64,000 bases of DNA from a virus. The stretch is taken from the IMG/VR virus record IMGVR_UViG_3300025288_000013, positions 32,001 through 96,000 of that record; one strand, given 5' to 3'. Each line of letters starts with the position of its first letter. The first letter of the stretch is position 1. The notes under the pieces were generated by a model, which saw only the letters and a program-made list of their open reading frames with translations, was not told the origin of the DNA and did no database searches. The position numbers were made by a program, and so were the translations under genes. This document shows positions 1 through 64,000 of the stretch, in pieces.

Positions 1-833
1 CCATCTATGTAATTATAATCAACAACAATTATCTCGTCCTGATCATAATAATTTTGTTTATATTGCCATATCTTCCTTTTTGGGTTATCATCATATCTAC
101 CCTCTTTTAAGTAAATTACGTTTAATTTTTTGATACTATCTATACCAACAACAACAACACTATCATATTCAGCTTTTTCGTTTTCTTTGTCATAGCCAGT
201 CATTATAGTTTTATATTTTACACTTTCAAGAAGTTTAATTTTTTTTATTGAAGCGTTTTTGCTTTCAAACAATTTTTTTCTATTTGTCTTGTCTTTATTT
301 AAATCTATATCTACTAATTTCAGATGTTCTTTCGTTTTCTCTATCTCTTTTTCTATCTCTGATTTCTTTCTGTATTGAAATTTTATTCTATAGGCAAGTT
401 TACCATAACATGACCATTCAAAAAATCTTGACCATGCCTCTATATGATTGTCGAACCCAAGAAGAGATAATACCTTTTTGTCACTTTCTATTATTGTTTT
501 TTCTATTGATTCGCTAACCCCAGACACGCCCAATTCATAGAATCTTCCACTTGTGTCAGGAACAATGGCATTATCACACAATTTTTCTATTGTATCTTTT
601 AATTCGTTGTTCAAATCCACTTGTTTTCTTATATAATCATACTTTTCATCAACATTCATATCATGTGTATCATCATTCATGACATCTTGTGTATCATCAT
701 ACAATTCGTCATCATCAAGTTCTCTATCCATGCTGCTGCCAGACATTTTTGATACGGCACGTGAGTTATTGTTCAGCCTGCTCTTTGAAATCAATTTTGT
801 TGTGGAAATTCTGTTGTAATAATTATAGATCAT
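1..833 (-). CDS. portal protein, T4 gp20-like (5' part; runs off the left edge of the window)
   Basis: Manually translated ORF from ATG at 833, open to base 1 and absent from the ORF track. ELKDTIEKLCDNAIVPD and VLSLLGFDNHIEAWSRFFEWSCYGKLAYRI resemble the gp20 N-terminal pattern. A late-type box lies at 872-879. Confidence 0.65.
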   Translation of the reverse strand, partial: MIYNYYNRISTTKLISKSRLNNNSRAVSKMSGSSMDRELDDDELYDDTQDVMNDDTHDMNVDEKYDYIRKQVDLNNELKDTIEKLCDNAIVPDTSGRFYELGVSGVSESIEKTIIESDKKVLSLLGFDNHIEAWSRFFEWSCYGKLAYRIKFQYRKKSEIEKEIEKTKEHLKLVDIDLNKDKTNRKKLFESKNASIKKIKLLESVKYKTIMTGYDKENEKAEYDSVVVVGIDSIKKLNVIYLKEGRYDDNPKRKIWQYKQNYYDQDEIIVVDYNYID

Positions 834-897
834 AATGTTTGTGTGTATGTTGATACATAAATAATAAAATATATTTATTAGTTTTTGTTACAACAAG

Positions 898-1638
898 ATG
901 GAAGTACTAAAAGGCACAATTGTTAAAATAAGCGATGACACGTTTTCTGGTATCATAAAATGTAGGATCAATGGGTTGTACAACAGTGAATCAATAGGAA
1001 ACATAAGCGACAATGATTTGCCAAACATATACCCAATGTACTCACCCAACCAAAATTCTTTTTATACGCCAAAATTGGGTGATGAGGTATATGTTGTTAT
1101 GGATAGGGATAACAAGTATTCTGGGTTGTGGTTCGCTAAATCAAAATTAACAGAATATCTTAAAAACAAATTGAGCAGTGATTATGAGGGATTTAAATCA
1201 ATAGTTGTGGACGAAGAAGAAAAATTAGAAATATATTATTCGAGGGGGGATGGCGTTATTATAAAATTGGATAAAACATTTATAAACATAAAAAACAACG
1301 AAATTGTTTCCACAAACGAAAATAGGACTCTTCATATAAAAGACGACATGATATCTCTTGGTACATTAGACATATCCGCAGAACCATGTACTCTTGGCAA
1401 TAAAAATGTGGATGCTTTAAATGAAATTTCTGATGAAGTAATAAGTTTTGCTGATGAAGTAATAAAGTATTGTTTAGCACAAAAATCTGTAACATCGTCA
1501 ATAGCGTATTTAGCTCCATTAAATGCTGGGTATTTGCCATTAGAACTTGGAGCAACTCTAATAAAAAATATAATAGAGAACAAAATAAAATCAGTAACGA
1601 TACCAAAAACTTTAAGTGAATTAACGTCTTTGGATTAA
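898..1638 (+). CDS. baseplate hub/spike, gp5/VgrG OB-fold protein
   Basis: GTIVKISDDTFSGIIKCRINGL...DLPNIYP...FYTPKLGDEVYVV matches the gp5 OB-fold pattern, followed by beta-rich repeats. Confidence 0.75.
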   Translation: MEVLKGTIVKISDDTFSGIIKCRINGLYNSESIGNISDNDLPNIYPMYSPNQNSFYTPKLGDEVYVVMDRDNKYSGLWFAKSKLTEYLKNKLSSDYEGFKSIVVDEEEKLEIYYSRGDGVIIKLDKTFINIKNNEIVSTNENRTLHIKDDMISLGTLDISAEPCTLGNKNVDALNEISDEVISFADEVIKYCLAQKSVTSSIAYLAPLNAGYLPLELGATLIKNIIENKIKSVTIPKTLSELTSLD

Positions 1639-2024
1639 GGAGTATCTTTTTTTATATACTTCATAATTTCTTCAGACAATTTTATTGACGGTCTATCGTC
1701 ACCACTATTTTGTGAAGCAAACCCCCCAGCTGCATTTTTAAATATACCATTGTTTCTTATGGGGTTGTTTTCATCATTATATGGTTTGTTACTATTTTCA
1801 CGTATGGCAAAAGCCGCTCTAATGTATTCATCTATAATGGTTGACATAGAATCATGTATAAGTTCAGAAAATTTTGTGCCAAATCTGACAGACATTCTTG
1901 TTATATGGTGTTCTGGCTTACCAATTGTATATGGCGTTTTCATGGCAAATTCAAACGCTTCCCTTGAACTTTTGTCCACAACAGATTTTATATTAATTGA
2001 TAGTTTGTTTTTGTCTAATCCCAT
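1635..2024 (-). CDS. hypothetical protein
   Basis: ORF tightly packed in a minus-strand operon. Confidence 0.6.
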   Translation of the reverse strand: MGLDKNKLSINIKSVVDKSSREAFEFAMKTPYTIGKPEHHITRMSVRFGTKFSELIHDSMSTIIDEYIRAAFAIRENSNKPYNDENNPIRNNGIFKNAAGGFASQNSGDDRPSIKLSEEIMKYIKKDTP

Positions 2025-2351
2025 TTATTTTATTTTATATATAACATCTGATATAACATAATATGTTTTGTCTATCTTTATATGAGTAGGTATTATCAAT
2101 TCATTGTATATGACAACCACAACATTTTTTTGTTTTTCATCAGAATATTCATGTATTATCATTTTCTTTTGTTTGTTTTCTTTTGTAAATGAAGAAAAAA
2201 TAAAAAAAGATTGTTCTCCAAACAAATTTAATGTATCATTTGATACCACTATGCTGCCACCATCTGTCACATAGGTAACGTCATCTGTTTGTTGGGAAAA
2301 TAGCTGTGAGGAAATTATGAGTGTTGAAATTAATGTTATTATTTTTTTCAT
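2025..2351 (-). CDS. hypothetical secreted protein
   Basis: Signal-peptide-like N-terminus MKKIITLISTLIISSQLFSQ. Confidence 0.6.
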   Translation of the reverse strand: MKKIITLISTLIISSQLFSQQTDDVTYVTDGGSIVVSNDTLNLFGEQSFFIFSSFTKENKQKKMIIHEYSDEKQKNVVVVIYNELIIPTHIKIDKTYYVISDVIYKIK

Positions 2352-2812
2352 AAAAATTCTGGGGGTTTATAATTTATGCTTTTTAATATTTTATGATCTG
2401 ACACCCTATATATAACATAGATATTGTGCTTTTCATTAAACCTATAATAAGTTTTTATACCATCTAAACCATATTTATTAACTGATTCAATGGCTTCATC
2501 TATGGTTTTACAAAATTTTGACATATTGCTTTTGTGGACTTTTTCCAGATCTCCAAAAACCATATCAGCTATACCTCTTTCGTGTGCGAAACCAATGATA
2601 ACATATATTAAATCAGCTATGGCATCTCTTTGTTCAATATGATTGTTATTTATTGTCGCCATTGATAATTCGAAAAATTCTTCTTCTATCAAGTCAAGTC
2701 TAAGATTTGTTCTTTCTTCTGACATGTCTGTCAATTTATTGGAAATTGGTTGTTCACCACATTCCATGAATTCTCTTACCATACTAATTAGTTTGTTCAT
2801 TTTATTATTCAA
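2348..2812 (-). CDS. MazG-like / DR2231-type NTP pyrophosphohydrolase
   Basis: LRLDLIEEEFFEL...DAIADLIYVIIG...VHKSNMSK motifs. Confidence 0.8.
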   Translation of the reverse strand: MNNKMNKLISMVREFMECGEQPISNKLTDMSEERTNLRLDLIEEEFFELSMATINNNHIEQRDAIADLIYVIIGFAHERGIADMVFGDLEKVHKSNMSKFCKTIDEAIESVNKYGLDGIKTYYRFNEKHNIYVIYRVSDHKILKSINYKPPEFL

Positions 2813-3161
2813 TTATGTTTATGTGGAGTTCATTTTTTATAAATTTGAACCCTATTTCTAAAAATTCTGTTGATATATTAAATCTCCTTTTTGTTTCAGA
2901 TAAACCCAAGAGAGATATATGGTTTAATAACAATGGATATGTAGTCATGTTTGTCCTTTTATACCCATTTTTTGTTTTACACGCAATAATTATAGATTCT
3001 ATCAGATTACTGTTTTCACACAAGTTCGATTTGAAAAATTTTTTGTCCCATTGTGGCAACAATGATGGTGTGTGACATTCGCCCACAACATCTTTTAATT
3101 CCAGTGCCATTATTGGGTGCTCTTTTTTTACCACATTATAATCATATAATTTCATAATCAA
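2805..3161 (-). CDS. hypothetical protein
   Basis: Operon packing with overlapping neighbours. Confidence 0.55.
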   Translation of the reverse strand: MIMKLYDYNVVKKEHPIMALELKDVVGECHTPSLLPQWDKKFFKSNLCENSNLIESIIIACKTKNGYKRTNMTTYPLLLNHISLLGLSETKRRFNISTEFLEIGFKFIKNELHINIIE

Positions 3162-3628
3162 AATTTTAGTTTTATGTTACGCAATATTATCGCATAATCG
3201 CTATTTTCTGGACAATAACCCCTTTTCAACAAATAATCCAAATAATCTTCGCCATTTTTTATGGGTCTATAATTTTGCCATAATTTATAATCATCTATAC
3301 TTTCTTTCCAAGAGTTATATATAGAGTGATTATCGTTAGTCTTTCCTATTGAAGTTGTTTCTCTTAATTTTGGTACTTTCATGCCAAACAAATTGTTATA
3401 TTTTAAACATTTCTTGCTTTTTAAGTGACCTGTTTCCAACATGATTTGTTTCCAAATTATATCTGGGTTATCAAAATTTTGTTTGCAATATTCATAAACA
3501 TTTTTCTTTGTTAATTCGTTATCGATTTTATTTTCGACAACCACAAACGATTCTGTTTTAGCATCAATTGATCCAACGCTGTTCAATAAAAAGGTGGTGA
3601 TTAGTAATAGAATTACCATTTTTTTCAT
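3158..3628 (-). CDS. secreted glucosaminidase (GH73-like) peptidoglycan hydrolase
   Basis: Signal peptide; QIMLETG, NNLFGMK, YNSWKESIDDY and GY motifs. Confidence 0.8.
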   Translation of the reverse strand: MKKMVILLLITTFLLNSVGSIDAKTESFVVVENKIDNELTKKNVYEYCKQNFDNPDIIWKQIMLETGHLKSKKCLKYNNLFGMKVPKLRETTSIGKTNDNHSIYNSWKESIDDYKLWQNYRPIKNGEDYLDYLLKRGYCPENSDYAIILRNIKLKF

Positions 3629-3654
3629 AACTTGGAGCTTTTATTAAAAAATAA

Positions 3655-3682
3655 TAAACCCACTTATGTTCATCTTGTTACA
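3655..3682 (-). promoter_or_regulatory. ECF-type promoter TGTAACAA-N15-GTTTA
   Basis: TGTAACAA gatgaacataagtgg GTTTAT upstream of 3628. Confidence 0.75.
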
Positions 3683-3697
3683 TTACAAATATATGTT

Positions 3698-3745
3698 TTT
3701 TTTATTATATGTCGCCTATTTTATAGGGTTGCATTTGTGACAGTT
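3698..3745. repeat. 48-bp direct repeat, copy 1 (38-bp core TATGTCGCCTATTTTATAGGGTTGCATTTGTGACAGTT)
   Basis: Identical to 6481-6528; the core also occurs at 62486-62523. Confidence 0.95.
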
Positions 3746-6443
3746 AAACTATGTCGTTGCTGTTCTTGACTTTTATTGTTTTATTTAACCTTTGGTTTAT
3801 TTTTTCCAAAGACGAACCATTGTCGGAAACAGACGAATTTATATTCGTCAAAAGAGTTGACAAATTTTCTATGGCTGACAGAAGTTTAGTGCTGCCATTG
3901 GCGTCACCATTGTCTGAAACCAACGGTTGATCTGACGGTTGATCTGACGGTGCTTTGTCCACTTCTGGTATGTTTATACCATTAACAGAGCCAATCACTT
4001 CGTGTGTTACTTCGTTTATGTTTTTGTTTTGTAATTCTAATGATTTGACCCCACCAAGATTTTCCATAGCCGATGTTAGTAAATCAAATTTTTCTATGGT
4101 ATCTTTATCAAGTGTATTCAAAACAGATATGGTTTCACCAAGATTTTTGTTGAACAGCGGTAAACTTTTTGAAAACTTTGATAATGGATCAGCCATCATT
4201 TTCAATTTTACTATTGATTCGATCTCGATCAATTTCAAGCCATTCTGTAGACCAGCAAACATATAACTTATTGATAAGCCCAAATCCTTTGCATCGCTGC
4301 CTGTTTCAGATGAAGATGATAATGATGATATCAAATCAGATACAGTTTTTAGTGGGGCTGATAAATCATTAACCAAACCTATGCCCTTTTCTATGTCACC
4401 ACCACCCCAATCAAAGAATCCATCTGTTTCAGAATCAGCCCTACCAACAGATGCAAACAATGATGGTATAACATCTAAAATTGATGCTATGTTTGTTCTA
4501 ACTGTGCCTATATCAAAATCAATAACTTGCCAGGCTTTTATGCCATCTGCCAAGTCTATCAAATTTTTTCCTAAACCCATTGTAGAACTTATACCCTTTT
4601 CTACATCGCCTTGACCCCAACCAAAAAAACTTTCACCTGCTTCATCTTCTCTGCCAACAGATGCAAACAATGATGGTATAACATCTAAAATAGATTTAAC
4701 ATTTGTTCTAACCAAATTTATATCAAAATCGATGGTTTCCCACGCCTTTATGCCGTCTGCTAATTTTATCAGGTTTTCACCCATATCCATTGTAGAACTT
4801 ATACCCTTTTCTACATCGCCTTGACCCCAACCAAAAAATCCTTCGCCAGCTTCATCGCTTTTGCCAATTTCTGAAAATATGAATGGCAACGTGTTTAACA
4901 CCGTTGATACGTTGTCTTTAACTAATTCGATATCAAATGTTAAACTCTCCCATGCCTTTATGCCGTCTGCTAATTTGTGCAAATTCTCGCCCAAATCCAT
5001 AGTCGCATCTATACCATCTTCAACATCATCCCAATCAATCCCATCCTGTGAAAAAGCTTCAGCAAACGAACTTATCGAATAATTAAATTCGTCTGCATTT
5101 TCTCTTGACCACCCACCAGCATCTTTGTATGTTTCCATACCATAACCAAGAGTGGATAAAGCTAAAGCCATTGATAATATGGCTGGTATTTTAAATGGTA
5201 TTGTTAGTGTATCCTTTAGACTTATCTGATTAAATCCACCCGTTATACCAGATATTATGTTAGAAAATTTGTCCCCCTCAAAATCGCCAACCTCATTTAA
5301 TTTTTTTAATCCAAATGATAGTGGTATCAAAGAAGCACCAACCGCAGCGAACGCCAAAGCACCCAATACCATAAACCCAGCCACCACCGGTATACCAGCT
5401 AATGCATATACACCACCAAGTGCAGTTAACATAATTGGTAGTTTCCACAGCATATCACTATTGTCTTTCATAACGTCTGAAATTGTTTGTAGTGGTGACG
5501 ATATTATCCACAAAGATATACCAATTGCAGCAAATGCCAGTGACCCAAGCAATATGTTTTTTGCAAATTCTCCTGCTATACCAAAAATAATGGCTGTGCC
5601 ACCAAGTGCCAACGCTAATAATCCCAAGTTAGCCAATCCAACGTCTGCCACATTGTTGGACGATATACCTAACATATAGCTAAAAGCCAATAATGATAAT
5701 CCCATACCAAACACTGAAAGCGATCCTTTATTTATGTTATCATTGTGTTCCCCAATCAATGAAAAAACTATGGCTGACAACGCCATAAAACCAAATGCAG
5801 CCATAAGTCCGATTATACCACTACCAGACAAAGTTGTACCAAGTATTAGTGCAGATAGCCCCAAAGAGCCACTAAATGCCAGTAAACCTATACCAACACT
5901 TTTTAGTGCATCACCACCCCTATCCATACTATCCAATGTTTCTGGCGTTAGAAAAGAAAAAGCTTTTGATAATGACCACATTATTGGTATTAATAAAAAT
6001 GAACCAATAGCAGAAATGGATAATAGGGGTGTTGCGATACCTATTAGTGCAGCAGTACCCAATATACCTTTCGTTGCTGTTGATAAATCATTTAGCGATT
6101 GTATCTTGTCTTTGTCCAAATCAACCTTGTTTATAGCGTTGCTTATTGATGATATTGTAGAAGTTAATGATTCTGAATTTACAGAGAGTGATTTTGAATC
6201 TATGTCGCTTATTGATTTAACTAAATCTATTATTGATTTACTTTTTTCCTTGTCTAAACCATTTATAGATTCTATCATAGATTCTACTGAACCCGATGAA
6301 AGCGGTGAACCAACTTGACTTGGTTGGCTGCCCTGTGGTTGTTCGTTTGGTTTAGAAGACACGAATTGTTCAAGAATATTATTTAACGCATCATTTGTTT
6401 TTGATGTTTCTTCAACAATTCTTTCTAATAAGTCTATATACAT
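3744..6443 (-). CDS. tape-measure-like protein with a hydrophobic Gly/Ala-rich segment and 70-aa repeats
   Basis: 899 aa; 210-nt periodic repeats at 4381, 4591, 4801 and 5011; Trp/Phe-spaced helical repeats. Confidence 0.55.
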   Translation of the reverse strand: MYIDLLERIVEETSKTNDALNNILEQFVSSKPNEQPQGSQPSQVGSPLSSGSVESMIESINGLDKEKSKSIIDLVKSISDIDSKSLSVNSESLTSTISSISNAINKVDLDKDKIQSLNDLSTATKGILGTAALIGIATPLLSISAIGSFLLIPIMWSLSKAFSFLTPETLDSMDRGGDALKSVGIGLLAFSGSLGLSALILGTTLSGSGIIGLMAAFGFMALSAIVFSLIGEHNDNINKGSLSVFGMGLSLLAFSYMLGISSNNVADVGLANLGLLALALGGTAIIFGIAGEFAKNILLGSLAFAAIGISLWIISSPLQTISDVMKDNSDMLWKLPIMLTALGGVYALAGIPVVAGFMVLGALAFAAVGASLIPLSFGLKKLNEVGDFEGDKFSNIISGITGGFNQISLKDTLTIPFKIPAILSMALALSTLGYGMETYKDAGGWSRENADEFNYSISSFAEAFSQDGIDWDDVEDGIDATMDLGENLHKLADGIKAWESLTFDIELVKDNVSTVLNTLPFIFSEIGKSDEAGEGFFGWGQGDVEKGISSTMDMGENLIKLADGIKAWETIDFDINLVRTNVKSILDVIPSLFASVGREDEAGESFFGWGQGDVEKGISSTMGLGKNLIDLADGIKAWQVIDFDIGTVRTNIASILDVIPSLFASVGRADSETDGFFDWGGGDIEKGIGLVNDLSAPLKTVSDLISSLSSSSETGSDAKDLGLSISYMFAGLQNGLKLIEIESIVKLKMMADPLSKFSKSLPLFNKNLGETISVLNTLDKDTIEKFDLLTSAMENLGGVKSLELQNKNINEVTHEVIGSVNGINIPEVDKAPSDQPSDQPLVSDNGDANGSTKLLSAIENLSTLLTNINSSVSDNGSSLEKINQRLNKTIKVKNSNDIV

Positions 6444-6480
6444 TCTTATCTTTTGATTATATATTCATATGTGCTTTATG

Positions 6481-6528
6481 TTTTTTATTATATGTCGCCT
6501 ATTTTATAGGGTTGCATTTGTGACAGTT
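6481..6528. repeat. 48-bp direct repeat, copy 2
   Basis: Identical to 3698-3745. Confidence 0.95.
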
Positions 6529-6556
6529 CAACTACAAAAACCATAAACAAACATGG

Positions 6557-6584
6557 TGTAACAAGATTATTTATAAAATGTTTA
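6557..6584 (+). promoter_or_regulatory. ECF-type promoter TGTAACAA-N15-GTTTA
   Basis: TGTAACAA gattatttataaaat GTTTAT upstream of the guanylate kinase gene. Confidence 0.75.
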
Positions 6585-6602
6585 TACTAACAAAATTGTA
6601 GC

Positions 6603-7262
6603 ATGATAAAAAAAGAAAAAATAAGATTTGGTCTTGAAAGAATAACCAATACGCATTGTTTTATAAAAACTTATATAAATGGCGTTATAGAATATGCAAA
6701 TGTTTCTGATGGTATTTCTAGTGGGTTCAACTTTATACCAGAGGAAGAGTATGATACAATAAATCACTATTTTGTTGAAAAGAAAATTGTTCTTGTTGGC
6801 GGAGGTGCTTGTGGTAAGGATTATTACAAAGATTATATGATTGGCGTTGGGTTGATACCGGACATATCGTACACAACAAGACAAAAAAGACAAAAAGAAG
6901 TTGATGGAGTATCATATAATTATATATCAAGAGAAAAATTTGAAAGCATGATTGTTGGAGCAGAATTTTTGCAATGGAACAAATTTGGAAATGACAATTA
7001 TTATGGTACTACAAAAGAATCATTTAAAAGCAGTGATATCTTTATAATGACACCAAATGTTCTTAATTGTATGGATAACAGTGTTAGAGAAAAATTTTTT
7101 GTCATATTTTTCGACATAGACGAAGGCTTAAGAAGAGAGAGGCTTAAGAAGAGAGGTTATTCAGATAAAGATTGTGAAAAAAGATTTGATATAGATAAAA
7201 AAACCTTTGATAATTTTAATAGCTTTGATATGGTTGTAACAAATCCAAATTTTATACCTTAG
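6603..7262 (+). CDS. gmk: guanylate kinase-like protein
   Basis: P-loop GGGACGKD; SYTTRQKRQKEVDGVSYNYIS; YYGT. Confidence 0.85.
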   Translation: MIKKEKIRFGLERITNTHCFIKTYINGVIEYANVSDGISSGFNFIPEEEYDTINHYFVEKKIVLVGGGACGKDYYKDYMIGVGLIPDISYTTRQKRQKEVDGVSYNYISREKFESMIVGAEFLQWNKFGNDNYYGTTKESFKSSDIFIMTPNVLNCMDNSVREKFFVIFFDIDEGLRRERLKKRGYSDKDCEKRFDIDKKTFDNFNSFDMVVTNPNFIP

Positions 7263-8737
7263 TCTGGCTTGAAATTAGATTCTATTGCTCTTGGGTTATT
7301 ATTTATGTCTTGTGCATCGTCTATTATATAAGCTAAACTTGGTTTTTCAACCATCGTTTTGCTCATTAATCTTGCTGTTATTTCTTTTGGCACCACCTTT
7401 TTGAAAATTCTTATCATACCTATATCGTGGTCACCAAACATCAGGCTAACACTACCAAGTTCTATTGTTTTTGGTCTAATTATGTTATCATCATATGTGA
7501 TCTGTTTAAAAACATTCTCTACTTTTTCCAGTATTTGTATAGAATTCAAGTGATCCGATATGTTTATTGCTACATAAATTTTTTTGTCGTTTGGTATAAT
7601 TATGTTTGTATTTCTACCGAAAATTACCATTTTGTTGTCAATGATTTCTATATAACCATTGCCTATTTTTATCAACCTCGTATCAGAGTAAATTCTTGTG
7701 TGGAAAACAATACCAAATTCTTTATTTGTTATTTTATTTATATACTTAACAGATTCACCATCACCACCAAACATTGTGTACCCATCAGAATTAAACACAA
7801 CACCCTCAATGACTTCTTCTCTACTCATATCTCTATATATTTGTGGTGACATGTTTTGTCTTAAGTTTATGTGGTCTTCTTCTTCATTGTTGAACTCCTC
7901 TCTGAATATATCATCATCTATATCAATATTCTCATGTAACCCATCGTTTTTGTTCAGAACTGATTTGTCATCGACATAATTCCCAAAAGTGAGATTCCAA
8001 AATGTTGGTTTGCCATTTATTCCTCTTTGTAAAATTGAACTCTCAACAACATACATACTGTTTGTTTGTTTTATATATATATAATCACCATCAAATGGTT
8101 TTTCACCATTACCAAAAATTGATTGGAAGTAATAATAGTCAATTTGTGCATCAAAGGTGTTGAACTCTGCCCCCCACTCACTTATAACTATTTCATCTAT
8201 TTTTGGTAATTCGTTGTCTTCTGTTATTAAATTTAGCTCTTTTTGTTCCACAAATTCTTTTTCTGCGTACTCTTTAAATCTATTATCTTGCGACATTGGC
8301 TTTATTCTGTTATATAGAACACATGTTATACCGTCATTAGCATTTATAAAGGAGTTTAAGTCCCTTTCTATTTTTTCTGCCAGAATGCCAAATTTGTGTA
8401 ATCCTATATTGTTTGTAAATTTAAAATCACTGAATTCTTTTGTCGGTAAGACATTTTTATATTTTATGATAAACCCAATAATTTTATCAACATTTGATGT
8501 GTTTTTTATGTAGAGTTTTATGCTATCTGGCGAACCGATTGAGTTTATTTTGTCTATGTTATTTTCTTTAGATATTTTGTTGTTTGTTGTTTCAGAAAAT
8601 GTGAATAATATATCATTATCATAACCATCTGTGAACTTTATGTTGAAATCAGTGATACTGAAATCAAACTTTATATTAATGGTTTCAAGTCTGTTTGGAC
8701 CAATTGTTATTTCTTTTGTTATTATTTCTATATCCAT
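7259..8737 (-). CDS. neck protein, T4 gp14-like, with extra domains (start probably 8737; ORF track starts at 8758)
   Basis: SEWGAEFNTFDAQID...GEKPFDGDYIYIKQTNSMYVVE resembles gp14 (FG...P.EGDLIYF...LFEI); late box at 8777-8784. Confidence 0.55.
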   Translation of the reverse strand: MDIEIITKEITIGPNRLETINIKFDFSITDFNIKFTDGYDNDILFTFSETTNNKISKENNIDKINSIGSPDSIKLYIKNTSNVDKIIGFIIKYKNVLPTKEFSDFKFTNNIGLHKFGILAEKIERDLNSFINANDGITCVLYNRIKPMSQDNRFKEYAEKEFVEQKELNLITEDNELPKIDEIVISEWGAEFNTFDAQIDYYYFQSIFGNGEKPFDGDYIYIKQTNSMYVVESSILQRGINGKPTFWNLTFGNYVDDKSVLNKNDGLHENIDIDDDIFREEFNNEEEDHINLRQNMSPQIYRDMSREEVIEGVVFNSDGYTMFGGDGESVKYINKITNKEFGIVFHTRIYSDTRLIKIGNGYIEIIDNKMVIFGRNTNIIIPNDKKIYVAINISDHLNSIQILEKVENVFKQITYDDNIIRPKTIELGSVSLMFGDHDIGMIRIFKKVVPKEITARLMSKTMVEKPSLAYIIDDAQDINNNPRAIESNFKPD

Positions 8738-8740
8738 TTT

Positions 8741-8768
8741 TGTAACAAAATAAATCATTTACAGTTAA
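8741..8768 (+). promoter_or_regulatory. ECF-type promoter (variant -10 GTTAA)
   Basis: TGTAACAA aataaatcatttaca GTTAAT upstream of 8786. Confidence 0.55.
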
Positions 8769-8785
8769 TGTAAAAATTATTTATT

Positions 8786-9238
8786 ATGGAATTTACAAAA
8801 ATTATGTTTTACATAAATTTGCTTGGACAAATACAGACATATAGACTTGCTCGTGAAATATTAAAACAATCATATGAAAATGTGGGAATGTTTGATTATT
8901 ACAAACTAATTGATAACAATGGCAGAAAAATAGAGAACCCTGTCATAACCAACAACAACATAAAACTTATGTTACCAATACCAGATGACATAAGGGATGA
9001 AAAAACAATTGATATCTACATAAACGATCAAAAACAAATAATAGACGTTCTCATATACGAGGCTGGTGTCGGTTCTATGTTTTATATAACTTTTGATAAC
9101 ATGTTCACAGAAGATGATGAAAAATTGGTTGTTGTTATAAATTATAAATTAGAAATGAAAAATCTGTTGATTTCCACTCTTCTGTGGATTTTTATTCTTT
9201 TGTCTTTCCTTGCTGAATCTATGTTATATTTTAAATAA
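8786..9238 (+). CDS. hypothetical protein with C-terminal transmembrane helix
   Basis: ORF with hydrophobic C-terminus. Confidence 0.6.
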   Translation: MEFTKIMFYINLLGQIQTYRLAREILKQSYENVGMFDYYKLIDNNGRKIENPVITNNNIKLMLPIPDDIRDEKTIDIYINDQKQIIDVLIYEAGVGSMFYITFDNMFTEDDEKLVVVINYKLEMKNLLISTLLWIFILLSFLAESMLYFK

Positions 9239-9256
9239 ATAACATAAATTCTATTT

Positions 9257-10135
9257 ATGATACCATATAACCTAACAAAGGGTAATTGCAAGCCCAAAAA
9301 TAAATCAAACATATTCAGATTTATATCTGGCGGCATATTAAATTTATCAGAAGAGTTGTTTTTTGATTTATCAGAATCAGATATGTTTATATGTAGTAGC
9401 ACAAGGCAGAAAATAAAATTAGATCCGAAACAAGTTGTGAGAATCGATTGCAATTTCATAGCATTACATGATAAATGTGACAATTTTTTATTGGCAAACG
9501 CCATAAAAAATAGGACAAACGACTCCAGAATAGAGGTTAGTATAACCTCTATCGTTAATGATAATGTGGAGGATTTCTCTCTTGATATTGTTTATGAAAA
9601 CATGTTAGATGAAAATGTTTATAATTGGTCTAATTTTGATAATCAACCATATAATTATTCTATAACCAATTGGGATGAAATTGTTGGATCATGGAGTTTT
9701 TATTCTACCATTAATTCTACCACCAATATAATAATGTTTAAAGATTTTACAATTTCTGGCTATGAGTTTCAGGTTGTTAATGGTGCTGACACAATTTTTT
9801 ATGTTGAAAAAATAGAAAACAACAGTAGAATGGTTCTTGAACTTAAATACTCATCTGGGTTAATAACACTGATATCAATATCAATTAATGGCAGATTTGT
9901 CGTTGATGAAACAAAAATAGTTTATGGTTTAACTGATCAAACCAATTCAAATAGCGAGGTATTTTTTAGATATGTTAGTGTTTTTGATGAAATCATAAAG
10001 CATTTTGTATCACATTCTCTTAATAAAAAAGAATACTATATCTATAATCACAATGATTCATCAACAACAATAGATTCACTTAGTGGAACTTTGTGTGAAG
10101 ACGAAGATTTATTGTTGGATTCTGATTGTTTGTAA
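9257..10135 (+). CDS. hypothetical, probably virion protein
   Basis: ORF preceded by ATAAATAA (9235-9242). Confidence 0.55.
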   Translation: MIPYNLTKGNCKPKNKSNIFRFISGGILNLSEELFFDLSESDMFICSSTRQKIKLDPKQVVRIDCNFIALHDKCDNFLLANAIKNRTNDSRIEVSITSIVNDNVEDFSLDIVYENMLDENVYNWSNFDNQPYNYSITNWDEIVGSWSFYSTINSTTNIIMFKDFTISGYEFQVVNGADTIFYVEKIENNSRMVLELKYSSGLITLISISINGRFVVDETKIVYGLTDQTNSNSEVFFRYVSVFDEIIKHFVSHSLNKKEYYIYNHNDSSTTIDSLSGTLCEDEDLLLDSDCL

Positions 10136-10146
10136 AAACAAATACT

Positions 10147-10174
10147 TGTAACAATCTAACACTACAAAGGTTTT
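10147..10174 (+). promoter_or_regulatory. ECF-type promoter
   Basis: TGTAACAA tctaacactacaaag GTTTTT upstream of HU. Confidence 0.7.
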
Positions 10175-10221
10175 TTATGGGTAAATAATTTAAATATTAA
10201 TCAATTAAAAACAGAAAAATT

Positions 10222-10527
10222 ATGACAAAAGCTGATTTAATTACTGGCGTAAAAGCTGCAGTAGAAAAAGAAACTGGTAAAGACGTTTCAAAAAAAATGG
10301 TAAAATCCGTAATCGATTCCACGTTGGAAGCTATTAATGGATGTATGGAAAAAGGTGAAGAATTATTGTTACAACCTGTCGGAAGATTTGGTGTAAAATT
10401 CAGAAACCCTCGTAAAGCAACTAACATGACAACTGGTGAGCCTATTGCTGTTCCAGCCAAATATGTTCCCCATTTTTCTCCAACTAGCAAATTGAAAGAT
10501 GCTGTTGCCTCACTACCTGTTGAGTAA
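10222..10527 (+). CDS. hup: HU/IHF family DNA-binding protein
   Basis: MTKADLI...GRFGVKFRNPRKATNMTTGEPIAVPAKYVPHFSPTSKLKDAV. Confidence 0.95.
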   Translation: MTKADLITGVKAAVEKETGKDVSKKMVKSVIDSTLEAINGCMEKGEELLLQPVGRFGVKFRNPRKATNMTTGEPIAVPAKYVPHFSPTSKLKDAVASLPVE

Positions 10528-10549
10528 CTACAAATTTACAGTTTAAGTT

Positions 10550-10583
10550 AAAAGCCTATGGTAAAAATATCATAGGCTTTTTT
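10550..10583 (+). terminator. intrinsic terminator
   Basis: AAAAGCCTATG-loop-CATAGGCTTTTTT. Confidence 0.85.
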
Positions 10584-10610
10584 GTAACAATCTATTCATA
10601 AAACAGTTTA
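10583..10610 (+). promoter_or_regulatory. ECF-type promoter; the primase mRNA is probably near-leaderless
   Basis: TGTAACAA tctattcataaaaca GTTTAT; the GTTTA box ends 6 nt before ATG 10617. Confidence 0.75.
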
Positions 10611-10616
10611 TAACAT

Positions 10617-11666
10617 ATGTTAAACTTACAAATAGATTTCACAAAACATGATACTGAAAATGTTGTAAAAATATCAACAGATAACATAAGAAAAGAAATC
10701 GAAAGCATATTATTAAGGGTTCACACACAATCACAAAAACAAGAAGTTGTTGATAGGGATGGCGGTTTCAATATAGCTTGTCCCTTTTGTGGTGATTCAA
10801 AAGATAACCCAAACAAAAAAAGAGGAAACATATATTTGGACACAAACACGTTCAAATGCTACAATTGTACAATATGGATGCCTCTTGAGGAATTTTTCCT
10901 AAAATTCAACTCTGATGTTGGTTTTAAAATAGCCAAGTTTGATCTTGAAAATTTTGTGTCCAAAACAAAAACAAAAATTTCGTTGTATGATATATATGAT
11001 ATAGGCAACCAATACATAGAAAGAGGGTCACTAATGAAAGAAATGAAATTGAAAAATATAGTAGACGATTATAAGACGGCAAAATATTTGGAAAGTAGAA
11101 AGATAGATATAAATGATAGAAGATTGGCTGTTAATAGTTTTTCAAGAAGTATAGTATTTTTTAATATGCATGATGATAAGGTCATAGGTTTACAAAAAAG
11201 AATACATGAGCCAACAAATGGCAACAGATTCATATCATATGATTATGGTAGCATAATGGAAAAAATTATTAAAAGTGATTATGACAAAGATAGAGCCTTA
11301 AAGATAAAACGCATATCGTTACTGTATAACATATTAAATGTTGATTTTTCTAAGAAAATTAACACATTCGAATCATCAATAGACAGCCATCATTTTACTA
11401 ACAGCATTGCGTGTTGGGGTTCAAATTCCATACTTAAATTACCAAATTGTCAGTATGGCATGGATGATGACGTTGCCGGTAGGAAAGCGTCTATAAAATT
11501 ATTAAAATCTGGCTATAAAGTGTTCATGTGGGGTGAGTTCAAACATAACAATACAATTTATCGTAATTGCAAAGATTTTAATGACATATTTAAATTAAAA
11601 CCAATAAGCCAAAAAACATTTGAAAGTTATTTAACAGATTCAGAATTAGACATAATATCATTATGA
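10617..11666 (+). CDS. DNA primase, T4 gp61-like
   Basis: Zn finger CPFCGDS...KKRG...FKCYNC; TOPRIM FESSIDS...DDDVAG...KDFND. Confidence 0.9.
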   Translation: MLNLQIDFTKHDTENVVKISTDNIRKEIESILLRVHTQSQKQEVVDRDGGFNIACPFCGDSKDNPNKKRGNIYLDTNTFKCYNCTIWMPLEEFFLKFNSDVGFKIAKFDLENFVSKTKTKISLYDIYDIGNQYIERGSLMKEMKLKNIVDDYKTAKYLESRKIDINDRRLAVNSFSRSIVFFNMHDDKVIGLQKRIHEPTNGNRFISYDYGSIMEKIIKSDYDKDRALKIKRISLLYNILNVDFSKKINTFESSIDSHHFTNSIACWGSNSILKLPNCQYGMDDDVAGRKASIKLLKSGYKVFMWGEFKHNNTIYRNCKDFNDIFKLKPISQKTFESYLTDSELDIISL

Positions 11667-12256
11667 AAAAAACAATAATATTCGACACAGAAACAACAGG
11701 CATTGTGCCAAAAGGTATGATGTACAAAGACCCAAATTATCCAAGATTATTACAACTTGCATGGGTAATATTAGATGAAGATGGGAACGAATTAGACAAA
11801 AGAAAAAACTATATAAAACCGAATGGGTTTTTAGTACCAAACACAGAATTTCACAAAGCAAATGGTTTGACACAAGAGGTGTGTGACAAAGGTGAAAACC
11901 CAATAGACGAATTGAATTTTTTGCTTGATGCTATTGAAAAATCAGAAGTTTTGTTGGCACATAATATGTTATTTGATTATTTTATAATAGCTTCAGAATT
12001 ACACAAAAACAACATAATTAGGAAAATAGAAAGGAAACCTAAGTATTGTACAATGATGTCAACAATAGATTTTTGCCAACTACCGTCACCATATGGAAGA
12101 GGATTTAAATTTCCTCGTTTGGAAGAACTTTATAAAAAATTGTTCAACGAAACTTTTGAAAATGCACATGATGCGTTTGCTGATGTAAAGGCTACCGCAA
12201 GATGCTATGTTGAATTAAATAGACTTGGTGTACCAATAAAAGAAGTATTAAAATGA
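11663..12256 (+). CDS. DEDDh 3'-5' exonuclease (DnaQ-like)
   Basis: FDTETTG, AHNMLFD, AHDAFADV. Confidence 0.9.
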   Translation: MKKTIIFDTETTGIVPKGMMYKDPNYPRLLQLAWVILDEDGNELDKRKNYIKPNGFLVPNTEFHKANGLTQEVCDKGENPIDELNFLLDAIEKSEVLLAHNMLFDYFIIASELHKNNIIRKIERKPKYCTMMSTIDFCQLPSPYGRGFKFPRLEELYKKLFNETFENAHDAFADVKATARCYVELNRLGVPIKEVLK

Positions 12257-12624
12257 GAGTACCAGGAACCAACATAATAGTTGAACAAAATAGCGATCCA
12301 AATAAGGTTATTGGTAATATCATATTTGATCATAGCAAGAAATATACAAAAAATATGGGTGTTGTTAAATACCTTAGTAAGTTTTGTGAAACAAATCGTG
12401 GAACAATTTGTGATATAAATATTGGCGATATAGTTCACTTTTCTGATGAAGCTGGTGTATATATTGACAAAAAAAACATGAAAAACATTCTATTGATAGA
12501 TTACAGAGAAATAATACTAATATCTGAATCAGAAGAAAACGAAATTTTTGTTGGCGAGGACATGAGATTTTATTTAGAAGAGGACATAGCAAACAGACAA
12601 ATGGAAAAAACATCTAATAATTAA
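12253..12624 (+). CDS. GroES-like co-chaperonin
   Basis: MRVPGTNIIVE...GVVKYL...INIGDIVHFSDEAG...LLIDYREII. Confidence 0.6.
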   Translation: MRVPGTNIIVEQNSDPNKVIGNIIFDHSKKYTKNMGVVKYLSKFCETNRGTICDINIGDIVHFSDEAGVYIDKKNMKNILLIDYREIILISESEENEIFVGEDMRFYLEEDIANRQMEKTSNN

Positions 12625-12635
12625 ACAAACACAAA

Positions 12636-13919
12636 ATGAAACAAACAAAACGAACAAAAACGAACAATTTCTTTAAAAATGGTAAAATATCATTTGTAAT
12701 GGATGGTGCAGCTGGTAGTTCAGGCAAAAGCTTAATATCGTCGTATTTAGTGAAACATGCTAACAATGTTGATTTTATATTATCAGCCTTTACGCCAAAC
12801 GCAAGTCACACAGTTATAGATGATGATGGCAAAGAATTTGTTTTTAAAATTTTTGCAGGTGGTTCACAATACCACGAAAAACTAAAAGCTGTTTATATAA
12901 CAGATAATGCTGCAATAGAGTTAAAAACTCTGTGGAAAGAGATTGACTATCTTGGTATACCAAAAGAAAAGGTTAGAATTTCTCCAATGTGCATGATAGT
13001 TCAACAAATAGACATTGATTATGAAGCTGGACTGTGTGATCTTGATGGAAATTATTATTCAAAGAACGAGTTGAGGGATGGTACTGTTAAAACAGGGAGC
13101 ACTTGTTCTGGTAGTGGCACTGTTTTGGCTAAAAAGGTTCTTAGAAATAAGACACTGGTAAAAGCCAAAGATGTTGAAGAACTGAAAGAGTTTTTGTATG
13201 AAATGGATGAAATAATTTCAAGACTTGAAACAGGTGATAGAGGTTTAATGGAAATGGCACAAGGGTTTCCATTGTCAGTGAATCATCACATGTTTGCACC
13301 GCATACAACAAGTAGAAATGTTACAGTTACTAATGCTATGAATGATGCTATGATACCACCAAGATTTGCTGGTAACGTTTTAATCAACTTTAGAACGTAT
13401 CCAATCAAAATTCATAGTAATAAGTATAAATGTAACAAAACCGGTAAGTTTCTTACATGGGATGAGGTGAACAAGATGAAGACTGATATTGATTATGTTG
13501 TTGTTGAATCAAATTCTGGCGACTTTTATCCTGATCAAACAGAAATGAGTTGGGATCAAATAACCAAAGAATCTGGGTCTGAAAAGAAACTCATGGAATG
13601 CACAACACTTACAAAATTACCAAGAAGAATAGCTTCATTTAGTAAACAAAATCTTGTAGAGGCAATTAGATTCAATGACACAGGTGGTCAAATTTGGTTA
13701 TGTGTTAATTTTGTTAATTATGTTGTTTCTGGAATCTATGGTGAAAGGGAGTATTTTAACTTACACATTGACTTTGAAAAATATGAAAAACTTCACAATT
13801 GGATTCATGAAAACATAACCAGAGTTATATATGCAGACAATTCTATAGACGAAACAAGAGTTTCTCTTAAATATCTTGGTACAGGTGAAAAAATCGAAGA
13901 TAGAATAGAAATGCCATAA
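12636..13919 (+). CDS. purZ: PurZ, N6-succino-2-amino-2'-deoxyadenylate synthase (PurA paralogue)
   Basis: GAAGSSGK (Ser at the PurA Asp13 position), NASHT, GSTCSG, EMAQGF, TSR, RTYPI, NSG, TTLTKLPRR, NFVNY (in place of TKLD). Confidence 0.8.
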   Translation: MKQTKRTKTNNFFKNGKISFVMDGAAGSSGKSLISSYLVKHANNVDFILSAFTPNASHTVIDDDGKEFVFKIFAGGSQYHEKLKAVYITDNAAIELKTLWKEIDYLGIPKEKVRISPMCMIVQQIDIDYEAGLCDLDGNYYSKNELRDGTVKTGSTCSGSGTVLAKKVLRNKTLVKAKDVEELKEFLYEMDEIISRLETGDRGLMEMAQGFPLSVNHHMFAPHTTSRNVTVTNAMNDAMIPPRFAGNVLINFRTYPIKIHSNKYKCNKTGKFLTWDEVNKMKTDIDYVVVESNSGDFYPDQTEMSWDQITKESGSEKKLMECTTLTKLPRRIASFSKQNLVEAIRFNDTGGQIWLCVNFVNYVVSGIYGEREYFNLHIDFEKYEKLHNWIHENITRVIYADNSIDETRVSLKYLGTGEKIEDRIEMP

Positions 13920-13979
13920 CCAAAATCATTTCACAAAACAACGCTCATAAAATAAATAACTAAACAGTAAATCTATTTT

Positions 13980-15773
13980 ATGAGCGTTGTTGTAAATGAG
14001 CGTTGGTCAACAAAAAGAATTGATGAACTTATAAAGAATTTCAATAAAATTGGCGTTATACCAGACAAGCATCCATTCTTTAATAGAAAAATAGGTAAAA
14101 GGAAAGGTGAAATCAACTTCAGTTGGACACAAGAAGAACTTTTAGAATTATCAAGATGTGAAAATGATATAGTTTACTTCGCAAATACTTTTTGTAAAAT
14201 TCTTACTGATGGTCACGGAAGACAATTTTTAAAAGATGTTGGCGGTATAAGAGATTATCAGGAAGATCTTTTAAAAATGTTTCAGGACAGCCAATTCAAC
14301 ATTGTTTTGGCTTCAAGACAAATTGGTAAGTCTATTACAGTTGCTATATATGTGTGTTGGTATTTGTTGTTTAATGATGATGCTAACATACTTCTTTTAT
14401 CAGAAACAGGTACAAAAGCAAAAGATTTACTTAAAAAGATAAAAGACATACAGGACAACTTACCATTTTACATGCAAGTTGGTTTATTATATGATTCAAC
14501 ACAACGAAGAATTTATGATAATGGTTGCACACTTATTAGTGAAAACACAACAGAAAATAGCGGTGTTTCTGGGTCGTATCAATTCGTTTATTGGGATGAA
14601 ATGGCATTATTAGACGCACCAACACAAGAAAAGATTTTTACTGGTGTATTCCCAACAATGGCAAGTTTTGGTAATAAAGCCAAGTTTATTATAACAAGCA
14701 CACCAAGAGGAAGAAACAATAAATTTCATAACATATGGAACGGTGCTACAAGTGAACTAGATTCACCAGAATATGTGCCGTTTTCATATGCAAAGGTCAT
14801 GTGGCATCAGGTCAAGGGTAGGGGTGAAGAATGGGAAAGAAAAGAAAGGAAAATAATGGGGGATGATGGTTTTGATAGAGAGTATGGATTATCTTTTGAT
14901 GCTGATGGCGATTTGCTTATAAGTGACGAAAATAAAAAGAAAATAAGCAGCAATTTTGTTAAATATGTAAGATATGAAAAAGATCACAAATTTTACAAAT
15001 TATTCAGTCATCACCCAGATTTCAAAGTATCCATGTTATCTGATCCAGAAAGAAAATTTCATATATCAATCGACATAGCTGGTGGAAAGAAGAGAGATTA
15101 TACTGTGTTTAATATATTTGAATTGAAATTCAAATCTTATGATGAAATAAAAGATATGGATTTTATCGTTGACGAAATGGACTTCTTTAAATTAGAACAA
15201 GTTGCTATAATAAGAAGTAATGTTATAAAAACAGAAATAATGGCTATGTACCTTTATGACTTTATCATAAAGTATATGATTCCACATAATATTAGAATAA
15301 CCATAGAAATTAATTTTGAGGGCAAGTTTTTTCTAAAGAATTTGTTTGATTATAAAGGTAGAAAGAATGAACTTAATAATTCAAGAGAAGATATGATTGT
15401 AGAATATCCACTGAACATGAATTTTGATAAAGACAATGCCATATATGAATTTGGAATAGTTCAAAACGAAAAAACTAAACAAGATACATGCAAGACCATA
15501 AACACGGTTATTCGTGACAACCATATTGTTATAAACCACAGTGTAACTGTTGAGGAGGGTTTGGCGTTTGGCTTGAACAAAAAAGGCAAATATCAAGGTT
15601 TATCAAAAAACGATGATTGCTTCATGACTGTTTTGAATATAGCAAATTATAAAAAAACAGATGAATATGAAGAGCAGGTTAATGAAATAATAAATAATTT
15701 GGATTCTTATCAATTAGAACTAATAAGCAAAATAGTTGGTGAAGATGATGAAGAAGATGATGACATATATTAA
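13980..15773 (+). CDS. terL: terminase large subunit, T4 gp17-like
   Basis: RDYQ; Walker A SRQIGKS; Walker B VYWDE; ITSTPRG; nuclease DIAGG...DYT; NDD. Confidence 0.95.
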   Translation: MSVVVNERWSTKRIDELIKNFNKIGVIPDKHPFFNRKIGKRKGEINFSWTQEELLELSRCENDIVYFANTFCKILTDGHGRQFLKDVGGIRDYQEDLLKMFQDSQFNIVLASRQIGKSITVAIYVCWYLLFNDDANILLLSETGTKAKDLLKKIKDIQDNLPFYMQVGLLYDSTQRRIYDNGCTLISENTTENSGVSGSYQFVYWDEMALLDAPTQEKIFTGVFPTMASFGNKAKFIITSTPRGRNNKFHNIWNGATSELDSPEYVPFSYAKVMWHQVKGRGEEWERKERKIMGDDGFDREYGLSFDADGDLLISDENKKKISSNFVKYVRYEKDHKFYKLFSHHPDFKVSMLSDPERKFHISIDIAGGKKRDYTVFNIFELKFKSYDEIKDMDFIVDEMDFFKLEQVAIIRSNVIKTEIMAMYLYDFIIKYMIPHNIRITIEINFEGKFFLKNLFDYKGRKNELNNSREDMIVEYPLNMNFDKDNAIYEFGIVQNEKTKQDTCKTINTVIRDNHIVINHSVTVEEGLAFGLNKKGKYQGLSKNDDCFMTVLNIANYKKTDEYEEQVNEIINNLDSYQLELISKIVGEDDEEDDDIY

Positions 15774-15801
15774 TGTAACAAAAGTTAATATTGTGGGTTT
15801 T
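15774..15801 (+). promoter_or_regulatory. ECF-type promoter
   Basis: TGTAACAA aagttaatattgtgg GTTTTT upstream of 15837. Confidence 0.7.
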
Positions 15802-15836
15802 TTATTAAATTATTATTAACTAAAACAGTAAAAATT

Positions 15837-16364
15837 ATGAAAAACATTAAATTTAACATATCATCATTGGTGATATGGACCAGGTTTCTTTGGCTAATAC
15901 CATACAAAAAAGAAACAAAAACTTGTATTGATTCCATAACAATTGATGGTGTCGATAAAACAGCTGAAGATGGAATAAGAAGTATTGATGAAGCACTTGC
16001 AGATTGGTCTTCAATAAATCAATCTGTTAATAGGGAATTATCACAAGCCAAAGATATATGTAATAAGCTATCAAATCACATAGCCATAAAATCATGTGAC
16101 CCAATACTACCAAGTTTCAGATCTCTTGTTGCAGAATTATTTGTCGCACAAACCATTAGAGAGTTTGAAAAAGGAACAAAAATTGGTGAAAATTTGAAAA
16201 CCTTTATGTCACTAAACCGAATTGATACCAATAAAAACCTGGACATTTCTGTTTATGAAGATATTTGGGCAATAACCAAGAAAAAATTACATGTTTTTCA
16301 TAGAAACGTTTATTGTTTCAAGATGATAATGGATGATAAAATGTTTACCATAACTTTCAAGTGA
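15837..16364 (+). CDS. hypothetical protein
   Basis: ORF downstream of the promoter motif. Confidence 0.6.
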   Translation: MKNIKFNISSLVIWTRFLWLIPYKKETKTCIDSITIDGVDKTAEDGIRSIDEALADWSSINQSVNRELSQAKDICNKLSNHIAIKSCDPILPSFRSLVAELFVAQTIREFEKGTKIGENLKTFMSLNRIDTNKNLDISVYEDIWAITKKKLHVFHRNVYCFKMIMDDKMFTITFK

Positions 16365-16966
16365 TAATTATTGTGGACGACAGAAAAGACATAAATTATA
16401 AAACGGTTGAACTATTTGATGATAGTTCAACCGTTTTTATAAATAAGAATGTTGTGTCCTCTGAATACCTATCATCTGATGAAATCCAAAAATACCAAGA
16501 CAACGAATTATTTGAAAGCATAGTAAAAACGTTTTACAAAATAAATCACAAAATAAATCCAAAATATAGAACTTGTATTGATTCTATTTTAACAGATGCT
16601 TATTTAGTTAACACACCAATTTCTTACGACAATTGTAACGACTATAAAATTTTGTACAGAAGAGATAATACGTGCATAATATCAAATGGAAAAAATGTCT
16701 TAGAGGTTAATATCAACAACATTAGTATAGAACATGGCAATATAGGTTCAGAAGTTATATCATATATTTTTTCAGAGATTTACAAAATTTTAAAAAACGA
16801 CATAAATGATTATACAAAATTTTTCATTTATTTTTCAGACATTTTTAACATAGAATACAAAGATTTGTATGACAATGTGTCATATAAACATAGAACAACC
16901 ATAGAATCAACCATAAAAAACAAATTCAAGTATTTGTTTTCAAACACAGATGCAGCAATGTGGTAA
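16361..16966 (+). CDS. hypothetical protein
   Basis: GTGA overlap with the upstream ORF. Confidence 0.6.
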   Translation: MIIIVDDRKDINYKTVELFDDSSTVFINKNVVSSEYLSSDEIQKYQDNELFESIVKTFYKINHKINPKYRTCIDSILTDAYLVNTPISYDNCNDYKILYRRDNTCIISNGKNVLEVNINNISIEHGNIGSEVISYIFSEIYKILKNDINDYTKFFIYFSDIFNIEYKDLYDNVSYKHRTTIESTIKNKFKYLFSNTDAAMW

Positions 16967-16986
16967 AGCTTGGCACGATTTTTGCT
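16966..16986 (+). promoter_or_regulatory. sigma54 (-24/-12) consensus promoter, copy 1
   Basis: AAGCT TGGCAC GATTT TTGCT upstream of the sigma-like gene at 17038. Confidence 0.8.
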
Positions 16987-17037
16987 GTGTTATAGTATGA
17001 ATTTAAAACTTAACTTAAACTTAACTTAAACTTAAAC

Positions 17038-18120
17038 ATGGAACAAGAAAAAATTTATGTGAACAATTTCACAAAACTATCACAAAATTATTTTGAATCA
17101 AGATCACAAAAAGATTTTGCCAAAATTTATGCAGAAATAAGAATAATAGCCATGTCTGCAGCTAAAGGGCTAACAGTAGATTCACATGATTACGAAAGTA
17201 TAGTTGACGATATTTCTATGAAGCTTTATTTGAACTTTGATAAATATTATCAAGAAAATAAAAGTCTTTTATCTTTTGTCTTTGTTTCATGTAAACGAAA
17301 GTATTATACACTCAAGAAGACATACAACAAAAGTATTTGTGAATCAGACATGATAATAATAAATGACAAAGACGGTGGAGAAACATCAAAATTTAATCAG
17401 GCTTTGACAAATTATTATGGCGATTTTGTTGACCAAGAAAATGTGGAGGTTGATGCAGCCGATAACATGTTGCATTTATCGACAGATAGACAGATAGACA
17501 GAGTTAAAGAAATTGTTAAAGAAATGTGCTATAACGATAAAGGTGAGTTTAATGAAGACGAACATACCAAAATGATAGATATTCTTACACTAAGAAACGG
17601 CGAGTTTTCTCTTGGTGAAAATTTGGAAGAGTTAATACCATATATAAAAAATGAAGAAGTTGGAAGCGTGTCAGACTTTATTAGTCCAACCATAATTTCT
17701 AATAAATATGGTATAAAGAACAGAGCAACTGTGTCGGCAAAAAGAACAAGAGCCATAGAAAAAATAAGAAACATAATTTTGTCTGATATATCAAATTCAG
17801 AGATTTTTGACAAAGTAAATTATACAGGGACAAAAATTGTTAAAAAAGACATAAATGGCAAAATATACACACACACATATGAACTCATAGATGGTGTTGC
17901 AAATGGGGAATACAAAAAAGAAATTTTGATTAATTCAAAGAAAACAACTCTAACAATAGGAAAATTTGAAAATGGTAAAAAAATAGGCATATGGCATCAT
18001 TTTTTTGTTGAAAACGGATCTTATATGGGATATGTAGATTATAATAGTGGTAAAAGTTTTGAATATACTGATATGGACGAAACAAGTATGGAAACACGTA
18101 TAATGAAATTGTCTGTGTAA
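17038..18120 (+). CDS. phage sigma70/ECF-like RNA polymerase sigma factor with C-terminal MORN-variant repeats
   Basis: Region-2-like DFAKIY...DYESIVDDISMKLYLNFDKY...LLSFVFVSCKRKY; region-4 HTH SPTIISNKYGIKNRATVSAKRTRAIEKIR; tail GKFENGKKIGIWHHF. Confidence 0.65.
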   Translation: MEQEKIYVNNFTKLSQNYFESRSQKDFAKIYAEIRIIAMSAAKGLTVDSHDYESIVDDISMKLYLNFDKYYQENKSLLSFVFVSCKRKYYTLKKTYNKSICESDMIIINDKDGGETSKFNQALTNYYGDFVDQENVEVDAADNMLHLSTDRQIDRVKEIVKEMCYNDKGEFNEDEHTKMIDILTLRNGEFSLGENLEELIPYIKNEEVGSVSDFISPTIISNKYGIKNRATVSAKRTRAIEKIRNIILSDISNSEIFDKVNYTGTKIVKKDINGKIYTHTYELIDGVANGEYKKEILINSKKTTLTIGKFENGKKIGIWHHFFVENGSYMGYVDYNSGKSFEYTDMDETSMETRIMKLSV

Positions 18121-18121
18121 T

Positions 18122-18769
18122 ATGAAGTATAACGAATTTTATGACGCTATTTTTTCTGTTGGTGAGAATCTTATTGTTAAGGCAGATTGCTCAAACAGTT
18201 GTTTTAAGCAATCTTCTGACTATGTTACCATAATAGATATTTTTATAGATAATGGTATCATATGTTTCCATGTTGAATGTGAGGGAGAAGTGTTGCAAGA
18301 TACTGATATGTGTCTGGAAACAAATGGCGTGTTTGATATAACAGCTGATGACATATTGAGTGTAGAAACCAACCAATATACAACAAAATACCTTAGCGAT
18401 CTTGTTGATAGCAACAATGTTATAAACATTGATTTGGTTGATATATCTGATATTACATTGACATCAATTATAGATATAAAAATGGATGTGGATATTGAGA
18501 TAAAGAACTTGTCTGAATTAATAAATAAAACCATAAACAACATAACATATTTGTCAAATAATTTGTTGTTTAATTTTACTGAAAAACAAATTATGATTTT
18601 GAACAAAAATGGAACCAATTATTATGGTTATGATGAATTGGTTGGCGTGCCAGAATCATGTGAACCATGTGACCACATGGTTTTATATAATAAACTTAAA
18701 CAACAAAAATCTTATTTAAGATCATTAAAAACAATAAAAACAATAATTAAAAACAACAAAAATGGATAA
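18122..18769 (+). CDS. hypothetical protein
   Basis: In an operon with the sigma-like gene. Confidence 0.6.
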   Translation: MKYNEFYDAIFSVGENLIVKADCSNSCFKQSSDYVTIIDIFIDNGIICFHVECEGEVLQDTDMCLETNGVFDITADDILSVETNQYTTKYLSDLVDSNNVINIDLVDISDITLTSIIDIKMDVDIEIKNLSELINKTINNITYLSNNLLFNFTEKQIMILNKNGTNYYGYDELVGVPESCEPCDHMVLYNKLKQQKSYLRSLKTIKTIIKNNKNG

Positions 18770-19253
18770 AGTTAAAAAAAGAGATTTAAGCAACATTAAA
18801 CAAAAATTAAACAAGGCAAACTCAATAGAGTGCACGAAATTAGCATTAGCTTTGATGGAAAACCACAAAATAATTGATAAAGAACTCAATAAGTTATCAC
18901 ATCAAGTAACTTCTAATAGTTTGACTGAAAAAACAGAAGGATATGAACAAATTGTTGAATTTGAAGAACAAATGAGAGGATCATATCCAACATTTTGCAA
19001 AGAGGTTCCAGGTGGTGGATTGCAACTTGTTGATAAAGATGGCTGGACAAAAAAACTTGAAGAGTTAAAAGAAAAATACCCTTTGGGTAGAAAATTTTTT
19101 GATGAGAATGAAATCAGAATAAATGGTATACTTGAAGAAGAAGTTGAACTTAATTTTAAAAAATTAAACATAAATTCTATACCAGATTTGAGTTTGGACA
19201 TGATTAATACAATAAGTTTCATGTTTAGTGTAAACCTTGTTAAATTAAGTTAA
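18762..19253 (+). CDS. hypothetical protein
   Basis: Operon packing. Confidence 0.6.
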   Translation: MDKVKKRDLSNIKQKLNKANSIECTKLALALMENHKIIDKELNKLSHQVTSNSLTEKTEGYEQIVEFEEQMRGSYPTFCKEVPGGGLQLVDKDGWTKKLEELKEKYPLGRKFFDENEIRINGILEEEVELNFKKLNINSIPDLSLDMINTISFMFSVNLVKLS

Positions 19254-19265
19254 TCGTATCATCAT

Positions 19266-19295
19266 AAAGGACATATAATAAAAATGTGTCCTTTT
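19266..19295 (+). terminator. intrinsic terminator
   Basis: AAAGGACATAT...ATGTGTCCTTTT hairpin. Confidence 0.65.
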
Positions 19296-19306
19296 ATCAC
19301 ACTAAT

Positions 19307-19741
19307 ATGAACAATAATAATTATAATTACAATTTATCAAAGATAATGGATTCTTTGATTGAAGATTATAAAGACAACAAAATCAACAAATCTTTAATAG
19401 ATAACTGTGTAATCTCATCAATAATAAGAAGTATTGGATATTATAACTCTGATTGGTATCAAAAATTGGATTTGTATAGAAACAAAATGTGTGACAACAT
19501 ATCAAATTTTTATGGTACCGGTATGACATTGGAACAAATTGATAAAATAGAGAGAGTGTTTATGTCAAAATACGTGAACAATAAATTGGCTACATTAGAA
19601 GCAAATTTTAGGGCGACATTATCTTTGGTTTCTTATTGTAAGGGTCTTAGGGGCAGCATGATTGAAAATGAAATAAATAAAAGAATGAATCCACCAAATG
19701 TCAATAAAAAATTTCAAACCAATACGAAACAGTCCATATAA
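19307..19741 (+). CDS. hypothetical protein (ATG 19307 preferred to GTG 19286, which lies inside the terminator)
   Basis: ORF. Confidence 0.5.
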   Translation: MNNNNYNYNLSKIMDSLIEDYKDNKINKSLIDNCVISSIIRSIGYYNSDWYQKLDLYRNKMCDNISNFYGTGMTLEQIDKIERVFMSKYVNNKLATLEANFRATLSLVSYCKGLRGSMIENEINKRMNPPNVNKKFQTNTKQSI

Positions 19742-20192
19742 TCAGGGTTATTACAAGTGCAAAAACCCACAAAAATATATTGGCGACTTAAAGAAAATAA
19801 TCTATAGATCTTCCCTTGAGTTAAAGGCGTACACAGAGTTTGATCTTGATGATACAGTTGTGCGTTGGTCTGTAGAACCGCCACAATTGAAGATATCATA
19901 TTTGTATGTTGTTGATGGCAAAAGACACTCTTATAATCCAGATGCATATATAGAAAAAATCAACAAAAACGGTTTCTTAAACAAATTTGTCATAGAAATA
20001 AAGCCAAAGAGTTTACTTATAAAGCCAAATAAACCAATCGTGGCTGATAGGAAAAAATATGTGGCATATAAAAAAAGATTGGCATTTTGGCTAAAGATAA
20101 TGAACAAAAAAATGGCTGCAGAAAAATTTTGTGAATCAAAAGGTATGAAATATATCTTTATGACAGAATCTTATATTAACAGAAATCTTTAA
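19698..20192 (+). CDS. head completion nuclease, T4 gp4-like (TnsA fold)
   Basis: NPQKYIGD...IYRSSLE...WSVEP...YNPDAY...IEIKP. Confidence 0.85.
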   Translation: MSIKNFKPIRNSPYNQGYYKCKNPQKYIGDLKKIIYRSSLELKAYTEFDLDDTVVRWSVEPPQLKISYLYVVDGKRHSYNPDAYIEKINKNGFLNKFVIEIKPKSLLIKPNKPIVADRKKYVAYKKRLAFWLKIMNKKMAAEKFCESKGMKYIFMTESYINRNL

Positions 20193-22234
20193 ACACCAAA
20201 TTTTTGTATGGTGCAATCCACACTTAGCGATGTTGTTCTATGACCCATAGTTATTCTATATCTTATGTCGGCTGGTATAATTACAGTAGCACTACCATAT
20301 CCAACCACTCTTCCAACCACTCTGAATATATTAGTTCCTATACCTGTTTCCAAAAATATCTGTATGTCAGTGTCACCAACGCCTTGTGTATAGGTATATA
20401 ATATTCTATCATATTCTTTTGCTGACAAAGACGTAATAGAAGTTGAAACAGAACCAGATGTATTAGTAAGATAAACCAAAGAACCAGATGTGTTTCCAAC
20501 TATGTTCCAACTAGCATCAAATGTTGGATTTATCGTGCTGACATTATTTATCAATTTTACTCTGCCTTTTGTTGAACCAGCCCCACCAACTAAGTTTATA
20601 TGCCCTCCTCTACTTGTTTGGCTTGAACCACCAGCAATATTAATATCACCGCCTCTACCAACTCCAAATCCACTGTTAACATTATATCCGCCAATAACAT
20701 TTATGTCACCTCCATCAAATCCACTTTTTCTACCTATGATATTTAGAACATTAGATATTGATGTGTATATGTTTGCTTGGAAACCATCTGGCGTTAACTT
20801 TGCTAAATGTACGCTTGGTATCGGTATAAGCGTTTCACCAGCAATGGTTTGTGCTGATCCAAAAACAGACATCAAAAACTCTCCATTTTTAGATGCTGCA
20901 TAATTTGAACTGTTGAACTTTATCCTACTTTCAGATGATGTTATTTCTAAGCCAACGCTATTATTAAAAATAATGGTTATAGAAGTTAACCCAATATCAA
21001 TTTTCTGATTAGCCGAGTTTGATAAAACAACATTGGTTGAATTCATGGAGAGATTTCTATTAGTATCATATATCATACTAATAATTGTTGGTGTTATTTC
21101 AAATTTGTGTGACGAATGTTCCATCAACAGTTTTGTTCCATCCATTGTCATATCACCAATATTTGTTGGGAATGATGGGTTTGGATAAACGAATCTAAAA
21201 GTCCCCATACCATGCAATGTGTGTGTTGGTACGCCTGTCCCAGTACCAATACCAACTCTGTCATTGTGTATTGTGATGTTATTTTGATTACCAATTCTTA
21301 ATTTTTCTGTGGTTGGGAATGTTAACAACCAAATGGATTGTGATTTTGAAAATATTAATGAATTTGTGGTGCCCATATTTTCTATATCAGACACTCCGCC
21401 AGAGAATACTAGTCTATTGGTATTAATCATTTTGCTGGTTACACCAGAATTTATGTCATTTTTTGTGCCAAATTCTGCTTGGTTATTTTTTATAACAGAC
21501 CATTCAACATTTGATTTTATATAATATATGAAATCCATAGATGTTAAACTTGCTGATCCAGTGGGGGTGTTTCTAAATTTTAAATTTAATTGTGAGAACG
21601 GTTTAGAATCAGTACCAAACGCATCGGCTATTTGGCTGGGGGTTGTGTTTGATTCTCCCAATATGTTACACAACGTCAACGTGTCCAGATCTGAACCCAC
21701 AAACGTGTTATTACCAATAATCAATCTCATGTATTCAGCATCGCCACCTATTCTTTTTGCCAATAATATATTTGATTCAGCATTTATTGTGTCAAAATGC
21801 CTCAATTTATGATTGGAAATGATACCCTGCGTACCAAAAATTAATTCATCAACAAAATCTGATGGAACATTTGGTGTATAAGCCAAATCATATTTCAAAA
21901 TACCATTGTCATCTATGATTTCAAAATATTGACCAGCATCATTAACCACTATGTCACCCAAATTATAGTTTGGATTCAAAACCAAACCACCATCTGTTGG
22001 AATATTATCAAAATGAAAGACACTACCAACATCCCCCTTATCCCCCTTATCCCCCTTAATTGATAAACCAGACCAACCTATGTCACCTTTGCTACCTTTG
22101 TTCATAACATTGACCGTGTGAAGATATATCTGATCAAAGTTGTGTTGAATTTTTTCTTTCAATGTCGATAGGGCATCACCATCTTGCAATTTCTTTAAAG
22201 TGATGTCTGGGTATGATGTAAAATTGTCAACCAT
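20189..22234 (-). CDS. tail fibre/baseplate structural protein with a short collagen-like GXY segment
   Basis: GSKGDIG...KGDKGDKGDVG (9-bp tandem repeats at about 22031-22058); Gly-rich GGDINI repeats. Confidence 0.6.
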   Translation of the reverse strand: MVDNFTSYPDITLKKLQDGDALSTLKEKIQHNFDQIYLHTVNVMNKGSKGDIGWSGLSIKGDKGDKGDVGSVFHFDNIPTDGGLVLNPNYNLGDIVVNDAGQYFEIIDDNGILKYDLAYTPNVPSDFVDELIFGTQGIISNHKLRHFDTINAESNILLAKRIGGDAEYMRLIIGNNTFVGSDLDTLTLCNILGESNTTPSQIADAFGTDSKPFSQLNLKFRNTPTGSASLTSMDFIYYIKSNVEWSVIKNNQAEFGTKNDINSGVTSKMINTNRLVFSGGVSDIENMGTTNSLIFSKSQSIWLLTFPTTEKLRIGNQNNITIHNDRVGIGTGTGVPTHTLHGMGTFRFVYPNPSFPTNIGDMTMDGTKLLMEHSSHKFEITPTIISMIYDTNRNLSMNSTNVVLSNSANQKIDIGLTSITIIFNNSVGLEITSSESRIKFNSSNYAASKNGEFLMSVFGSAQTIAGETLIPIPSVHLAKLTPDGFQANIYTSISNVLNIIGRKSGFDGGDINVIGGYNVNSGFGVGRGGDINIAGGSSQTSRGGHINLVGGAGSTKGRVKLINNVSTINPTFDASWNIVGNTSGSLVYLTNTSGSVSTSITSLSAKEYDRILYTYTQGVGDTDIQIFLETGIGTNIFRVVGRVVGYGSATVIIPADIRYRITMGHRTTSLSVDCTIQKFGV

Positions 22235-22235
22235 C

Positions 22236-25200
22236 TTAATTTATATTTATATTTTTATTTAGTACTAAGCTTAATTTTGTCAATATGTTAACTGTGTCCC
22301 ACGTTTTGTCTTCTTCGTCCCACGTTTTATAATGAGTATACCAGTTATCATATACTGTGTCACCATTTATTAACGATAAGTTTTTGTTTGATATTATGTA
22401 TCCATCATTATATTTATTATTCGAACTTGGTTTTATGAACTTTATTTTTCCTATTTCAGAAGTATAATTAACATTTTCATCTGATATTATGTCTTTTATG
22501 TTAGAAAACGACAATATTGATTTCATTGATTCATAACATCTTGTAACATCAGATACCTGATACCAATCAAATTTTCTAAGGTCAATGAATCCTTTAACAT
22601 AACTGAATAGCATAACAGAATTTATAAGACTACCATTTAGTGCCAAAACAAAAATTTTATCATCAACAAATCTAATTGTGTTATTTGTTACATTAAATGG
22701 TAATGGGTTTGACGGATTCCATAATCCCAATCCATCAGCGTTAACGAATGTTGTTATTACTGATAAATCTTTATTATTTATACCAACCAAAGACCCAAAT
22801 TCACCATTTGATTGTTTTATCCAATTTGATACTTTCATTATATTACCATCGAATTCAATAGAATCTGGCGGTGTTGGCGAAACCGATAATTTGTTTTGCA
22901 ATTTAATACCTCTAAATTTGTCTGTTGGATTACTTAATGAATCTTGATAAACTAAATTTGGTATTGGTGGATATTCAAATTCGTCACCAAATAGAAAAGT
23001 TCCATTTGTGTATTTCTTTATGCCAAGCATAACATGTAAATATAAATAATCAAGTATTATCTCACCAGAATCAGTTATGGATTTCCAATCAGATATGCCT
23101 ATTTCTATAACAAGCACTATGGCTTTGTGATTATCGTTTTTTATGGTTTTTATTTCAAATGGTTTATTGCTGCCTTGATAGATTTCATGTATATCCCTTG
23201 TATTTAACACAACAGAAAATCTGTAACCATCCAATGACATATCAAAAGACAATTTAACGCCTCTGAATATTGTTTCGGATATATCAAAATCATTATTCAA
23301 TACTATGTTTGAATAATTTTTATCAAAATACTCCCTAAAATAGTCATATTTGGCACTTTTAAATAAACTTTCATCAAATATTCCCCCCATTAGATTTGAT
23401 ATGTGATACCAACTGTGTGTGTATAGTGATGTGTCTGATTCTTTTGTATCAAAATCTGGAGTTGTTATGCCATCCATATACATATTACCACCGTTTATGC
23501 TTATTGCGTTTCTTATGCACCAATTATATTCATTGTTAACTTGTTTGCCAAAATTTAACAAGGGTTTCACATTATCAACAAAAAATTGTACCTCATTATC
23601 ATCATTATAACTTTTTATCATAACTTTTGGGTTACCAGATATGATGGTAAAATTTTCATCTGTTGCCGCAAACGTATCAACCAACGTCACATTGTTTGAT
23701 ACACCATATTGAACGCCATCTGATTCAACAATAAATTCTGAAGAATCTCCTATTACTACATATGTTTCGCCAATTGTTAGTTTTGTCTGCTCTATATAAT
23801 TACTTAGATAATCTACAACATTTGATCTGTTTATTAGTATTTCTGATTCGATTTCTGATTCAGGATAAACAGATAACACACCATATTCAATTTTTTCTCT
23901 TTGGAATACTCTAATATCGTCCACAAAACCATTATAGTCACTTTCTGCACATGATATTATTTTGTTATTCATGTCAACTAATTCATCTAAGCCATTTGTG
24001 TTTTGGATATCAACGAATGTCAAGAATTTTGTTATTTTATGATATCCTATTTTACTTTTCATATAACCGCCCAAAACTTTATTTTTATTATCTATATCAA
24101 TGATAGATGTTATATAATTGTTGGTGAAACTTATGTCTGTATTATTAACAATTGTCAAGTCAACATTTGTTGATATGTTTTTTATGTCAAATGATAGGAA
24201 TTCGTTTGTTGATGATACTATTATTTTATTATCAATTGCTTTGGCTAATAAATTGTTGCTGTAGCCTACTTCGTTATTAAATGCTTTTGATATTGATATA
24301 CATTGTTCTGGTAACGTACCACTTGGATTAAACACAAATCTTTCTGCATCTGTTTTACCAAAATTTGGATTATTAAATAATTCATCAGCCAATAATATGA
24401 TGGACGTATTTTCAAAATCAAAACGTATAGTATCGCTTTGTGACGTTGATGAATTCAATTCTAGAACTATTAACCTGGTGTAATTTTCAAGTATTTCAAA
24501 ATCAATTGGTTCTTTTTCTTTGAATTTTGATAGCAATTGATCTGTTATGGTTATTTCGTTTTCTATTATTTTTGATGATGATGATATCTTGTTATCGCAT
24601 TTACAATAATTATATGGAACATCACTAAGTTCGTTTATTACTATACCATCAAAATCTTCTATTTCTATGTTCCCACTTACCAATGCATCATATATGGTTG
24701 GAACAAAATCCTTATTGTGTGTTTTTTTATAGAATTCACCAAGTTTTATATCATCCACAAATAACCAATAATCATCTTCTTCTAAATCATCTATGTAGAA
24801 TGCAAATTGGAAAATTGAATTCGGTATGATTTTGTTTTCCAAAAAAGTGTTGGTTATCGTATCATTTGTTATTAAATCAAACCCAGAAACTTTTGATACA
24901 ATAGATCCATTCAACAAATCAACTCCGTTAACAGTTATGGATTTGTTATCAAAATCTATGTTTATGGGATCATATTTTATATTAAGTTCTGATAGGTGAT
25001 TTGTTATATACTTACCTATTTTAGAGTTTATGGATAAGTCATATGTCTTTTTTATCGTATGATCATTTTTATTATCACTACCATTTTTTGACATAACAAC
25101 AAATCTACTTGGTAAAGATTCATTTACAACAAGAGTAACTATTATTCTGTTCTCAATAGTTTCAAAATCATCGCCAGAAAACAAAATTTTGTTCTCCACT

Positions 25201-25388
25201 TCACCAAATATCCTATGTAAATCTGATGAATATCTTCCGTCTGGATTAACAATCGCATCTTTAAATTGATGATCTGATAATGAACTCTCTGACAAAGCTG
25301 ATGAAAGTTTTATTGTATTATCGTCTACCATTAATAATATGTTTCCACATATTTTAGATATTTTTCTATTTAGATAAAATGTACCCAT
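22236..25388 (-). CDS. large virion structural protein (baseplate?)
   Basis: 1050 aa, in a late-type operon. Confidence 0.5.
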   Translation of the reverse strand: MGTFYLNRKISKICGNILLMVDDNTIKLSSALSESSLSDHQFKDAIVNPDGRYSSDLHRIFGEVENKILFSGDDFETIENRIIVTLVVNESLPSRFVVMSKNGSDNKNDHTIKKTYDLSINSKIGKYITNHLSELNIKYDPINIDFDNKSITVNGVDLLNGSIVSKVSGFDLITNDTITNTFLENKIIPNSIFQFAFYIDDLEEDDYWLFVDDIKLGEFYKKTHNKDFVPTIYDALVSGNIEIEDFDGIVINELSDVPYNYCKCDNKISSSSKIIENEITITDQLLSKFKEKEPIDFEILENYTRLIVLELNSSTSQSDTIRFDFENTSIILLADELFNNPNFGKTDAERFVFNPSGTLPEQCISISKAFNNEVGYSNNLLAKAIDNKIIVSSTNEFLSFDIKNISTNVDLTIVNNTDISFTNNYITSIIDIDNKNKVLGGYMKSKIGYHKITKFLTFVDIQNTNGLDELVDMNNKIISCAESDYNGFVDDIRVFQREKIEYGVLSVYPESEIESEILINRSNVVDYLSNYIEQTKLTIGETYVVIGDSSEFIVESDGVQYGVSNNVTLVDTFAATDENFTIISGNPKVMIKSYNDDNEVQFFVDNVKPLLNFGKQVNNEYNWCIRNAISINGGNMYMDGITTPDFDTKESDTSLYTHSWYHISNLMGGIFDESLFKSAKYDYFREYFDKNYSNIVLNNDFDISETIFRGVKLSFDMSLDGYRFSVVLNTRDIHEIYQGSNKPFEIKTIKNDNHKAIVLVIEIGISDWKSITDSGEIILDYLYLHVMLGIKKYTNGTFLFGDEFEYPPIPNLVYQDSLSNPTDKFRGIKLQNKLSVSPTPPDSIEFDGNIMKVSNWIKQSNGEFGSLVGINNKDLSVITTFVNADGLGLWNPSNPLPFNVTNNTIRFVDDKIFVLALNGSLINSVMLFSYVKGFIDLRKFDWYQVSDVTRCYESMKSILSFSNIKDIISDENVNYTSEIGKIKFIKPSSNNKYNDGYIISNKNLSLINGDTVYDNWYTHYKTWDEEDKTWDTVNILTKLSLVLNKNININ

Positions 25389-27406
25389 TAACCTATTATT
25401 ATAAATTCATAATTGGTTTTGTTTATGCAAACAACTTCAACAACATTTGATGTTGGTTTTATACTACCTATTTCAAGACCAAGAGAGGTATTTGTGAATT
25501 GTGAATTTATGTCAGTAAAGATTCTAACACTTTTACCATTTATATCTATATTCCTTGATAAAACTATTTTGAAAGATTGATTAATATCCCATTTCATATC
25601 GTCTTCTATGTAAACATTTATATCGTCTTGTGCAATAATTGGGTCTGAACTCAAATAACCAATTTTATTCCTCTTGCCAAGTTTAAAATTGTTTTTGTTG
25701 TTATATTTAACATCAGCCATTTTATTAGAAACGCCATTATAAAAACTGTTAGAAAGTGCAATAGACAATGTGCTTCCAAGTAATTTAGCATCAACTCCAT
25801 CCTTTCCTATTATTGATAGAATTATTTCGCTACTTATTTTTGTCTTATTTGTTAATATGTCAACTATCAACTTGCTATTTTTGTTAACAAGTTCTGATAT
25901 AGTATCAAATTCTGTGCTTGTTAATAATTTTGAATTTATTTGGTTTAATATAGTTTCTATGTTTGATTCTCGTGAAGCTATTATCATGTTCAATAATTCT
26001 TCATTTTTGTTTCTCAAATTAACATTCTCTGATATTATGTTTTCATAATTGTCTGTTATTTCAGCCATCCTTGAAACAGCTTCAGAGAATAATTGCATAG
26101 AAAACACATTATAATCGTTTATATCATGGAACACATCAACAGCCACATTCGCATTTGTTGTGTCTATTCTAAAATTCAACTTATATCCATATCCATTACC
26201 AGATTGATTTAATACGCTTGAATTTTTTATTTTTGGTTGTGTTCTTATTATAGATTGACCACCTGTAACTTCCACAACATCGTCTAAAAATAAAACTCCA
26301 TATAAATTTCTTTCAACAACTCCGTTTTCTTCAACTTCATAATACAATGCAACACAATTAAAATCAAATCCAAATGACGTATTTGATGAATTAAATTGGT
26401 TGAACGACTTTAAACTTTGATCGTTGAATGCAACATATGATGTTTTATCAAAGTCTATGCCAACACCATCAAGTCTATTTCTTATATAAGTTTTTTGCAA
26501 AGCACTTGTCGGGTGCGTAACGGTGATTTCATCATTTGATGGATCGGAAAATGTTTTATCAGTTAAATAAGCATCCGCCCCAGTATAATAATCAAACCAT
26601 AAATCTGTATCATTATTATCAACATCATTTACAGAAGAATAAACAAGTCCAACAACATCTATGTCATATTGTGCTAATAAATCAAGTCCATTGGCTGGTG
26701 GTGGTGATAATGAGTTATATCCCTCTATATACTCTCTGTCTGGCATACTGTTCCTCTGCATAATCATATTTTCGTTATAATTATTATCAGAAAGAGTATT
26801 AAACAAAACAACTGGGGTGTAACCAGCTTGTGACGGCACTAACATATAAATTTCTTCAAAGTTATTTTTGTTTGAAGTGTTTTTGTTTTGCATTTCAATT
26901 TCACCAACATATTGGATCAATCTTGAGTATAAATTGCCTGAACCAACATTAGAGTTATCATCCTCTTCTACATAATTTGGTGTTAGGTTATTGCTTTCTG
27001 AATTTGTTGCACTTCTATATCTAACAGCACCAATTTCTTTTAACCACTTAAAAAAAATACGCTCTGATGTGGTTTTTAAATTATTATTATTGTATTCTGG
27101 TTTTGAGGTCAAAATTTCTTCAAAGTTTAAAACATAGTTTTGTAATGATTCTGATAAATCTATGGAATCACCAAGTGATGGTGGTGTAACGACAGAGTTA
27201 CCAACAATAAATCTTGATTGTATTCTTTCAAAATCTGATACATTTTCATTGTTTGATGCTGTTTTTATTTCTGGTACGTTTAATAACACAAAATGTGAAA
27301 ATCTGAATTTCTTATCACTTCTATTAAATAATTCTATATCTTCTAAACCACTCTTAAATGTGATTAATGAATCTTTTTTTATCCTTGTTATTAATGAAGT
27401 CGACAT
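25388..27406 (-). CDS. virion structural protein (baseplate?)
   Basis: 672 aa; late box at 27438-27445. Confidence 0.5.
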   Translation of the reverse strand: MSTSLITRIKKDSLITFKSGLEDIELFNRSDKKFRFSHFVLLNVPEIKTASNNENVSDFERIQSRFIVGNSVVTPPSLGDSIDLSESLQNYVLNFEEILTSKPEYNNNNLKTTSERIFFKWLKEIGAVRYRSATNSESNNLTPNYVEEDDNSNVGSGNLYSRLIQYVGEIEMQNKNTSNKNNFEEIYMLVPSQAGYTPVVLFNTLSDNNYNENMIMQRNSMPDREYIEGYNSLSPPPANGLDLLAQYDIDVVGLVYSSVNDVDNNDTDLWFDYYTGADAYLTDKTFSDPSNDEITVTHPTSALQKTYIRNRLDGVGIDFDKTSYVAFNDQSLKSFNQFNSSNTSFGFDFNCVALYYEVEENGVVERNLYGVLFLDDVVEVTGGQSIIRTQPKIKNSSVLNQSGNGYGYKLNFRIDTTNANVAVDVFHDINDYNVFSMQLFSEAVSRMAEITDNYENIISENVNLRNKNEELLNMIIASRESNIETILNQINSKLLTSTEFDTISELVNKNSKLIVDILTNKTKISSEIILSIIGKDGVDAKLLGSTLSIALSNSFYNGVSNKMADVKYNNKNNFKLGKRNKIGYLSSDPIIAQDDINVYIEDDMKWDINQSFKIVLSRNIDINGKSVRIFTDINSQFTNTSLGLEIGSIKPTSNVVEVVCINKTNYEFIIIG

Positions 27407-27526
27407 GTTATTTCTTTATTGATAGTTTATACAAAAGTTATTTATTAAATGAACATTACTAAAATATATAAGATTTAATCAAAATCAGATAAATAACAAA
27501 AATTATAAATATAAAATCTAACTAAA

Positions 27527-28087
27527 ATGGCAAAAAAATTATATTCGTTTTCTGCATCAAAAACAAATCAAAATAAAGACATGCCGTTATTCTTAACGAA
27601 ATATGTCATAACATTTATCCTACCAGATGCATTAAAGGCTAAATATGGATCAGAAATTTTGTCAGAAGCCATAAACGAAATAGATGGTATGGAATTTGAT
27701 AAAATGCCAGAACCAGTTGAACAAAAATATAAAGGTATATCAAGAAGATTTGGTGGTTCTGTTGCTGATACAAATGTTGACTTAGCTATGGTATTTGCTG
27801 TTAATGTTGATAAAGAGGGTAGAATTTATCCGTTAAATGTGATACGTGATTGGTGTAGATTGATTTACAATAGTGATGGAATCGTTTTAACCAAAGAAGA
27901 ATATGCTGGTGCTGCGGTTATAGAAGTTCACAATGTTAAAGGTGAAATTTTAAGAAAGGTAAAAATTCCTATATTTTTCCCAATGACTAACATTGCTGCG
28001 ATGAAACTTGATTATCACAATGATGAAATTTTCGAATTACCAATGACATGGGTTGCGGAAAATGCCGCAGACACATACATAGATTAA
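27527..28087 (+). CDS. tail tube protein, T4 gp19-like
   Basis: QKYKGISRRFGG, RDW, KEEYAG, FFPMTNIAAMKLDY...FELPMTW; late box at 27489-27496; strong terminator. Confidence 0.7.
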   Translation: MAKKLYSFSASKTNQNKDMPLFLTKYVITFILPDALKAKYGSEILSEAINEIDGMEFDKMPEPVEQKYKGISRRFGGSVADTNVDLAMVFAVNVDKEGRIYPLNVIRDWCRLIYNSDGIVLTKEEYAGAAVIEVHNVKGEILRKVKIPIFFPMTNIAAMKLDYHNDEIFELPMTWVAENAADTYID

Positions 28088-28119
28088 GAATTTAAGTTTG
28101 AGTAGTTTTTTTAATAGGT

Positions 28120-28156
28120 AAAAGCCGAACAACTTTATCAATTGTTCGGCTTTTTT
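28120..28156 (+). terminator. intrinsic (possibly bidirectional) terminator
   Basis: AAAAGCCGAACAA-loop-TTGTTCGGCTTTTTT between convergent genes. Confidence 0.9.
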
Positions 28157-28208
28157 GTGTAGAAAAGACCCCTCAAGTGTGCTTCTATGATAGGCAAGAA
28201 GAGTTTAT

Positions 28209-29288
28209 TTACTGTCTTTCACCATTTACATAAGATTCAACAGTGTTATCAGAATCATAAAAATCATCTAATTTATAATGTCCGTTTTTAGTTTTATTTA
28301 TGTGTTGAATAACACCACCCTCTTTGGTTGTTATTTCTATGGCTTCTTTTCTAACTTCGTCCAAATTGTTATTGTCTGATTCGTTCATTTTTATCAGTTC
28401 GTTCAACGGTTCATAATCTTCAGCATAATCACCCATAAAATCTTTCTTAAACAATACAGATAAGAATGCTCTCATATCCCCCTCATTATCGGTGCACCAA
28501 CTATCATTTTTGCTTATTATTTTTAACGCTCTATCTGTGTACTTTTTATCATATGTTGAACTAACAAAATTTTTGAAAGCATCTTTGTCCTTTTTGTTGT
28601 CTAAACAATACCACCCAGCATTTTGTTTTATTGACCTTAATAATGAATCAACAAAATTGCTATCGTTTTCCAACAAATCTTCATATTTTTCACCAGAACC
28701 CTTTGATTTGTCTGTTTGATTTGATGGATCGTTACCAAATGATGCTTCACCTCTGCCTGGAACAGTTGAAGTGGCTGATTCTGATTCAACCATTTTGGTA
28801 ATATCTTTCAATTTATTAATATCTGATTCTGTTAATTTTATCCCTCTGTTAATTTTGTTACCAATACTATCATTCTCAAGAATTTTACCAATTGCATTTT
28901 TAAAATTCGTTTCATATTTTTTCCTTAATCTCATTGACACAGGTTTATATGATTCTTTTAATTCAACCAATGCCTTTTTGGCTTCATCACCAGTTTTACC
29001 AATCAATTCTTCAGTTCCATCAAGTTCCATTTCTTCAAATAATGAAACCTTATCAGATAGTTTTGATACGTCATCAAGCATTTGAAGAAAATCATCTGTT
29101 GATTTACCATCATAATCTTCACCAAATAGATCAAAATCTTTATTATCACGTGCAAACACATTCAGCTTTCCATTAAAATTTTCAAGCATTTCATAGGTAA
29201 TATCTTTTTCACTAAATACTTTACCTCTCACATTGTTTAGTGTGAATAGTTTTGCTAATTCTTCTTTTGTTATTGATTTTGGTGTCAT
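28209..29288 (-). CDS. hypothetical acidic protein, possibly an internal head protein
   Basis: Several L/V-x-E-S/N motifs. Confidence 0.55.
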   Translation of the reverse strand: MTPKSITKEELAKLFTLNNVRGKVFSEKDITYEMLENFNGKLNVFARDNKDFDLFGEDYDGKSTDDFLQMLDDVSKLSDKVSLFEEMELDGTEELIGKTGDEAKKALVELKESYKPVSMRLRKKYETNFKNAIGKILENDSIGNKINRGIKLTESDINKLKDITKMVESESATSTVPGRGEASFGNDPSNQTDKSKGSGEKYEDLLENDSNFVDSLLRSIKQNAGWYCLDNKKDKDAFKNFVSSTYDKKYTDRALKIISKNDSWCTDNEGDMRAFLSVLFKKDFMGDYAEDYEPLNELIKMNESDNNNLDEVRKEAIEITTKEGGVIQHINKTKNGHYKLDDFYDSDNTVESYVNGERQ

Positions 29289-29306
29289 AGTAAGTTATTT
29301 TTGTGA

Positions 29307-29334
29307 TAAACTTTTAAATTTGGTTTTTGTTACA
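29307..29334 (-). promoter_or_regulatory. ECF-type promoter
   Basis: TGTAACAA aaaccaaatttaaaa GTTTAT upstream of 29288. Confidence 0.75.
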
Positions 29335-32300
29335 TTAATCTTTTAATAATTCATCAGCTAGATCACCAATGCCTTTTATCAACGGATTGTTTTCAAATGC
29401 TTTAACGATTTTATCTTTCTTTTCTTTCAAATCATCAATAGCCAATTTTATCTTTTCTTTAGCTGTTGGGTCTTCTTCACCAGCCAATTCTTTCTTTAAA
29501 TCTTCTATTTCTTTGTCAAGTTTTAACTTATCTTCAAGATTTTTTATAACCAACTCCTCTTTTTCTATATTAGTTTTTAACTTTTCAATAGATTCTTCAT
29601 TGGTTTCATCAGCTAATTTTTGTTTAAGTTCAAGTATATCTTCTTTTGATTCTTTGATTCTTTGTTCAATTTTAACCAATTTTTCCTCACGTTTTTTAAC
29701 TGCCTCTGAATCTTCTGCCTCTGTTAATTCTTTATTTTCAAATACCATACTTGCTAATTCCTTGTATCTATCAACGTTACCAAAAATGATATCATAATTA
29801 CCAAGTTGTTCAGGTTTCACCCAAGCATATTCAGAATGTTCTTCTGACAAAACAACCTCTTCACTATTTGATAAACCAGAATAATAGTGGGAAACGCTAC
29901 CATCATTTGTGAATTCTTTTAATCGCTTCACATCGCTAAATGTTAGCCCAGATTCCTCATTTGCCTCACGAATAGCAGCTTCTTCAGTTGTTTCACCGTC
30001 TTCAACTTTACCACCAGCTAAACCCCATTGGTTCGGTGCAACTTCTTCATCAACTGTTCTTTTTAATAACAAAAGTTCGCCCTTATCATTATAAATGACC
30101 ATATCAGCATAAGTTTTTATCTCTCCAACACCATTTTCATTTTCAACTAATTTCTTTAATATACCACTTATTTTTGTTTGACACGATTCAGTTAATTTAC
30201 CAAATTTGGTTGACGAACCCTCTTTCATTTCTATTAACGCATCATATACTTCGTTAACATCTTCGTTTTCTGATAATTCTGATATGAGTTGTAAATCTTC
30301 ATCGTCTAATTGATTAACAATTTCAATTTCTGATACAATTTCTGTTGGTTCAACGATTTCGTTTTCTACCAATGGCGTCTTAAAAATCACGCCAGTCATT
30401 GTGTCGTAATCCCATATACCAATAAAGTTACCATCTTGGTCTTTAAACCAATCTTGGTCACCTCTTGATTCTATGCTACCATCACCAACATAAGATAAAC
30501 CTTGTGAAAATGAATTAAAGTTATCATATTTGTCACCACCAAGTTTTGATATGTCTTTAAATGATTCAGTCAATTTTGCTGATTCTAATACCTTATGTTT
30601 TTTTAATAATTCAATATCATCAACAGTCACAGGAAACCCAAATCCGTCACTTAATGTTTTCATAAGTTTCTTTTCATTACTTGCAGCATCAGTAACTTGT
30701 GGTATCAGTTTACCATACTGATCAAGTATTGCTTTGTCTGTGTTGGTTCCATCTTCAAACCCCCCCAAAACCTTTATAATTTTAAAGCCAATTGAATTCT
30801 TAAGATCACCATCACTTTCAGTTAATTTTGCTGATTCTGTTAGTTCAACAATAACTTCAACATCTTCTTTATCATCATAAATTGATAGAGTTTTGTTTTC
30901 AACATCAAAATCCAATTCAAAATCGCCAAAGTCTGATCGCCATGATTCTTTCGTACCATATTTTTTGAATAACGATTTTATACCATCAATATCTTTTTTC
31001 CCAAAATGTAATCTTGAATTATCATCTTCAATTGATGAATTTTTTTCTATATGTTTTATAATTTTATCAATTGGTGTTGATTCACTTTCAGTTAATTTTG
31101 ATTCAACAAATCTCAAATCTGAAGATGGCACATTAAGTTTGTTTTCATTTTCTATTTCTAGTTCATTTTCAGTTAACTTGTTTATTGGTGTTACAGAATA
31201 TTTGTTTTCATCTATGGCAAATACGTCATAATCTTTACCATCAACTCCTAATTGTACACCTGCACTACCGTTTATTGGTGTCCCCAATATCATTGATAAT
31301 TCAGAACCACTAAACATTTTTTTGACCTTATCTTTATCAACAACAATTTCTTTACTTTCAGTTAACTTTTTTGGTTTAAAATGAATTGGGTGTGCCTTTT
31401 CCTTAGTATTTTTATCAATTATCCAATTATCTTTAGTTATTTCACCGATTTCAAACGGTTCACCAAGAACTGTACCAACATCACCAACTTTTAAACCACG
31501 TCCTTTGATATTGGTTTCTCTTTGGTGATTATCAGCATAGCCCTCATTCAAAACCGTTAAATAATCAAATGCTATTGTTTCTACACCAAGAAATTTTCCA
31601 TTTTTGTCAAACACAGACACATCAACATCATAATCGTTTTGACCAGTTTTATCAAGTCTATCAACAATACCATAATAATCTGGATATTTTTTATCACCTA
31701 TAAGAATTTTAACTTTGTCATTAACTTTTGGTAATACTGCTTCAGTTAGTTTATCTACACCGTTCACTTCAACATCACCAATTTTATAAGTACCATTTTC
31801 TTTCAGTGCTTTTATAATTTTGTTGCTTTCAACAAGCATAACAAATTTACCTTTTTGTATTTTGGCTGCTTCCGTTAGTCCAACCACTTCAACCACTTCA
31901 GATATAGTCATTTCATTTTCATTATCTAAGTTTGATAAAATCTGTGCAACAGTTGAATCATTGCTCATTTCTAAATGTTGATAAATGTGATCTCTGAATT
32001 CTGGTTTGTATTCGAAATCACCATCATTATATATGATGTTGTGTAAAATTCCTATTTGATTTTCATCAAGTACATTGTACACCAAATTTTTTATGTCTGT
32101 TGGATCGATCCCATCATTTTCTTTCAGTTTGTATTGTTCAGACATTTTTACCATACCATCAACAAAATGGTCAACTGCTTCGTCATTTTTTATATTTGTT
32201 TTATCAATTTGTATACCATCCTCATTTATAGAAAACCCATCAAACATATAACAACAACTTGCTATGTGTTTACAAACATCATTTATATAACTGTTAAGAT

Positions 32301-32529
32301 TGGCTTCATCGAGATTGATTTCTTTTCCACCAGCCTGTTCGTTAATTTTAACTATCATTTCTGGTGTCAAGTCTTGACATTTAACAAGATGATCAACCTT
32401 TGATTCATCAACATCTCTTATGGTTTCTTTGTCCAAATAATATTTAGCAACACCATTGTTAGCAAAATTTTCTTCTACTATTGATTTACCAAATGATTCC
32501 AATAATTTTACAGTTATCTTTTTGTTCAT
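29335..32529 (-). CDS. large acidic protein with a NUDIX hydrolase domain and repeated (K)LTE motifs; putative internal head polyprotein
   Basis: Nudix box GGKVEDGETTEEAAIREANEESG; about ten LTE(S/A/N) motifs; late box at 32551-32558. Confidence 0.7.
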   Translation of the reverse strand: MNKKITVKLLESFGKSIVEENFANNGVAKYYLDKETIRDVDESKVDHLVKCQDLTPEMIVKINEQAGGKEINLDEANLNSYINDVCKHIASCCYMFDGFSINEDGIQIDKTNIKNDEAVDHFVDGMVKMSEQYKLKENDGIDPTDIKNLVYNVLDENQIGILHNIIYNDGDFEYKPEFRDHIYQHLEMSNDSTVAQILSNLDNENEMTISEVVEVVGLTEAAKIQKGKFVMLVESNKIIKALKENGTYKIGDVEVNGVDKLTEAVLPKVNDKVKILIGDKKYPDYYGIVDRLDKTGQNDYDVDVSVFDKNGKFLGVETIAFDYLTVLNEGYADNHQRETNIKGRGLKVGDVGTVLGEPFEIGEITKDNWIIDKNTKEKAHPIHFKPKKLTESKEIVVDKDKVKKMFSGSELSMILGTPINGSAGVQLGVDGKDYDVFAIDENKYSVTPINKLTENELEIENENKLNVPSSDLRFVESKLTESESTPIDKIIKHIEKNSSIEDDNSRLHFGKKDIDGIKSLFKKYGTKESWRSDFGDFELDFDVENKTLSIYDDKEDVEVIVELTESAKLTESDGDLKNSIGFKIIKVLGGFEDGTNTDKAILDQYGKLIPQVTDAASNEKKLMKTLSDGFGFPVTVDDIELLKKHKVLESAKLTESFKDISKLGGDKYDNFNSFSQGLSYVGDGSIESRGDQDWFKDQDGNFIGIWDYDTMTGVIFKTPLVENEIVEPTEIVSEIEIVNQLDDEDLQLISELSENEDVNEVYDALIEMKEGSSTKFGKLTESCQTKISGILKKLVENENGVGEIKTYADMVIYNDKGELLLLKRTVDEEVAPNQWGLAGGKVEDGETTEEAAIREANEESGLTFSDVKRLKEFTNDGSVSHYYSGLSNSEEVVLSEEHSEYAWVKPEQLGNYDIIFGNVDRYKELASMVFENKELTEAEDSEAVKKREEKLVKIEQRIKESKEDILELKQKLADETNEESIEKLKTNIEKEELVIKNLEDKLKLDKEIEDLKKELAGEEDPTAKEKIKLAIDDLKEKKDKIVKAFENNPLIKGIGDLADELLKD

Positions 32530-32550
32530 GTCTATATGATTTTCTTTATG

Positions 32551-33489
32551 TTATTTATTGTTGTCCTCTTCAACTTCATCAAATTCTCCATCATCTATAT
32601 CTTGTTTCATTTTCCTCAACTCTTTCATCAATTCTTTTCTACTTGATGTGCTTATTATTGTACCATCATCGATTTCATCAAATTTTTCTTCACTTTTTAT
32701 CTCCTTTTGTCTTTCTTTTACTCTTTTGAAATCATCCGTTATTTCCTTTATGAGTATTGATTGATATTTATTAACGTCTAACACTATTCTTTGTATTGTT
32801 GCTAATGCCTCTATATCTTTTGTTGTTGATGAACCTATATAAATTTTTTTTGATATATCATGTATGGCTTTTTTACTAACATCTATTTGAAAAATCAAAG
32901 TAGATAAACTATTTTCTTCAAGTTGCATCTTGAATTTTATATAATCATTTTTTTCTATAAACTCACTACCTAAATAATAATCTGCTATGTTCATCAATAA
33001 ACCTTTTGCTATTGTTGCACATCTTGTAGCTTTTTCCTCAAATTCATCCTCAAATTCTTTTATCTGTTGCTCAAGGTCTTCATCCTCAAACTCTCCAAGT
33101 TCACCCATATCAATTTTAGCCAAACTTTCAAGTGTCATGGTTTGTCTTGATTCAACCGCTTCAGCTTTCTTTTTGATCTCCTCTAAGTCACTTTTCCCCA
33201 TTGATTTTGTGTATTTTTCCATTGTTTTTATTGTGTGGAAAAATGCTTCGTCAATGGTTTTACCGTTTTCACTTATTATTGGTAATTTTATGAGTTGTAT
33301 TGTTTTGCCTCTAAGTGATTTAAATCTTATAGCTTCATCTTTTGTAGAAAAAATGATTCTATATAGTGTTTTTTTATCATCTTTTATAGAAATGTTAAAG
33401 TATTCTTGTTTTGGTAATCTGTATGGATCAGTAACAGAAAGATTTCCTCTTTCAACTTCTATTTGTTCATGATTACCTGCTATTCTCAT
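32551..33489 (-). CDS. possible terminase small subunit (T4 gp16-like C-terminal half)
   Basis: KDIEALATIQRIVLDVNK and STSSRKELMKELRK weakly resemble gp16 motifs. Confidence 0.4.
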   Translation of the reverse strand: MRIAGNHEQIEVERGNLSVTDPYRLPKQEYFNISIKDDKKTLYRIIFSTKDEAIRFKSLRGKTIQLIKLPIISENGKTIDEAFFHTIKTMEKYTKSMGKSDLEEIKKKAEAVESRQTMTLESLAKIDMGELGEFEDEDLEQQIKEFEDEFEEKATRCATIAKGLLMNIADYYLGSEFIEKNDYIKFKMQLEENSLSTLIFQIDVSKKAIHDISKKIYIGSSTTKDIEALATIQRIVLDVNKYQSILIKEITDDFKRVKERQKEIKSEEKFDEIDDGTIISTSSRKELMKELRKMKQDIDDGEFDEVEEDNNK

Positions 33490-34055
33490 TAGTAATTTAT
33501 TTTAGGATTTTCACCTTTTGGAAATTCGTTATGATCCAATGATGTTATAATAGTTCCCATTTGTGAATCGCTTGGATTATATTGTCTTCTATATTTACTG
33601 AACTTCTTTTTCATGTTTGTCATAGATTCTATACCATCAAGTCTGAACAATCTCCATCGGTTTCTTTTATCTGATACAGATACAGATTTTCTTCTTGTGA
33701 ATCTTGTTTTTATTTGTTCATCTTTACTGCTATCCATAATAACAAACGCTCTTATGTAATATCTGTCATTGTGTAAAACTTTATTACCCATTCTATAGCC
33801 TCTACCAATCGCATATGGTTCTAATAGTCTATGACCTTTACCACCATCCCTATCCTCATAATAAACTGATATGTATTCTCTGTTCTTTATTGCATTTGAT
33901 ATTTCATTTATACCAACATTTGTTCTTTCTACTCTTGGTACACCACGTTCTGTTAAAGGTATATATATGGATTTTATGAGTTCATATTCTTCTTCTGATA
34001 AATCTATGTCATTTACGCCAAAGTGGAAGTTGAATGGTTTGTATATCTTAAACAT
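33489..34055 (-). CDS. stand-alone WYL-domain protein (ATG 34055 preferred, since the promoter overlaps TTG 34073)
   Basis: NAIKNREYISVYY...RLLEPYAIG...YIRAF...WRLFRLDGIESM. Confidence 0.75.
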   Translation of the reverse strand: MFKIYKPFNFHFGVNDIDLSEEEYELIKSIYIPLTERGVPRVERTNVGINEISNAIKNREYISVYYEDRDGGKGHRLLEPYAIGRGYRMGNKVLHNDRYYIRAFVIMDSSKDEQIKTRFTRRKSVSVSDKRNRWRLFRLDGIESMTNMKKKFSKYRRQYNPSDSQMGTIITSLDHNEFPKGENPKINY

Positions 34056-34065
34056 ATTATTAAAA

Positions 34066-34093
34066 TAAACCAACAGATTTGGTTATTGTTACA
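34066..34093 (-). promoter_or_regulatory. ECF-type promoter
   Basis: TGTAACAA taaccaaatctgttg GTTTAT. Confidence 0.75.
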
Positions 34094-34096
34094 TAA

Positions 34097-34783
34097 CTAT
34101 TTTAATAATATGTTTGGTACAACTGAAGATTGTTTTTTGAAAGTTATGGTTGTCATGAATCCAATTCTGTGTGATTGATCAAGAAACCCATATTGATATT
34201 GGAACATATTATTTTTCTTATCCATGTATCCTATACTTCCACCAATATTAAATGCATCCATTTTGTCACCAACAAATCCACCAACCAACAATTTCCTTTT
34301 TGTTGGATCAATTGTTACAACTCTGTCTTCTCTAAGATTTTTTAAATAAAACTTTCTATCAGTTATTCTATTCATTGTTACTGAATCATTTATTATAGCC
34401 TCATAATCGTTTTCACCAATTATTGTGTCAGAATAATACTTTACATAAAAATAATCAGAATAAACTGCTAATAATCTTCTTTCACCTATCATACCAACAA
34501 GTGAATCAACTGATATTCCTTTTAGATATTCATTGAACAATGCTGATGTATCGATTTTAGCTTTATCATAAAATGTATCAATTTTTGTCTTCCAATCAGT
34601 TTTAACTATGGTAATCGGTTCTAATGGTTTCTCTCTTATGTGTTCAACATGTGTTGAATCGGCTGGTTTTATAACATCTATTGTGACGTTTCCATTATTT
34701 TTATCACCACAACCTCTTGTTAGATACAAAATAATACAAAGACAAAACAAAGCCATTATAATTATGTTTTTTATGTCTTTCAT
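34097..34783 (-). CDS. membrane-anchored lysis protein (spanin-like)
   Basis: N-terminal TM/lipobox-like LTRGC; C-terminal beta strands; adjacent to the endolysin. Confidence 0.45.
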   Translation of the reverse strand: MKDIKNIIIMALFCLCIILYLTRGCGDKNNGNVTIDVIKPADSTHVEHIREKPLEPITIVKTDWKTKIDTFYDKAKIDTSALFNEYLKGISVDSLVGMIGERRLLAVYSDYFYVKYYSDTIIGENDYEAIINDSVTMNRITDRKFYLKNLREDRVVTIDPTKRKLLVGGFVGDKMDAFNIGGSIGYMDKKNNMFQYQYGFLDQSHRIGFMTTITFKKQSSVVPNILLK

Positions 34784-35325
34784 TATCCTATGGTTTTTAC
34801 ATCCATTTCAATCCAACCACATTCAGATTTCAAAATCAAATCCCTAATTTTTGGGTAGACTATTTTATATGCATCAGCTGATTTTCCAATAAAATCTTTG
34901 TTAACTTCTGATGTCAATCCAACCAATACACAAGCATCTGTGTTCTTACTTGTGTTGCCTATATGAATTAGCACATACTGAAATGACATGTTCGGGTAGA
35001 CCAACTTCCAATTTGGTTCATTGTATATACATAACATACCTTTATGCCAATCAGCACCCATAAAGTCTTTAGAAGTTTTGTCGTTGAATTTCTTTTTATA
35101 ATTATTGTGGTATCCACCCTCTGATCTAAGAGCGATTTTGACTTTTCCGTCTGGTATACGTGTTTCACCAGCTTTCTTAACTTCTCTGCCCTCATCTTCT
35201 ATGGTGAAAGCTTCAAAATTTTTTTTTACATATATCATCCCACTGGAAAATGCTGGGTTGCTATCAAATCTTAATAGTGTTACATCTGAATTTATCATTG
35301 TCATTACGTTTTGGTTAATGTTCAA
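34783..35325 (-). CDS. DUF5675 family putative endolysin
   Basis: FTIED...GETRIPDG...VLIHIGNTSKNTDACVLVG. Confidence 0.75.
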   Translation of the reverse strand: MNINQNVMTMINSDVTLLRFDSNPAFSSGMIYVKKNFEAFTIEDEGREVKKAGETRIPDGKVKIALRSEGGYHNNYKKKFNDKTSKDFMGADWHKGMLCIYNEPNWKLVYPNMSFQYVLIHIGNTSKNTDACVLVGLTSEVNKDFIGKSADAYKIVYPKIRDLILKSECGWIEMDVKTIG

Positions 35326-35330
35326 ATTAT

Positions 35331-35615
35331 TTATCTTTCTGATCTATCAAAATCTTCTTCTTTGTTATTCAATTTTGTGTCTTTATCTTTTAATATCTTC
35401 TTGGTTGTCACTGATTCAATTGTAGAAACCGCCATGAGTGATCCAACAAATGACAACAAATAAAACAAAACTGTTAGATTATCAACATGTTCAACCAACA
35501 TGCTATAGAACACAACAATTGTTATCAAACACATTGTCCATATAGCCATGAATCTTTTTGAACTTTCCTTTGATGATCCCTCTATTATTTTCTTTATATA
35601 ATTTATGAATTCCAT
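35331..35615 (-). CDS. holin-like membrane protein
   Basis: SSKRF followed by two TM helices and a charged tail; immediately upstream of the lysin. Confidence 0.65.
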   Translation of the reverse strand: MEFINYIKKIIEGSSKESSKRFMAIWTMCLITIVVFYSMLVEHVDNLTVLFYLLSFVGSLMAVSTIESVTTKKILKDKDTKLNNKEEDFDRSER

Positions 35616-36305
35616 TTATTCGTATTTAATGTTTCTAAAATAACCATTCATTTCTTCAAAGCTTCTAATACCATCAGTTGTTGCAAGTTCAACAGCCATA
35701 GCAAAAATTTCCATGACTGCTATGGTTTTGTGGTAATTAGTTTTGTGATAAGTACCAGACAAAACCATATTTATTCTGTTATACACAGCTTTCAGAGTGT
35801 CATCATGCCACTTATCAAACATTTTTAATGTGTGATAGCACTGATCATTTGACAAACCTTTTTTCCTAAATGTTTCCAAAGCTTTTCTATTACATTCTAT
35901 TGTTGTTTTTGTAACCAAAGATCTCATAATATTTGCATAATCAGATTTTGAACACGTCAATGTTTTTTTGTCATTTATAATTTGTATAATTTGCTCACCT
36001 ATTTCTGTTAATTTTATTTTTATGAAATCTTTGAAAATTTGCGTTTTGGCTTCATCATTTTCAAAAGTTATTTTATGTATGTCGTCAGCAAGAATTTTGT
36101 TGATTGTTGTAAATAAATCGTGATTTTTTAATTGTTCCCTGGTACCCATTATACCAATCAATAACATAAAGTTTATTTTGTCCTTAAAAATATAAGATAA
36201 ACTTACAAGTACTAATAATATTAATGTTACTATTGGTGACAAACCTTTTACTAATGTTTCTATTAACTTCTCCATTCTATTGTGATATTTAAAGTTCCTT
36301 AACAA
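35616..36305 (-). CDS. membrane-anchored hypothetical protein
   Basis: N-terminal TM helix. Confidence 0.55.
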   Translation of the reverse strand: MLRNFKYHNRMEKLIETLVKGLSPIVTLILLVLVSLSYIFKDKINFMLLIGIMGTREQLKNHDLFTTINKILADDIHKITFENDEAKTQIFKDFIKIKLTEIGEQIIQIINDKKTLTCSKSDYANIMRSLVTKTTIECNRKALETFRKKGLSNDQCYHTLKMFDKWHDDTLKAVYNRINMVLSGTYHKTNYHKTIAVMEIFAMAVELATTDGIRSFEEMNGYFRNIKYE

Positions 36306-37710
36306 TTACATTAAGGTCAACAGTCGCATTTGTTGCATCTGTTGCGTTTCTTATATGTATTTCTATAAAATCATCCAGTGTGTGATCTATCACCCCCATT
36401 ATTGATATTGGGGTTGCCTTACCTACACCATCAGTAGTAACCTTTAATTTTGATGACGGAATAATGCCACTTATTTTGCTATCATATATACCAAATTCAA
36501 GGGTTTTATTGTTTCCAGCTGTAAAACTAATCGTACAATAAACCGCCAATTTTCGTTTTATGGCTGTTTTACACATTAAGTTATTTGATGAATGTGCGTA
36601 TTTAAACAAAAAACTACCGGCAATTGTAGCACCGGCAATTTTTACAAATGATATTGTATCTGGTATAACTGTGGCAACAACGTTGCCAACCATATACATT
36701 GTGCCTATCACACTTGTATTGTCTATTGGACGACAATTGACAAATAATGATTTATCTGATGTGTGATCTATGCCTTGCAGATAAATTCCATTACCGCTAA
36801 AATGAATATCATTTAGTATATAACTTTCAGAACCAATAACAGTATCAACATTGAAATCTATGCCAATTGCTGTTTCTGTTGGTGCAAATGCTGAATCTGT
36901 TACTCTAAATCTTCTATTGATTGTGGTTGTGGCAAGTGTTTTTAAAATTGTTGTGTTTGATGAAAGGAATAATGCTGTAAAAAATGATATTGTGTTACAA
37001 AACCCATCAAAAATTAACCCACCACTGTTTATAAATGTTCCATTGCTGAAGATAAAATCAGAAAAATTTTTTATGACACCAATATTGGGACAATTAACAA
37101 AACTTACGCCTCTCCATATCATGATGGCATTACTTCCGCCAGCACCATCTACACAATTTATGTCAAAAACTTTTGTGATATCTTTTATGGTTATATCTTG
37201 TATTGTCAGATCTTTTGTTGATGTTATTATGGCGAAATCAGCACCTAAACCAGTTGATGTTATAGAATTACTACCGCCAGCTGTTCCATGAATGACATTG
37301 TTTATTCCACAAACTATTCTATCACCACCCAAATCTACTGCTTTTGTTACAAAATATGTGATATTGTCAACAAGTGTTATAACACCACCAACCGCTTCTG
37401 GGAAATCAAAATTATTATTTATCCACACTATGTTTTCTGGAGCATTTCCTGTATTTTGTAATGTTATTGTATTAATACCGTCTGTGTATTTATAAACGTG
37501 TTGCGTTGTGTTATACCACAACGCACCATCAACCAATACTTCTGGGTCTGTTGCGTATTTCGGTATAACTGACCCTGTTGCTGTTTCTATATCAGAATCA
37601 ACTTGTGATTTTGTAGTTGGCTGGCTATTTGTTGTAGCATTTGGTACATTTTCTATTGATTTATTATTTACATCTAATCCGAATATACTTAATTTTCCTC
37701 TAATTTTCAT
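36289..37710 (-). CDS. tail fibre/spike protein (beta-helix-like)
   Basis: SIENVPNATTNSQPTTKSQV neck motif; ALWYNTT; beta-rich body. Confidence 0.6.
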   Translation of the reverse strand: MKIRGKLSIFGLDVNNKSIENVPNATTNSQPTTKSQVDSDIETATGSVIPKYATDPEVLVDGALWYNTTQHVYKYTDGINTITLQNTGNAPENIVWINNNFDFPEAVGGVITLVDNITYFVTKAVDLGGDRIVCGINNVIHGTAGGSNSITSTGLGADFAIITSTKDLTIQDITIKDITKVFDINCVDGAGGSNAIMIWRGVSFVNCPNIGVIKNFSDFIFSNGTFINSGGLIFDGFCNTISFFTALFLSSNTTILKTLATTTINRRFRVTDSAFAPTETAIGIDFNVDTVIGSESYILNDIHFSGNGIYLQGIDHTSDKSLFVNCRPIDNTSVIGTMYMVGNVVATVIPDTISFVKIAGATIAGSFLFKYAHSSNNLMCKTAIKRKLAVYCTISFTAGNNKTLEFGIYDSKISGIIPSSKLKVTTDGVGKATPISIMGVIDHTLDDFIEIHIRNATDATNATVDLNVIVKEL

Positions 37711-37720
37711 AACAAATTTT

Positions 37721-38902
37721 TTAAGATTTCATAACTGATATATAAACACCATCAGTTGCAGATGGATAAACAACATCAAATATAACATGTAATGTATTAA
37801 CATCAACCGCAAAAACAGCATCAGCTATAATCACCTCACTTGTTAATTTATCAACTAAATTAAACAAAAATCTCTCCTTTGCCGTTAAATTTAAATTGTG
37901 TATAACTATATATCTTTGTTCAGTACCAATTGGCACATAAGTCCCATCAACATCAGTTGATAATATCTCTTTGAAAAATGTTGGCGGTGAACCAAGTAGT
38001 GCTTGTGCTTGTGCTAATGGTACTAAATCTTGTGCACCAATGGCGTTAACACCAATTTGTGGATTTACAAAAGGCGTAGAACCATCTGTTTGAACAGCAT
38101 TATTGACTTTTGATAAATTAACATCTTCATTTGGTATAATTAGATTTCTTAACACACCTGTTGCGATTGCTGTTGTTGTAAATCCAACTTTCTTTGTTGC
38201 ATCAGCACCATCAAATACCCTGAAAACACTATTATCAAACGTATCTTTTCCGACAGGTATTTCGAAAAAATCATTTGCGACTGCCGTATTACCACTGCCT
38301 GTACCCCACGTCAAATTGGTTCTCAATCCCACCCACACATAAAACTTTATAATAACTCCGTTAGTCCATTTTATGAAAATCGTATCATATTCATTAATTG
38401 TTATTTGTGTAGAATTGTTGAATGCACTTTGTATGTTTGACTGAACAACTGTTATATCGTGTAGATGTACTTTTGAATCGAATATAACCTTTGTTATAAC
38501 ATTTGTTGGAAATGTTCCGTTGTTGTGATATTGAAGAATTTTGTTACCAACTTTTATTGAAAAAAGTGTGTTGTTTGGTATAACTGCTACATTCCACACA
38601 TTATTCCAATACAAAGCAACATTGTTAGTGTTACCAGATAAAATTCCTATCGGTGCATTACCTATTAGATATTTATCACCATTTTTTGGTGAAACTACTG
38701 TGGAAACATCGTTAATTGTACCAAGTAGATTCAATCCATCAGTAAGTTTTAATGAATCTATGTCATTTAGTTGTATGATTGTTCCATTATCGGTTTTTAT
38801 GTAACCTTTCTTATTAGAAGAATCTATAAAGAATGTCACAAATCCAGCTGGCGGAGTTGGTATAGCACTTTGACTTCTTGGTATTAATGTTAAAACTGAC
38901 AT
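37721..38902 (-). CDS. tail fibre protein
   Basis: PKNGDKYLIG...WNNVW motif; N-terminal module shared with neighbouring fibres. Confidence 0.6.
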   Translation of the reverse strand: MSVLTLIPRSQSAIPTPPAGFVTFFIDSSNKKGYIKTDNGTIIQLNDIDSLKLTDGLNLLGTINDVSTVVSPKNGDKYLIGNAPIGILSGNTNNVALYWNNVWNVAVIPNNTLFSIKVGNKILQYHNNGTFPTNVITKVIFDSKVHLHDITVVQSNIQSAFNNSTQITINEYDTIFIKWTNGVIIKFYVWVGLRTNLTWGTGSGNTAVANDFFEIPVGKDTFDNSVFRVFDGADATKKVGFTTTAIATGVLRNLIIPNEDVNLSKVNNAVQTDGSTPFVNPQIGVNAIGAQDLVPLAQAQALLGSPPTFFKEILSTDVDGTYVPIGTEQRYIVIHNLNLTAKERFLFNLVDKLTSEVIIADAVFAVDVNTLHVIFDVVYPSATDGVYISVMKS

Positions 38903-38905
38903 GTT

Positions 38906-39466
38906 TTATAAATCTAATAATTTGTAAAAAAGTTTTATTGTTATTGTTGATGATGCCGATCCACCAATTATATCTGTTGATGTTATTAAAATTTTTATAG
39001 CATGATTTTCTGTGACAATTTTTGCAAACGACATAGCGGTTTCATTAACAGCTGATTTTATTGATTTTATGGTTTTTTCTTTAAATATTTCAGCACCCAC
39101 CGTGCCAATTACCTGAACATAATTGTTTTGGATGATTATGTTATCTGTAACAATTATATCAACGCCATCTGGATCAACTGTTACAAGTGTTTTATCTTGT
39201 TCAAATATAGCAGCTTGTCCATTTACTATACCAAGATCAACTTCAGTTAGTTTTATATTGTTACCAACCAAATTAGTGTAAGTTGCCCTATCCATTATTA
39301 TTTCAACAGATAGAACGTCATTCAATTTGTTGCCTATTATTATTGAATTACCGTTTGGTTTTTTTATACCAATTTCATCATTATCAGTAGCAAACAACGT
39401 AATATCATCACCAAGTGGTGAAATTATCTGTGCTGGGTTTGTTTTCCTTAGAGTAATAGATGACAT
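38906..39466 (-). CDS. tail fibre-associated protein
   Basis: N-terminus paralogous to those of 37721-38902 and 43581-44042. Confidence 0.55.
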   Translation of the reverse strand: MSSITLRKTNPAQIISPLGDDITLFATDNDEIGIKKPNGNSIIIGNKLNDVLSVEIIMDRATYTNLVGNNIKLTEVDLGIVNGQAAIFEQDKTLVTVDPDGVDIIVTDNIIIQNNYVQVIGTVGAEIFKEKTIKSIKSAVNETAMSFAKIVTENHAIKILITSTDIIGGSASSTITIKLFYKLLDL

Positions 39467-39473
39467 AATATCT

Positions 39474-39911
39474 TTATTTTTGTATATTTATTGTTTCGCC
39501 AACAGCATCAATATACAATTTGTTGTCAATTATTTTTGCGTTTCTTAATCCAATAGAAAATAATTCGTCTTTGTTCCTCAATAATTTTGATATTGCTGAA
39601 TTAAGATCACGTTTTGTTGGTTTTATGCCTATTGTTAATAAGAACCCATCACCACTATTACAAGTTTTGAGTTTTTTACTTTTGATAACTTTTTTTATTG
39701 ATATACCGTTTTTAACTTGTTTCTCAAATTCGTCCCACCATGTGTTCACAAATACCGGTTTATCAAGAATAACTCTTATGAGTTCTATTGATATAATGAG
39801 TTTAGGATCAATTTCACCAAGTCCATTATTTATACCATTAACATATGATTCTGGGCTAACGAATTCATCAGCATAAAAATTGTCAAATATCTTTCTTCTT
39901 TCTAATTTCAT
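39474..39911 (-). CDS. peptidase M15-like fold, apparently lacking the Zn ligands
   Basis: NFYADEFV...IDPKLI...LIRVILDKPVFVNTW; no SxH...D or HxD motifs. Confidence 0.45.
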   Translation of the reverse strand: MKLERRKIFDNFYADEFVSPESYVNGINNGLGEIDPKLIISIELIRVILDKPVFVNTWWDEFEKQVKNGISIKKVIKSKKLKTCNSGDGFLLTIGIKPTKRDLNSAISKLLRNKDELFSIGLRNAKIIDNKLYIDAVGETINIQK

Positions 39912-39923
39912 TGGGTTTTGTTT

Positions 39924-40349
39924 TTAATAATTTACGTATCTCTTTACATCACGAGAATCTCTATAATAATAAAAACCTGTTGATGATTCATATAATACAG
40001 GTCGTAATTCTTTATATTCATCTCTAAAATAAACACGCTTCTTGTTTATATCGTATCTTAATCCTAATGAAAATGTGTGTTGTTCACTTGGAAATCTTTG
40101 TCCTATTAATATTTCAAGTTCTTTTATTTTATTGTCTTGGTAAGCATGGATTGAATCTGACTTAGGTAACAAAACTTCTTTAGCATAATAACCGTATTCT
40201 ACTACTTTAATAAACTCTTTGTAAGTTTCGGTATTCTTTATAGCTAAACCACCTAAGAATATTACAAGTGTAAAAATGGGACCAGCTACAAATAGAACAT
40301 CTTTTACTTTACTTATTATTTCTGATAGTTTTAAATCAAACATGGGCAT
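39924..40349 (-). CDS. membrane protein
   Basis: Single TM helix. Confidence 0.55.
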   Translation of the reverse strand: MPMFDLKLSEIISKVKDVLFVAGPIFTLVIFLGGLAIKNTETYKEFIKVVEYGYYAKEVLLPKSDSIHAYQDNKIKELEILIGQRFPSEQHTFSLGLRYDINKKRVYFRDEYKELRPVLYESSTGFYYYRDSRDVKRYVNY

Positions 40350-40402
40350 AAAAATTTTATCCTAATAATGCTTTTAATTCTGTTCTTTTTTCGTTCATTC
40401 CT

Positions 40403-40639
40403 TTAAATTTCTTCTACTTTAATATCATTTATATTTATTTCAGTCCAATCTAAATGGGCAACTTTTTCTTGATGTTCTTTTTTGTCGGGGTAAGGAATTG
40501 CAAAATTTCCATTTTTCAGCCTAATATCAGGGTTTTCAAAACGTCCAGAATATCTACAACTTATTGCTAATAAATCAACAATCTCTTGCTGTTTAGTTTC
40601 AAATTCTTTAACCGAATTTACTATTATTGCTCTTATCAT
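40403..40639 (-). CDS. hypothetical protein
   Basis: Operon packing. Confidence 0.55.
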   Translation of the reverse strand: MIRAIIVNSVKEFETKQQEIVDLLAISCRYSGRFENPDIRLKNGNFAIPYPDKKEHQEKVAHLDWTEININDIKVEEI

Positions 40640-41361
40640 GCTATTCCGTAAAGTGCTTTAAGCGTGTTTGAATTATTCGTTAATTTCGTTGAGTTGTAGC
40701 TACCAAATGAAGCATATCCCTCATCGGTTAGAAATGAAAGTAAAGTATTAGAACTTGTCGCTATCCTGCCTATTAAAGATAAATTAGTTGTTGCTGTTGG
40801 TATTAATAATGGATTTGATGCTGGTGCATTAACTCTTAAAATTCCATTTGTGTATATTTGAATATTTGTCCCTGTGTATGCAAATATGATTAATATTTTG
40901 CCGCTACCAATTGCTGAGCCAAATGAGATTGGAAATGAACTTGTTCCAGCAGAGTTAAATGTCTGCATTATAATTCCACCCGTTGTTACAATAAATTCAA
41001 AACCTTCATTATTTGGATTGGCGGTATTAAAGCAAGTTAACATTCTGTAAACAGATGAAGCATTGTAATTTATAACAAAGTTAGCCATCCAGCCGCTATA
41101 ACTCCTTCCGAAATTAGTAATATTTTTTGTTATAATATCGTCAATCGCATCTCCTTTATAACTCTTCAAACCATTTATAGTAGTTGCTGTTGGCTTATTC
41201 GCTAAAGCAGGATTTTGTAAATTCAATCCTCCAACACTTCCACTATCGGGAATGGTTATAATATTCCCATCGGCATTTTGAACATTAGGCATAAACCATT
41301 CATTCTCAATGTCTAATATTTGAGTTAAACTTACGTATCTATATGGATTAATTATGTTCAT
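40636..41361 (-). CDS. LamG/ConA-like virion protein (start probably MNIINPYRY at 41361)
   Basis: IINPYRY N-terminus; YTGTNIQIYTNG motif. Confidence 0.55.
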   Translation of the reverse strand: MNIINPYRYVSLTQILDIENEWFMPNVQNADGNIITIPDSGSVGGLNLQNPALANKPTATTINGLKSYKGDAIDDIITKNITNFGRSYSGWMANFVINYNASSVYRMLTCFNTANPNNEGFEFIVTTGGIIMQTFNSAGTSSFPISFGSAIGSGKILIIFAYTGTNIQIYTNGILRVNAPASNPLLIPTATTNLSLIGRIATSSNTLLSFLTDEGYASFGSYNSTKLTNNSNTLKALYGIA

Positions 41362-42155
41362 TAGGCTATTAATTTTACTTTTAAGCCAGCACCAGCAATT
41401 GTGCTGCCCACTTGTGTTATAAAACATTCTATTTTATCTCCTTGCACAAATGCTTCTGTACCATTTAAAACATAAGGAACAGAAGCGGTTAAACTTGTGT
41501 TTTCAGTTGTATCAATGCTTATTAGTGTGCTAAAAATAGATGTTCCGTTTTTCTTAATATCTACTATTATTTTAGCTCCTGTTGGTGCGGTATTTACGTT
41601 TGTCATTACTGATGTTGGTGTTATTGGCACTGCTATATAATCTGTATAAACAGATGTTGTTGCATCTGCCCCTAAATCAGAGGTTTCGTCTGATGCAGCA
41701 AACATATATGAGTGTTTTGGTATATCATCCAAATGAGCAACCACACCTGATTTCGCCCTCCATGTTTGAGTGAAGTTAAGACCGGGAAAAGCAATAGCAT
41801 TATAGTCATGTGTGATTTTACCAATACCATCATAAGTCCACTCTAGTAATCGAGATACTGTTTCTATAATATTAGATTTAAGAGATTTACCATTGGTAGA
41901 TAAATCTAAATCTCCTGTCATTGGAGTTGTTCCATCTAATTTTAAGTAGGGAGATAAATCTTCGTTAATGATATTCTTGAAAATTGTTCCATTCCACACA
42001 AAATATAAAAGTTGCGTATTGTTCCAAATGACATAGGGCTTTGTATCGCCAGCACCGATTAAAGAGAATTTTAAAGCCAACATTTCTGCATCGGTAACTT
42101 CAACCGTTTTGATGGGTCTTATCTGTCCTTGTATGTTAGAATCTGTTTGTTTCAT
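41361..42155 (-). CDS. tail fibre-associated protein
   Basis: YLKLDGTTPMTGDL; AASDETSDL...TAPTGAKIIVDIKKNGTSIFST...AGAGLKV. Confidence 0.6.
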   Translation of the reverse strand: MKQTDSNIQGQIRPIKTVEVTDAEMLALKFSLIGAGDTKPYVIWNNTQLLYFVWNGTIFKNIINEDLSPYLKLDGTTPMTGDLDLSTNGKSLKSNIIETVSRLLEWTYDGIGKITHDYNAIAFPGLNFTQTWRAKSGVVAHLDDIPKHSYMFAASDETSDLGADATTSVYTDYIAVPITPTSVMTNVNTAPTGAKIIVDIKKNGTSIFSTLISIDTTENTSLTASVPYVLNGTEAFVQGDKIECFITQVGSTIAGAGLKVKLIA

Positions 42156-42169
42156 TTTTATTTTTTATT

Positions 42170-43576
42170 TTATTCAATACCACTATCAAATATAAAGTTA
42201 GTACCACTAATGGTATTTGTTATGTTCGTATTCACGTCAACATTACTAAATACACTTCCAAGTATTTTTATGTTTTTAGGCGAACCAGCTGCTATGGATT
42301 CTGGTGTTCCAGCTGCGACGTTCATAACCATTTTTACATTATCCATGATGATATTAGTACTGCCAGCAATGTCAATACATGAAACTGTTATACCAATGTT
42401 TGCAAGATTTTGGTATATTTTTGTATTTTCAAGTATGAGTTTTGATGTTGTGCCAGATTCTTGTATTGCTGTTAATGATGAATCTGTGTGTACTTCAGAA
42501 TTTTTAATTTTGAGAATTTGGTCAACACTTATATTGATAGGTGCTAATGCACCTGTTGTATAAATCTTGCCCTCAAAATTTGTTGTGCTGCCAGACGAAT
42601 CACCAAATATCGCATGCTTATTTAGTGAATAAATATCACCCCGTAAAATAAGACTCCCGAATTGTATTGTTCGTATTGCTGCGGTTCCCCAAAATCCTGA
42701 TGGTGATGTAATGACTTCTTGGTAAACATTACCGTTTATTGTTAGTGTGCCACCATTATTTGTGGTACCAGATATCATGACTACTGGGTAACTTGATGTT
42801 CCCCCATTTGATTCAGACTTTCCATAAATATTACCAATTATCTTTGGGTTGCCGCCCATATTGAACATACTTACTGCAGCGTTCAAACTTATTGTTGTAT
42901 TATCTGTTGATATTTTTGGGCAAATAAAAGTTCCCTCTGCAAAATTTGATAATTGTATTGTATAAATATTGCCACTAATGCCTGTTGTGTGTATAAAATC
43001 AGTTGCTTCAAAGACACTATCAGACGTTCCACCAGACGAATCTATAACTCTTGCTGCACTACCATCAACAGTAACACTTTTACATTTTATATTAAATTTT
43101 GTTAGGGCGTTATCAACATCCATGAACTTTTTGTTGGATCCTGTTACATAAAATATTATGTCACCTTTAACGTCTATTGTTATTTGTAAACCATTATCAG
43201 CAAATGCCGTTGTTCCAAAAAAATTTATAGTTGGGCTTCCAATACCAACCATTTTTACACCATTTTTTGCAAGATTTGTAAAACTTGAGTAAGTTCCTCC
43301 AACTATCATTATAGTATCACCACTAACAGCCACAGAAATTGCCTCGTCTATATTAATAAATTTTTTTGATAAACTACCCTTTGTAGCACCATTAGCAATT
43401 GATACTCCGTTCGGTGCAACAAACAAAACATTATCAAAATTTGTTGATATAGAAGTTAGTTGCTGCATTGTTGCTGCATCATTTGGGTCTGTGCCATCAG
43501 CGACATTTTTGATTTGTTTTTGTGTAGTAAAAACAATTGCTTCATCAAAATTTATAAATTTGTTGCTTGGTTTCAT
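42170..43576 (-). CDS. tail spike, pectin-lyase-like beta-helix
   Basis: IKNVADGTDPNDAATMQQL neck; LFVAPNG...GSLSKKFINIDEAI...SGDTIMIVGGTY. Confidence 0.65.
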   Translation of the reverse strand: MKPSNKFINFDEAIVFTTQKQIKNVADGTDPNDAATMQQLTSISTNFDNVLFVAPNGVSIANGATKGSLSKKFINIDEAISVAVSGDTIMIVGGTYSSFTNLAKNGVKMVGIGSPTINFFGTTAFADNGLQITIDVKGDIIFYVTGSNKKFMDVDNALTKFNIKCKSVTVDGSAARVIDSSGGTSDSVFEATDFIHTTGISGNIYTIQLSNFAEGTFICPKISTDNTTISLNAAVSMFNMGGNPKIIGNIYGKSESNGGTSSYPVVMISGTTNNGGTLTINGNVYQEVITSPSGFWGTAAIRTIQFGSLILRGDIYSLNKHAIFGDSSGSTTNFEGKIYTTGALAPINISVDQILKIKNSEVHTDSSLTAIQESGTTSKLILENTKIYQNLANIGITVSCIDIAGSTNIIMDNVKMVMNVAAGTPESIAAGSPKNIKILGSVFSNVDVNTNITNTISGTNFIFDSGIE

Positions 43577-43580
43577 ACCT

Positions 43581-44042
43581 TTATATGTTATATTTTATGG
43601 TTATAGAATCTGTTGTACTCAAATTTACTCCCAATATAGATGGATTGACATGTAAAGTATCGCCGACGTCCACTTTGCCATTGGCGTGTGACGAATTGAA
43701 CCCCTTAGCGGTATTACCACCATCATTTGAGAAATAAAAAGGTTTTGTTTTTGTACCGTCGCCAACATTAAATTTTATACCGTCTATATAAATGGAAATA
43801 TTATCTCCATCAGTTGGTATTTTGTCTATTGTTTCATTTACAGCCTTATCACCGTCATTTAATGATACCAAAGTTTGTAAATCTTGTTGTTCATAATTTT
43901 TGCCACCCCCAATTGGTATAACTGATCCATTTGATTTTTTTATTGCAAGTGTGTCAGTATTTGTTATGAATAATTTTATATAATCACCATCTGGTAATTG
44001 AACGTTTATTGGATCATTGGGTTTTAATGTTAAATGTGACAT
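43581..44042 (-). CDS. tail fibre-associated protein
   Basis: Shared N-terminal module; late box at 44061-44068. Confidence 0.55.
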   Translation of the reverse strand: MSHLTLKPNDPINVQLPDGDYIKLFITNTDTLAIKKSNGSVIPIGGGKNYEQQDLQTLVSLNDGDKAVNETIDKIPTDGDNISIYIDGIKFNVGDGTKTKPFYFSNDGGNTAKGFNSSHANGKVDVGDTLHVNPSILGVNLSTTDSITIKYNI

Positions 44043-44098
44043 AAATTTATTGTATTTGATTTATTTATTGTTTAATATATAAATCAAAGAATTTTCAT

Positions 44099-45742
44099 AT
44101 GGCATTTATACCAGGCAATACAACCATAGAATCAGAACAATCAAATGAATTTGACGATCAAGATATAAATGCTATAAATGAATCGAACATATCAAACGAC
44201 GGCGAATCATCACAACAACCAGAAAGTGAAATTGTTGAAAACAACGATGGAGTATTGTATAGGGAAGCCACACTAAAAAACAATGTGTTTGGTTATGAAA
44301 GATCGGTTAGAACATCACAACTTGAAGACGTTTATGGATCGCCGTCAATATTCAACAAAGGGACTTTGTTTGTTTATCCATCAAGTAGCAGCAGAAACGG
44401 TATAAGAAGATTCCATGATATAGATGGTGAAACAAACATGTTTCCAAACATGAATCCAACCTATTCACAAATAATAGAATTATCAAAAATAAAATTTGGT
44501 GGGAATCATACAAACACAGAACTGAAATGGGCAGACTTTGTTTATTGTAAACACTTTGAAAAAATACCAACAAATAGATTGCTGATTTTGAGGCGGTATC
44601 CTTTTCCAACCTATAATAACTTACAATTTCCATTGGATGAAGAGGTTAGACCACTTTCAACAGGTATAACTTATTTTGGTGGTGAAACTGGCAATACATT
44701 ATCAGAATTTTTTAAACTTAGTGGTTATAAAAATTACAAAGATCTTACTGCATCATTGGAAGTTATAAGTGGTCAAGGACAAAACAAATCGATGGGTGAC
44801 ACACCTTTGATTGGTGCAGCTGGTAGTACCGTTAACAAAGGTTTAAAAGTTGTTAGTGCAGCAAGTGGTCGTGGTGACATAAGTGGTCGTGAAAGAGTGA
44901 AAAATGAAGCATTGGCTGGGAAGAATTGGGAAAATGAAAGAAAGGGCGAGGAAAATGTAATACACAAAACTGTAATAGCTGATGTGGGTGTTGGGGTAGA
45001 ATTAGCATTTGATATCATTTTTGAATATAAATTAAGAAGTTACAATGGTATAAATCCAAGAATAGCTATGCTTGATTTAATAACCAATTTGATGACATTA
45101 ACCCACACAAATGCTTCTTTTTGGGGTGGCACAAACATAGTGTTACCAAACAGTCCAAAATTCCCATTTATTGGCGATCAAGATTCTTATTATCGTGGTG
45201 ACTATTCATCTTATTTGGGAAGTGTGATGGATTCGTTTTCTGGCGTTGGCGAGGGGTTATCCAATCTACTAGATGGAATATTGTCTGGGGATTTAAGTTC
45301 AATCGGTGCTGCTCTTGGTAGTGCGGGTAGCAAGGTTTTAGATTTACAATCAAGTAAGTCCAGATCATCTGTAATTGGATTGAAAGCGTTGCTTGATGCC
45401 TCACCTGTTGGTAATTATCATCTTACCATTGGTAACCCTTTAGAACCAATAGGAAAAATAGGCAATTTAATTTGCCCAAAATTTGAACTTAGCTTTGGCG
45501 ATGAAATTGGCTACAACGGATTTCCAACCACCGTTAAACTAAATGTTTCACTTAAACTTGCCACCCCACTTGATTCTACTGGGGTTCAATCAATTTTTGC
45601 CAATGGTATTAGTTCAAACAGAATGTATATGAAACCAGAAACTTTTATCAGTGAAGACGGCAAAAATAATGAAGATGCAACATTCAATGGAACAAAATAT
45701 AGGAAAGATGATATTGATAGGATGGATGGTGTTATATTCTAG
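44099..45742 (+). CDS. probable virion (baseplate/tail hub) protein
   Basis: 547 aa; TATAAATC upstream; Gly/Ser-rich middle segment. Confidence 0.45.
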   Translation: MAFIPGNTTIESEQSNEFDDQDINAINESNISNDGESSQQPESEIVENNDGVLYREATLKNNVFGYERSVRTSQLEDVYGSPSIFNKGTLFVYPSSSSRNGIRRFHDIDGETNMFPNMNPTYSQIIELSKIKFGGNHTNTELKWADFVYCKHFEKIPTNRLLILRRYPFPTYNNLQFPLDEEVRPLSTGITYFGGETGNTLSEFFKLSGYKNYKDLTASLEVISGQGQNKSMGDTPLIGAAGSTVNKGLKVVSAASGRGDISGRERVKNEALAGKNWENERKGEENVIHKTVIADVGVGVELAFDIIFEYKLRSYNGINPRIAMLDLITNLMTLTHTNASFWGGTNIVLPNSPKFPFIGDQDSYYRGDYSSYLGSVMDSFSGVGEGLSNLLDGILSGDLSSIGAALGSAGSKVLDLQSSKSRSSVIGLKALLDASPVGNYHLTIGNPLEPIGKIGNLICPKFELSFGDEIGYNGFPTTVKLNVSLKLATPLDSTGVQSIFANGISSNRMYMKPETFISEDGKNNEDATFNGTKYRKDDIDRMDGVIF

Positions 45743-45831
45743 ATCGTTTTTTTGTTCCACAATACATACACACCTTTAACTCCCCAATGTTCTTAAAGAA
45801 ATGTAAAACTCTGCAACCTATTGGAAAATTC

Positions 45832-46476
45832 TTATCCATCTATATATTGTGCTGATACAAGTAAAGGCGTTAGTGTTGAAACTTCTAATGCTTGTTGTAC
45901 AATATAGGTATCTATGGTTTGTTTCATAACTTCTTCTATTCCACCAATTCGTGTTGATACTATAAATTGGCTATCAACAAGATTTTCAAACAAATTATCA
46001 TTGATTTTGGCTATCATTTCAACTTTGTATACATTGGCAATTGTACCTGTTGAACCATTGGCGAATGAAACAACTGTATTGGTCATGGTTCCAATAATAA
46101 CGGTAGCAAGTATATAAGTATTAGAAGATGCACCTGCAAGAACTGAAGCTGTTATGGCAACAACATTTGTGTTTGATGTTGATGAATAACCATGAGTTTC
46201 AGTATTAGAATTGATATCAATTGATAAACCATTAGCAATATCATCAGTCGTGTCGCCAATTTGTTTTACATAAGTCCCAATATCAAAAGCACCAGCACCC
46301 TCATTAACATTTGCTGTAATTCTATCACCGTCAGCGCCAGCAACATTAATAGTTATTGAACCTGTAGCAGCAACATTAGAAATTTTACCGCTCCCACTAC
46401 CCCAATCAGACACAGGATATTTAACTTCTATTTTTATCTTGTGGTTTTTGTATGTGTACTCTCTAACTTTGTGCAT
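45832..46476 (-). CDS. structural protein with a sheath/whisker-like Ig-type insertion domain
   Basis: AATGSITI...GDTTDDIANGL...NVVAITA pattern. Confidence 0.45.
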   Translation of the reverse strand: MHKVREYTYKNHKIKIEVKYPVSDWGSGSGKISNVAATGSITINVAGADGDRITANVNEGAGAFDIGTYVKQIGDTTDDIANGLSIDINSNTETHGYSSTSNTNVVAITASVLAGASSNTYILATVIIGTMTNTVVSFANGSTGTIANVYKVEMIAKINDNLFENLVDSQFIVSTRIGGIEEVMKQTIDTYIVQQALEVSTLTPLLVSAQYIDG

Positions 46477-46512
46477 TTCTAATATTTTGTTTATAAACTT
46501 TATATATCATAA

Positions 46513-47217
46513 CTACAATAAATGTTTATTTATCCATTTGTCTTGACCAATTATATTTGATTGACCATCAGAATATGCTTTTCTACATAATTCTTCAACT
46601 TCTGTGCGATGATAAAATTTTCTAATAATGCCTATGTTAGCATAACCATTTTCATCAGTTTTAACCGTTTGAATTTTTGGATTAGCACATTGGGTGTCAC
46701 AACTTAACATGTTACATTCTATTTCGTTACATTCTATATCATTCATTTCAACAAAAACAACTGTATTAACGTGACCATCATTGTGAAGCATAATGTATGA
46801 TTTTATAAATTCTTCGGTTGGTTTTGGTAATTCAATATCAAATGATACATCTGGTAACAATTCGCCTCTGTAACCGTCTATATGAATTTTTAGTTTCTTA
46901 TTGGTTGTAATAGTTATTTTATTGCATTTATCTTTTTGGTAAATTAAACCGTTATCACAATATATGTCACCACCAACAAGTCCATAACTAAAACCGACAC
47001 ATTTTTGGTAAGTTGTGTGTCCCTCTACATATATATAATCGCCAATTTCTATTTTATCACAAGACAAAAGATACATGTGGTTGCCAACACCTCTTGGCAA
47101 GTCATCACTTGTTCTATAAATTAAATCATTAGAGTCAAAAAATCTACCTATTGGTGCTTGTGCCTCATTTTCTATTGCTTCCAATAATACTATTATGTGT
47201 TTACTGCGATTTTTCAT
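46513..47217 (-). CDS. hypothetical protein, paralogue family A
   Basis: HMYLLSCDKIEIGD...KITITTN...LPKPTEEFIKSY. Confidence 0.65.
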   Translation of the reverse strand: MKNRSKHIIVLLEAIENEAQAPIGRFFDSNDLIYRTSDDLPRGVGNHMYLLSCDKIEIGDYIYVEGHTTYQKCVGFSYGLVGGDIYCDNGLIYQKDKCNKITITTNKKLKIHIDGYRGELLPDVSFDIELPKPTEEFIKSYIMLHNDGHVNTVVFVEMNDIECNEIECNMLSCDTQCANPKIQTVKTDENGYANIGIIRKFYHRTEVEELCRKAYSDGQSNIIGQDKWINKHLL

Positions 47218-47306
47218 CTTATATATCTTTTAGTGCAACTAATGTCATTATGTTAGAGTGTGTTTCACTATCAAGTTCCATTTGTTTAAGCGATGCAACA
47301 AAACAA

Positions 47307-47471
47307 TTAAATTTCACATTTTATCAAATCCGAACTTGTAAGTTGATCAATAAGCTTATTGTGTCCAAAATAATTATGGACACATTTTTGTTTGCTTATC
47401 CCTGTCTTTGAATGCAATGGTAGATTGTTCCACCACTTAGACGCCTTCATTATTTTACTAAAATCTACCAT
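47307..47471 (-). CDS. small hypothetical protein (54 aa, not in ORF track)
   Basis: Manual translation MVDFSKIMKASKWWNNLPLHSK... Confidence 0.4.
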   Translation of the reverse strand: MVDFSKIMKASKWWNNLPLHSKTGISKQKCVHNYFGHNKLIDQLTSSDLIKCEI

Positions 47472-47473
47472 TT

Positions 47474-48115
47474 TTATAAATATTTGTCAACCAATTCTAA
47501 AAATGCCTCATTGAATCCATTGGGAGTTTTATCACGTTCAGTTTTTGATCCAGCAATACCACATTTCATACCAAAATCAAGCATTTCTTCTCTTGTGAAA
47601 TTTTGTTTTATGAATTTTATATCAATGTCACCATTTTCTTTTGGTCTGAAATATTTTATTCCACCAATAGGTAATTTAGCAAACGCTTCATCAATTATAA
47701 CCTTTGAACTAAATTTGGATTCATCATTCTCATACAATTCATTAAATTTACAGACAAATTCAATTATGAAATCTATCGGTATTAACATTGTACCAAACAA
47801 ATCCTTATCGGTTGTAGCAATAATTTTGTGTATAGAATTACTCAAATTACTTTTGTTAATGATTCTTCTTGAAAAGGTTTCATAATTACCAAAATTATTT
47901 TTTAAAAAACTACCACCATCATCTATTTCGACAGGTTTTGTTGATAAAATGTGCATATGAAATGGAACACAGTTTTCAACATTGCTGAATTTATCGACAT
48001 TCAGCAAATCATTAAAAAGTACCCCATCGCCATAATTGTCCCTCCACACAATAGAAGATTGATTTTTAGTATTTTCAATTGGAATTAATAGTATTTTAAC
48101 TTTCTCGTTGCACAT
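47474..48115 (-). CDS. hypothetical protein, paralogue family A (start MCNEK at 48115)
   Basis: HMHILSTKPVEIDD...KIIATTD...IPIDFIIEF; the promoter at 48134-48161 fixes the start. Confidence 0.65.
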   Translation of the reverse strand: MCNEKVKILLIPIENTKNQSSIVWRDNYGDGVLFNDLLNVDKFSNVENCVPFHMHILSTKPVEIDDGGSFLKNNFGNYETFSRRIINKSNLSNSIHKIIATTDKDLFGTMLIPIDFIIEFVCKFNELYENDESKFSSKVIIDEAFAKLPIGGIKYFRPKENGDIDIKFIKQNFTREEMLDFGMKCGIAGSKTERDKTPNGFNEAFLELVDKYL

Positions 48116-48133
48116 TTTGTTTTCATTTTTATA

Positions 48134-48161
48134 AAAACTTTTATCAGTTCTATTTGTTACA
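48134..48161 (-). promoter_or_regulatory. ECF-type promoter
   Basis: TGTAACAA atagaactgataaaa GTTTTT. Confidence 0.7.
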
Positions 48162-51011
48162 GTCATTAACAATTTCCACAAATAGAACTCCCTCGTTTTT
48201 ATCAGTTTTATCAGTGAATCTCTTATCATCTGTTTCAACCATATCACGTTTTAATCTTGCTTTAGAATTTTCATTGTCATAATTGGTAAACAGAACACCA
48301 TCAATCAATCTTTTCTCTCTGTCTTGGTTACCAAATAATTTTTTATAAATAGCTTCGACAAATTTTGATTTACTTAAACCCTTTGCAAAACAATTAGCCT
48401 TATAATATTTATACACTCTTTCAACTTGATCCCATGACCTAGCCTCAACTTGTACTATCAGTGTTTTTCCTGCACTGTTATTACTAACATCAAGTTTCTT
48501 AAGCTTAAATCGTTTCTTAAGAATTCTCATTGTTTGGAGTTCTACACTGTTGATATTTTTATTGATAGTTGGATCAAATGGTCGTTTTATAACAACATTT
48601 AATGTATTTTTCCAATAATCTATGGCTTCTTTTATAGCAATTTCACAATCTTTTTCACCAATACCTGTCTTTTTCATTATTGTGAATTTGTAATTTTCTA
48701 TAAAATGTTTCTCAACTTTTATCTCTTCAATAAGTGCATCCCTTAAACCAATCAATATAGGCAACATGTTTAGATAATGTTTTCTGTGTAACCTTGAAGT
48801 TATATAATAATCAATTTCTTCAAGAACCAATGCATCATAATTTATGACAAAATTATCATCATTAAAAATCTTGAACCTTGTCCATGTGTCACCATTATAG
48901 TCTTTCTTGATTCCCAACTCTTCTGCATAATATCTATATTTGTCTTTACCTTTTCTTGTTTCTCCACTAGATTCATTGAAACTTATTGACATTTCGGTAT
49001 AACTTTCTTCATAAGACCACATACCATTTTTATCAGAATAATTTATTTTTGTTAACAACTTGCCATCAACTTCTTTGGTTTTATCCATCAATCTTATACC
49101 ATCCATATTACCTTTTAACAACTTGTATTTTTCCTCTTCTGTTACCCATTTTACATATTCAACACGTCTTGTTTTTTTAATTGGTTTTACAAAATAAACG
49201 CTTGAATAAGGCATTCTTGGTGCAGACCATTTATTTGACCAATATTTTGTAAACCTATCAGAATTGTCTTCAGCACTACCATCCATGTTTTCAGAAGAAT
49301 AGTAAATTCTACTTCCAACTTTTATATCTTTGTTAATACATTTTAACCATTCTTTAAATGTTGGTTTACCATCAGACAAAACATTCTCTTCATCATAAAT
49401 CATTTGTACAACTCCTTTATGTTGTTCAACATTCATTATATTAAACTCTGAACTAACATTAAAGATATTGGTTCTTGATATTATACCATGAAGAAGTAAG
49501 AAGTTTTTCTTGTATGAAAATAATTTTCCGTCTGAATTCTCAAGTTCTTGTAGTGCCGTTTTTGAATTATAATCATCACCTGTTATTTTTTGTTGTGAAC
49601 TTGATATGTTTTCAAACAATTGTTGGAGTTCTTCTTTCTTTGGGAACAATCTATTAGAACCAATGTGATCAGTGAAAATTCTATAAACATTTCCACCATT
49701 TCTTATCATTATGTATGTCTTATCATCCATATCAGCCAACATTGCTCGTTCAAATGCGTTTTCTATATGTTCACGTTTCTTACTATTTCGTCTTAATCCC
49801 ATTATCACAACACATTTTTCGTCTGGAACAAGCTTGGTATAATTTTCTGATTTACCTGCCCACAAATCAAATTCTGGCAAATCTTTTAACTCCAATCCCT
49901 CGTTTTCATAAATTGCTATTTCTTCGTCCATAAACAATTTCATTTGTCTTAAACAAATTTCTTGTGTATCTGGTGCATCTTGTCCAACAGCTATTTGGAC
50001 TATATCTTCATTTATTCCAGCAAAGATTTCAATGGTTTGTATGAGTTTATTAATTTTGTTGATTTTTGTTGATAATTCTGCAACAGAAACAGCAAGTAAA
50101 TTTTTGATACCGTCAAATTTAGCCATTTCTTCTGAAATCTTCTTCTGCATTTCATTGGTCTTTAACATTATGCTTCTTCTTGTTGACCTTGAATAAAGTG
50201 TTGCGTTATCTTTTGATATAGCCATTTTATCCCTCATTAATTCATAATGTTTTGTTGAACCCATGTGAACAAGTCCATTATCAACATCAACAGATTTATC
50301 GTCTGATCCAATAAGTATAACATCTTCTGATAAACTTGATATGTCACCAGATTCAATAAACATCTTTATCTTGCTCTCATATCCACCAAGTGATGATTCG
50401 TTTAATTTAATAAGATTTAGTTCGTCAAATTCTTTTTTTGTTATCAACTCTTCTTTATCAAATTCTTCTGGATAAAACGAATCCTTTTCATATTTGATTT
50501 TTATAACAGGTTCATCCATGTTGATATTGATTCTGTGTGGATTAAAAATTGTATCATATGACAAATCCCCATTAATTGTCTTTCTTGTGGTTATATCACA
50601 AACATTATAATATCTACCACTTTCATGTAAATAAAACGCACCTATTGTGACACCACCATTTATCCAATCTCTTCTTATTTCAGTTAACTCCTCATTGGAA
50701 ATAATTTTGCCTTTTTTAAGATAATCATCACTAATCGCTTCAAATTTTATGTTGTATTTTTGACCCTTATTATCAATTTTTATGAATGATACCAATTTCC
50801 ATGCTTTTTTTGGATAGAGTTGTTCTGATTTATTTGATGGTTTATAATGAAAAATTTGATTATCTTTTATGGAAACACCATGACTCAATTCTATGTTTTC
50901 ATCGATAAGTGTGTGACCATTTGTTTCAGCATCAACCAAAAGATTTTTTATCCTTTCTATATATATGACATTATCTCTGTCGTAGGATGATATTTTTATG
51001 TTAAATCCCAT
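48150..51011 (-). CDS. large hypothetical protein with a coiled coil
   Basis: 953-aa ORF. Confidence 0.7.
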   Translation of the reverse strand: MGFNIKISSYDRDNVIYIERIKNLLVDAETNGHTLIDENIELSHGVSIKDNQIFHYKPSNKSEQLYPKKAWKLVSFIKIDNKGQKYNIKFEAISDDYLKKGKIISNEELTEIRRDWINGGVTIGAFYLHESGRYYNVCDITTRKTINGDLSYDTIFNPHRININMDEPVIKIKYEKDSFYPEEFDKEELITKKEFDELNLIKLNESSLGGYESKIKMFIESGDISSLSEDVILIGSDDKSVDVDNGLVHMGSTKHYELMRDKMAISKDNATLYSRSTRRSIMLKTNEMQKKISEEMAKFDGIKNLLAVSVAELSTKINKINKLIQTIEIFAGINEDIVQIAVGQDAPDTQEICLRQMKLFMDEEIAIYENEGLELKDLPEFDLWAGKSENYTKLVPDEKCVVIMGLRRNSKKREHIENAFERAMLADMDDKTYIMIRNGGNVYRIFTDHIGSNRLFPKKEELQQLFENISSSQQKITGDDYNSKTALQELENSDGKLFSYKKNFLLLHGIISRTNIFNVSSEFNIMNVEQHKGVVQMIYDEENVLSDGKPTFKEWLKCINKDIKVGSRIYYSSENMDGSAEDNSDRFTKYWSNKWSAPRMPYSSVYFVKPIKKTRRVEYVKWVTEEEKYKLLKGNMDGIRLMDKTKEVDGKLLTKINYSDKNGMWSYEESYTEMSISFNESSGETRKGKDKYRYYAEELGIKKDYNGDTWTRFKIFNDDNFVINYDALVLEEIDYYITSRLHRKHYLNMLPILIGLRDALIEEIKVEKHFIENYKFTIMKKTGIGEKDCEIAIKEAIDYWKNTLNVVIKRPFDPTINKNINSVELQTMRILKKRFKLKKLDVSNNSAGKTLIVQVEARSWDQVERVYKYYKANCFAKGLSKSKFVEAIYKKLFGNQDREKRLIDGVLFTNYDNENSKARLKRDMVETDDKRFTDKTDKNEGVLFVEIVNDCNK

Positions 51012-51016
51012 GATTG

Positions 51017-51388
51017 TTAGTTTATCAATTTTAGTGCCTCTTGTAGTCCATCTTCTAATGCCTCTTCGTAAGTTTTATATTCTTTGGCATCAATTGGCGA
51101 ACTAAATGCGATATTTCGTACAACTCTAAAAACATGTTTATTATACTCAAAGGAATTAAGTAGATGAATTTCGTATACTTCTCTTAACCATTTTTGTAGC
51201 AAGGATTGAGTTGGTGCTGATAATAAAGTAATATTCCACAAACTTTGTTCTTCGTCACTATTATGATTATATAAACTACCATCAATTATCGTGTCTTTGT
51301 CCCCTTGATATCTATGTTGTGTTTTACAATCAAAACCTTTTTCTTTGGCTAATTTGGCTGTTTCAAAACTTATTAGTTGATCTTTCAT
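51017..51388 (-). CDS. hypothetical protein, paralogue family B
   Basis: ISFETAKLAKEKGF...SAPTQSLLQKWLRE. Confidence 0.7.
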   Translation of the reverse strand: MKDQLISFETAKLAKEKGFDCKTQHRYQGDKDTIIDGSLYNHNSDEEQSLWNITLLSAPTQSLLQKWLREVYEIHLLNSFEYNKHVFRVVRNIAFSSPIDAKEYKTYEEALEDGLQEALKLIN

Positions 51389-51399
51389 GATTACTGTTT

Positions 51400-51744
51400 T
51401 TAGTATAATTGTTCGTTAATTCTTTTTCTACATTCTTTGCATCTGTATCTTAAATCAATTACAGATTTGACAATATCAACTTTTGCGTTCGCATTTTCTC
51501 CAAGATAACTAACATCAGGTTGTACAAATGGTGATTTATGATTCATACCACGTTCTATAATTTCTTCAACAAGATAATCATGTCTGATTTGCATTGACAT
51601 TGGTTCGATTTGTATAATTGGTGCTAATCTACCATCCATTTTGTGCTTCTTCTCAAAATTGTGCTTGTGCTTATGGATCTCACCGTGTTCACCAAGTAAA
51701 TGTTTATCACACATCAACTTTGGGTTTATCATCCACATTTTCAT
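51400..51744 (-). CDS. pyrimidine-dimer DNA glycosylase / DenV-like protein
   Basis: MWMINPKLMCDKHLLGEHGEIH...RHDYLVEEIIERGMNHKSP. Confidence 0.7.
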   Translation of the reverse strand: MKMWMINPKLMCDKHLLGEHGEIHKHKHNFEKKHKMDGRLAPIIQIEPMSMQIRHDYLVEEIIERGMNHKSPFVQPDVSYLGENANAKVDIVKSVIDLRYRCKECRKRINEQLY

Positions 51745-51875
51745 ATTTCAAACTGTTTGTTGAATATTTTTGTTGCACCAGTTCCAACAACGAAACCAAT
51801 TATTGTGTTTTCATCAAGTTCAGAACAATTTCTCAACACAAACTCATTTCCTTGTAAATCTCTAAATTTTCTCAT
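51741..51875 (-). CDS. small hypothetical protein (44 aa, not in ORF track)
   Basis: MRKFRDLQGNEF...; ATGA overlap with 51744; directly downstream of a sigma54-type promoter. Confidence 0.55.
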   Translation of the reverse strand: MRKFRDLQGNEFVLRNCSELDENTIIGFVVGTGATKIFNKQFEI

Positions 51876-51908
51876 TTTATATAATTTAATTGGTTTATGT
51901 TATATACA

Positions 51909-51930
51909 TTGCAAAAATCGTGCCAAGCTT
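51909..51930 (-). promoter_or_regulatory. sigma54 (-24/-12) consensus promoter, copy 2
   Basis: AAGCT TGGCAC GATTT TTGCA. Confidence 0.8.
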
Positions 51931-52109
51931 TATTTTGAATTTAAATCTGATAATTCAGACCAAAATAGATACAATATGATACCTAAAGCAATTGTTCGTT
52001 GGATACTTTCAATAATAAAATTTGATAATCCAATAAAAACACCTATTCTAAAAATATATACCAATGGTTTAGTGATTTTATTCATGGTTCCAATTGTTTG
52101 TTGTATTTT

Positions 52110-52187
52110 GTAGGAAAGATAGGACTTGAACCTATCACCTCTTACCAACTTTCATCAATAAGCGTACTGCCCTTATATTATTTCCTA
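52110..52187 (-). ncRNA. tRNA-like element with a non-canonical anticodon arm
   Basis: Acceptor TAGGAAA/TTTCCTA; T-arm (G)ATAGG-TTCAAGT-CCTAT(C); D-loop GG; CTTATTGAT-GAAA-GTTGGTAAG at the anticodon position. Confidence 0.6.
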
Positions 52188-52192
52188 TGTAA

Positions 52193-52223
52193 AATGAAAC
52201 CAACTACAATAGTTGGTTTCATT
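52193..52223 (-). terminator. intrinsic terminator hairpin
   Basis: AATGAAACCAACTA-caa-TAGTTGGTTTCATT perfect inverted repeat after gene 52227-52505. Confidence 0.8.
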
Positions 52224-52226
52224 GTT

Positions 52227-52505
52227 TTAACGAATTTCTTCGATTCTTTTCAAAAGATTCTCTTTGGTGTTCTTGTTACTTTTGTAAGCAATTTGAATCT
52301 TTTTGTCATCTTTGGCGATTCTTATGAAGTTTTGACCAAAAGTCACATCATATTTTTTACGCCCCATGAATAAGTCAACTTTGTTTTCTTCTTCATTTTT
52401 GATTCTTATGTTAATCCCAAAACCCTCTAAAACTGTTGTTAAGCTTTCAGTGGTTTTATCAAAATTAACTGTTTCTTTTACTGTTACTGTTTCTGTTTTT
52501 GTCAT
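52227..52505 (-). CDS. hypothetical protein, paralogue of the N-terminus of 63358-63993
   Basis: TFGQNFI...KIQIAYKSNKNT versus NFGATFI...KIQISYKSKKNT. Confidence 0.7.
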   Translation of the reverse strand: MTKTETVTVKETVNFDKTTESLTTVLEGFGINIRIKNEEENKVDLFMGRKKYDVTFGQNFIRIAKDDKKIQIAYKSNKNTKENLLKRIEEIR

Positions 52506-52566
52506 TGGTTTATGCTTATTTCTAAGACTTTATTGGTTTATGATTAAAATTTTTATATAATATACA

Positions 52567-52588
52567 TTGCAAAAATCGTGCCAAGCTT
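52567..52588 (-). promoter_or_regulatory. sigma54 (-24/-12) consensus promoter, copy 3
   Basis: AAGCT TGGCAC GATTT TTGCA. Confidence 0.8.
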
Positions 52589-52779
52589 TATATAAGACGA
52601 ATATCTTCTATTAGTACGTATTGGTGGTGTGTTTCGTACTCATATCTTACTCTAACTGTGTCATTTATTTTAGACCCATAATCGATGTGAGCAATAGTGT
52701 GACCGTTTATGTGGACAATTTCACCACCATTTGATACATGTGATTTGATATCTTTTAGTGTTCTTACTGACTGTGCCAT
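52588..52779 (-). CDS. small hypothetical protein
   Basis: Lies between two sigma54-type promoters. Confidence 0.65.
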   Translation of the reverse strand: MAQSVRTLKDIKSHVSNGGEIVHINGHTIAHIDYGSKINDTVRVRYEYETHHQYVLIEDIRLI

Positions 52780-52811
52780 TTTATTTAAGTTTTAAGTTTA
52801 TATAATATACA

Positions 52812-52833
52812 TTGCAAAAATCGTGCCAAGCTT
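52812..52833 (-). promoter_or_regulatory. sigma54 (-24/-12) consensus promoter, copy 4
   Basis: AAGCT TGGCAC GATTT TTGCA. Confidence 0.8.
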
Positions 52834-52856
52834 TATATAAAACATAAATACTGCCC

Positions 52857-53030
52857 TTAAATGTCTATGTCATTCAATATTTCCTCATAAGAATCCTTAA
52901 ACAAATTATCAATTGTTGATAGGTCTTTCATGGTTTCAATGATTTCTCTAAGTCTTACCCCTGAAGTCTTTGGGTTATCAAACTCACTTCTAAGTGAATC
53001 AATGATACTTTTTATAGTTGTCTTTTTCAT
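52857..53030 (-). CDS. small hypothetical protein (57 aa, not in ORF track)
   Basis: MKKTTIKSIIDSLRSEF...; ATGA overlap with the stop at 53027. Confidence 0.55.
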   Translation of the reverse strand: MKKTTIKSIIDSLRSEFDNPKTSGVRLREIIETMKDLSTIDNLFKDSYEEILNDIDI

Positions 53031-53254
53031 ACCAATCTTTCCTCCATATGTTCTTTTAGACGTTCATTAAGTGTCATTAATAAATTGTTTGATAATTCAC
53101 AAACACCGAACATACTTTCGAAGTTTCTTATCATTCTGTTTGATACCAATAAATGCATGTAATCATTTTTCTTATTGTTTATGATGCTTAGTATTCTTTG
53201 GAAATGATCGTTTTTTGTTTTATTGATGTTTCTTGTTGGTATTGCTGATAACAT
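53027..53254 (-). CDS. hypothetical protein
   Basis: ORF downstream of an ECF-type promoter. Confidence 0.6.
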   Translation of the reverse strand: MLSAIPTRNINKTKNDHFQRILSIINNKKNDYMHLLVSNRMIRNFESMFGVCELSNNLLMTLNERLKEHMEERLV

Positions 53255-53291
53255 AACTTTAAGTTTTTGTTAATAAAAATTTTATATGTAA

Positions 53292-53319
53292 TAAACTGCC
53301 ATATATTTAGGTTGTTACA
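53292..53319 (-). promoter_or_regulatory. ECF-type promoter
   Basis: TGTAACAA cctaaatatatggca GTTTAT. Confidence 0.75.
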
Positions 53320-53323
53320 GAAA

Positions 53324-53554
53324 TTAGAAATTTATCTTGTGACCAAGTTTTTTGTATTTCTCTACAACCGATTTTAAATCGTTTGCAAATGTTAGCACAT
53401 CAACATACATATAACCTATAATAACATTTTCATTGTTTTTCAGATGCATAACAGGTATATTCGTGTTTGAATAATTACCAAATTCAAGCACAATATCGCT
53501 TTTCTGCGTTAAAGCACCAACATTTATTATTTTTTCTATTGGTTGGCTACCCAT
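53324..53554 (-). CDS. hypothetical protein
   Basis: Operon packing. Confidence 0.6.
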   Translation of the reverse strand: MGSQPIEKIINVGALTQKSDIVLEFGNYSNTNIPVMHLKNNENVIIGYMYVDVLTFANDLKSVVEKYKKLGHKINF

Positions 53555-53783
53555 TTGAATTTTTATTACGTTTTATATGATAACAACCAAGTAAAATACC
53601 TGATATTGCTAAAACCCATATATGAGTGTTTATAGACACTTTGACTTTTACACATTGTGGATTATATGGGTTTTGCTCACACCAACATGGTGAAAAGGGT
53701 AAACAATTTGGATTTGGTGGTTGGCAAAACAAATCGTTGGGCAAAACGAATAAAAACAATGATATAACTAATAAATGTTTCAT
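53547..53783 (-). CDS. small secreted Cys/Pro-rich peptide with a PID-CTERM-like sorting tail
   Basis: Signal peptide, Cys/Pro-rich core, SINTHIWVLAISGILLGCYHIKRNK tail. Confidence 0.55.
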   Translation of the reverse strand: MKHLLVISLFLFVLPNDLFCQPPNPNCLPFSPCWCEQNPYNPQCVKVKVSINTHIWVLAISGILLGCYHIKRNKNSNG

Positions 53784-54094
53784 ACGTCTGGTATTTCTAC
53801 TGTTTGCCCTTTAAACTCGTGTTTACAATCGCTCAAATACTCTATCATACCATTTTTTACAAATGAATGACAAATTGTTTCATTTATATTGCTCCCAGAT
53901 CTTTGTCTTTTTATGTGTATTGATGGTGTGAATGTTGGTTTGTCCACATCACCATTAAACGACCAAATATGGGGTTTTCCATCAACTATAATTGGTTTTG
54001 TTGTCCAAACTCCATGATGGCATCTGCATCCGATGCAATAAAATATCCAATCTGGACTATTCTCTGACGGTTCTTGTGTGAATACTTTAGCCAT
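53780..54094 (-). CDS. DUF6527-like Zn-binding protein
   Basis: FYCIGCRCHH...WSFNGDVDKPTFTPSI...CHSFV...YLSDCKH. Confidence 0.65.
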   Translation of the reverse strand: MAKVFTQEPSENSPDWIFYCIGCRCHHGVWTTKPIIVDGKPHIWSFNGDVDKPTFTPSIHIKRQRSGSNINETICHSFVKNGMIEYLSDCKHEFKGQTVEIPDV

Positions 54095-54095
54095 A

Positions 54096-54347
54096 TTAAA
54101 AGGGTAATAGTTGAGTTGATTTTATATTCAGTGCCTTACAAATAAGATAAAGATTTTTCATTGATAATTGTTGTCTTCCACTTTCTATATTAACAATTGA
54201 AACCCTTGTTAAACCGATATTATTAGCCAATTGTTCTTGTGTTAATTTTTTATCTTTTCTTAGTTGTTCAATTTGTATAGCAATATATTTATTGTAACTC
54301 ACCTCTTGTTCTATTACTACTTTTCTTTTAATTGTGAACTTTTCCAT
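54096..54347 (-). CDS. XRE-family HTH transcriptional regulator
   Basis: LRKDKKLTQEQLANNIGLTRVSIVNIESGRQ. Confidence 0.9.
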   Translation of the reverse strand: MEKFTIKRKVVIEQEVSYNKYIAIQIEQLRKDKKLTQEQLANNIGLTRVSIVNIESGRQQLSMKNLYLICKALNIKSTQLLPF

Positions 54348-54361
54348 AATTTAAAATTCTT

Positions 54362-54715
54362 TCATATTAATTCTTTTAAAATATAATCAAATGCTACTGA
54401 ATAAGCTTCTTGTGGAGTTTTATTACCATTAAATGATTGTTTCTTATTATTTGTTTGAATAAATGAAGAAAATAATTTACCATCCATATTATGATATAAT
54501 TCTACTCCTATCCAAATACCATAATTAATTCGTAGCCATTCAATTACTTGCCATTGTTCTGGTGCTGAACATATTATATCTACACTATTAAAATTTGTTT
54601 CTATTTCTGTTATAAACCTATAACTATTACTTGAATAATATAATTTACATTTTACATCAAATCCTTTACCTTTAAGGAGTTTAGCTTGTTCAAATGTTAC
54701 AAAAATTCTTTCCAT
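54362..54715 (-). CDS. hypothetical protein, paralogue family B
   Basis: VTFEQAKLLKGKGF...SAPEQWQVIEWLR. Confidence 0.7.
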   Translation of the reverse strand: MERIFVTFEQAKLLKGKGFDVKCKLYYSSNSYRFITEIETNFNSVDIICSAPEQWQVIEWLRINYGIWIGVELYHNMDGKLFSSFIQTNNKKQSFNGNKTPQEAYSVAFDYILKELI

Positions 54716-54749
54716 TTCGTTTAAGTTTTATTTATTTCACAAAATTTCA

Positions 54750-54771
54750 TTGCAAAAATCGTGCCAAGCTT
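54750..54771 (-). promoter_or_regulatory. sigma54 (-24/-12) consensus promoter, copy 5
   Basis: AAGCT TGGCAC GATTT TTGCA upstream of 54715. Confidence 0.8.
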
Positions 54772-54995
54772 TAAATTGATTTTCCATCAATAAGTATTTG
54801 TCTTAAGTTTTGTACCGCTTCCATAACCTTTGTGTTGTGTTCACCAAGTTGTTTGTATTTGGTTTGTTTATTACCTTTTGATGGGTGGCAATAATCCAAT
54901 TGACTTTGTGCTACTTCTTTTGCTGCATTTATATCACCATCTGTTAAATCTAAAATTGAATTACAAGCATTATTCACTTTTGTTACTGAATCCAT
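54771..54995 (-). CDS. hypothetical protein
   Basis: ORF. Confidence 0.6.
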   Translation of the reverse strand: MDSVTKVNNACNSILDLTDGDINAAKEVAQSQLDYCHPSKGNKQTKYKQLGEHNTKVMEAVQNLRQILIDGKSI

Positions 54996-55338
54996 AATTT
55001 TTATTTTTTTTATTTTGCTCTATAACATTTATATCAAGATAATAATCAGCATATATGTGGATTGTGTAGACAACCCTGTTATTTGGTCTTAATGTCCTTT
55101 CAGTCACAAAACACATTTTATCGGGTTCTGTTAAACAGTTTTCTAATGAACATATCATTTCTTTGACTGGTTTGGCATCTTCAGTCCAAGCCATAGCCAT
55201 TATATCCATATCAGCATTTAAACTACCATGAAGCCCTAAAGCCCACCCACAATCTAATGCAGCTTGTCTAAGATCACCATAAATTGAAGCATAAAATGCT
55301 GCTCTACCATTTGTAACAATTGATTTTCTATCTTTCAT
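54970..55338 (-). CDS. hypothetical protein with a nucleotidyltransferase-like GS..D.D motif
   Basis: LHGSLNADMDIMA. Confidence 0.45.
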   Translation of the reverse strand: MKDRKSIVTNGRAAFYASIYGDLRQAALDCGWALGLHGSLNADMDIMAMAWTEDAKPVKEMICSLENCLTEPDKMCFVTERTLRPNNRVVYTIHIYADYYLDINVIEQNKKNKNYGFSNKSE

Positions 55339-55507
55339 TTATTTGTTTTTTAATAACATCCATATTATCTTCTATATAGACTTTCACTTGTTCTGAATAT
55401 TTATCGTTATCATATAACCACATTAAATAATCAGCTGGAACATCTTCCATTGGTTTTCCCTGATACTTGCCAAATGGCATTAAACTTTTATCTGTTAAAA
55501 CAATCAT
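55328..55507 (-). CDS. DUF3820-like small protein (59 aa, not in ORF track)
   Basis: MPFGKYQGKPMEDVPADYLMWL. Confidence 0.75.
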   Translation of the reverse strand: MIVLTDKSLMPFGKYQGKPMEDVPADYLMWLYDNDKYSEQVKVYIEDNMDVIKKQINER

Positions 55508-55764
55508 AATCTTTTAGTTATTTTAAACTTTTTTAAACAATATTCTTCTTTTGCGTTTTTTATAAGTCTTATGAATTTTATTTGTTCATAAACCTCCATA
55601 TCAGATACCCATTTATCCATTTCTTTCTGAAATTTCTTATATGCTTCAACATAATCAAGCCTTTCATATATTGGTTGTCCTAAAAAATTTTTCCCAGTTG
55701 GTTCTTTTGGTGATGGATAATCTTTTATACTAGGTTCTATTGGTTTTTTTGGTTTTGCCATCAT
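55504..55764 (-). CDS. hypothetical protein
   Basis: Operon packing. Confidence 0.6.
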   Translation of the reverse strand: MMAKPKKPIEPSIKDYPSPKEPTGKNFLGQPIYERLDYVEAYKKFQKEMDKWVSDMEVYEQIKFIRLIKNAKEEYCLKKFKITKRL

Positions 55765-56031
55765 TTAAATTTCTGAATATAGGGGATTATCATAATCTGT
55801 ATAACCAATTCCACATTTTGAACAAGTAACTTCACCACCAGCAACATTTAATTTGTTTTGTTCATCTTTGTTCATCAACTCAAACTCAACTTTGTTCATA
55901 ACTTTATCACTATTATGAAACGTATATCTTGTATCACCATCCCACACATGTTCACCACCTTTCTCACAATCTGGTTTATTTTTTGTTACAAATGCTGTAA
56001 ACGTGTCGGTTTGTATAAATTTTTCAGCCAT
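55765..56031 (-). CDS. hypothetical Zn-ribbon-like protein
   Basis: C...H...CSKC. Confidence 0.55.
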   Translation of the reverse strand: MAEKFIQTDTFTAFVTKNKPDCEKGGEHVWDGDTRYTFHNSDKVMNKVEFELMNKDEQNKLNVAGGEVTCSKCGIGYTDYDNPLYSEI

Positions 56032-56034
56032 AAT

Positions 56035-56943
56035 TTATTGGTTTTGTGTTAATAATTCAATAACTCTTTCTAATTTCTTTATTCTAAGATTTTTGCTTTC
56101 TATAACAACCATCAATTGATTTATGTTATCATGTAACCCTTTTATCTCTTCATCAACCAATTCATGTTTACTTGATGGTAGTTTCACCCATTCTTCAATA
56201 ATAACTTCATCAACTATATCTTTTAATTTTTGATCACGTATATCTGAATCTTCTGATATAAGGTTCTTTGTAAAATTTGATGGTTTCCTATCAAGTTTTA
56301 ATTTTGGTTGTTTCTTAACTTCTATTCTTTCACTAACACCCAAGAAATCCTTCCATCCTTTCCATCCTTTCCCTTTATATGTTATGTGTGGCATTTTTGG
56401 TACACCAATAGGTAGTTCTCCAAGATCTTTTAATTTCATGAAATCTCTACACCTAAACAATATCAGTTTTGGATTTTCTTCACGTAGTTCTTTTAACAAA
56501 TATTTGGCTTTGCCGTATGGAACAGTTGTCTTTCTACCATCATATTCAGATTTCATAAGTTCGTTTTTGTGTTTCTTTTGTAGTGTTGTATCATACTTAC
56601 CAAGTGGTATTTTTGTGCTACCAACAGTTGTTGGTTTATTAGAAAATTCATTAAATGTTATGTTTGATAATCGTTTGGTTTTTCCAACCTTTCTGTCGCC
56701 CAATTCTAATAACAATTGATCAACCATTTTTTGGTTTGGTTTGGTTTTTTTATCGTTCCAAAAGAATTGATTTGGTTGTTTTTCTGATATTATTTGTTTT
56801 CTTATCAAAAGCGGTATTATCATTTCATCTATATCTCTTCTAACAGCTATTTTCTTTAGGTCTAAATATTTTGGTGAAAATAAAGCATAATAAACTTCAT
56901 CCAAAAATCTTAATTCTTTTGATATAAATTTCTCTTTAGCCAT
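56035..56943 (-). CDS. hypothetical protein with one integrase-repeat-like motif
   Basis: LPIGVPKMPHITYKGKGWKGWKDFLG. Confidence 0.55.
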   Translation of the reverse strand: MAKEKFISKELRFLDEVYYALFSPKYLDLKKIAVRRDIDEMIIPLLIRKQIISEKQPNQFFWNDKKTKPNQKMVDQLLLELGDRKVGKTKRLSNITFNEFSNKPTTVGSTKIPLGKYDTTLQKKHKNELMKSEYDGRKTTVPYGKAKYLLKELREENPKLILFRCRDFMKLKDLGELPIGVPKMPHITYKGKGWKGWKDFLGVSERIEVKKQPKLKLDRKPSNFTKNLISEDSDIRDQKLKDIVDEVIIEEWVKLPSSKHELVDEEIKGLHDNINQLMVVIESKNLRIKKLERVIELLTQNQ

Positions 56944-57181
56944 TTTTTAATTTATAGGTTCTAACACTTTTATTCAATCTTTCTCGTTTAAATTCTAATG
57001 CACCAAGTAATCTATCACCTTGTAGAAAATGTGCATCAGCTTTTATAACTATTGTGTCTTCTAATTTCGTATCTTTGTCAGTCATTTTAGAAGTTACACA
57101 TTGGAACGTATCAAACATGAACAATATCTCTTTACCAAGCAAAACTGTATCCAAAATGAACTCTTGTAAATTTTCAGCCAT
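56936..57181 (-). CDS. hypothetical protein
   Basis: Operon packing. Confidence 0.55.
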   Translation of the reverse strand: MAENLQEFILDTVLLGKEILFMFDTFQCVTSKMTDKDTKLEDTIVIKADAHFLQGDRLLGALEFKRERLNKSVRTYKLKNG

Positions 57182-57476
57182 TTTCCAATTTTTTAATTTG
57201 TTTGTTTAACCAATTTATCCTTGCCTCTCTATTATTCGATTTCCAATAAAACCACCCAAACTTGTCTTGTGGTTTTGTAATTTGTATTTCGAAACCACTA
57301 TATGCATACGCTCTGCTGGGAGAATTATCAAGCAAAAATTAACTAAATTTTTCATAATCATTAAATGTTAAAACCATCTTTGCAGCTTTACATAATCCAC
57401 TTGGTACAACAACTGATGTTGATGATACAAATTCGTCCTTAATTTTTTTTAATATGTGTAGCATTTCACCCATTAT

Positions 57477-57932
57477 TTAAATACCAAGACAACATTTTTT
57501 GAATTTTTTGCCAGAACCACAAATACATGTTTCATTTCTACCAACCTTTTTTTCGGTTCTTATTGATTCAATTGTTTGTAATAATTGTTTGTTTGTCAAG
57601 GGCGGATAGTGTTCAAGATGTTGATTCTCAAATTTGTACTCAATTATTTCTTTTTCCCATTCATTGATACTTTTTGTCTTTGGAGCAATATCATCTTTTG
57701 TTACCAATTTATCAGATAAAACGAAACCCTTTTCCTCAAGAAGTTTCTTTACTTCATCAGTCACATCACTTTGTAACAAGAATAATTCTTTACCGTTTGT
57801 GTCAACGTATACCCTTATATCTTGTTCAATTGTTGCCGCATTTAAAGTAGTCTTTCCATGACTAACTGTACCAATGTTTTTGTGTGCAATTTCTCGTGAA
57901 TCACCAACGATTGCAATAGTTTTCTTACTCAT
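57477..57932 (-). CDS. SEC-C motif protein (start probably MSKK)
   Basis: C-terminal KVGRNETCICGSGKKFKKCC. Confidence 0.8.
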   Translation of the reverse strand: MSKKTIAIVGDSREIAHKNIGTVSHGKTTLNAATIEQDIRVYVDTNGKELFLLQSDVTDEVKKLLEEKGFVLSDKLVTKDDIAPKTKSINEWEKEIIEYKFENQHLEHYPPLTNKQLLQTIESIRTEKKVGRNETCICGSGKKFKKCCLGI

Positions 57933-58044
57933 AATATGTGTTAAATATAAATTGTAAAGCGTAATATAAAATATGATATGCACAGAAAACGCCAAAAATA
58001 AGTGCCAAAAGTATTACATATTTCATTTTTAATTTCATTTTTAA

Positions 58045-58533
58045 TCAACTTTTATAATTGTTGTTGGTTACACACTGTTTAAATTTTATTTTTGTGTACC
58101 CACGCATGCATAAGTTCGGTTTTCTCATTTTATATTGTATAAACAAATCTTCATTTATTTTGCCCATATAATGTTTTATTATAAACGATTGTATAAAATC
58201 AATACTTGGCTGTGGATATGTTTGTGTATTCATATTATATTTATAGTTGATATTTTCTAAACTTGTATCAGTTGTTGAAGCAATTTTGTGAACAAAATCT
58301 CTATTATACCCAATCCTATCATCCATTTTTATAGAACCATCATTTAAATAGTTTAAACACTTAAGAGGTTTATCAACATTATCAACTATGCACCAATCAT
58401 TTGGCAAAACATGATCACTAACTGTTATATATAAATGAACAAAACAGATTTTATCAGTCTTTACCATAAAACTATCCAATCTGTTATTTGATTTTGCATG
58501 TAAAAGATATGCCACTGCTTGTTTTTCTAACAT
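58045..58533 (-). CDS. hypothetical protein, paralogue family A
   Basis: HLYITVSDHVLPNDW...KIASTTD...PQPSIDFIQSF. Confidence 0.65.
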   Translation of the reverse strand: MLEKQAVAYLLHAKSNNRLDSFMVKTDKICFVHLYITVSDHVLPNDWCIVDNVDKPLKCLNYLNDGSIKMDDRIGYNRDFVHKIASTTDTSLENINYKYNMNTQTYPQPSIDFIQSFIIKHYMGKINEDLFIQYKMRKPNLCMRGYTKIKFKQCVTNNNYKS

Positions 58534-58535
58534 TG

Positions 58536-58844
58536 TTATTTTTTCTTTAATTCTTTAATTTCTTTCTTTAAATCACAAATTATATGTCTTAAGAATCGTT
58601 TCCTTTCAACAAGTATACTTTTGTTCCACCAATAACTGAACACAGAACCAAATTTTTTGAAGTCTTTATTCCACCAAAATTTTGAAAAGATGTTTGGCTT
58701 CTTTTTGTTCAGATAATCACACATATCAGCCATTTCTGATTCATCATTACCTATATGTTTGTTATAAATCCGTTCTATATTTCCACAAAGTGTATATGAC
58801 CCAAGTGGATAATGTTTAATAACACAAATAAAGTGTTTTAACAA
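58536..58844 (-). CDS. hypothetical protein
   Basis: ORF. Confidence 0.5.
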   Translation of the reverse strand: MLKHFICVIKHYPLGSYTLCGNIERIYNKHIGNDESEMADMCDYLNKKKPNIFSKFWWNKDFKKFGSVFSYWWNKSILVERKRFLRHIICDLKKEIKELKKK

Positions 58845-58869
58845 TTTTTTACGTTTCTTTAATTTTTCT

Positions 58870-59436
58870 TTATTGTTTGCTATATAGCTGAATCTGTTGT
58901 GTCTGGCAAACTTTAAATGGTTCTTTTACAGCACCAGAAAAATGTTCAGCACATCTTAAGGCATTAACAATTATATCAACAGGATTTGTTTCGTTTGTTA
59001 AAAATATGCTACCAAGTGCATATTCACTACCACAACCAATTGCATCATACCCTCTTATTGTTTCAGCCACCTGAAAATCTTCATCTATTCTAAACAAATT
59101 GTTTTTATATCCAACCAAAAACATGTCAGTTTTATCTCCACCGCTGTCATATGTTTGTAAGTATCCACCATCTTTGAAACATTGACGAACAACTTTTATA
59201 AAGTCCGTACACATATATTCAAAGATTGATTTGTCAACTTTTGGTAATTCTAATGAGAATTGTAACAATTGCATCATTCTAAATGAACCCACACAACCTA
59301 TAACAAATTCGCCAACATAAAAAACTTTTTCATTTTTTCTTTGCGTAACATTATAATAGCAATCAATACTTGCACTATCACCACCAATGATGACGTTGCC
59401 GTTTTGTCTATCAATATAACCCACTATACAAGTCAT
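58870..59436 (-). CDS. HslV/proteasome beta-like Ntn hydrolase
   Basis: N-terminal (M)TCIVG, GGDS, KVF, AIGCGSEYALG. Confidence 0.75.
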   Translation of the reverse strand: MTCIVGYIDRQNGNVIIGGDSASIDCYYNVTQRKNEKVFYVGEFVIGCVGSFRMMQLLQFSLELPKVDKSIFEYMCTDFIKVVRQCFKDGGYLQTYDSGGDKTDMFLVGYKNNLFRIDEDFQVAETIRGYDAIGCGSEYALGSIFLTNETNPVDIIVNALRCAEHFSGAVKEPFKVCQTQQIQLYSKQ

Positions 59437-59744
59437 GATTTGTTATTTTCGTACCACTTATTGAATTTTTTCTTAGCATTTTTATTATTGAGTGCTGAAC
59501 ATATGAATATAGAATTATCAAAATCTGGAATTTTTGTTGAAGTGGTAAACAAATGATTTTTGTCAAAAGAATACCATTTGTGACCTTTGTGTAGAACTTT
59601 TAATTTTTTTAAATTCAAATTCTTGCCTATTGTGTCACCAATTTCGTCTGTTGAATCAAATTCAAGTTCTTGGTGGTTTTGATTTTGTGATGCCATAGCC
59701 ATAGCCATTGTGGCTAATAATGCACCTTTCATTTTGCTTTTCAT
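59433..59744 (-). CDS. hypothetical protein
   Basis: Operon packing. Confidence 0.6.
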   Translation of the reverse strand: MKSKMKGALLATMAMAMASQNQNHQELEFDSTDEIGDTIGKNLNLKKLKVLHKGHKWYSFDKNHLFTTSTKIPDFDNSIFICSALNNKNAKKKFNKWYENNKS

Positions 59745-59759
59745 ATTATATCTATTTTG

Positions 59760-60074
59760 TTAAAATAATTTTGGTTGTTCCATTGATTTTATTAGCTCTA
59801 TTAAAATGTCACCATGACACGATTTTGGTTTGCACCAACAACCAAGTGTTTTATCCTTTAATTCATGTAAATCGTTCAACAAATGCTTACCATCACCATT
59901 GGTTATATATAAACGATAAGATTCAATGGCTTCTTTCCTACTATTAACCATAAATTTTGCCAATGTGGCAGAATCTTTCTTATGTGTGAAAGGATTTCCC
60001 CACTTACTTGGTCTACCAATATAAACATCATATTCATCGGTTTTACAATTAACAACAAGAGTTTTATTCGCCAT
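59760..60074 (-). CDS. DUF4326 family protein (start probably MANK)
   Basis: VYIGRPSKWGNPF...ELKDKTLGCWCKPKSCHGDIL. Confidence 0.85.
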   Translation of the reverse strand: MANKTLVVNCKTDEYDVYIGRPSKWGNPFTHKKDSATLAKFMVNSRKEAIESYRLYITNGDGKHLLNDLHELKDKTLGCWCKPKSCHGDILIELIKSMEQPKLF

Positions 60075-60179
60075 TGTTTTAGTTATTATTTTCATTAGAA
60101 ATAAGGTCAAAGAATTTAGGTAGACACCATAATTATTTTTACCTTTCCTAGAATTCCTCAATTCAAGGTTTATGATTTA

Positions 60180-60207
60180 TAAACCATAACAAAACAGATT
60201 TGTTACA
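60180..60207 (-). promoter_or_regulatory. ECF-type promoter
   Basis: TGTAACAA atctgttttgttatg GTTTAT. Confidence 0.75.
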
Positions 60208-60238
60208 ATAAATAATGTGAATTTAAAGTGTAATAACC

Positions 60239-60850
60239 ATGATGTTGAGTGATCATATAATCAGCGATTTTATAATTCGTTTCTCGGACGATTTCTTTTA
60301 TGATGATGTTAAGAAAAAATTTCAAGATTACTTTGATGAAAATAATGGGATCTTTCGTTCTATCACAGATTCGTTTAACGCAACCATCATTGGTACAAAT
60401 ATTCTTGGGTATGATTCACAGTCAACAAGTCCGCAAGGACACCACAAAGGACAAGTAAGAACATTCCAAAATTCGTTAACCAATATACAAAAACATAAAA
60501 AAACACTTGATGTCAGTTTTGCCCTCAAGTATGGTTTGTTTAATTATTACATGTTATTTGAAAACATCATTCAGTTTAATGAAAATAACATAAATGATGG
60601 TATGGATATATTCTTACCACCGATAATAATGGATATAATTGATTCTAATGGTAACATTATTTATACATACATTTACAAAGAAATACAAGTGGAAAGTTTG
60701 TCTACATTAAGTCTTAAAAAAACTGACAATGGTATAGGATCAAAAGAATTTACATGTTCATTTCGATATAACATACTTGACATAAAAACTTATTTAAACA
60801 AAGACAAATCAAAAAGTTTAAACGATTCATTCAAACACAAATTTAAATGA
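60239..60850 (+). CDS. tail tube terminator / T4 gp3-like protein
   Basis: MDIIDSNGN...YKEIQVESLSTLSL...FTCSFRY; late box at 60208-60215. Confidence 0.5.
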   Translation: MMLSDHIISDFIIRFSDDFFYDDVKKKFQDYFDENNGIFRSITDSFNATIIGTNILGYDSQSTSPQGHHKGQVRTFQNSLTNIQKHKKTLDVSFALKYGLFNYYMLFENIIQFNENNINDGMDIFLPPIIMDIIDSNGNIIYTYIYKEIQVESLSTLSLKKTDNGIGSKEFTCSFRYNILDIKTYLNKDKSKSLNDSFKHKFK

Positions 60851-61203
60851 TAACAATTTTATCAGACAATAGAACCGATCAAAATTATGAACAAAACAAA
60901 TTTGTGATATCAAATCCAATTATCATATATGTTGAACAGATAAAAATGGCTTTACAAAGTGACACGGGTAGTATCATGGGTTCAGAAGATTTTTTTGACT
61001 TAGAAGATTTAGTGTTTGAACAGAATTTAAATGAACAACAAATACAAGACAGAGTTAGACAAACAATATCACATTTTTGTTCATTTTATGAAAATTTTGA
61101 CACAGAGATTGATGTAAGGTTCACAAAAGGAGAAGTTCGTGATATTTGTTTGGTAAATATCACAGTAAATAAAGAACATACATTGAACTTGTTAATTCAA
61201 TAA
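60847..61203 (+). CDS. baseplate wedge protein, gp25-like
   Basis: QIKMALQSDTGSIMGSEDFFDLEDLVFE. Confidence 0.6.
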   Translation: MITILSDNRTDQNYEQNKFVISNPIIIYVEQIKMALQSDTGSIMGSEDFFDLEDLVFEQNLNEQQIQDRVRQTISHFCSFYENFDTEIDVRFTKGEVRDICLVNITVNKEHTLNLLIQ

Positions 61204-61416
61204 AACCCCAAGAGTAATTCCAAGAAATAAAATAACTATTATTGATACCACATATTTGATATTTAATTCTTGTCTGACCCATTTTCTTCTGTTTTTTGTG
61301 AAAGAAAAAAAATTGTATACACAATAAAATGAAATAACAAATAAAATTATGAACAATAACACTAACATCATAAACAAAATAATGATACAACAAACAAGAC
61401 AGTTCTTGTATACCAA
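61192..61416 (-). CDS. small membrane protein
   Basis: Two hydrophobic segments. Confidence 0.45.
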   Translation of the reverse strand: MVYKNCLVCCIIILFMMLVLLFIILFVISFYCVYNFFSFTKNRRKWVRQELNIKYVVSIIVILFLGITLGVLLN

Positions 61417-61787
61417 TCAAATGAAAATATAGAAGTTGTCGTAGTTGATCTATCAAACCAGCCTTTCAAATAAACTGTATTGTTTGATAAAATTTTTCTT
61501 GTTTGATAATAAGCACCATCATGAATAAATGGAAATGATAAAACAAAAGCAATAGAATAATAAACTGTATCAATAATACCATGTGATACGTATATGGCTA
61601 ATATGAGTGGCGTAGCCCATAAAATTCTAACAAAAGTAAAAAGAATATGTATGTTGAATTTCCATTTATCTTTGAATTTTTTATCAAAATCCGCATCATC
61701 ATGAAAAATTTTGGCTTCAATTATACCAAAAGATAATGAAAACCAAATCCAGGTAAAAAAACATATATACATATTATATTGCATCAT
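61368..61787 (-). CDS. membrane protein
   Basis: Multiple TM helices; FPFIHDGAYY. Confidence 0.6.
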   Translation of the reverse strand: MMQYNMYICFFTWIWFSLSFGIIEAKIFHDDADFDKKFKDKWKFNIHILFTFVRILWATPLILAIYVSHGIIDTVYYSIAFVLSFPFIHDGAYYQTRKILSNNTVYLKGWFDRSTTTTSIFSFDWYTRTVLFVVSLFCL

Positions 61788-61794
61788 GATTTAT

Positions 61795-62106
61795 TTATTT
61801 TTTGCTCCATATTTTACTTGGTCTAACATCTATTAACAATTCTCCGAAATGTAATTTCATATGGTTTGTTAAAGACGTAAGTTTTCTGTTGTCTTTACCA
61901 ATCATAATTGATGGTTTATGACTTGTTATTTTTATAACAACTTTAGATTTCTTTTTATAAACTTTGACAGACGTAACATATTGATAAGCCAATAAGTCAT
62001 TTTTTTCCCAAAAATTCATTAATTCAACTCTTATTTGTGCTGAATCAATACTATTAGATTTCCATGTTTTGATGAATGATTTAATTGAACGTTTTAACCT
62101 TTCCAT
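61795..62106 (-). CDS. type II KH-domain protein (ribosomal protein S3 N-domain-like)
   Basis: IKITSHKPSIMIGKDNRKLTSL resembles S3 TIHTARPGIVIGKKGE. Confidence 0.55.
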   Translation of the reverse strand: MERLKRSIKSFIKTWKSNSIDSAQIRVELMNFWEKNDLLAYQYVTSVKVYKKKSKVVIKITSHKPSIMIGKDNRKLTSLTNHMKLHFGELLIDVRPSKIWSKK

Positions 62107-62134
62107 GTTTTAATAAATGTAGTTTAATCTTTTA

Positions 62135-62298
62135 ATTTTATTGAAACGAACAAAAATTGGGCAATTTTGTTCGTTTCAATTGGCTGTCGCACTATTTTAG
62201 TTCTATAAGCACATGATACGCTATGTTTATACTAAATTTCAAGTTTGCTACAAGTAAATTATCTTTGTATCAAGACAAAATACCAACTATCAATTCGT
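62135..62298 (-). ncRNA. candidate structured ncRNA (about 160 nt)
   Basis: ECF-type promoter upstream, hairpin downstream, no ORF, nested complementary segments. Confidence 0.4.
62140..62180 (-). terminator. strong hairpin / probable terminator
   Basis: ATTGAAACGAACAAAA...TTTTGTTCGTTTCAAT inverted repeat. Confidence 0.7.
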
Positions 62299-62304
62299 GT
62301 ATTA

Positions 62305-62332
62305 TAAACTATCCATATCTATTGTTGTTACA
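62305..62332 (-). promoter_or_regulatory. ECF-type promoter
   Basis: TGTAACAA caatagatatggata GTTTAT. Confidence 0.7.
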
Positions 62333-62485
62333 GCATATCTAACATATAAGGTAATAATTTGATTATAAAAATAGCACAATCAAAACAAGGGTCAAATTGT
62401 TTTGAAAATAATAAAACACCAAAATCAAATTTGTGATTGCTTTTGAAATAATGCCATGATGTATGTGAGTTATTTTTTTTATTTT

Positions 62486-62523
62486 TATGTCGCCTATTTT
62501 ATAGGGTTGCATTTGTGACAGTT
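62486..62523. repeat. 38-bp repeat core, copy 3
   Basis: Identical to 3708-3745 and 6491-6528. Confidence 0.95.
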
Positions 62524-62567
62524 CTATATGATTAGAAAGATTCTGCCTTTCTTGAGTGTTTTTTACT

Positions 62568-62595
62568 AAAACCAACAATATTTGATTTTGTTACA
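62568..62595 (-). promoter_or_regulatory. ECF-type promoter
   Basis: TGTAACAA aatcaaatattgttg GTTTTA. Confidence 0.65.
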
Positions 62596-62963
62596 ATACC
62601 ATTTTACCAAATCTTCAGTTTTGTATGAATTTTTGAATATAAAACTGAAGATATAAGAACAATATTTAAAGTTATTATATTAAATTATTGTCAGTTTTAT
62701 AAGCATGATACAACATTGTAACACATTTATAACAAATCTTTGAGTTTTGTTTAAGATTATTGAATTGCATTTTACTGTATCAATACACATTTATAATTAA
62801 GCACAATATATGTCCCTTTTATTGATTTTGTGTTATAGACACTAACATAGCAGAAATATGGTATTAAAATAATGGTAATATAGAGGAGTTTGTGGGAGAT
62901 ATGTCTGACTAATTTGAGTATGGGTGTATACAGATATGTTTAAGAACATATTGTTAATACAAT

Positions 62964-63311
62964 CTATTTATTATTTTGGTGAAACTTTGATATAACCGAT
63001 ATATTATCTTTTCCATAAAGTTCTTCCATAAAACATTTAACATTATCATTTTTACACTGATCAGCAACATATTCAACAAACAATCTGAAATCGTTCTTTG
63101 CTAATGCCAATCCAGCTGATAGACCGACTATATCTATGTGTTTTGAAATGGATGTTATGGCTTCAATAACCTTTATGTTTTTAACAACCTCATCAATTTG
63201 TGATATAGTCATTAATTGTCTTTGTGAATTTGGAAATTCTCTAAGCGATTTGTCATATAATTTCATTTTTTCTAACTCCAATTCTTCAAGATTTTTTGAT
63301 ATGTGTGCCAT
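62964..63311 (-). CDS. hypothetical protein
   Basis: Directly downstream of sigma54-type promoter copy 6. Confidence 0.65.
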   Translation of the reverse strand: MAHISKNLEELELEKMKLYDKSLREFPNSQRQLMTISQIDEVVKNIKVIEAITSISKHIDIVGLSAGLALAKNDFRLFVEYVADQCKNDNVKCFMEELYGKDNISVISKFHQNNK

Positions 63312-63336
63312 TTTTATTAAGTTTATATAAATACAC

Positions 63337-63357
63337 TTGCAAAAATCGTGCCAAGTT
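63337..63357 (-). promoter_or_regulatory. sigma54 (-24/-12) consensus promoter, copy 6
   Basis: AACT TGGCAC GATTT TTGCA. Confidence 0.8.
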
Positions 63358-64000
63358 TTATTTTACCAAATGTCTTACACCATTAATTGTTCTTACCAAT
63401 CTGAACCCCACTTTTGCACACATTTGTTTGAGATATGTTTTTGTTTCCAAATCATTGACATTTATAATCCACAAACCCTTATCGTCTTTCTTAAACTCAC
63501 AATCTTCTGATATCAGTGTTATTAATTTATCTCTTTTGATTCGTTGAGATTTTGTCAAACCCTTAGAATTCGATCTATAATGATTAACAACTTCACTGAT
63601 ATTTGATTGTTTTGATATTGGACAGACAAAAATTTGCTTAACGGCATCAAATACACAGCCAAGACTTATGAGTTCTTTTGTGAACCCCCAATTGTAATCA
63701 TCAAGATTTTCGACAACAAATTGGTCTTTTGATACAACAATTTTCTTTGGTTCAGAAGTTGGTTTATTTTCATTCATAATAATTGGTTGATTAACTTGGT
63801 CCTGTACACAAAACAATTTGTTGAATTTTTGTTGTAAAATTTCATCAGTGTTTTTCTTACTTTTATAACTGATTTGTATCTTGCAATCACCAACAAATAC
63901 ACCAATGAAAGTTGCTCCAAAGTTTGTTGTACATGTTTTACCATTCATTAGAAATTCGTGCTTACCATCTGATGCCTCTGATATGTAAAACAAAGATTTC
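63358..64000 (-). CDS. hypothetical protein (true start probably beyond the right edge of the window)
   Basis: Frame is open to the window edge; contains a domain paralogous to 52227-52505. Confidence 0.6.
   Translation of the reverse strand, partial: KSLFYISEASDGKHEFLMNGKTCTTNFGATFIGVFVGDCKIQISYKSKKNTDEILQQKFNKLFCVQDQVNQPIIMNENKPTSEPKKIVVSKDQFVVENLDDYNWGFTKELISLGCVFDAVKQIFVCPISKQSNISEVVNHYRSNSKGLTKSQRIKRDKLITLISEDCEFKKDDKGLWIINVNDLETKTYLKQMCAKVGFRLVRTINGVRHLVK

Follow-up and report, generated by a model that had tools for sequence, protein, structure and literature searches.

A divergent sigma factor gene, predicted to be of the ECF type, has been identified in a large uncultured groundwater phage, where it lies directly behind a consensus sigma-54-type promoter. 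The window analyzed here is the 64,000-nt stretch from position 32,001 to 96,000 of IMG/VR record IMGVR_UViG_3300025288_000013; the contig as a whole is 110 kb long and about 64% complete. We lean, with modest confidence, toward a cascade in which host sigma-54 would lead to the phage ECF sigma and the latter to a class of TGTAACAA-N14-GGTTTAT promoters, with ATAAATA as a third signal on the virion genes.

The phage and its presumed host

The phage is a relative of the T4-like myoviruses and encodes a homolog of ORF136, a sliding clamp, of Flavobacterium phage MaF61. The latter, which grows on Flavobacterium sp. B330, is its nearest cultured relative; 44 proteins are common to MaF61 and the phage contig. 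Motifs resembling Shine-Dalgarno sequences are found in only 2% of the contig's genes. The shared proteins and the translation starts without such motifs place the phage with a Bacteroidota-type host, so that its host is probably a member of that phylum. Neither megablast with the region nor tblastn with the 360-aa sigma ORF gave any match among phage records, and no related loci of the closest sigma homologs (P0003-P0006) were found in viral contigs and metagenome contigs. Among RNA runs, none was listed as containing this DNA.

The sigma-54-type element and its copies

The element CTTGGCACGATTTTTGC occupies positions 16969-16985 on the + strand, and its core is an exact match to TGGCACG-N4-TTGC, with perfect -24 and -12 boxes. 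Taken together with the T at 16986, it has GG at -24 (16972-16973) and GC at -12 (16984-16985) at the fixed spacing, within TGGCACG-N4-TTGCW; transcription is predicted to start at about 16996-16998. The 15-mer core, TGGCACGATTTTTGC (16971-16985, +), is 5 nt past the stop codon of the ORF that precedes it, and the ATG at 17038 follows after 52 nt, so that the sigma-54-type promoter which an earlier note on this DNA had placed directly before the ORF is indeed there. The sigma-54 geometry predicts a 5' leader of about 40 nt (16997-17037, +), A-rich, with ACTTAA(A) repeats and lacking a Shine-Dalgarno sequence.

Six exact copies of the 15-mer are present in the window. Those other than the one before the sigma gene are all on the - strand, at 51911-51925, 52569-52583, 52814-52828, 54752-54766 and 63339-63353, the last being kept in a fragment from a close relative (L012). 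The copy at 16971-16985 is, as had been claimed, the only one in the window outside the accessory region, the rest all falling within 51.9-63.4 kb. When up to one mismatch is allowed there are 13 matches in the window as against 2.3 expected, and a count of 13 was reached in none of 100 shuffles. The identical 17-mer occurs nine times in the whole contig, and a sigma-54-type copy beyond the window lies at contig position 22044. The placement is gene-proximal: for eight of the nine copies a co-oriented start follows after 27-63 nt, and for the remaining one after 166 nt. About 25 nt are invariant across the copies; the spacer is invariant as well, and the -10-like region is variable. The element was also considered as the arm of a hairpin, as is seen in some other viral contigs, and this was ruled out since it has no inverted partner in the phage contig. 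Face-to-face pairs of the element occur in other viral contigs, an arrangement that appears ill-suited to productive transcription.

The same 15-mer is kept in a relative whose proteins are just 25-47% identical to those of the phage, which argues for a conserved host reader. Some bacterial genes (clpB-type, ptb and rocA-type) have the exact 18-mer 33-45 nt in front of them, and it precedes clpB in Bacteroidales MAGs. Starts have been mapped for the sigma-54 motif SM4 of F. psychrophilum, under which groES/EL, dnaK, lon, htpG and clpB are transcribed, and the validated remF promoter reads TTGGCACGATTTT... (PMC9723704). The phage element has the same -24/-12 pattern and a short leader, and its first 13 bases are those of the remF promoter. 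The F. psychrophilum promoters are chromosomal, in a genome with one sigma-54 and three PF00158 proteins as candidate activators (PMC9723704), whereas the phage has nine identical copies of a predicted promoter and no activator was found in it. Promoters of the Bacteroidota primary sigma have boxes at -33 (TTG) and -7 (TAnnTTTG) (PMC9723704). No enrichment of such sigmaA-type promoters (TTG-N18-21-TAnnTTTG) was seen in the contig, and the element itself was ruled out as one because the conserved -7 TAnnTTTG box is absent.

Polymerase carrying sigma-54 does not open promoters without an ATP-driven activator, and its closed complexes are stable and silent until one acts. No sigma-54 activator (PF00158) was found in the roughly 64% complete contig, nor any AAA+ protein among the contig ORFs scanned, nor a Sigma54_DBD domain in the contig; no upstream activator site is common to the nine copies in the phage. 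In the relative G002, TGTCATGTCA-type words do lie upstream.

The 360-aa sigma factor

The ORF at 17038-18120 (+; P0001) is, to judge by its family profile, by Pfam matches in its relatives and by a confident predicted fold, a divergent ECF-type (group 4) sigma factor of 360 aa with a MORN tail. Its Sigma2 domain, residues 9-99 (17062-17334, +), is recognized from fold matches and from Pfam Sigma70_r2 at an E value of 0.013; the Sigma4 domain, residues 147-252 (17476-17793, +), with the region 4.2 helix-turn-helix, is recognized from fold and family profile. Beyond these, residues ~259-345 (17812-18072, +) form C-terminal MORN_2 (YwqK-like) beta-hairpin repeats, identified by Pfam and fold. 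Region 1.1 and sigma3 are absent, as sigma2 begins at residue 9 and residues 100-146 make up a low-confidence linker.

The AlphaFold model has a pLDDT of 81, and sigma factors make up all of its top 14 structural matches. For Sigma2, VIA-align matched CnrH (Z 9.8, rmsd 2.3 over 87 residues, 9-97), SigW (Z 9.6), BldN (Z 8.9), SigK and region 2 of sigmaE; T4 gp55 is also among the fold matches to this domain (Z 8.8). Sigma4 matches region 4 of E. coli sigmaE on -35 DNA (2h27_D; Z 6.3, rmsd 2.5, 69 residues) and has an insertion at ~183-215 that is found in the closest relatives only. The MORN domain matches the fold of MORN proteins with Z of 6-7.4, and Pfam MORN_2 is matched by 21 of the 28 family members; this tail probably has a regulatory role.

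A family profile of 28 sequences, compared with the ECF sigmas in the PDB, matched 5uxx_A (3e-6), SigK (1.4e-5) and RpoE (1e-4), and aligned to the AlgU and SigH chains over 38-205. Pfam Sigma70_r2 is matched by 13 of the 28 relatives (best 7.9e-9) and Sigma70_r4_2 by two, the distant relatives have a canonical region 4.2 sequence, and three relatives have been named sigma-24 or sigma-70 family by JGI. With the ORF alone, Pfam and PHROGs detected no sigma domain, its Sigma70_r2 score of 12.5 bits being below the Pfam cut-off of 24; since the assignment comes from family profile and fold with the Pfam threshold missed, the ORF is regarded as a divergent member of the ECF group. A profile built from just the four closest relatives gave a weak S100/EF-hand match only, with a model at pLDDT 54, and Foldseek with the full model returned only weak rows. 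The agreement of fold and family profile bears out the earlier suggestion of segments like sigma regions 2 and 4, both domains being matched when structure prediction and profiles are compared with known sigmas. The family HMM detected no sigma2-like ORF besides this one in the 110-kb contig.

Other promoter classes and a terminator

The TGTAACAA-N14-GGTTTAT class is present in about 20 copies and heads the replication and PurZ units. Its -35 box contains AAC and its spacing is ECF-like, as in known ECF promoters. Within the window, TGTAACAA-N15-GTTT has 15 matches as against 2.3 expected, and a GTAAC-N17-GTTT dyad is found in 16 upstream regions of the phage contig. One promoter of this geometry (10583-10609, +) heads the unit with primase/helicase, exonuclease, GroES-like and PurZ genes. 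Another, TGTAACAA-N15-GTTT at 15774-15800 (+), lies before ORF 15837-16364 and confirms the ECF-type promoter reported earlier at 15774. MaF61 encodes a homolog of the sigma, without the MORN domain, and has an equivalent class, TGCAACAA-N13-GCATTA, with a GCAAC-N16-CATT dyad in 28 upstream regions. This comparison supports, though it does not prove, a role of the phage sigma as reader of the TGTAACAA class, the link between sigma and motif coming from two phages. The earlier proposal that the sigma fires this class has thus held as to the ECF geometry and the placement before replication and purZ genes; for the reading by the sigma itself, the evidence is the MaF61 comparison.

It had also been suggested that the promoter at 15774 reads toward the sigma gene, with no obvious terminator between, and so would allow autoregulation. 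On the way there is a hairpin of 17 bp with a U-run behind it, just after ORF 15837-16364 (16400-16442, +), which folding marks as a probable intrinsic (two-way) terminator; its dG is -24.5 kcal/mol (z -7.4), and none of 200 shuffles folded as well. The supposed lack of a terminator is contradicted by this strong hairpin, and autoregulation by read-through is weakened.

For 26 co-oriented starts, those of terminase, portal, scaffold and baseplate genes among them, ATAAATA is found within 60 nt, so that the ATAAATA class named in the earlier note is present and precedes virion genes. Its upstream enrichment is 4.4-fold, a figure weakened by the AT-rich background, and it has no -35 box. There is a likeness here to late transcription in T4, where gp55, gp33 and gp45 act at TATAAATA: a sliding clamp is encoded, and a motif without a -35 box precedes the virion genes. 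Unlike gp55, the phage sigma has a full sigma4 domain. No PHROG or Pfam match to gp55 or gp33 was found in the 40 ORFs scanned, with a third of the genome missing, so that the gp55-like factor supposed to be encoded elsewhere did not turn up among them.

Conservation of the arrangement

TGGCAC-N5-TTGC does not occur at all in MaF61, where a sigmaA-type early promoter precedes the sigma gene. Cassettes of this sigmaA type precede the MaF61 homologs of both the sigma gene and an ORF71-like gene, whereas the sigma-54 element heads the units to which these two genes belong in the groundwater phage. G002 has sigma-54 elements, none of them before its sigma homolog. The connection from sigma-54 element to sigma gene is absent in both relatives examined and is therefore lineage-specific. 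One possible history, which we regard as rather doubtful, is that this lineage swapped sigmaA-type early promoters for copies of host sigma-54 chaperone and stress promoters, with a host AAA+ stress activator gating entry into the phage programme, synthesis of the sigma included, and the MORN tail serving as a second, protein-level control.

Proposed cascade and alternatives

In the cascade toward which we lean, host RNA polymerase with sigma-54 would transcribe the sigma gene first, from the -24/-12 promoter, and the at least nine identical promoter-plus-leader cassettes would make up a host-read class, probably early. The cassettes would mimic the Flavobacteria sigma-54 promoters of chaperone and stress genes, and dependence on a host AAA+ activator would therefore be expected. 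The sigma2 and sigma4 domains of the phage protein would then dock on the host polymerase core, and the new sigma would steer it to the roughly 20 TGTAACAA-N14-GGTTTAT promoters of replication and nucleotide (PurZ) genes; the virion genes bear the third signal, ATAAATA. What the analysis establishes is the motifs, where they lie, and the fold and family of the sigma; the pairing of factors with motifs, the activator dependence and the temporal order we infer.

The repeated element might instead be a promoter not read by sigma-54 at all, used either by the host primary sigma, as TTGGCA-N16/17-TATTAT, or by a phage-encoded or virion-delivered factor with a site that only happens to look like the -24/-12 consensus; we consider this unlikely. 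A consensus scan does find TTGGCA-17-TAGTAT at 16970-16998 and TTGGCA-N16-TATTAT in other copies, the 25-nt identity of the copies is typical of phage-specific promoters, AAAGCTTG.ACGATT is common to the element and the sigmaA-type early cassette of MaF61, and the failure to find an activator in the contig fits as well. The element lacks, however, the Bacteroidota -33 TTG and -7 TAnnTTTG boxes (PMC9723704), and its best-conserved parts are the sigma-54 boxes and spacer rather than the -10-like part. A fast-evolving phage factor would hardly have left the 15-mer common to two phages at 25-47% protein identity, and the same 18-mer stands at known sigma-54 regulon genes in bacteria. A further reading, for which we see little likelihood, accepts sigma-54 polymerase as the reader and makes the elements mainly decoys for the holoenzyme or boosters that raise accessory gene expression under stress, with the sigma gene chiefly expressed from other, unrecognised promoters; of the readings weighed here we give this one the least credence. 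Three things speak against it: all copies, each with a conserved leader, point at a start codon close by; the contig showed no other promoter class of host type; and the terminator cuts the region of the sigma gene off from the unit before it. The silent stability of sigma-54 closed complexes without an activator, the failure to find either activator or upstream site, and the face-to-face pairs in other viral contigs are what it has in its favor.

The ORF could also be a sigma that does not read the TGTAACAA class, this being left to a host ECF sigma or another phage factor encoded in the missing third of the genome; the ORF would then serve a different set, such as ATAAATA or host genes, with the MORN tail tethering it elsewhere. 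This too seems improbable. The complete sigma4 domain implies a -35 box, and the TGTAACAA class alone has one; the ORF is the sole sigma-like ORF in 110 kb, MaF61 pairs its sigma homolog with an equivalent class, and to place the polymerase gene of a lytic phage under a stress-gated host ECF sigma would, we believe, be unusual. It must be set against these points that the sigma-to-motif link is correlative, that the fold matches include T4 gp55, and that Bacteroidota genomes have many ECF sigmas (PMC7826278). In addition, G002 has two ECF-type sigmas and yet no TGTAAC dyad, and no two-box promoter class was resolved in it.

Relation to known systems and implications

Phage sigma cascades have long served as a model for how genes are controlled in time, and those leading from a host sigma to a phage sigma are known from phiEco32, 7-11 and SPO1. 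To our knowledge, the known phage sigma cascades take their first step on the host housekeeping sigma, which needs no activator. In phiEco32 (gp36) and Salmonella phage 7-11, a host-read promoter leads to a divergent phage sigma and on to private middle and late promoters (PMC4331800), so that to call the present design an undescribed system, as the earlier note did, was an overstatement. The likeness lies in a host-read promoter before the gene of a divergent sigma, of sigma-70/ECF type, that would use the host core polymerase. Those phages, however, have entry promoters of the sigma-70 type and further, phage-specific promoters at the sigma gene, and they shut off the host with an anti-sigma. 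The groundwater phage has a sigma-54-type entry promoter and a MORN-tailed sigma, no anti-sigma was identified in it, and it probably infects a member of the Bacteroidota. Sigma-54 as the entry class of the cascade is the new part.

The virulent Pseudomonas phage YuA is described in PMC10914365, citing Ceyssens 2008, as being transcribed in part with host sigma-54; in that account there is a single sigma-54-like promoter beside sigma-70 and phage-specific ones, in contrast to the class of at least nine here, which heads a sigma gene. As far as the accounts in PMC8999054, PMC3426412 and PMC7730460 go, the C-terminal extensions of ECF41, ECF42 and ECF56 regulate activity without a separate anti-sigma. 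These resemble the phage protein in fusing an extra domain to a minimal sigma2-sigma4 core; the extensions described there are bacterial and SnoaL-like or TPR, whereas the phage ORF has MORN_2 repeats. The word "MORN" is absent from the main text of the 2021 ECF reclassification, which by its own account did not pick up phage ECFs (PMC7826278).

Because sigma-54 needs an ATP-driven activator, early genes and a sigma gene placed behind it would tie infection to host signalling. If this is true, the gating pathway in Flavobacteria would apparently be the chaperone and stress regulon, and entry into the phage programme would follow the physiological state of the host. Bacteroidota genetics may also gain compact, orthogonal parts from the consensus cassette for sigma-54 and from a phage ECF sigma whose promoter is well defined. 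For the cultivable MaF61, the analysis adds a sigma factor not annotated before, with a predicted regulon open to direct testing: the sigmaA cassettes, that before ORF93 among them, would be expected to fire first, the TGCAACAA-N13-GCATTA promoters would need protein synthesis, and GATAAATA would come last.

Phage and relatives

The contig containing the window (its bases 32001-96000) is 110,222 bp long, with 30% G+C and an estimated completeness of 64%; groundwater and aquifer metagenomes contain this DNA. Among cultured phages the closest is a 167.8-kb myovirus, Flavobacterium phage MaF61 (PQ858689.1): the two large terminases are 39.7% identical, 44 proteins are common to the two, and in both a PurZ-like gene adjoins the TerL gene. 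A Shine-Dalgarno-like motif is found in just 2% of the contig's genes, and positions -13 to -11 upstream of the gene starts are A-rich, as they are in MaF61; these two features and the relatedness to MaF61 make a Bacteroidota host likely. The more distant G002 (IMG/VR 3300006037_000005, L028-L034; 126.6 kb) has 25 proteins in common with the contig, at 25-47% identity. Besides its PurZ-type gene, the phage has a C-5 cytosine DNA methylase gene (Pfam 3e-29), outside the window at contig 103314-104378 on the minus strand (L044:7317-8378).

The sigma factor

Judged by family profile and predicted fold, the 360-aa ORF at 17038-18120 (+) is a divergent sigma of ECF type that carries a MORN domain at its C terminus. 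Its membership rests on profile and fold because the protein itself falls below the Pfam cut-off; used alone as a query, it matched nothing in Pfam or PHROGs. An exhaustive profile search yielded about 28 relatives, all metagenomic, on contigs of up to 132 kb. Among these 28, Pfam detects Sigma70_r2 in 13 (best E 7.9e-9), Sigma70_r4_2 in two and MORN_2 in 21, and JGI names three as sigma-24 or sigma-70 family. Among proteins of known structure, the family profile picks out ECF sigmas (5uxx_A, 3e-6; SigK, 1.4e-5; RpoE, 1e-4) and covers the AlgU and SigH chains over both domains. For an AlphaFold model made with the 28-sequence alignment (pLDDT 81), the best 14 structural matches are all sigma factors, led by CnrH (Z 9.8, rmsd 2.3 over 87 residues, ORF residues 9-97), with SigW, SigK and BldN next and T4 gp55 also within the 14 (Z 8.8). 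Residues 147-252 of the model resemble region 4 of DNA-bound sigmaE (Z 6.3), and residues 259-360 resemble MORN-repeat proteins. Profile and fold thus bear out the sigma70 regions 2 and 4 that the earlier note had read in this ORF, the only sigma2-like one in the contig. The closest relatives have in common an insertion within sigma4 (window 17476-17680, ORF residues about 146-215), whose weak EF-hand/S100-like match (E 0.06) is probably chance.

Known ECF sigmas with a domain fused to the C terminus have SnoaL or TPR there, whereas this phage's sigma carries MORN. The main text of the 2021 ECF reclassification does not contain the term "MORN", and states that phage ECFs were not captured (PMC7826278).

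The sigma-54-type element

A sigma-54-type promoter had been proposed directly before this ORF, and the element TGGCACGATTTTTGC does lie there, at 16971-16985 (+): the preceding ORF stops 5 nt ahead of it, and the ATG follows 52 nt downstream. Exact copies number six in the window; tolerating one mismatch raises the count to 13, where 2.3 would be expected, and none of 100 shuffles reached 13. Across the contig CTTGGCACGATTTTTGC occurs in nine identical copies, all co-oriented with the downstream gene, eight at a distance of 27-63 nt and one at 166 nt, and about 25 nt, TAAAGCTTGGCACGATTTTTGCA, are invariant among the copies. In several, identity extends through the leader as far as the ATG, so that they are repeated promoter-plus-leader cassettes. 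The sigma gene leader (17008-17037) is a run of ACTTAA(A) repeats, like the AACTTAA words in the leaders of other sigma-54 cassettes; the repeats may be an SD-independent translation signal. A 5.5-kb fragment of a close relative (IMG/VR 3300014202_000342, L012; protein identity 67-95%, mostly 83-95%) retains the cassette, whose leader shows small indels, in front of its counterpart of the gene at window 62964-63311.

As a sequence this sigma-54-type promoter is genuine, and it probably functions as one. The exact 18-mer CTTGGCACGATTTTTGCA is present in 44 bacterial genomes; it lies 33-45 nt upstream of a ClpB-type ATPase gene in Bacteroidales MAGs (L068, L083), a phosphate butyryltransferase (ptb) gene in one Bacillus and a RocA-type dehydrogenase gene in another (L054, L065), with 38-45 nt as the range for these four loci. 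In B. subtilis the latter two genes each open a sigma-L operon. The core is exactly TGGCACG-N4-TTGC, the consensus cited in a paper on Flavobacterium psychrophilum, where SM4, a motif with mapped starts, is the sigma-54 motif, with groES/EL, lon, dnaK, grpE/dnaJ, htpG and clpB as targets; the mutagenised SM4 promoter of remF has the sequence TTGGCACGATTTTAGTTG, and the species encodes a single sigma-54 alongside three PF00158 activators (PMC9723704). G002 has the same 15-mer five times plus one variant, 27-56 nt before starts except for one at 303 nt, and that this DNA has stayed identical while the proteins diverged points to a conserved reader in the host. The element can also be read as sigma-70-type, TTGGCA-N16/17-TATTAT, but the two sigma-54 boxes and the spacer are its best-conserved bases and the -10-like stretch is variable, the reverse of what that reading predicts. 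The Bacteroidota sigmaA pattern TTG-N18-21-TAnnTTTG shows no enrichment near starts in the contig. Counting against the sigma-54 reading, no PF00158 activator or Sigma54_DBD was found in the contig, no AAA+ protein among the ORFs scanned, and no upstream site common to the nine copies.

In G002, TGTCATGTCA/GACATGACA words, with just 9-12 occurrences in 126.6 kb, stand upstream of 4-5 of the six sigma-54-type elements and may be an activator or operator site; the window's phage yielded no counterpart. Four IMG/VR contigs with the same 17-mer (L014, L024, L018, L017) carry TGGCAC-N5-TTGC face-to-face on opposite strands, 3-5 nt apart; the arm spacers are non-complementary, so it is the sigma-54 pattern that is kept on both strands, not a hairpin.

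The two-box and ATAAATA classes

The second motif of the earlier note, the ECF-type TGTAACAA-N15-GTTT at 15774, also proved real: it occurs 15 times in the window, where 2.3 would be expected, and 20 times in the whole contig. In an unbiased two-box count, 16 upstream regions of this phage have GTAAC-N17-GTTT and 28 of MaF61 have GCAAC-N16-CATT (consensus tTGTAACAA-N14-gGTTTaT and tTGCAACAA-N12-tgCATTA, respectively); a -35 box with AAC and this spacing are those of ECF promoters. Here the class leads, among others, the polymerase B and guanylate kinase genes and the primase/helicase-exonuclease-PurZ unit; in MaF61 it leads, among others, the genes for a PurZ-like protein and a ligase. That the phage sigma fires this class, as had been proposed, is suggested by correlation: its main support is the co-occurrence of sigma homologue and equivalent class in the two phages, and against it G002 has two ECF-type sigmas and no GTAAC/GCAAC-type dyad. 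The second G002 sigma (C1:83093-83539, minus strand), canonical and short, adjoins the PurZ homologue and is absent from the window's contig.

No obvious terminator had been seen between the promoter at 15774 and the sigma gene, but a perfect 17-bp hairpin with a U-run behind it occupies 16400-16442, just 3' of the stop of ORF 15837-16364 (dG -24.5 kcal/mol, z -7.4); positive autoregulation by read-through from 15774 is therefore doubtful. Directly 3' of the hairpin come TATAAATAAG and an ATG at 16449, so that the GTG-started 201-aa ORF (16361-16966) probably begins at 16449 instead.

Twenty-six co-oriented starts, including those of terminase, portal, scaffold, neck-region and baseplate genes, have ATAAATA no more than 60 nt away, and all three phages show upstream enrichment of the motif. 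The phage encodes a sliding-clamp homologue; no gp55 or gp33 homologue turned up among the 40 ORFs scanned.

Wiring of the sigma gene

The cascade read earlier keeps its sigma, its sigma-54-type promoter as sequence, and three promoter classes that sort by gene function, while its autoregulatory read-through is unlikely; which factor serves which class is inferred, as are activator, late factor and timing. In phages phiEco32 and 7-11 the host sigma leads to a phage sigma, and this in turn to middle/late promoters, the sigma gene having both host and phage promoters (PMC4331800). SPO1 has a like design (PMC13401047), and sigma-54 use is reported for one promoter of Pseudomonas phage YuA (PMC10914365).

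The MaF61 sigma homologue, ORF93 (PQ858689.1 67707-68411, 234 aa), lacks the MORN tail and is annotated hypothetical. TGGCAC-N5-TTGC occurs nowhere in MaF61; instead, a cassette of about 130 nt (e.g. 68412-68585 and 52542-52703) with a hairpin and a Bacteroidota sigmaA-type -33/-7 promoter (CTTG-N20-TAnnTTTG or TTTCTTTG) is present seven times, once in front of ORF93 and once in front of ORF71. The homologues of these two ORFs here, the sigma gene and a 953-aa ORF, both belong to units that a sigma-54 element leads. The sigma-54 cassettes therefore stand where the relative has its host-read early promoters, and these matching positions support the view that they are an early class, swapped with respect to MaF61. 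The sigma-MORN homologue of G002 has no sigma-54 element before it, and the wiring is thus lineage-specific rather than a conserved design.
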